Part shown: positions 1 through 12,747 of the stretch, piece by piece | Numbering within the stretch: position 1 is the stretch's first letter | How the letters are laid out: the number at the start of each line of letters is the position of its first letter | Origin: Naegleria gruberi | Lineage: Eukaryota | Reading direction: 5' to 3' (one strand) | NCBI GenBank assembly: GCA_000004985.1 | Contig: GG739001.1 | Length of the DNA: 12,747 bases | Notes under the pieces: model-generated | What the model saw: the letters and a program-made list of their open reading frames with translations, nothing else | Database searches by the model: none | Told to the model about the DNA's origin: nothing | Made by a program: the position numbers and the translations under genes

Positions 1-15
1 CTCTAGAGGATCCCT
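1..15. other. Probable cloning-vector polylinker remnant (XbaI-BamHI: CTCTAGAGGATCCC) at the contig edge
   Basis: The first 14-15 nt read ctctagaggatccc. This matches the pUC/pBluescript-type multiple cloning site (TCTAGA = XbaI, GGATCC = BamHI) in the ...GACTCTAGAGGATCCCCGGG... orientation. Its position at the extreme end of the scaffold fits an untrimmed Sanger shotgun read. Confidence 0.45.
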
Positions 16-66
16 GGATCATAGTGCGTAGTTCTAATGATTTTGAAGGTTTGATCAATTTTTGAG

Positions 67-288
67 TTAAAGTTCTTTGGAAACTGCAAAAACAACGCCT
101 CCAACGTTTAGTTTAATTATTTCACCATCTTGGAATTCGTATTTGGTGGAAACTTTTTTCAATTCAAGGAATTCGTGTTCTCTCTTTGTCATGGAAGTGC
201 TCCAGGAGGAAAGTTTTTCTTCTAGTTGTTTCATAGTTTCCGAAATATCTTGTTTGATGGTGTCAGAGGTATTCTCAGAGTTGTTCAT
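67..288 (-). CDS. Hypothetical small protein (73 aa). Its C-terminal EIIKLNVGGVVFAVSKEL resembles the start of a BTB/POZ (KCTD-type) domain but hits a stop immediately, so it may be truncated or chimeric at the contig/vector junction
   Basis: ATG-initiated minus-strand ORF. It shows charged coiled-coil-like N-terminal composition (KQDISETMKQLEEKLSS) followed by a LNVGG motif typical of the first beta-strand of BTB/T1 domains. The stop TAA sits at 67-69. The sequence beyond that may be vector. Confidence 0.3.
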   Translation of the reverse strand: MNNSENTSDTIKQDISETMKQLEEKLSSWSTSMTKREHEFLELKKVSTKYEFQDGEIIKLNVGGVVFAVSKEL

Positions 289-301
289 TTTTTTTGATTA
301 G

Positions 302-323
302 TTTCGAATTCCGTTTCGAAACC
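302..323. repeat. Perfect 8-bp-stem hairpin/palindrome (gtttcgaa-ttccgt-ttcgaaac) just upstream of the minus-strand ORF start
   Basis: gtttcgaa and ttcgaaac are exact reverse complements separated by 6 nt. The element contains two TTCGAA palindromes. Confidence 0.5.
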
Positions 324-528
324 ATTCCATGATGCTGAAAAGTGTCAATCAACAAATTATCAAACAAAAGATTTTGCTCTGTGATTTTTATACATAATTT
401 AATAATCCAATTTATTATTTGTTTTGTCATCTCTTATTATAGGCAAATTTACCTGCTCTGTAACTAAAACATTTAGAAGTAGGTTATTGTCCATTTCTCA
501 ACTGATTTAACAAAAAGAAGTTAATTTG

Positions 529-533
529 AAAAA
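529..533 (-). terminator. RNA polymerase III terminator (T5 run) directly after the 5S rRNA 3' end
   Basis: Plus-strand aaaaa at 529-533 equals TTTTT on the minus strand, immediately 3' of ...GCTGTAGTC. Confidence 0.7.
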
Positions 534-651
534 GACTACAGCACCACAGGTTCCCAAGTTGTCTCCAACCTCAGTACTGATGTGGCTCGACGATGCTTAA
601 CTTCTCAAATCGGACGGGATGAGGTGCATTCATCGTGATATGGCCGTAGCC
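534..651 (-). rRNA. 5S ribosomal RNA gene (about 118 nt)
   Basis: The reverse complement of 534-651 reads GGCTACGGCCATATCACGATGAATGCACCTCATCCCGTCCGATTTGAGAAGTTAAGCATCGTCGAGCCACATCAGTACTGAGGTTGGAGACAACTTGGGAACCTGTGGTGCTGTAGTC. This carries the universally conserved 5S blocks: CTACGGCCATA at the 5' end, CATCCCGTCCGAT, the internal-control-region box A GAAGTTAAGC, and TGGGAAC...GGTGCTGTAG at the 3' end. The 5' GGCUACGGC pairs with the 3' GCUGUAGUC over 9 bp including 2 G-U wobbles, forming helix I. It is followed immediately by a T5 run on the minus strand. Confidence 0.9.
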
Positions 652-1086
652 ATCTACAATCTCAAATTCTGAAATATATTCAAAATGTTAAACTAAATGT
701 AGCGTCCCACACCAGAAACATTTACAATTGGAAGAAAATATGATCAGAAACAAGATTTTCGAATTGGTGTTTCTGGAGTGACTGGTGTAGTTGGAGTTTC
801 AGGTTGAGTTGGTAGCCACAACAATTTTCACAGCACTGAACGAATCACTTTGAATATTTTTGGATAGATATTGTTAAATTTGAAGATTCAAATGCCAAAC
901 CATCACATGTAATTCTTGAAATTGAGTACAAATTATAATCCCCTCCTCTCCGCAAGCTCCACCAATACATCATTTCCAAAATGCAATGACACTAATCACA
1001 GTAACCTTCTTAAAAATCTTCAAATTTTCCCTCTTTCACTGAATTTTGTGAATAGAAAACCAAAAAAAAAGATTTACAACACCAAC

Positions 1087-3401
1087 ATGCCACCATTGAT
1101 CAGTTCATCATCTCTAAATGGTGATGAATTGGAAGAACTTGATCTCAATGAAGATTATGCTGGTGGTGAAGTGTTTAAGAATGGGAATGATGATGATTCG
1201 TCCCCAGAGCCATTGCATAAGGGAGCTTCTTGGATATCAATCTTGTTCTTTATGTTTGCTGGCAAGTTGATGAGTATTGGCTTTAGAAGGGCTGGTGAGA
1301 ATTATTTGATGAAAATGATAAAGAACATGTTGAATCGTGTTGGAATCTTTGGTCGATTTGAGATTAGAAAGGAGGAGGGAATGAATCATGGGGATATTCC
1401 CAAGTTGGCCGAAAGTGAAAAGTCGAGCAATCATTGTGAATTATTCGAAAGAGAATATAGAGAATTGTATCGTGAGAGGGGCAATTATCGTGAAGATGGA
1501 GGATTTAGAAAGAATTATGGAGGTTTATTGTTGAGAGTAATTGAGAGAGTTTATAGAAGAAGAGGATTGTATACAGTTCCTTTGTGGAGAGTTGCAGAAA
1601 TGATATGTTTGTACATGTCACCACTCATTCTCTATATTTTACTCGAGTCAATCAAGGTTGATGAGTATGTGAAAAGTGCTATACCAGCAGCCACTCAATA
1701 TTTAATTCCAACATCTTCTTACGGAATATTGAGTAATGACACTGTCATTGCATCCAATTTCACAATGAACAATGAAACAAATTGGTTTCAAGAAAACTTG
1801 CCACTCTCAAATATTTTCTTCCAGTTAACTTTGGTAATTTTATTATTCACTTTCAACTCAATGGCCTCATTGTTTAATCATCAGTACTTTTTTGCAACTT
1901 CTAAAATTTGGATTCCACTCATTGGAGCTCTTCAAGGTTCAATCCTGCAAAAGTTGAATAGAATCAAGAGTGTGGAAAGAAGAAAATTCAAAAGTGGTGA
2001 GTTGAACAATCTATTTGCCATAGACACCAGAAGTGTAGCCATGGATGGTATTGATATTCATGAAGCTTGGTTAATGCCATTGACCTTAATTGTTGGTATT
2101 GTGTTGGTTTTCGTATTTTTTGGATATAGCTCACTTGTTGGTGTTCTTGCAATGATTATATGTGGACCAGTTCTTCCATTTTTGGGTAAATATCAAACTA
2201 GTTTTGCAGGCAAAGCTGCACAATTCAGAGATGAAAGAATCAAACACATGAGTGAAATATTGAATGGTATTAGAATTGTTAAATTTTATGTTTTTGAAGA
2301 TAAGATGAAAGAAAAGGTTAATCAAGCAAGAGAAAAGGAATATTCACTCCTCCGAAAGTATGTTACTGTAATGAGTGGATATTGCTTTACTTCATCCCTG
2401 ATGGCCATTGTTGGAAGTGGAGCTACTTTTGTGACTTTCTACTATGCAGGTGGAGATTTGACTTTACCTAAAATGTTTACTGGACTAGTGTTGTTTGGAA
2501 CCTTTAGATTACCATTGTTGCATTTACCTTGGGCCATTTCAAACTTGGTTTTCGCCTATGTGAGTGCCAAACGTATTGGTAGATTCTTGTTTAGTGAAGA
2601 TACTGTGAAATTACCACATGATCATGAAAATAAGGCAAACTTGTGGGAATATGATGAAGAACAAACTGAATTTTCATCCATTATGGATAATGACACTGCT
2701 ATTGAATGTAAGGATGCTTCCATTGGATGGTCAGAAGAGGAAGCTCCAACCCTCACTGATTTAAATTTGAAAATTGAGAGAGGAAAGCTCTACTGTGTCA
2801 TTGGTAATACTGGTAGTGGAAAATCAACCTTAATTTCCTCCATTTATGGTGAATCTGTTGTAAAGAGCGGAAAAGTTAAAGTTAATCCATTGTGTAATAT
2901 TTCACTCAGTGATGAAACCCCATGGTTGATCAATGCATCTGTAAGGGAAAATATTGTCTTTGATAAGAATTTAACTTTTGACAGGGAAAGATATAATAGA
3001 ATATTGGATGTTTGTCAATTAAGAGATGATCTCAGTCGATTCCCAAATTATGATAAGACTGAAATTGGTTTTTCTGGAATTAATCTTTCAGGAGGTCAAA
3101 AACATAGAATTAGTTTAGCCAGAGCTTGTTACAGTAATTCTGAAATTGTCTTGATGGATTCCACACTCAACTCAATTGATGCCAAATTGTGTAGAAAGAT
3201 TTTCAATGAATGCATTTGTGGATTTTTGAAGGATAGAACTAGAATTCTCGTTACACATTCACTTCAATTATTGGAAATGGCTGATGAAGTCATTGTTTTT
3301 GAGAATGGAAAGTTGATTGCTAAAGGGTCTTTGAAGGAAATTAAGAATTCCTATGACTTTTCCAAACTAATCTCTGAAGAAAAGGAAGAAAGTGAAACAG
3401 A
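1087..3401 (+). CDS. ABC transporter, ABCC/MRP-like (multidrug-resistance-associated-protein family). This is the 5' partial: TMD1 + NBD1, and the 3' part is lost in the N gap
   Basis: The first ATG of the long open frame is at 1087, preceded by an A-rich tract. TMD1-type conserved stretches are present: GELNNLFAIDTRSV... and ERIKHMSEILNGIRIVKFYVFE (compare ABCC GEIVNLMSVD... and NEILNGIKVLKLYAWE). NBD1 carries Walker A GNTGSGKST (around 2803-2829), the ABC signature LSGGQKHRISLARA (3085-3126), Walker B IVLMD followed by Ser rather than Asp/Glu, and the H-loop THSLQ. The ORF-track start at 916 is a TTG alternative-start artefact. The frame continues into the N run with no stop, so the gene is truncated by the gap. 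Confidence 0.85.
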
Positions 3402-6400
3402 NNNNNNNNNNNNNNNNNNNNNNNNNNNNNNNNNNNNNNNNNNNNNNNNNNNNNNNNNNNNNNNNNNNNNNNNNNNNNNNNNNNNNNNNNNNNNNNNNNN
3501 NNNNNNNNNNNNNNNNNNNNNNNNNNNNNNNNNNNNNNNNNNNNNNNNNNNNNNNNNNNNNNNNNNNNNNNNNNNNNNNNNNNNNNNNNNNNNNNNNNNN
3601 NNNNNNNNNNNNNNNNNNNNNNNNNNNNNNNNNNNNNNNNNNNNNNNNNNNNNNNNNNNNNNNNNNNNNNNNNNNNNNNNNNNNNNNNNNNNNNNNNNNN
3701 NNNNNNNNNNNNNNNNNNNNNNNNNNNNNNNNNNNNNNNNNNNNNNNNNNNNNNNNNNNNNNNNNNNNNNNNNNNNNNNNNNNNNNNNNNNNNNNNNNNN
3801 NNNNNNNNNNNNNNNNNNNNNNNNNNNNNNNNNNNNNNNNNNNNNNNNNNNNNNNNNNNNNNNNNNNNNNNNNNNNNNNNNNNNNNNNNNNNNNNNNNNN
3901 NNNNNNNNNNNNNNNNNNNNNNNNNNNNNNNNNNNNNNNNNNNNNNNNNNNNNNNNNNNNNNNNNNNNNNNNNNNNNNNNNNNNNNNNNNNNNNNNNNNN
4001 NNNNNNNNNNNNNNNNNNNNNNNNNNNNNNNNNNNNNNNNNNNNNNNNNNNNNNNNNNNNNNNNNNNNNNNNNNNNNNNNNNNNNNNNNNNNNNNNNNNN
4101 NNNNNNNNNNNNNNNNNNNNNNNNNNNNNNNNNNNNNNNNNNNNNNNNNNNNNNNNNNNNNNNNNNNNNNNNNNNNNNNNNNNNNNNNNNNNNNNNNNNN
4201 NNNNNNNNNNNNNNNNNNNNNNNNNNNNNNNNNNNNNNNNNNNNNNNNNNNNNNNNNNNNNNNNNNNNNNNNNNNNNNNNNNNNNNNNNNNNNNNNNNNN
4301 NNNNNNNNNNNNNNNNNNNNNNNNNNNNNNNNNNNNNNNNNNNNNNNNNNNNNNNNNNNNNNNNNNNNNNNNNNNNNNNNNNNNNNNNNNNNNNNNNNNN
4401 NNNNNNNNNNNNNNNNNNNNNNNNNNNNNNNNNNNNNNNNNNNNNNNNNNNNNNNNNNNNNNNNNNNNNNNNNNNNNNNNNNNNNNNNNNNNNNNNNNNN
4501 NNNNNNNNNNNNNNNNNNNNNNNNNNNNNNNNNNNNNNNNNNNNNNNNNNNNNNNNNNNNNNNNNNNNNNNNNNNNNNNNNNNNNNNNNNNNNNNNNNNN
4601 NNNNNNNNNNNNNNNNNNNNNNNNNNNNNNNNNNNNNNNNNNNNNNNNNNNNNNNNNNNNNNNNNNNNNNNNNNNNNNNNNNNNNNNNNNNNNNNNNNNN
4701 NNNNNNNNNNNNNNNNNNNNNNNNNNNNNNNNNNNNNNNNNNNNNNNNNNNNNNNNNNNNNNNNNNNNNNNNNNNNNNNNNNNNNNNNNNNNNNNNNNNN
4801 NNNNNNNNNNNNNNNNNNNNNNNNNNNNNNNNNNNNNNNNNNNNNNNNNNNNNNNNNNNNNNNNNNNNNNNNNNNNNNNNNNNNNNNNNNNNNNNNNNNN
4901 NNNNNNNNNNNNNNNNNNNNNNNNNNNNNNNNNNNNNNNNNNNNNNNNNNNNNNNNNNNNNNNNNNNNNNNNNNNNNNNNNNNNNNNNNNNNNNNNNNNN
5001 NNNNNNNNNNNNNNNNNNNNNNNNNNNNNNNNNNNNNNNNNNNNNNNNNNNNNNNNNNNNNNNNNNNNNNNNNNNNNNNNNNNNNNNNNNNNNNNNNNNN
5101 NNNNNNNNNNNNNNNNNNNNNNNNNNNNNNNNNNNNNNNNNNNNNNNNNNNNNNNNNNNNNNNNNNNNNNNNNNNNNNNNNNNNNNNNNNNNNNNNNNNN
5201 NNNNNNNNNNNNNNNNNNNNNNNNNNNNNNNNNNNNNNNNNNNNNNNNNNNNNNNNNNNNNNNNNNNNNNNNNNNNNNNNNNNNNNNNNNNNNNNNNNNN
5301 NNNNNNNNNNNNNNNNNNNNNNNNNNNNNNNNNNNNNNNNNNNNNNNNNNNNNNNNNNNNNNNNNNNNNNNNNNNNNNNNNNNNNNNNNNNNNNNNNNNN
5401 NNNNNNNNNNNNNNNNNNNNNNNNNNNNNNNNNNNNNNNNNNNNNNNNNNNNNNNNNNNNNNNNNNNNNNNNNNNNNNNNNNNNNNNNNNNNNNNNNNNN
5501 NNNNNNNNNNNNNNNNNNNNNNNNNNNNNNNNNNNNNNNNNNNNNNNNNNNNNNNNNNNNNNNNNNNNNNNNNNNNNNNNNNNNNNNNNNNNNNNNNNNN
5601 NNNNNNNNNNNNNNNNNNNNNNNNNNNNNNNNNNNNNNNNNNNNNNNNNNNNNNNNNNNNNNNNNNNNNNNNNNNNNNNNNNNNNNNNNNNNNNNNNNNN
5701 NNNNNNNNNNNNNNNNNNNNNNNNNNNNNNNNNNNNNNNNNNNNNNNNNNNNNNNNNNNNNNNNNNNNNNNNNNNNNNNNNNNNNNNNNNNNNNNNNNNN
5801 NNNNNNNNNNNNNNNNNNNNNNNNNNNNNNNNNNNNNNNNNNNNNNNNNNNNNNNNNNNNNNNNNNNNNNNNNNNNNNNNNNNNNNNNNNNNNNNNNNNN
5901 NNNNNNNNNNNNNNNNNNNNNNNNNNNNNNNNNNNNNNNNNNNNNNNNNNNNNNNNNNNNNNNNNNNNNNNNNNNNNNNNNNNNNNNNNNNNNNNNNNNN
6001 NNNNNNNNNNNNNNNNNNNNNNNNNNNNNNNNNNNNNNNNNNNNNNNNNNNNNNNNNNNNNNNNNNNNNNNNNNNNNNNNNNNNNNNNNNNNNNNNNNNN
6101 NNNNNNNNNNNNNNNNNNNNNNNNNNNNNNNNNNNNNNNNNNNNNNNNNNNNNNNNNNNNNNNNNNNNNNNNNNNNNNNNNNNNNNNNNNNNNNNNNNNN
6201 NNNNNNNNNNNNNNNNNNNNNNNNNNNNNNNNNNNNNNNNNNNNNNNNNNNNNNNNNNNNNNNNNNNNNNNNNNNNNNNNNNNNNNNNNNNNNNNNNNNN
6301 NNNNNNNNNNNNNNNNNNNNNNNNNNNNNNNNNNNNNNNNNNNNNNNNNNNNNNNNNNNNNNNNNNNNNNNNNNNNNNNNNNNNNNNNNNNNNNNNNNNN

Positions 6401-7460
6401 NNNNNNNNNNNNNNNNNNNNNNNNNNNNNNNNNNNNNNNNNNNNNNNNNNNNNNNNNNNNNNNNNNNNNNNNNNNNNNNNNNNNNNNNNNNNNNNNNNNN
6501 NNNNNNNNNNNNNNNNNNNNNNNNNNNNNNNNNNNNNNNNNNNNNNNNNNNNNNNNNNNNNNNNNNNNNNNNNNNNNNNNNNNNNNNNNNNNNNNNNNNN
6601 NNNNNNNNNNNNNNNNNNNNNNNNNNNNNNNNNNNNNNNNNNNNNNNNNNNNNNNNNNNNNNNNNNNNNNNNNNNNNNNNNNNNNNNNNNNNNNNNNNNN
6701 NNNNNNNNNNNNNNNNNNNNNNNNNNNNNNNNNNNNNNNNNNNNNNNNNNNNNNNNNNNNNNNNNNNNNNNNNNNNNNNNNNNNNNNNNNNNNNNNNNNN
6801 NNNNNNNNNNNNNNNNNNNNNNNNNNNNNNNNNNNNNNNNNNNNNNNNNNNNNNNNNNNNNNNNNNNNNNNNNNNNNNNNNNNNNNNNNNNNNNNNNNNN
6901 NNNNNNNNNNNNNNNNNNNNNNNNNNNNNNNNNNNNNNNNNNNNNNNNNNNNNNNNNNNNNNNNNNNNNNNNNNNNNNNNNNNNNNNNNNNNNNNNNNNN
7001 NNNNNNNNNNNNNNNNNNNNNNNNNNNNNNNNNNNNNNNNNNNNNNNNNNNNNNNNNNNNNNNNNNNNNNNNNNNNNNNNNNNNNNNNNNNNNNNNNNNN
7101 NNNNNNNNNNNNNNNNNNNNNNNNNNNNNNNNNNNNNNNNNNNNNNNNNNNNNNNNNNNNNNNNNNNNNNNNNNNNNNNNNNNNNNNNNNNNNNNNNNNN
7201 NNNNNNNNNNNNNNNNNNNNNNNNNNNNNNNNNNNNNNNNNNNNNNNNNNNNNNNNNNNNNNNNNNNNNNNNNNNNNNNNNNNNNNNNNNNNNNNNNNNN
7301 NNNNNNNNNNNNNNNNNNNNNNNNNNNNNNNNNNNNNNNNNNNNNNNNNNNNNNNNNNNNNNNNNNNNNNNNNNNNNNNNNNNNNNNNNNNNNNNNNNNN
7401 NNNNNNNNNNNNNNNNNNNNNNNNNNNNNNNNNNNNNNNNNNNNNNNNNNNNNNNNNNNN
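3402..7460. other. Assembly gap (4,059 N). All ORF-track entries crossing it are artefacts
   Basis: The run is uninterrupted n characters. The ORF track translates it as X in four overlapping ORFs on both strands. Confidence 1.
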
Positions 7461-7540
7461 AAAAGAAAACACTGGATTGGGATGAAAGTGGAAAAGTGGA
7501 AGTGAAAGTTTATTATCCAATACCATCTGATTCCAACTGA
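7461..7540 (+). CDS. Possible 3'-terminal coding fragment (…KKTLDWDESGKVEVKVYYPIPSDSN*) of a gene whose body lies in the gap. It is not ABCC-like
   Basis: The frame is open from the gap edge to TGA at 7538-7540. A canonical AATAAA lies immediately after it at 7541-7546. No homology is recognisable, and it could instead be non-coding. Confidence 0.2.
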
Positions 7541-7576
7541 ATAAACCCAGATTAAACCAAAACCATAACTTCTCTC

Positions 7577-7580
7577 AAAA
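7577..7580 (-). terminator. Pol III terminator T-run (TTTT) 4 nt downstream of the tRNA 3' end
   Basis: Plus-strand caaaac at 7576-7581 equals GTTTTG on the minus strand. Confidence 0.55.
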
Positions 7581-7584
7581 CTTC

Positions 7585-7657
7585 TGCTGACGGACGGGAT
7601 CGAACCGGCGACCAATGGCTTATTAGACCAACGCTCTACCGACTGAGCTACGCCAGC
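7585..7657 (-). tRNA. tRNA-Ile (anticodon AAU, read as IAU)
   Basis: The reverse complement is GCTGGCGTAGCTCAGTCGGTAGAGCGTTGGTCTAATAAGCCATTGGTCGCCGGTTCGATCCCGTCCGTCAGCA (73 nt). The 7-bp acceptor stem is GCTGGCG/CGTCAGC with one G-U. The D arm is GCTC-AGTCGGTA-GAGC. The anticodon loop is CTAATAA, giving anticodon AAT. The T arm is GCCGG-TTCGATC-CCGTC with GTTCGATC, and the discriminator is A. There is no encoded CCA, consistent with a eukaryotic gene. One mismatch occurs in each of the anticodon and T stems. A T4 run lies 4 nt downstream. Confidence 0.85.
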
Positions 7658-7659
7658 TT
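7638..7659. repeat. Direct repeat copy 1 (22 bp, accgactgagctacgccagctt). It covers the tRNA-Ile 5' end (positions -2 to about +20)
   Basis: It matches 7787-7808 at 21 of 22 positions. Confidence 0.8.
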
Positions 7660-7684
7660 ATTGATAATAATTGGTTTTAATAAT

Positions 7685-7761
7685 GCTACGTCATTTGCTT
7701 ACATTTTAAATATATTACTCAAAATTGAAATTGTTCTCAATAAAATGTAACATAACGTAGC
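7685..7761. repeat. Imperfect inverted repeat/hairpin inside the ~127-bp segment bracketed by the two tRNA-derived direct repeats. The arms are 7685-7708 and 7741-7761 and the loop is about 32 nt
   Basis: The left arm gctacgtcatttgcttacatttta pairs with the reverse complement of the right arm, ggagctacgttatgttacatttta. The matching blocks are ttacatttta/taaaatgtaa and gctacgt/acgtagc. Confidence 0.6.
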
Positions 7762-7786
7762 TCCTTCAACGTTAAAATTATTAAAT

Positions 7787-7808
7787 ACCAACTGAGCTAC
7801 GCCAGCTT
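7787..7808. repeat. Direct repeat copy 2. This is an orphan 5' fragment of tRNA-Ile (acceptor 5' strand + D stem/loop only) and is not followed by the rest of a tRNA
   Basis: accaactgagctacgccagctt. Its reverse complement, GCTGGCGTAGCTCAGTTGGT, equals tRNA positions 1-20 with one T/C difference. The sequence after it (ATTTAATAATTTTAACG...) is not tRNA-like. Confidence 0.8.
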
Positions 7809-8045
7809 CTAGAAGACCCTTAATGAACTTAGCAAATACCTTACCAATTAACATCATGGTGGACAAGCTAAAAGTACTATTTTTGAACATTTTGGTAAAT
7901 TGTGGTTGGTTCTCTTCTAACAGGAATTCAGAAGATGTCACATCTCTTAAGAACATCATAAAACTTGACAAGAAAAAATAAGCAAACAAAGCAGATCTGC
8001 AAGATTTTGAAAATTAATTTCGGAGGAACTATTCATCAAAAAAAC

Positions 8046-9333
8046 ATGGAGAAAAAACTCTACTCTCTCCAACGAGAAGAAATATTTTCAGATGATATTT
8101 GTTTTGAAATAATTTCCATGATTGATGATTCGTGGTTTATTTTGAATAATTGTTCCTTGATTTCAAAACAATTCTTTAATGTGATCAAGGAACGTTCAAA
8201 ACTTTTTATTGAATTTAAAAAAAAATTTACAGAAAAAAGAATTGAACTATTCACAAAGAGTCAATTTATGAATAGTATTGTTAAAGTTAAATTTTCAACA
8301 AATTTGTTTGTCTCTATTGAAAATCACAAATTCATAAGTGAAATGAAACAATTAACTTCACTTAATATTTCTAACAATCAAATTAATGATGAAACTGCCA
8401 AATCAATAATTGAAATGAAACGATTAACATCACTTGATATTGGTGGAAATCAAATTGGTGATGAAGGAATCAAATCAATAAGTAAAATGAAACAATTAAC
8501 ATTACTTGATATTAGTGGAAATAGCATTGGTGATAAAGGAGTCAAACCAATTAGTGAAATGAAACAATTAACATCACTCAATATTTATAACAACGAAATT
8601 GGTGTAGCAGGATCCAAATTTATAATTGAAATGAAACAATTAACATCACTTGATATAAGCTACAATAGCATTGGTGATGAAGGAGCCAAATCAATAAGTG
8701 AAATGAAACAATTAACATCACTCAATATTAGTGGAACATAGCATTGGTGTAGAAGGAGCCAAATCAATAAGTGAAATGAAACAATTAACATCACTTGATA
8801 TTGGTGAAAATCAAATTGGTGATGAAGGAGCCAAATCAATAAGTGAAATGAAACAATTAACATCACTTACTATTAGTGGAAATAGCATTGGTGATGAAGG
8901 AGTAAAATCAATACGTAAAATGAAACAACTAACATCATTTAATATAAGCTACAATGAAACTGGTGTAGCAGGAGCCAAATTTATAAGTGAAATGAAACAA
9001 TTAACATCACTTGATATAAGCTACAATGAAATTGGTGATGAAGGAGCCAAATCAATAAGTGAATTGAAACAATTAACATCACTTACTATTAGTGGAAATA
9101 GCATTGGTGTAGAAGGAGCCAAATCAATAAGTGAAATGAAACAATTAACATTACTTGATATTGGTGAAAATCAAATTGGTGATGAAGGAGCCAAATCAAT
9201 AAGTGAATTGAAACAATTAAAGTCACTTACTATTAGTGAAAATCAAATTGGTGATGAAGGAGCCAAATTTATAATTGGAATGAAACAATATGGTTCCTTT
9301 AAATTACGATTAGTAAACCTAATATGGATGTAG
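8046..9333 (+). CDS. F-box + RNI-type leucine-rich-repeat protein. The frame is broken by a 1-nt insertion at about 8737, which is either a pseudogene lesion or an assembly/sequencing error
   Basis: The protein starts MEKKLYSLQREEIFSDDICFEIISMIDDSWFILNNCSLISKQFFNVIKERSKL, a pattern like the F-box LPxEIxxxIxSxLxxxxLxxxxxVSKxW. About 13 tandem 24-aa LRRs follow, of the form SEMKQLTSLDISGNSIGDEGAKSI. The frame shifts from ORF 7965..8741 to ORF 8731..9333 at gtggaaCatagc (8731-8742). The paralogous repeat at 9093-9104 reads gtggaaatagc and lacks the C. The ATG at 8046 is the first ATG in frame. Confidence 0.75.
8337..9275 (+). repeat. Tandem array of about 13 near-identical 72-bp units, which are the coding LRR units. 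A higher-order block of about 360 bp (5 units) is duplicated at about 95% nucleotide identity (8641-8910 matches 9001-9270)
   Basis: The unit ...agtgaaatgaaacaattaacatcacttgatat...ggtgatgaaggagccaaatcaata... recurs every 72 nt. The long blocks 8641-8910 and 9001-9270 match almost base for base. Confidence 0.85.
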
Positions 9334-9501
9334 AAAGTATTTTAACAGTCCAACCTGCATTACAATTGACAGTGTTATTGTAACTGGAGTGGGATTGAAA
9401 CAAGCAAGGAATTTCATAGATTGGATAACTTCCACCATAAAAATTGCAATCAACACTTGCTTGAGTTCCAGCAGTTCCACTTAAAAAAAATAGGCAGAAC
9501 A

Positions 9502-10284
9502 ATGTTCCCATTTCACAAACGGAAAACCCAACTGTTGGACGAAACTTCATTGGAAACAGTGGATATTTTGTCTCTTGTTTTTCAATTTCTCGAGCTGAAA
9601 GAATTATTCGCTCTCCAAAAAGTATCACCCTTCTTCTACCGAACCATTGAACATTTGAAATCCTTACTGATCCGACCAATATATGAAGTTGGTTTAGTTT
9701 CGTCCGATAAGAAACAATTATCGGAATTTCTTCAACTTACTTTAAAATCAGAATTAATTAGTTCAGCCACAAAGGAAAACCCACAAAAAGTTTCAAGTAC
9801 TAGATACACTTATTATTCTACAACCGAAATCGACATGACAGATAAAAATGATGGCAATCAGCTCAAAAGTGTGAAATTTGGAGAGCATCATATGATTCAT
9901 GCTTTTAACAAGGTTGAAAAGGAGTTTGTCTTTAAGAATGATAGATTTAGAGTATTCTTTTATCCGTTGTATTGTGAAAAGAGTACGAGTTTATCACATG
10001 ATGATTATCAACGACTGGATGGGTTCATATTTTTGAATCCAAACAGCAAAGATGGATATTCAACAATGCCAAATGGATGTAGTTATTGTGCAACACTCTT
10101 GGATTATAATAATTCTTCAGTTGCCAATGAAACAGTACTAATGCCAGTAAGAAATTTCGGATCTTTTAAAGTTGAGAAAGTGAGTGAAAGATATTCGATA
10201 GAACAATCAATTCTCGACTGTATTAATTACATTTCAGAGAACTCAAATCGATCAATTCAATTGAACTCAATAGGAGATGGTTAA
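9502..10284 (+). CDS. Hypothetical protein with an N-terminal F-box-like motif and no LRRs. Its function is unknown
   Basis: The first ATG in frame is at 9502 (the ORF-track start at 9421 is TTG). The N-terminus reads ...SLETVDILSLVFQFLELKELFALQKVSPFFYRTIEHLKSL, which fits the F-box hydrophobic pattern. The remainder (…NGCSYCATLLDYNNSS…) has no recognised motif. The stop is TAA at 10282-10284. Confidence 0.55.
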   Translation: MFPFHKRKTQLLDETSLETVDILSLVFQFLELKELFALQKVSPFFYRTIEHLKSLLIRPIYEVGLVSSDKKQLSEFLQLTLKSELISSATKENPQKVSSTRYTYYSTTEIDMTDKNDGNQLKSVKFGEHHMIHAFNKVEKEFVFKNDRFRVFFYPLYCEKSTSLSHDDYQRLDGFIFLNPNSKDGYSTMPNGCSYCATLLDYNNSSVANETVLMPVRNFGSFKVEKVSERYSIEQSILDCINYISENSNRSIQLNSIGDG

Positions 10285-10337
10285 AATCATGTCTATTAGA
10301 AAAAATTTCATTAATCATTAAGGAACCCAATGATGAA

Positions 10338-10697
10338 ATGGTTGCCACTAAAATATCAGATCAAAGAGCTGATACTCTCAGAGAAAGTGAGATACATGAC
10401 CAGAAAATTGAATTCTTCAATTATCCACACAATGTCCAATTCAGTCTTTTGAAAAGACTTTACACAGCTCATTTGGGAAATGAAAATGTTAAATTCAAAG
10501 ATGATCTCTATGCCATTCAGGTTATTTTCAATCAGCAATTCAATTCTAGAAAAAGGGATTCATACGATGACCATTTGGTGGAAATGAAAACTACGCTCTC
10601 ATTCAATTTAGTATCTCAGGAAATTAAGTTCGAATACAAGAATATTACAAGAGCAAGTAGTATTGGCATTAGTAATAAAAAGTGTATCATTTGTTAG
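10338..10697 (+). CDS. Hypothetical small protein (119 aa) ending …NKKCIIC
   Basis: The ORF is ATG-initiated, and its codon usage resembles that of its neighbours. The C-terminal Cys-aliphatic-aliphatic-Cys is vaguely CaaX/prenylation-like. No other motif was recognised. Confidence 0.35.
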   Translation: MVATKISDQRADTLRESEIHDQKIEFFNYPHNVQFSLLKRLYTAHLGNENVKFKDDLYAIQVIFNQQFNSRKRDSYDDHLVEMKTTLSFNLVSQEIKFEYKNITRASSIGISNKKCIIC

Positions 10698-10838
10698 TCA
10701 ATTCCAATTAAGAAAATTCTTCTTAGATCGGAGCAATATATAAATTTTAATTTTAATTAATATTTTAAAAAATGTTGTATTAACAACTTCATCCATCTAC
10801 CAAATCATCATCACGAATAACAAAATAAATCATCAAAA

Positions 10839-11921
10839 ATGGGCAATAATCAAACCACTTCTCACAGATCCCTTCCTACCGAGCATGCATCTTTCTCCAA
10901 TTCTTCTCGCGAATATGCCAATCAATACATAATGATCGCAGGTGGTCCATCAGTAGTAATTTATCAAGGCTTGGTTGATCAAATAATTTCTATCGAAAAT
11001 CGAATAGAAAATGCTGCTAATTATGAGAAGGTAAAGAGTGAATGTTTGAAAGGTATTCATCAACGTTTGGTGAAATATTTCCCTGTTCATTTTCATGATA
11101 CAGTTTCGGAAAAGATAGAAGAACAATTGGTTGACCTGTGGCATAGCCCCAATTTTAAAGAGGAATACTTTGCGAATAGATTCCAGGTAGATCCATACTT
11201 GGTCTTGCCAACTGTATTTAATAATTTGGAGAGAGGAATCAAATTTAATTTGAAAAGAACTTGCTTGTTCCAACCAGCAGGTAGACAATATTATTTCACA
11301 ACATGCTATTCGAAAACAACTGATAATTTTCCACACAGCCGTAATCAAAAGTTGACATTTGAATTATTTGCTAATTGTTTTTCTGCTGATACTTGGGCTG
11401 ATGTAGTTGGAGCATCATTTTCTCTATCTGACTATGATAACAATCAATATTTAGATGAATTTTATCAAGTGTGTAGAAGATTGTCTGGATTTTCTACATA
11501 CAGAATGATTTTAATATTTACTCATCTTGATGTTCTCAATGAAAAGATAAAGTTGGGACTAATTAACTTTGGAGGAGATAAAGATATAGAAATTCGAAAA
11601 GAATTCAACCATATTCCAAAAGAATGTGCTCTCATCATTGAATATCTCATCAAAGAAGCCATCAAAAATATAGAAATGAATCCAAGCCATGACTTTCCCA
11701 ATAGGACATTGGAATACCACATTGTAAATACATCAAGTGACAGTGATATGAAAGAATTATTGGATTGTATTTGTATTGGAGCAAATTCTAAGAGAAAATG
11801 CTTCATATCCTCTAAAATTGAAATGCCACCTTTCTCATATCCTAACACCAGATTCAAGAGCAACATGCACAGAACCTCAGAACTAAATCAGTTTTGTGAT
11901 ATTGCAATATTGCTAAATTGA
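10839..11921 (+). CDS. Divergent heterotrimeric G-protein alpha-subunit-like protein. Its nucleotide-binding motifs are degenerate (candidate pseudo-GTPase), it has an N-myristoylation motif, and it carries a C-terminal extension
   Basis: (1) N-terminus MGNNQTTS fits the N-myristoylation consensus M-G-x-x-x-S/T, as in G-alpha. (2) YIMIAGGPSVVIYQGLVDQI aligns with the G-alpha P-loop region [21 protein letters not shown] but lacks GKS/T. (3) CLFQPAGRQYYF aligns with FDVGGQRSERKKW, so DxxGQ is lost. (4) FSLSDYDNNQYLDEFYQVCRRLSGFSTYRMILIFTHLDVLNEKIK aligns closely with FCVALSEYD…LFDSICNN…SIILFLNKKDLFEEKIK, with NKxD replaced by THLD. (5) YHIVNTSSDSDMKELLDCI aligns with HFTCATDTxNIRFVFxAV, so TCAT is lost. 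(6) About 45 extra residues follow the core. The stop is TGA at 11919-11921. Confidence 0.6.
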   Translation: MGNNQTTSHRSLPTEHASFSNSSREYANQYIMIAGGPSVVIYQGLVDQIISIENRIENAANYEKVKSECLKGIHQRLVKYFPVHFHDTVSEKIEEQLVDLWHSPNFKEEYFANRFQVDPYLVLPTVFNNLERGIKFNLKRTCLFQPAGRQYYFTTCYSKTTDNFPHSRNQKLTFELFANCFSADTWADVVGASFSLSDYDNNQYLDEFYQVCRRLSGFSTYRMILIFTHLDVLNEKIKLGLINFGGDKDIEIRKEFNHIPKECALIIEYLIKEAIKNIEMNPSHDFPNRTLEYHIVNTSSDSDMKELLDCICIGANSKRKCFISSKIEMPPFSYPNTRFKSNMHRTSELNQFCDIAILLN

Positions 11922-11966
11922 CTTTAGTTTTCCATTTCCTAAAGGTCAGAACTCTCAAAATAAAAA

Positions 11967-12747
11967 ATGAGCCAACAAGAAAAGGAGGAAACAGTGGCAC
12001 CAACCAAAGAAGAATCACAGCCAGTTTTTCCCGATGATGTGATATTTGAAATTATTTCCTTCAATAATGATTTTAAATTTACAGTAAGGAGTTGTGCGTT
12101 GGTTTCTTCACAGTGGTTTAATATCATTTCGGAAAGATCAAAACTTTCACTCACACACAACAGTAAAAAGAAAATTAATGGCCAATTTTTACAGCGTATT
12201 GTAGCTGTATTCCATTTCTTGATCAAGTATTTGATCTCAAGAACTTGACTACCCTTGACGTTAATTGTATGAAAATTAAAGATGAAGGAGTAAAGATAAT
12301 AAGTGAAATGAAACAGTTGACCAATCTTAATGTAGGCAGCAGTGGTATTAGTGTTGAGGGAGTCAAATATATCAGCGGCATGAATCAATTAACTAATCTC
12401 AATATAAGCCGCAATAATATACGAGCAGAAGGAGCCCGTTACGTTAGTGAAATGAAACTATTAACCAATCTTAATATTTATTTAAACGGTATTAGAGCAG
12501 AAGGTACCAAATACATCAGTGAAATGAAAGAATTGACTTGTCTTAATATAATGAGTAATGCAATTCACGATAAAGGCGCAGAATACCTTCGTCAAATGCC
12601 TAAATTGAAGACACTCAATATTAATTCAAATAGTATCAGTGTAGAAGGAGCCAAATTTATTAGTGAAATACAGTCATTAACTAATCTTGACATTGGTTTC
12701 AATACTATTGGAGATGACGGTGTCAAATTTATAAGCAAAATGGAAAA
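11967..12747 (+). CDS. F-box + RNI-type LRR protein, a paralogue of the 8046 gene. It is 3'-partial, running off the window, and has an apparent 1-nt frameshift between about 12179 and 12225
   Basis: The N-terminus is MSQQEKEE…VFPDDVIFEIISFNNDFKFTVRSCALVSSQWFNIISERSKLSL, an F-box very similar to that of gene 8046. The track ORF stops at 12248 (…HFLIKYLISRT*). The +2 frame, which is open from 12179, reads …FLDQVFDLKNLTTLDVNCMKIKDEGVKIISEMKQLTNLNVGSSGISVEGVKYISGMNQLTNLNISRNNIRAEGARYVSEMK… (24-aa LRRs) to the end of the window. The likely true reading is …RIVAVFHFLDQVFDLKNLTTLDV…, with an indel in or near the ttt homopolymer at 12215-12217. Confidence 0.7.

Follow-up and report, generated by a model that had tools for sequence, protein, structure and literature searches.

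Genomic context of the tRNA-Ile(AAU) gene

The window analysed here is an entire 12,747-bp scaffold of Naegleria gruberi. A run of 4,059 Ns spans positions 3402-7460, and the tRNA-Ile locus therefore lies in contig-end sequence, with the gene and its repeat 125-350 bp from the edge of the gap. The features with which this report is chiefly concerned are the following.

533-651, minus strand: 5S rRNA gene, complete (Rfam score 105 bits) and divergent in orientation to the ABC-transporter gene
7577-7580, minus strand: T4 run, read from the sequence, 4 nt past the tRNA-Ile 3' end
7585-7657, minus strand: intact tRNA-Ile(AAU) gene (ARAGORN; Rfam RF00005, 59.9 bits)
7637-7659, minus strand: repeat copy A, the intact gene's own 5' end from -2 to +21, AAGCTGGCGTAGCTCAGTCGGTA
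7660-7785, no strand assigned: AT-rich spacer ('insert') of 126 bp, ~24% GC, palindromic, with no tRNA similarity
7786-7808, minus strand: repeat copy B, an orphan tRNA-Ile 5' fragment, AAGCTGGCGTAGCTCAGTTGGTA, 22/23 identical to copy A

The intact tRNA-Ile(AAU) gene claimed in an earlier note on this DNA was recovered by both search programs. It is also genuine, since the same 73 nt are found without any difference on an environmental Naegleria-like contig of 1.5 kb (L001), the sole match obtained when metagenomes were scanned with a tRNA 30-mer. This contig offers 46 bp upstream of its tRNA-Ile gene, which is followed, 87 bp away and on the same strand, by a tRNA-Gly(GCC) gene. Patterns for the tRNA and the 5S rRNA gave no matches in scans of prokaryote and viral contig collections. 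The T4 run at 7577-7580 is presumably the Pol III terminator of the tRNA-Ile gene. The N. gruberi genome is reported to hold 924 tDNAs (PMC2888827), and a published list gives it 279 putative 5S genes, dispersed across the majority of its scaffolds (PMC3369914, Table S1); the row 'scaffold_166, 532-648' of the latter list fits the 5S gene at 533-651. A 10-mer, ATCCCGTCCG, is common to the T arm of the tRNA-Ile (7596-7605, minus strand) and the 5S rRNA (611-620, minus strand), which is probably a coincidence.

Neighbouring genes and the assembly gap

The ABC-transporter gene to the left of the tRNA locus has close relatives on two other Naegleria-like contigs, L002 and L003. On L003, the ABC protein is 83% identical and the divergent 5S gene upstream of it is kept (723-841), with 94% DNA identity to its counterpart in the window over the gene, lost beyond -8; the contig ends just past the ABC gene, before the tRNA site. 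On L002, the ABC protein is 76% identical, and its gene is followed by a minus-strand AMP-binding enzyme gene and then by an unrelated gene. No tRNA was found at the corresponding position of L002, which is nevertheless not a clean empty site, because its right-hand neighbour gene differs. No closer relatives turned up in a protein search with the AMP-binding gene.

The C-terminal ~620 residues that the ABC protein lacks here, equivalent to 1.86 kb, are provided by a second N. gruberi assembly (protein P0007, on a 502-kb contig). Its ABC protein differs at 2 residues from that of the window, which points to another haplotype or strain. Together with an L002-like spacer of 125 bp and a 2.14-kb AMP-binding gene, this comes to ~4.13 kb, as compared to the 4,059-N gap. 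Judging from these sizes, and by analogy with L002, L003 and the second assembly, the missing 1.86 kb at the 3' end of the ABC gene probably fall within the gap at 3402-7460, along with a minus-strand AMP-binding gene of ~2.1 kb, whose start would be the ATG at 7526. As the summed sizes match the gap and end at this minus-strand ATG, the tRNA-Ile gene would probably lie ~59 bp upstream of the AMP-binding gene.

Several further observations concern the surrounding genes. The public gene model P0004 (968 aa) joins 1087-3399 to 8731-9333, that is, the N-terminal half of the ABC protein to leucine-rich repeats beyond the gap, and is a chimera caused by the gap. The leucine-rich repeats belong to a 72-bp tandem array at 8327-9289 (13.4 copies, 81% matches), which encodes the 24-residue LRR_6 repeats of an F-box/LRR protein; the frame is broken at ~8731-8741, leaving two adjacent ORFs. 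A second gene of the F-box/LRR type begins at 11967 with an F-box-like region, continues with sequence resembling the first gene, and runs off the end of the scaffold. The product of the ORF at 10839-11921 has 100% identity to a predicted protein of N. gruberi. On L002 (a Naegleria-like Logan contig, SRR25266747), a Glyco_hydro_108 gene at 4005-4706 lies directly upstream of the ABC gene, in the place occupied by the 5S gene in N. gruberi and L003. Glyco_hydro_108 is a lysozyme-type family found mainly in bacteria and phages, and its presence on L002 could reflect lateral transfer or a chimeric contig.

A partial second copy of the tRNA-Ile 5' end

The earlier note described a 22-bp direct repeat at 7638-7659 and 7787-7808. 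These positions are the sole two matches in the window to the motif AAGCTGGCGTAGCTCAGT[C/T]GGT with up to three mismatches allowed, a count reached by none of 200 dinucleotide shuffles of the window (mean 0.00, without a single match in any), and the motif AAGCTGGCGTAGCTCAGTYGGT occurs in the window exactly twice. The repeat is not due to chance. It proved to be one base longer than first noted, measuring 23 nt (7637-7659 and 7786-7808) with 22 of the 23 positions identical. Read on the minus strand, it consists of AA followed by tRNA positions 1-21 (gene positions -2 to +21), the A box included, and the single mismatch between copies A and B is a C/T difference at tRNA position 17, in the D-loop.

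Copy B sits 149 bp upstream of the intact gene's own copy of its 5' end. It contains the A box and lacks a B box, and TTT and TTTT runs come after it; neither a B box nor a tRNA 3' half was found nearby. The similarity of the two copies ends sharply on both sides, starting at -2 and ending at +21, and in the flanks from -3 to -10 only ~4 of 8 positions match. The AA at -2/-1 also precedes the identical tRNA-Ile at the unrelated L001 locus, and copy B and L001 both read GAA at -3 to -1. The structure, an intact tRNA gene accompanied by an orphaned piece of its 5' end, is real, and is probably an ordinary scar left by a single insertion or rearrangement.

Downstream of the tRNA-Ile gene, by 45-73 nt, D-arm-like motifs (TTCAGTTGGAATCAGATGGTATTGGATAAT) are present at 7512-7540 on the minus strand. 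The stretch TCAGATGGTATTGGATAAT there matches the junction between copy B and the spacer, TCAGTTGGTATTTAATAAT, at 16 of 19 positions (BLAST E = 0.6); this likeness may be due to chance.

The spacer is an AT-rich palindrome

The view that the DNA between the repeats is not tRNA was upheld: when tRNA positions 23-73 were compared with the 126-bp spacer, the best local alignment scored 12, against a shuffle mean of 12.25. The spacer folds as an imperfect hairpin (DNA fold -13.5 kcal/mol, z = -2.5), with 2 of 200 shuffles folding equally well. The inverted repeat already noticed at 7685-7708 and 7741-7761 proved real, if modest (79% over 24 nt). The elements of the fold are listed below.

7685-7708, no strand assigned: left hairpin arm, GCTACGT ... 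TTACATTTTA, from inverted-repeat search and fold
7741-7761, no strand assigned: right hairpin arm, TAAAATGTAA ... ACGTAGC, from inverted-repeat search and fold
7685-7691 and 7755-7761: paired block GCTACGT / ACGTAGC, centre 7723
7699-7708 and 7741-7750: paired block TTACATTTTA / TAAAATGTAA, centre 7724.5
7665-7672 and 7776-7783: weak outer paired block TAATAATT / AATTATTA, centre 7724

The centres of these pairs (7723-7724.5) are close to that of the spacer (7722.5), and the palindrome is therefore symmetric between the two repeat copies. By our own estimate, a 77-nt hairpin placed randomly in a 127-nt spacer would be so centred in about 3 of 51 cases, or ~6%. A competing and longer outer pairing, of TTGGTTTTAATAAT (7671-7684) with ATTATTAAATACCAA (7777-7791), is off-centre (7731) and extends 5 nt into copy B. 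The terminal inverted similarity that had been proposed, pairing ATT(GA)TAATAATT at 7660-7672 with AATTATTA(A)AT at 7776-7786, has ~11 matching bases and a 2-nt indel in DNA of ~24% GC; it is weak and not clearly distinct from the AT-rich background. The stronger inverted pairs are sub-terminal, 25 nt inside each end of the spacer. Furthermore, tRNA positions 6-13 recur in inverted form within the right arm ACGTAGCTC (7755-7763), as CGTAGCTC (7756-7763).

Neither the 8.7 kb of unmasked window nor the three Naegleria-like contigs L001-L003 yielded a second copy of the spacer, and an exact spacer 24-mer had no match in the JGI metagenomes; in so tiny a search space, these negative results carry hardly any weight. 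Rfam searches of 7461-8100 placed the tRNA alone above threshold, all other hits having E values of at least 0.5 and scores far below gathering. The spacer holds no ORF, no poly(A) tail and no A or B box, and its ends are of the ATTATTA type, without an A-run.

Two candidates in the surrounding sequence were considered and rejected. An ORF at 7702-7989 (minus strand, 96 aa), which reads through copy B, was not accepted as a gene or coding exon: it has no Pfam match, its one marginal match among 1.8 billion representative proteins (E = 3e-4) is a repetitive 1,984-aa protein that also lacks a Pfam match, and about one ORF as long as 96 codons is expected by chance in the window. At 7879-7964 (minus strand), a weak C/D-box match of the snR61/Z1/Z11 kind was seen (18.5 bits against a gathering score of 45, E = 2.7), comprising AUGAUGU as C box and an internal CUGA as D' box; being far below threshold and having no terminal D box, it was dismissed as a snoRNA or a tRNA-snoRNA dicistron.

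Likeness of the spacer to the 5S upstream flank

Elsewhere in the window, the spacer is best matched by a stretch of 45 nt immediately 5' of the 5S gene (-50 to -5). The segments concerned, in their aligned form, are as follows.

7692-7734, plus strand, antisense to the tRNA: spacer segment resembling the TATA-containing 5S 5' flank, CATTT-GCTT-ACATTTTAAATATATTACTCA-AAATTGAAATTGT
656-699, minus sense: 5S flank, CATTTAGTTTAACATTTTGAATATATT--TCAGAATTTGAGATTGT

The module may be written as ACATTTTRAATATATT...ATTGT, with AATATATT at -29 relative to the 5S start. Aligned, the two segments match at 37 positions and score 40, against 28.6 ± 3.2 in dinucleotide shuffles, 1 of 300 of which reached it. 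In an all-against-all comparison of 183 window segments, this was the top non-paralogous pair, the next pairs scoring 36-37. Published work describes a TATA box ahead of the 5S genes of N. gruberi (PMC3369914). The likeness is suggestive only: it may represent chance in AT-rich DNA, a shared promoter style, or related sequence beside two Pol III genes.

It could be argued from this match that the spacer is not foreign DNA but a functional Pol III flank with a TATA promoter module, serving either the tRNA or a divergent plus-strand transcript that would start near 7739 and run antisense through copy B to a T5 run at ~7880. Divergent upstream tRNA genes indeed act as promoters of small-RNA genes in the trypanosomatids, which also belong to the Discoba, and the published TATA box, the top rank of the pair among the 183 segments and the presence of AATATATT in the matching 5S flank all agree with such a role. 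We nevertheless consider it unlikely. The score of 40 barely exceeds that of the best background pairs, the module is antisense to the tRNA, and its TATA, at approximately -50 to -60, is too distant from the tRNA start. The candidate plus-strand RNA (7739-7884) is not significantly structured (z = -0.67) and matches no Rfam family at E values up to 10, while the orthologous 5S flank of L003 is not conserved beyond -8. Finally, a promoter function would leave the 23-nt repeat unexplained.

Origin of the structure

The explanation that we tentatively prefer, while granting it somewhat less than an even chance, is one insertion of ~126 bp into the tRNA-Ile 5' edge with duplication of 23 bp of target. 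In such a single past event, AT-rich palindromic DNA would have entered the 5' edge of the tRNA-Ile(AAU) gene, and target positions -2 to +21 would have been duplicated upon insertion, perhaps through staggered nicks ~23 nt apart that were then filled in. The DNA inserted would be more than filler: either a small non-autonomous element or a stub from the 3' end of a retroelement. Copy A, still joined to the remainder of the gene, would restore a complete tRNA gene that is probably still expressed, and copy B, 149 bp upstream, would be an inert relic. Assembly of TFIIIC on copy B would not be expected, because the A box is kept but there is no B box, and the T-runs right behind it would halt any Pol III that started there. 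The empty site that preceded the insertion would consist of the tRNA-Ile gene joined directly to the flank ...GGGTCTTCTAG, without the spacer.

What can be read directly from the DNA is a repeat that breaks off sharply at position 21/22 and a hairpin that is centred on the spacer, and it is from these that we infer the insertion. An insertion accounts for the sharp edges of the repeat, for the unrelated upstream flanks and for the palindrome centred between the copies; a centred hairpin is what would be expected of an element with sub-terminal inverted repeats. The weak inverted similarity of the spacer ends, the fold z-score of -2.5 and the record of tRNA genes as insertion targets in other organisms also count in its favour. 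Since the upstream flanks of the two copies are unrelated except for the AA at -2/-1, there is no support for a tandem duplication that took in the flank as well as the gene. The insertion model has several weaknesses. A 23-bp duplication is too long for a MITE-like body. Such a length would be in keeping with target-primed reverse transcription, yet the inserted DNA lacks a poly(A) tail, A and B boxes and any trace of an ORF. The model is thus at odds with itself, as the palindromic body is unlike a LINE or SINE and the duplication is unlike that of DDE elements. Moreover, the left edge of the repeat coincides with the gene 5' end, where by our estimate an untargeted insertion would land about 1 time in 10-15, the longest outer-arm pairing is off-centre and extends into copy B, and no second spacer copy was found in the window, in L001-L003 or, as an exact 24-mer, in the JGI metagenomes.

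A reading absent from the earlier note, to which we assign an only slightly lower probability than to insertion, is that copy B is what remains of another tRNA-Ile gene, originally complete and arranged in tandem upstream, from which positions 22-73 and part of the spacer were lost by deletion or rearrangement. Such a truncated gene explains the repeat about equally well, since the repeat starts at the gene 5' edge and the AA recurs at L001. Indeed, the similarity would be expected to begin at this boundary (-2), because independent gene copies share the gene and not the flanks, and the recurrence of AA at -2/-1 before the identical tRNA-Ile of the unrelated L001 locus, with GAA at -3 to -1 in both copy B and L001, is in keeping with this. 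Tight same-strand clusters of Naegleria-like tRNA genes do occur, as illustrated by the tRNA-Ile/tRNA-Gly pair of L001 (87 bp), and position 17 of the D-loop, where copies A and B differ, is a common isodecoder-variable site. With 924 tDNAs in the genome (PMC2888827), the birth and death of such genes is expected to be frequent. Truncation, on the other hand, needs a deletion with a clean end at position 21/22, leaves the centring of the hairpin between the copies to coincidence (the ~6% estimated above), and should be set against the lack of any 3' half or B box trace nearby. The origin is accordingly to be weighed between two mundane mechanisms, insertion and truncation, the first being only slightly the more probable.

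In-situ decay of a whole second tRNA gene was rejected: the spacer contains no residual tRNA, scoring at the level of the shuffles (12 against 12.25), and neither a 3' half nor a B box lies nearby. Simple replication slippage, put forward in the earlier note as the alternative to insertion, fails on geometry, because slippage yields adjacent duplicated units, whereas here 23 nt rather than a 149-bp unit are duplicated, around a unique 126-bp spacer. An assembly or cloning artefact seems highly improbable. The locus does lie close to the edge of the 4,059-N gap (125-350 bp) in a small Sanger-era scaffold whose public gene model, P0004, already joins unrelated genes across the gap, and E. coli clones do not maintain palindromes stably; a misjoin, however, cannot yield 126 bp of unique sequence between two 23-nt copies that differ from each other by one base, and the tRNA-Ile itself is perfect.

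Comparison with known mobile elements

We found no literature on tRNA-associated mobile elements or MITEs in Naegleria. Bacterial integrase-type integration (attL/attR, with CIME-like remnants) restores an intact tRNA gene at one end of the inserted DNA and leaves ~20 nt of it as a partial copy at the other, which resembles the present arrangement of an intact tRNA on one side of the spacer and a ~20-nt partial copy on the other. Those systems are, however, prokaryotic and usually involve the 3' half of the gene, whereas here the host is a eukaryote, the 5' end is concerned, no recombinase gene is present and only 126 bp separate the repeats. The integrase-type model was rejected on at least one defining feature.

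Genes for tRNAs are documented as insertion targets in yeasts, dictyostelids and Perkinsus. The Dictyostelium elements TRE5-A, TRE3 and DGLT-A and the yeast elements Ty1 and Ty3 insert at or near the 5' side of Pol III genes in compact genomes, leaving the tRNA intact and creating a flanking duplication, all of which is reminiscent of the N. gruberi locus. TRE5-A (~50 bp upstream), Ty3 (at the transcription start) and Ty1 (upstream) insert outside the gene, whereas 21 nt of the gene are duplicated here; TRE and Ty elements also carry LTRs or poly(A)/ORF remnants, in contrast to a 126-bp palindrome with no retroelement feature. The Ty3 and TRE models were both set aside, each being at odds with the spacer in at least one defining feature.

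Target duplications of non-LTR retrotransposons and SINEs, made by target-primed reverse transcription, are variable in length, at ~5-30 bp. The 23-nt repeat falls within this range, but the spacer has neither a poly(A) or simple-repeat tail nor A and B boxes. With MITEs and foldback elements the spacer shares its small size (~126 bp), its AT-richness, its largely palindromic nature and a direct repeat on both sides. Its terminal inverted repeats barely exceed the AT-rich background, and a MITE family is by definition multi-copy. Even in hAT, Kolobok, P and MuDR, DDE superfamilies related to Dada and referred to as long-TSD, duplications are 4-10 bp (PMC3706591), as opposed to 23 nt here. The proposal of an insertion with a long target duplication is partly supported: its geometry is confirmed and the centred hairpin adds a point in its favour, but the duplication length lies outside the ranges of both TIR transposons (4-10 bp) and Dada (6-7 bp).

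Dada elements are the only DNA transposons known to target tRNA genes, and that of Perkinsus marinus targets tRNA-Ile within the A-box sequence TAGCTC (PMC3706591). They have no terminal inverted repeats but sub-terminal ones, whose sequence also occurs in the target gene (PMC3706591); similarly, the sub-terminal arm ACGTAGC(TC) of the spacer is found in the tRNA as CGTAGCTC, at positions 6-13. Dada insertions, however, carry 6-7 bp duplications and split the target gene (PMC3706591), whereas here the duplication is 23 nt and the gene is whole. An assignment of the spacer to Dada was rejected, both because the repeat spans -2 to +21 of an intact gene rather than 6-7 bp at a fixed gene-splitting site and because there is no DDE transposase, larger element or spacer ORF. 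Lastly, as in a tDNA relic, the similarity of the copies is limited to gene positions while the flanks are unrelated, and a short tRNA 5' piece is found near a complete gene, in a genome for which 924 tDNAs are reported (PMC2888827). Such relics usually show graded decay or arbitrary spacing, in contrast to the sharp break and the palindrome centred between the copies seen here.

Implications

As it stands, this locus is one more rearrangement scar at a tRNA gene, and does little more than confirm that the tRNA loci of the tDNA-rich N. gruberi are structurally dynamic. It would matter further only if the spacer recurred as an element and left a like footprint at other genes transcribed by Pol III. 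One may imagine a putative miniature palindromic Naegleria element that homes to the 5' edge of Pol III genes (tRNA-Ile, with a related partial copy at the 5S gene, 656-699), makes duplications of ~23 bp and keeps its target intact; we regard such an element as very unlikely. Mobile elements that target tRNA genes have hitherto been characterised in yeasts, in dictyostelids and, for Dada, in animals and Perkinsus. If it were real, the element would be the first in Heterolobosea to target Pol III genes, with a duplication length unlike that of any described DNA transposon. It would also constitute an independent case from the Discoba, its 23-bp duplication pointing to convergent 'safe-haven' targeting and possibly to a new transposition chemistry, and it could partly explain the 924 tDNAs and 279 dispersed 5S genes of N. 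gruberi.

Follow-up and report, generated by a model that had tools for sequence, protein, structure and literature searches.

The window analysed here is a complete scaffold of Naegleria gruberi, 12,747 bp in length, small and carrying a 4-kb gap. The end of the scaffold holds two diverged members of a family that combines an F-box with LRRs, together with one unrelated gene with a weak F-box. As the first-pass annotation had stated, ORFs begin at 8046, 9502 and 11967 on the + strand, and we refer to the three genes by these positions. Genes 8046 and 11967 lie on the same strand with 2.6 kb between them.

Gene 8046 (8046–9333, +), delimited from its ORFs, the repeat stack and an AlphaFold model, encodes an F-box-like module, then a linker, then 13 LRRs, each 24 residues long. 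The gene is split over ORFs 7965–8741 and 8731–9333, whose frames differ, and the break in register is visible when the 72-nt repeats are stacked. Comparison of the repeats traces the break to a single extra C at 8737 on the + strand (AGTGGAACATAGC versus AGTGGAAATAGC in the sister repeats), which shifts the frame into a TAG at 8739–8741; the LRRs go on to 9333 in the other frame, and only after removal of this C does the corrected translation give a protein of 428 residues. The F-box-like three-helix module occupies residues 13–52 (8082–8201, +), and the tandem array of 72-nt (24-residue) GALA/CC-type LRRs extends over 13.4 copies (8327–9289, +; TRF period 72, 81% matches, score 1126), its two halves matching Pfam LRR_6 with E values of 4e-27 and 6e-40. 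Since repeats 7 and 12, 6 and 11, and 5 and 10 are 99%, 96% and 94% identical at the DNA level, part of the array appears to have been duplicated recently within the gene.

Gene 11967 begins with an ORF (11967–12248, +) that encodes an F-box-like module (residues 22–58, nt 12030–12140), located with PF12937 and the family profile described below, and a short linker before ending in TGA. The LRRs start at 12245 in a different frame. By three-frame translation and LRR_6 (E 2.2e-26), this region (12245–12747, +) comprises at least six full 24-residue repeats before the scaffold end cuts it off. The earlier reading of 24-residue LRRs behind the F-box is therefore confirmed in both genes by the LRR_6 matches, and in gene 8046 by the 72-nt array.

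Gene 9502 is already annotated as NAEGRDRAFT_76478 (XP_002668606.1; UniProt D2W4Z0, "F-box domain-containing protein"; 9502–10284, +), with an exact protein match. A weak F-box at residues 21–53 (nt 9562–9660) is its only recognised domain. Its reading frame meets a stop at 10282, and a one-base frame difference near 10280–10284 separates the CDS from a probable C-terminal continuation in another frame (10283–10697, +). The continuation is found in P0030 (NAEGRDRAFT_66342), an N. gruberi protein of 406 residues encoded on a 502-kb scaffold, which is 99% identical to gene 9502 and uninterrupted; it reads GDG-LKSCLLEK... and ends in ...NKKCIIC, matching the ORF at 10338–10697.

Between genes 9502 and 11967 lies an intact ORF of 360 residues (10839–11921, +) outside the F-box family, an N. 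gruberi "predicted protein" at NCBI (100% match to P0001; the paralogue P0002 is 55% identical). This ORF had been called G-alpha-like, of which a partial match to PF00503 stands, confined to C-terminal residues 208–309, where it reaches 30 bits, below the cut-off of 48.8. PDB sequence searches returned no match, BLASTP against human GNAI1 nothing significant, and no GKS/T P-loop was seen on direct reading of the 360-residue sequence. A tentative local alignment places THLD at the NKKD of GNAI1 with a score of 48, within the range of shuffled sequences (36 ± 7, maximum 56), and the AlphaFold model is unusable (pLDDT 32.6). At the sequence level, the similarity to G-alpha is remote, partial and sub-threshold.

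As assembled, none of the three F-box genes is an intact ORF, and the interruptions all fall within 4.7 kb. These breaks could be pseudogenisation or sequence error. The scaffold copies might accordingly be decaying F-box–LRR and F-box pseudogenes and not working adaptors, lying in a segment that is duplicated or comes from an alternative haplotype. The intact state of the adjoining G-alpha-like ORF is in keeping with this, as are the longer, uninterrupted counterpart of gene 9502, the linker of gene 11967, which by eye in the translation and alignment is about 7–10 residues shorter than in its closest relatives, and the absence from the protein collection of any exact match to the ORFs of genes 8046 and 11967. 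However, every interruption comes down to one base, in one case apparently within a T run, and low-coverage errors on an orphan scaffold of 12.7 kb with a 4-kb gap would look alike; moreover, the frames show no other defects and the repeats hold closely to their consensus. We take decay seriously and, with some hesitation, lean the other way. The frame-broken copies of genes 8046 and 11967 may nonetheless yield no full-length protein.

Repeat class of the LRR arrays

The GALA-LRR is defined by a length of 24 residues, the motif I5-G6-D7, G9, A10 and apolar residues at positions 5, 10, 13, 19, 22 and 24, without conserved Cys at positions 3 and 16; the pattern sits within the CC-LRR subfamily, and databases have wrongly labelled repeats of this type RI-like (Kajava et al. 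2008, PMC2244805). We found this pattern in both F-box–LRR genes. Among the 13 units of gene 8046, the counts are 13 for N3, 12 each for I5, G6 and G9, and 9 each for D7 and A10, and the six apolar positions are apolar in 92–100% of units, versus 12% elsewhere. The same positions are 83–100% apolar in the six units of gene 11967, versus 18% elsewhere; unlike in the GALA-LRR consensus, position 6 is not Gly in this gene. The consensus carries Asn at position 3 and Met at position 16, with no conserved Cys at either. The repeats in both genes thus fit the GALA-LRR pattern of the CC-LRR subfamily, and the first-pass assignment to the RI type rather than the CC type is not supported.

Two other classes were considered. 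The classical FBXL repeat, with a 26-residue period and Cys at positions 3 and 16, was rejected on the 24-residue (72-nt) period and on the Asn and Met at those positions. RI-type LRR proteins (RI itself and the LRR domains of NLRs) share with the window proteins the alpha/beta horseshoe, the convex-side helix and strong LRR_6 matches, but RI repeats are 28–29 residues long, and all 13 units here keep a period of exactly 24 residues, so the RI type was likewise rejected. The LRR_6 matches do not argue for the RI type because LRR_6 is not RI-specific (PMC2244805). Nor do the window proteins carry a NACHT or any other domain of NLRs. In structural superpositions, GALA or FBXL LRR domains fit better than other LRR classes.

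An F-box-like head

Genes 8046 and 11967 have homologous N-terminal modules (BLASTP E 2e-15) that share 41% identity over 73 residues (41–42% across comparisons), far from the near-identity first claimed for them. All three genes had also been said to begin with an F-box, a failure to match any F-box profile being named as the observation that would count against this. With Pfam, the outcome differs by gene: gene 9502 is marginal (20.9 bits on PF00646, cut-off 20.5), gene 11967 falls below the cut-off of the F-box-like profile PF12937 (19.6 against 24.3 bits), and the module of gene 8046 has no Pfam F-box match at E ≤ 1. In place of the canonical Leu-Pro start, gene 8046 has F-S and gene 11967 F-P; the conserved Trp is kept in gene 11967 and replaced by Phe in gene 8046.

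A profile built from these two modules detects a family of at least 26 representatives (50%-identity clusters), 16 of them at E ≤ 1e-10. Across the family modules, PF12937 matches 15 of 28 at E ≤ 0.01 and PF00646 matches 11 of 28, the best E value being 2.7e-6. Compared by hhalign with ten reference F-boxes, every one of which scores above the Pfam thresholds, the family profile aligns over 34 columns covering helices H1–H3 (probability 95.9%, E 6.4e-9). In a PDB sequence search with the profile, the sole match at E ≤ 1 was the F-box of FBXO42, and this match is weak (E 0.083). The family keeps the F-box core xDDIxxEILSF...LISKQW (consensus F-x-D-D...SKQW), followed by a conserved SQFLxNI linker. 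Gene 9502 stands apart. Searches with the family profile, which give the module of gene 11967 a score of 91 bits, miss gene 9502 at E ≤ 10, its hhalign probability against the verified F-boxes is only 21.8%, and it has neither the Leu-Pro start nor the helix-3 Trp. It is not detectably related to genes 8046 and 11967 and does not belong in one cluster with them, as had been proposed; it is an already annotated gene whose F-box is marginal and whose C-terminal region is uncharacterised.

The AlphaFold model of 8046–8738 (pLDDT 94, pTM 0.88) consists of three N-terminal helices followed by the beta-alpha repeats of an LRR solenoid. The predicted helices span residues 16–24, 29–34 and 41–50, and the first LRR strand follows directly at 53–57, with pLDDT about 96 in this part. 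The model thus has the arrangement expected of an F-box, a three-helix module of about 40 residues N-terminal to a substrate-binding domain. In Foldseek searches, the F-box-containing FBXL2 and FBXL17 aligned with the model over the greatest length and scored highest by query TM (FBXL2–SKP1 0.74, FBXL17–SKP1 0.70), and the model also resembles GALA effectors. The LRR part dominates these fold matches, and many non-F-box proteins share that part. In the FBXL class (Skp2, FBXL2, FBXL17, FBXL5), as in the window, the three-helix head packs directly on the solenoid; sequence identity to the model is 12–20%, and the likeness is one of architecture. The F-box identity of genes 8046 and 11967 emerges only at the level of the family profile and the predicted structure.

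Such a degenerate module could also derive from an F-box that has lost Skp1 binding, leaving plain LRR scaffolds or binders outside the ubiquitin system, for example cytoskeletal or axonemal ones. The absent or sub-threshold Pfam scores, the replaced Leu-Pro motif and the many non-F-box LRR proteins among the top fold matches (axonemal DRC5, internalins, NLRs, RanGAP) point in this direction. We nevertheless hold this loss to be unlikely, given that the core positions are conserved across the family, that the profile aligns to all three helices of verified F-boxes, and that FBXL17 and FBXL2 lead the fold matches.

Ancestry and probable role of the family

The first-pass annotation had suggested tandem duplication, and genes 8046 and 11967 might be recent tandem duplicates that form, with gene 9502, one local fast-evolving array. 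Their spacing on one strand is, by a rough and uncomputed estimate, above the usual random scatter, and the repeat duplication inside the array of gene 8046 is very recent. Against this stand the modest identity of the two modules, the missing relation to gene 9502, and nearer relatives on other scaffolds: P0003 (83% in the module; 695-kb scaffold) for gene 8046, and P0009 (54%) and P0015 (52%) for gene 11967. In addition, the short-linker deletion that defines a subfamily is common to gene 11967, P0009 and P0015 and absent from gene 8046, and the two genes separate in a tree of 77 columns built from 50%-identity cluster representatives only. By these sequence comparisons they fall in different subfamilies, and a recent tandem pair is not supported; we regard the local array as very improbable. 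Given the closer relatives elsewhere and the linker indel, any local duplication that did produce genes 8046 and 11967 would be old.

We consider it likely that FBXL-like proteins have expanded specifically in Naegleria and that genes 8046 and 11967 are two diverged products of this expansion. The named representatives of the family are all N. gruberi proteins and lie on different large scaffolds, which upholds the earlier proposal of a lineage-specific expanded family in an amoeba. The proposal of similar proteins in microbes holds as well. The GALA/RipG type III effectors of Ralstonia solanacearum likewise place an F-box at the N-terminus, ahead of 24-residue LRRs, and the window repeats share their Igd motif, G9, A10 and apolar positions; however, the repeat helix is GAKSIS here and GAxALA in GALA, and the F-box is more degenerate in the window, with no Leu-Pro in gene 8046. 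GALA/RipG and the Legionella "GALA protein" LegL1 are bacterial effectors, whereas the window proteins are eukaryotic host proteins and not secreted effectors. Giant viruses (Pithovirus-like, Klosneuvirinae and Mimivirus-like metagenomic genomes) encode LRR and F-box–LRR proteins of similar fold, some of them named F-box domain proteins, the highest identity being 30% over 232 columns, for Pithovirus LCDPAC01 (E 3e-11); these are viral proteins, and the likeness is one of fold.

A degenerate N-terminal F-box of about 40 residues and three helices, the SQFLxNI linker and a solenoid of 24-residue GALA/CC-type LRRs together give the layout of an SCF substrate receptor, in agreement with the adaptor architecture suggested at first. 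If these proteins work like Skp2, FBXL2, FBXL17 and the GALA effectors of Ralstonia, their F-box would dock on Skp1, which we take to be present in N. gruberi, within a Cul1–Rbx1 SCF ubiquitin ligase, and the concave face of the solenoid would pick the substrate for ubiquitination. Skp1 binding, ligase function and substrates are in this sense putative for genes 8046 and 11967. The F-box–LRR genes at this locus belong to a eukaryotic gene family of an ordinary kind, and the evidence supports a lineage-specific expansion of proteins that join an F-box-like head to an LRR body and that are probably amoeba-specific substrate adaptors of ubiquitin ligases.

The N-terminal module and its repeats

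Four plus-strand genes lie head to tail in the right-hand 4.7 kb of the window: gene 8046 (8046–9333), gene 9502, a G-alpha-like ORF (10839–11921) and gene 11967 (11967–12747). The first-pass annotation gave an F-box to all but the G-alpha-like ORF and called the F-boxes of genes 8046 and 11967 near-identical. Direct Pfam scans give a much weaker signal for these two genes than was claimed: gene 11967 scores 19.6 bits against F-box-like (cut-off 24.3), and gene 8046 matches no F-box family at E ≤ 1. Gene 9502 scores 20.9 bits against Pfam F-box (cut-off 20.5). The modules of genes 8046 and 11967 are clear homologues, but at 41% identity across 73 residues (E 2e-15) they are far from near-identical, and neither shows similarity to gene 9502.

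The F-box assignment is upheld at the level of the family. When 28 aligned family modules were scanned singly, 15 matched PF12937 and 11 matched PF00646, with a best E of 2.7e-6. The family profile aligned to ten reference F-boxes with 95.9% probability (E 6.4e-9); the references were Skp2, FBXL2, FBXL3, FBXW7, BTRC, TIR1, FBXO42, Cdc4, FBXO2 and cyclin F, and all ten scored above the Pfam thresholds. The sole match to the family profile at E ≤ 1 in a PDB sequence search is the FBXO42 F-box (E 0.083). An AlphaFold model of gene 8046 residues 1–231, built on the family alignment (pLDDT 94), has N-terminal helices at residues 16–24, 29–34 and 41–50 that lead directly into beta-alpha repeats, and its top query-normalised TM scores in Foldseek are to FBXL2–SKP1 (0.74) and FBXL17–SKP1 (0.70). 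In place of Leu-Pro, gene 8046 has F-S and gene 11967 has F-P, and the conserved Trp position is Phe in gene 8046. Thus, the N-terminal 50 residues of gene 8046 have no F-box match when read singly and are recognized through the family, and we regard the module as a diverged F-box.

The repeats that follow give strong LRR_6 matches in both halves of gene 8046 (E 4e-27 and 6e-40) and in the region after 11967 (E 2e-26). In gene 8046 they are arranged in tandem with a 72-nt period and a copy number of 13.4 (8327–9289), and the unit is exactly 24 residues, with the consensus x-x-N-x-I-G-D-E-G-A-K-S-I-S-E-M-K-Q-L-T-S-L-D-I. Positions 5, 10, 13, 19, 22 and 24 are apolar in 92–100% of the gene 8046 units (12% elsewhere) and in 83–100% of those of gene 11967 (18% elsewhere). 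These are the apolar positions of the GALA-LRR, defined as 24 residues with Igd at 5–7, G9 and A10 and no conserved Cys (Kajava et al. 2008, PMC2244805). The same authors placed the GALA-LRR within the cysteine-containing (CC) LRR subfamily, the typical companion of F-boxes, and considered its RI-like database label wrong (PMC2244805). The 24-residue unit proposed in the first-pass annotation therefore stands, the ribonuclease-inhibitor type does not, and the contrast drawn there between RI-type and CC-type repeats is unsupported. In the proteins of genes 8046 and 11967, the LRR that usually accompanies an F-box is present in a 24-residue form.

Units 5–7 of the gene 8046 array are 94%, 96% and 99% identical in DNA to units 10–12 (8626–8841 versus 8986–9201, an offset of 360 nt), as compared with about 70–90% for other unit pairs. 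This indicates that a block of several repeats was duplicated or converted very recently within the array. The repeat number is therefore labile, which is usual in arrays of this kind.

A Naegleria family with distinct subfamilies

The two modules were combined into a profile, and an exhaustive HMMER search with it detected 26 representative proteins, of which 16 reached E ≤ 1e-10. A word-indexed homologue search found no match to the 100-aa N-terminus of gene 8046 and only three proteins with the family alignment; the family emerged from the exhaustive search of representatives. Their architecture is uniform: the module, an SQFLxNI linker and then 24-residue LRRs. Every named member is an N. 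gruberi protein, the members lying on differing large scaffolds, and the rest come from ENA and Logan assemblies. Public labels are 'predicted protein', 'leucine-rich repeat protein' or 'LRR_RI domain-containing protein', names that do not show the F-box nature of these proteins. Our search of the published literature found no description of this Naegleria family, which is a further lineage-specific F-box–LRR family of a well-known kind.

The suggestion that the genes in the window arose by tandem duplication is not supported. The module of gene 8046 aligns at 83% identity with that of P0003 (XP_002680560.1, on a 695-kb scaffold) and at 42% with that of gene 11967, whose nearest relatives are two other collection proteins, P0009 (54%) and P0015 (52%). 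Gene 11967, P0009, P0015, P0017, P0020, P0022 and P0023 share a deletion in the linker, roughly 10 residues long, that is absent from gene 8046. The module tree, built on 77 columns and 50%-identity representatives, is indicative only, and the shared linker indel is the firmer character. Since each gene has closer relatives elsewhere and the two differ in the indel, genes 8046 and 11967 belong to different subfamilies, and any local duplication between them would be ancient. Gene 9502 is undetected by the family profile.

Frame breaks and neighbouring genes

As assembled, none of the three F-box genes has an unbroken reading frame. In gene 8046, one extra C at 8737 makes a TAG; without this base the gene would encode 428 aa, including 13 LRRs. 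Since only one base is extra and the repeat register is otherwise perfect, we rejected an intron here. In gene 11967, the reading frame changes where the linker gives way to the LRRs (about 12196–12245), and the gene then runs off the scaffold end. Here the sole visible in-phase GT..AG candidate is 32 nt long and would delete RIVAV, which aligns with SIVKV of the gene 8046 linker, making an intron an unlikely explanation of the frame change.

Gene 9502 is annotated as XP_002668606.1 (UniProt D2W4Z0, 'F-box domain-containing protein'). Its 99% identical paralogue P0030 (406 aa, on a 502-kb scaffold) reads straight through, again arguing against an intron, and goes on beyond the stop codon found at 10282 in the window, with sequence that is encoded there by ORF 10338–10697. 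Judging from the proteins, a one-base difference near 10280–10284 would explain the stop. Within 10283–10420, the window and P0030 differ in frame for about 25 residues (ISDQRADTLRESEIHDQKIEFFNYPHN in the window versus ISDLFKNKYTLKELILSEKVRYMTRKLNFFNYPHN in P0030, the latter being another frame of the window) and then rejoin. This looks like the result of a compensated indel pair between near-identical copies or of an error in one of the two gene models.

Three single-base breaks within 4.7 kb of a gapped orphan scaffold fit low-quality sequence, and they also fit a decaying duplicated segment. An N run of roughly 4 kb (about 3400–7460) makes up about one third of the scaffold, in keeping with an orphan scaffold of low quality. 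A split resembling that of gene 11967 was seen at P0013, a 120-aa protein with the F-box module on a 9,854-bp contig of the eukaryotic Logan assembly SRR25266763: a separate 132-aa ORF starts 5 nt downstream (both within 3961–4727 of this locus, L001), so that the F-box head is again separated from the downstream part. This hints that head/body splits may recur, either a frameshift or a short intron being the cause, or may be an artefact of prokaryote-style gene calling.

The G-alpha-like ORF encodes a 360-aa protein, 100% identical to an NCBI N. gruberi 'predicted protein'. The name given to it in the first-pass annotation finds some support in one partial, sub-threshold PF00503 match (residues 208–309, E 3.8e-7, 30 bits against a cut-off of 48.8), with which the label precomputed by the source agrees. 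PDB sequence searches returned no G-alpha, BLASTP against GNAI1 detected no G-alpha similarity, and the local alignment score against GNAI1 lies within the chance level of shuffled controls. The AlphaFold model, made on a two-sequence alignment, has a pLDDT of 32.6 and is unusable as fold evidence. Direct reading of the sequence finds no GKS/T P-loop. Its N-terminal sequence, MGNNQ, has Gly at position 2, which is also found in N-myristoylated G-alpha subunits. The only close relative is P0002 (55% identity, on a 712-kb scaffold), in which approximately the first 38 residues are missing, and a word-indexed search found no further relatives of the two at E ≤ 1e-3. At best this is a very divergent G-alpha relative, probably without GTPase activity, and nothing visible connects it with the F-box genes.

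The window is one entire small scaffold, with a G+C content of about 33%. To the left, the N run interrupts a plus-strand ABC-transporter gene (916–3396; ABC_membrane E 3e-20, ABC_tran E 3e-18). At the left window edge, a minus-strand 73-aa ORF (67–288) ends in ...FQDGEIIKLNVGGVVFAVSKEL, which we take to resemble the start of a BTB/T1 (KCTD-like) domain. A Pfam scan of this ORF gave no match, and any remainder of such a gene would need an intron or frame change. Just upstream of gene 8046 lies a minus-strand tRNA-Ile(AAT) gene (7585–7657). Some 20 nt of its 5' end recur about 150 nt away as a partial copy (about 7788–7813); ACTGAGCTACGCCAGCTT is present at about 7633–7652 in the tRNA and at about 7792–7809. 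The partial copy may be the leftover of a duplicated tRNA or a tRNA-derived element.

Putative function and meaning of the family

Homology and predicted fold make SCF substrate receptors the best-supported reading of the family. In this reading Skp1 would be bound by the F-box, and the substrate would be chosen by the concave face of the LRRs; this is how the two parts are disposed in solved FBXL–SKP1 complexes. The same arrangement has been reported for the Ralstonia GALA effectors (PMC2244805). Giant-virus LRR and F-box–LRR proteins also resemble the gene 8046 model, with identity up to 30%, so the remark that such proteins typify amoebae and their microbes is partly borne out.

A much more speculative, and in our judgement improbable, proposal is that the family comprises rapidly diversifying, immunity-like SCF receptors, whose GALA-type LRRs would detect proteins of intracellular bacteria or giant viruses, or that it is the eukaryotic source of GALA-type effectors. 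In the latter case Legionella (LegL1), Ralstonia (GALA/RipG) and giant viruses would have taken their 24-residue F-box/LRR effectors from this family or from its relatives in other amoebae. The proposal is compatible with the data because the closest solved structures are Legionella and Ralstonia effectors, the giant-virus proteins reach 30% identity, and the LRR array carries a very recent internal duplication.

Gene 9502, the G-alpha-like ORF and the scaffold are already in public databases, and the family leaves the current understanding of F-box proteins unchallenged. Its practical value is modest and lies in annotation: members can be relabelled as F-box proteins with GALA/CC-type LRRs, probable SCF substrate receptors. 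A Naegleria pangenome study tallies LRR genes as Toll-like receptors (PMC9928731); members of this family have an F-box head and no signal peptide or TM-like N-terminus, and would thus be misfiled if counted among them. The family also gives studies of GALA-type effectors in Legionella and Ralstonia a eukaryotic reference from an amoeba.

Follow-up and report, generated by a model that had tools for sequence, protein, structure and literature searches.

NAEGRDRAFT_54707 of Naegleria gruberi, a divergent G-alpha homologue and putative nucleotide-free pseudoGTPase

Described G-alpha proteins and pseudoGTPases

In Naegleria fowleri, 13 G-alpha proteins have been described, six of which (Nf G-alpha-1, 2, 3, 5, 6 and 7) were produced as recombinant proteins (Bosch et al. 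2022, PMC9283941). G-alphas of this species cycle nucleotides or respond to AlF4-, and a tryptophan in switch II was reported to be universal, occurring in 13 of 13 sequences (PMC9283941). For Naegleria gruberi, further G-alpha paralogues are on record: a passage in PMC8584482 citing Anantharaman et al. 2011 credits the species with 44 G-alpha subunits, and deviation of G-alpha catalytic motifs is stated there for Dictyostelium, Naegleria and plants. Decay of the kind described below is already noted in general terms for the large G-alpha family of N. gruberi. The view expressed in an earlier note on this DNA, namely that nucleotide-free G-alpha-like pseudoenzymes are rarely described, needs qualifying, since the passage in PMC8584482 already states the motif deviation in Naegleria.

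Outside this genus, the plant proteins XLG1-3 are derived from G-alpha and carry degenerate catalytic motifs; they were reported to be nucleotide-independent and still to bind G-beta-gamma and RGS proteins (PMC8584482). Class-i pseudoGTPases belong to the classification of Stiegler & Boggon 2020, which is cited in a passage of PMC13393502, with the microsporidian ArlEM proteins as an example.

The N. gruberi protein NAEGRDRAFT_54707 resembles canonical G-alpha proteins (human G-alpha-i1 and G-alpha-s) in the beta4 block SLSDYD, the beta5 pattern ILIF..D, the alphaG element NEKIK, the beta6 strand and the MG start. In contrast to them, it lacks GxxxxGK[ST], the switch I Arg/Thr, NKxD and TCAT, the DxxGQ/switch II segment is deleted, and its Pfam score stays below the threshold. 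Moreover, no alphaN helix is predicted, and a short alpha5 followed by a longer tail takes the place of the receptor-inserting end. The N. fowleri G-alphas, represented structurally by Nf G-alpha-7 (6NE6), originate from the same genus and share its lineage-specific diversification, but they possess switch II, whereas NAEGRDRAFT_54707 has none.

XLG proteins offer a functional analogy only: they are of independent plant origin and carry a long N-terminal extension. The N. gruberi protein, which is not a member of that group, is instead short at its N-terminus, has lost switch II and carries a tail at its C-terminus. By analogy, ArlEM may be compared with respect to its GTPase fold, mutated G motifs, deleted canonical elements and presumed nucleotide-free state; ArlEM proteins are Arf-like small GTPases from another branch of the superfamily, and both cases were classed from sequence and modelling only. 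NAEGRDRAFT_54707 shares the HIVNT motif, T[KH]xD, the FISP...CDI tail and the MG start with a divergent Naegleria-type G-alpha subfamily, with which it groups at 100% neighbour-joining bootstrap. In the papers searched, no mention of the accession numbers was found.

The gene and its relation to G-alpha

The complete open reading frame extends from ATG to TGA at positions 10839-11921 on the plus strand and comprises 360 codons in a single exon. Its product is identical to the annotated but uncharacterised NCBI model XP_002668607.1 (NAEGRDRAFT_54707, N. gruberi, 360 aa), which bears out the 360-aa product proposed earlier for this position. The scaffold carrying the gene measures 12,747 bp in full and corresponds to the whole stretch of DNA analysed, referred to as the window. 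In alignments and trees, P0001 denotes NAEGRDRAFT_54707, P0002 its paralogue NAEGRDRAFT_62775 and P0003 an environmental fragment. Features of the gene product are compiled in Table 1.

Table 1. Positions of sequence features of NAEGRDRAFT_54707 within the window.
Feature	Position (nt)	Strand	Basis or remark
N-terminal MGNNQTT	10839..10859	+	Consensus N-myristoylation signal (Gly2, Thr6), pattern match
beta1 and P-loop remnant YIMIAGGPSVVIYQG (aa 30-44)	10926..10970	+	Alignments; canonical counterpart LLLGSGESGKST
All-helical domain (aa ~59-135)	11013..11243	+	
alphaF/linker 2/switch I/beta2 region (aa 137-173)	11247..11357	+	Alignment
beta3 and switch II deletion site (aa 172-186, LTFELF/ANCFSADTW; the slash marks the deletion)	11352..11396	+	
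beta4 and SLSDYD block (aa 187-200)	11397..11438	+	AF2 strand at aa 189-195, alignments
beta5 and G4 remnant ILIFTHLD (aa 224-231)	11508..11531	+	Alignment
beta6 and G5 remnant YHIVNTS (aa 293-299)	11715..11735	+	Replaces HFTCATD
C-terminal tail, subfamily-specific (aa 314-360)	11778..11918	+	Alignments

NAEGRDRAFT_54707 is a remote homologue of G-alpha that is tied to the family via intermediate sequences and predicted structures. The Pfam G-alpha profile PF00503 matched it with 30 bits (E 3.8e-7), below the gathering cut-off of 48.8 bits, and the match was significant only at aa 208-309. Homology, as claimed in the earlier note, therefore holds, while alignment along the whole length was an overstatement. 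The SLSDYD and ILIFTHLDVLNEKIK blocks on which that claim relied are present and align to beta4 and beta5/G4 of G-alpha, respectively. Other direct searches were weak or empty: phmmer against the PDB returned no match at E up to 10, a profile built from its own clade only found Gs as its sole PDB match (E = 2), and a probability of 13.8% was obtained when the two paralogues were compared with 10 canonical G-alphas in hhalign. Homology was therefore established through intermediates. An exhaustive search with a clade profile yielded 11 relatives, including P0002 and P0003. Nine of the 11 matched Pfam G-alpha at 27-172 bits, six of these above the cut-off of 48.8 bits; P0002 itself reached 15.8 bits (E 0.008), and the P0003 fragment had no Pfam match. 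A profile of the subfamily found canonical G-alpha at E 1e-34 to 1e-15 and, in the PDB, had N. fowleri Galpha7 (6NE6_A) as its best match (2.6e-33). Furthermore, a profile made without the query clade assigned 82.5 bits to P0001 over aa 46-359. The protein thus remains short of the PF00503 gathering score, and its descent from G-alpha is supported by transitive homology.

Structure prediction is in line with this assignment. AF2 model 2 of NAEGRDRAFT_54707 reached a pLDDT of 72.5 and a pTM of 0.71, and the better AF2 model was built on an alignment including canonical G-alpha, so that the assumed relationship partly shaped the predicted fold. Among the Foldseek matches listed for the AF2 models in the PDB, 50 of 50 were G-alpha chains, at TM-scores of only 0.40-0.47. 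The models and fold searches suggest that the GTPase fold is kept, with a Ras-like GTPase domain and an inserted all-helical domain predicted. The C-terminal half was modelled at pLDDT 80-97, the tail being confident only to about aa 330, and the low-confidence segments (aa 39-56 and 137-180) coincide with the former nucleotide-binding elements.

The myristoylation signal proposed earlier is present as a pattern match, the initial MGNNQTT conforming to the PROSITE-type motif G-{EDRKHPFYW}-x(2)-[STAGCN]-{P}, which points to a probable lipid modification; in other members of the subfamily the start reads MGxKxS. Neither Cys3 nor a basic cluster is present in this segment as a second membrane signal, and it contains no palmitoylatable Cys. 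About 29 residues precede beta1; no alphaN helix was predicted for aa 1-29, and pLDDT is below 50 at aa 1-24. Alpha1 and the helical region together comprise 104 aa compared with 124 in Gi, a difference of about 20 aa, which agrees with the shortened helical domain proposed earlier. The region at aa 137-173 was predicted at pLDDT below 50 in both models, yet it is 45-65% identical to the paralogue. The beta3/deletion block is 85% identical between NAEGRDRAFT_54707 and NAEGRDRAFT_62775, and the beta6 strand was predicted at aa 290-296 with pLDDT around 82-90.

Downstream of beta6, a short alpha5 (aa 301-311) precedes the 47-aa tail, which carries the conserved motifs CFIS (aa 321-324) and CDI (aa 353-355). 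Single-residue bridges in the model hint at a pairing of CFIS with the DTW segment (aa 184-186). Of the partner surfaces examined (alphaN, switch II and alpha5), the first is not predicted, the second is gone and the third is short. After G5, 59 residues follow compared with 25 in Gi; the C-terminal extension put at about 45 aa in the earlier note exists, but it amounts to about 34 aa and is common to the whole subfamily. The suggestion of altered receptor coupling is not supported by this observation, since it rested on a tail that is present in every subfamily member, including those with intact GKS/T. Searching the tail against Pfam yielded no family at E up to 10 except for one chance-level match, and a likeness of the pattern LCDIxL to the start of a BTB domain is therefore not supported.

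Nucleotide-contact motifs and the degenerate clade

A regular-expression scan of the whole protein detected no GxxxxGK[ST], no GK[ST] and no [NT]KxD. At the place of the Walker A motif (G1), IMIAGGPSVVIYQG was found instead of GxxxxGK[ST]; the P-loop region is three residues shorter than the canonical one, and no GK[ST] occurs within aa 30-44. AF2 predicted a strand at aa 29/30-35, followed by the low-confidence segment beginning at aa 39. The alignments place AGGPSVVIY at the P-loop, THLD at NKxD and VNTS at TCAT. For switch I (RxxTxG), the aligned residues RQYYFTTCYSK contain no Arg, Thr or Gly in register, at low alignment confidence; the switch I Arg is also missing from most of the subfamily. 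Of the G4 and G5 motifs, the Asp of THLD alone is kept and the Lys is lost, and VNTS takes the place of TCAT. The Asp concerned (D231) is invariant in 54 of 54 aligned sequences, so that a residual recognition of the base is conceivable.

G3 (DxxGQ) and the switch II helix are deleted outright, as 12 residues (DVGGQRSERKKW) are missing between F177 and A178. This deletion was recovered in L-INS-i, hhalign and HMM alignments, in which FELF/ANCF of the query corresponds to FKMF...IHCF. In hhalign, ANCF was paired with IHCF, and the HMM alignment of the paralogue NAEGRDRAFT_62775 likewise contains an explicit 12-residue deletion. According to the earlier note, all four contact motifs had been replaced. 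This is retained for G1 (AGGPSVVIY), G4 (THLD) and G5 (VNTS), but the sequence proposed as G3, QPAGRQ (aa 145-150, nt 11271-11288), was misassigned, since it falls upstream, into the linker 2/switch I region, by three methods of alignment. DVVG (aa 188-191) was also considered as a cryptic DxxG and rejected; it lies within beta4, represents a chance match and reads DVVA in the paralogue. With the alignment corrected in this way, none of GKS/T, DxxGQ and NKxD is present.

NAEGRDRAFT_54707 is a member of the divergent Naegleria-type G-alpha subfamily. Shared traits of this group are an MGxKxS start, the exchange of NKxD for TKxD and of TCAT for HIVNT, and a tail extended by about 34 aa that carries FISP and CDI, together with a short N-terminus not predicted to be helical, the absence of a conserved arginine finger and a short alpha5. 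HIVNT occurs throughout the subfamily, H294 and N297 being invariant or nearly so. Examples are XP_044553234.1 and XP_044549842.1 of N. lovaniensis, XP_002675255.1 of N. gruberi and the environmental sequences P0006-P0012. In most other members GK[ST], TKxD and a switch II of the form D/E-x-G-G are retained, whereas the query clade has lost all three; the Naegleria-type relatives form a graded series that begins with proteins in which GKS/T and DVGGQ are intact and ends with those that have lost them completely.

The degenerate clade consists of NAEGRDRAFT_54707, NAEGRDRAFT_62775 and the 137-aa environmental fragment P0003. Both full-length proteins lack Walker A, recognisable switch I residues and the DVGGQ/switch II segment, and G4 reads TH[LP]D in P0001, P0002 and P0003 compared with TK[PVA]D in the remaining subfamily members. 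Overall identity between the two paralogues amounts to 55%, rising to 80-85% in aa 171-200 and 291-320; NAEGRDRAFT_62775 is located on a separate 712-kb scaffold, and its gene model lacks the first 39 residues. P0003 represents a C-terminal exon only, is 41% identical and stems from a different assembly. It begins just after an intron, the contig starting inside that intron, which indicates that introns occur in the degenerate clade. Neighbour-joining bootstrap values were 100% for the subfamily and 100% for P0001 with P0002, the sister being an N. lovaniensis protein with intact GKST (71%). Based on these results, motif loss is derived and the gene appears to have been retained. Long-term retention is thinly supported, since the clade comprises only three sequences among about 15 billion proteins. 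No sequence of the clade has been assigned to either N. fowleri or N. lovaniensis, a scan of metagenome contigs for further clade members found no relatives, and a protein search with P0003 as query returned only P0003.

Proposed function and competing explanations

The best explanation, held at a probability of about three in four, is an intact gene encoding a lineage-specific, highly divergent G-alpha paralogue that is a putative class-i (nucleotide-free) pseudoGTPase. Possible indicators of maintenance are the intact reading frame, the 80-85% identity blocks within a paralogue that is otherwise 55% identical, and the THxD motif in a third sequence. Since a phosphate-binding loop, Mg2+/gamma-phosphate sensors and switch II are all missing, canonical GTP binding or hydrolysis would not be expected of the protein, which would thus fall into class i; loss of G1, G3 and the G4 lysine likewise argues against GTP binding. 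Moreover, G-beta-gamma, RGS proteins and effectors would not find the switch II surface that they recognise. The parts of the G-alpha scaffold that would be kept are the helical domain and, from the Ras-like domain, the half running from beta4 to alpha5. The protein is probably N-myristoylated, as judged from the N-terminal pattern, and probably works via contacts with other proteins irrespective of nucleotide state, in a putative adaptor or scaffold role; the membrane anchoring and the scaffolding or dominant-negative role proposed in the earlier note are putative as well. Such contacts would most plausibly be located at the rebuilt beta3/ex-switch II/beta4 face and at beta6-alpha5 with the start of the tail, because these two blocks are best conserved between the paralogues.

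Less probable is a functionless duplicate, a recent relic of the N. gruberi G-alpha expansion whose open frame is drifting and whose motif losses reflect decay. A reported family of 44 genes makes redundancy plausible, the three-sequence clade has no member assigned to the two other Naegleria species named above, the scaffold is tiny and gap-ridden, and expression evidence for NAEGRDRAFT_54707 was not found. This reading is nevertheless considered unlikely. The 360-codon frame is unbroken in AT-rich DNA in which about 8% of random codons are stops (chance of such a stop-free run ~5e-14 at the local base composition). In addition, the paralogue, at an identity of only 55%, still has an undisrupted frame and keeps the high identity of the rebuilt segments, the derived THxD recurs in the 41%-identical sequence from another assembly, and the C-terminal half is predicted with high confidence. 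Loss or misprediction of sequence, i.e., an ordinary G-alpha whose missing motifs reside in lost exons or unassembled DNA, would fit the 12.7-kb scaffold with its roughly 4-kb run of N, the incomplete gene model of the paralogue and the intron preceding P0003. However, the degenerate P-loop and the switch II deletion both lie inside one uninterrupted reading frame with a good MG start, and the same deletion occurs in the paralogue on its 712-kb scaffold. The N gap is separated from the gene by over 3 kb of upstream sequence containing three other ORFs, and no sign of a hidden exon was obtained, because a Walker-A-like peptide is absent from every frame of 7500-12747. An artefact of this type is regarded as highly improbable.

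Nucleotide binding does persist in some proteins of the GTPase fold despite poor motifs. D231, Asn297/Thr298 of the G5 region and remodelled loops might form an atypical pocket for a guanine or other nucleotide, which would make the protein a class-ii or class-iii pseudoGTPase, and the invariance of D231 across the alignment and of H294 and N297 (or nearly so) across the subfamily is compatible with this. Against it stand the complete absence of a Walker A lysine or Ser/Thr in a shortened loop, the deleted switch II, the exchange of the G4 Lys for His, and the low model confidence in those segments that would form the pocket; non-canonical nucleotide binding is therefore judged very unlikely. 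Returning to the nucleotide-free pseudoGTPase, a more specific version is offered tentatively and is somewhat doubtful: Naegleria may keep a conserved clade of P-loop- and switch II-less G-alpha pseudoGTPases that retain the scaffold parts named above, the myristoylation signal and the FISP...CDI tail. The tail would pack on the rebuilt ex-switch II face, and the protein would serve constitutively and without regard to nucleotide, either as an adaptor at the membrane or as a decoy that engages partners of active subfamily members; switchless G-alpha signalling would then have arisen a second time, independently of the plant XLGs.

The practical impact of the finding is limited, because only three clade sequences are known, motif deviation has already been published and no long-standing question is touched. 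Should NAEGRDRAFT_54707 be expressed and indeed free of nucleotide, it would represent a natural G-alpha scaffold working without the GTP switch outside plants, and a clean case of switch II being deleted outright instead of mutated. Furthermore, the graded series among the Naegleria-type relatives could reveal which elements of the G-alpha fold persist to serve interactions independent of nucleotide.

Gene model and genomic neighbourhood

The G-alpha-like gene on the scaffold of N. gruberi represents one ATG-to-TGA reading frame of 360 codons, in agreement with the 360-aa product of the earlier note. Along its entire length, this product (the query) shows 100% identity with XP_002668607.1 (NAEGRDRAFT_54707, UniProt D2W4Z1), annotated as 'predicted protein [Naegleria gruberi]'. 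The window corresponds to the whole scaffold of this gene (12,747 bp) and has a G+C content of ~32%. At this composition, ~8% of random codons are stops and the chance of a 360-codon open frame is ~5e-14; hence the ORF is real, and its gene model comprises a single exon. Furthermore, no Walker-A-like peptide was found in any frame of 7500-12747, which makes a missed exon unlikely. On the 1.1-kb environmental contig L001, which carries the related 137-aa C-terminal exon P0003 (41% identity), nt 1-40 contain an apparent intron 3' end (...tttatag), directly followed by the P0003 frame with its ATG at nt 39. Accordingly, splicing just upstream of beta5 appears to occur in at least one member of the query clade, in contrast to the N. 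gruberi gene with its single exon.

On both sides of the gene lie ORFs for F-box or F-box-like proteins, and two of these also carry LRR_6 repeats. The two overlapping ORFs of the first probably belong to a single LRR gene that contains a short intron or has been frameshifted, and the stop within the last probably marks a short intron. The small ORF directly upstream could be either a gene of its own or an extra exon of the preceding F-box gene. The ABC transporter gene is incomplete in the assembly because the ~4-kb N run interrupts its ORF.

Features of the scaffold and of the G-alpha-like gene
Feature	Position (nt)	Strand	Remark
ABC transporter ORF	916-3390	+	ABC_membrane + ABC_tran; runs into N gap
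N run	roughly 3400-7480
F-box or F-box-like	7965-9333	+	ORFs 7965-8741 and 8731-9333, different frames
F-box or F-box-like	9421-10284	+
119-aa ORF	10338-10697	+	immediately 5' of G-alpha-like gene; ends ...KKCIIC; no Pfam match
G-alpha-like gene	10839-11921	+	query, NAEGRDRAFT_54707
W186 ('DTW')	11394-11396		former switch II site
Tail	11778-11918		aa 314-360
F322 ('CFIS')	11802-11804		in tail
F-box or F-box-like	11967-12747	+	F-box-like 11967-12248, stop, LRR from 12269

Relationship to G-alpha

Direct evidence for the query as a G-alpha is weak. The profile search proposed in the earlier note did recover Pfam G-alpha (PF00503) at E 3.8e-7, with aa 208-309 as the best stretch, but the score of 30 bits falls below the curated cut-off of 48.8 bits. 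A phmmer search of the query against all PDB sequences gave no match at E up to 10, and a profile of the query clade only (the query, its paralogue NAEGRDRAFT_62775 and P0003) matched Gs chains alone in the PDB (E = 2). Moreover, when the two paralogues were compared with ten canonical G-alphas by hhalign, the probability was 13.8% over aa 178-239. The whole-length alignment claimed previously was thus overstated.

Via intermediate sequences, the link to G-alpha appears solid. When 1.84 billion representative proteins were searched exhaustively with a profile (E up to 1e-3), 11 matches were obtained in all, the named ones originating from N. lovaniensis and N. gruberi and the remainder being environmental. 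Among these were the paralogue, whose own Pfam G-alpha match reached only E 0.008, and P0003, which had no Pfam match; the remaining nine scored 27-172 bits with Pfam G-alpha, the cut-off being exceeded in six. The 12-sequence family profile matched canonical animal, fungal and plant G-alpha at 1e-34 to 1e-15, with N. fowleri Galpha7 (6NE6_A, 2.6e-33) as the top solved structure. A profile of canonical G-alpha and other subfamily members, built without the query clade, scored the query at 82.5 bits (aa 46-359) and the paralogue at 85 bits. These intermediates and scores sustain the G-alpha origin proposed in the earlier note.

AF2 modelling resulted in pLDDT 58.6 and pTM 0.54 with a 12-sequence alignment, and in pLDDT 72.5 and pTM 0.71 with a 54-sequence alignment including canonical G-alpha. 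For both models, 50 of the 50 Foldseek matches listed from the PDB were G-alpha chains (Gs, Golf, Gi/o, Gq, G13, AtGPA1, rice, Entamoeba), at TM-scores of 0.40-0.47 among the matches listed for the better model. The structure prediction suggested beforehand thus points to G-alpha, a fold call partly dependent on the hypothesis because the alignment of the better model includes canonical G-alpha. Confidence was high across the helical domain (aa ~59-135) and, in the Ras-like domain, across its C-terminal half (aa ~185-330). Low-confidence regions (aa 1-24, 39-56, 137-180) correspond to the N-terminus and the former nucleotide-binding elements, namely P-loop/alpha1, linker 2, switch I, beta2-beta3 and the switch II site. 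Chance resemblance to G-alpha is effectively excluded by intermediate-sequence homology together with the predicted-structure matches.

Motif loss in the query clade and its subfamily

Guanine-nucleotide contact motifs of the query
Motif	Canonical	Query
G1 P-loop	LLLGSGESGKST	IMIAGGPSVVIYQG; GK[ST] nowhere in protein
Switch I	Arg, Thr, Gly in register	none recognisable
G3 / switch II	DVGGQRSERKKW	absent; FELF|ANCF opposite FKMF...IHCF
G4	NKxD	THLD; Asp invariant in 54/54 aligned sequences
G5	TCAT	VNTS; replacement subfamily-wide

The loss of GTPase motifs proposed from the first inspection holds, as do the conserved blocks SLSDYD and ILIF. Three of the four replacements named there were correct (AGGPSVVIY, THLD, VNTS), and the fourth, QPAGRQ for G3, was mis-mapped: this peptide (aa 145-150) belongs to the linker 2 / switch I region, ~30 residues ahead of the G3 site. 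DVVG (aa 188-191), the sole DxxG of the query, was also rejected as G3, since it is part of beta4 and the paralogue has DVVA at this position. L-INS-i alignment and hhalign both show the switch II deletion, and the HMM alignment of the paralogue contains an explicit 12-residue deletion.

The query clade and nine further Naegleria-type divergent G-alphas (P0004-P0012) form a subfamily that is monophyletic at 100% bootstrap in a neighbour-joining tree (296 columns, 200 bootstraps). The relatives of the query differ from canonical G-alpha in common features: they begin with MGxKxS, and only 8-38 residues precede beta1; T-K-[PVA]-D replaces NKxD and H-I-V-N-T replaces TCAT. The switch I arginine finger is unconserved even in the best-preserved member, and one member only keeps the catalytic Gln. 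Motif loss follows a graded series: P0009 has the P-loop GTSDSGKST and DVGGQ in switch II; P0012, P0006 and P0004 retain GKS/T and have a G3 without Gln; P0008 has GSGASTFS without Lys, and EIGGS, having lost Asp and Gln; the query clade lacks GK[ST] and switch II altogether. P0008 (XP_002675255.1), a second N. gruberi member, retains the switch II GG and TKPD despite its lysine-less P-loop and resembles an intermediate step in motif erosion within the same genome.

The length of the C-terminal extension given in the earlier note needed correction: 48-61 residues follow G5 in the subfamily vs 23-25 in canonical G-alpha. This part consists of a short alpha5 and a tail with conserved [FY]IS[PS] and L[CT]DI motifs, arranged in every member, the query included, as [FY]IS[PS]x[LI], 15-25 aa, L[CT]DIx[LIV], 3-8 residues and stop. 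No Pfam family matched the tail. Since L-INS-i pairs the terminal 'LCDIxL' with the canonical receptor-contact tail 'NLKDCGLF', the extension is possibly an insertion interrupting alpha5.

Possible constraint, rival explanations and proposed role

The query and its paralogue, encoded on a 712-kb scaffold, share 55% identity and group at 100% bootstrap. Their sister, an N. lovaniensis protein (71% bootstrap), has an intact GKST, which indicates that the motif loss is derived. Both paralogues share the switch II deletion, their identity peaks in the rebuilt regions (85% over aa 171-200, 80-85% over aa 291-320), and P0003 has THPD and the tail in common with them. With only three query-clade sequences in the collections searched, these findings argue, thinly, for constraint over free decay. 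A decaying relic is considered unlikely, the ORF being intact and the paralogue conserved block-wise. An artefact of gene model or assembly is highly improbable, as the deletion lies within a single ORF and recurs on another scaffold, and binding of a nucleotide in a non-canonical manner is improbable with several essential elements absent.

Canonical GTP binding and hydrolysis would be impossible in a protein that has lost the phosphate-binding loop, the Mg2+/gamma-phosphate sensors, switch II and the G4 lysine, and the switch II surface for G-beta-gamma, RGS domains and effectors would also be lost. The query is therefore best interpreted as a pseudoGTPase of G-alpha descent belonging to the nucleotide-free kind (class-i). 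By pattern match, the N-terminus fits the myristoylation consensus, as stated earlier; as it has neither Cys3 nor a basic cluster, it would attach to membranes weakly or conditionally, if at all. An adaptor or decoy role independent of nucleotide is plausible, with contacts presumably made via the conserved beta3/former switch II/beta4 face and via beta6-alpha5 together with the first part of the tail. In both AF2 models, isolated single-residue DSSP bridges were observed at W186 and F322, a hint of packing of the tail against the rebuilt switch II face.

Lineage-specific diversification of N. gruberi G-alpha is established (PMC3971589). The review PMC8584482, citing Anantharaman et al. 2011, reports 44 G-alpha subunits for N. 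gruberi and catalytic-motif deviation in some G-alphas of Dictyostelium, Naegleria and plants; the deviation is taken there to suggest reduced or lost nucleotide-dependent activity. In N. fowleri, the switch II tryptophan is reportedly retained in 13/13 G-alphas studied by Bosch et al. (PMC9283941), a set outside which the query clade falls. Plant XLGs represent the best-studied functional analogue of the query, although they arose independently and differ in architecture. No mention of the query accession numbers was found in the literature searched, which comprised sources other than Anantharaman et al. 2011. Judged by its sequence, the query is a newly described and unusually complete degenerate G-alpha in a genus from which degenerate G-alphas were already known.
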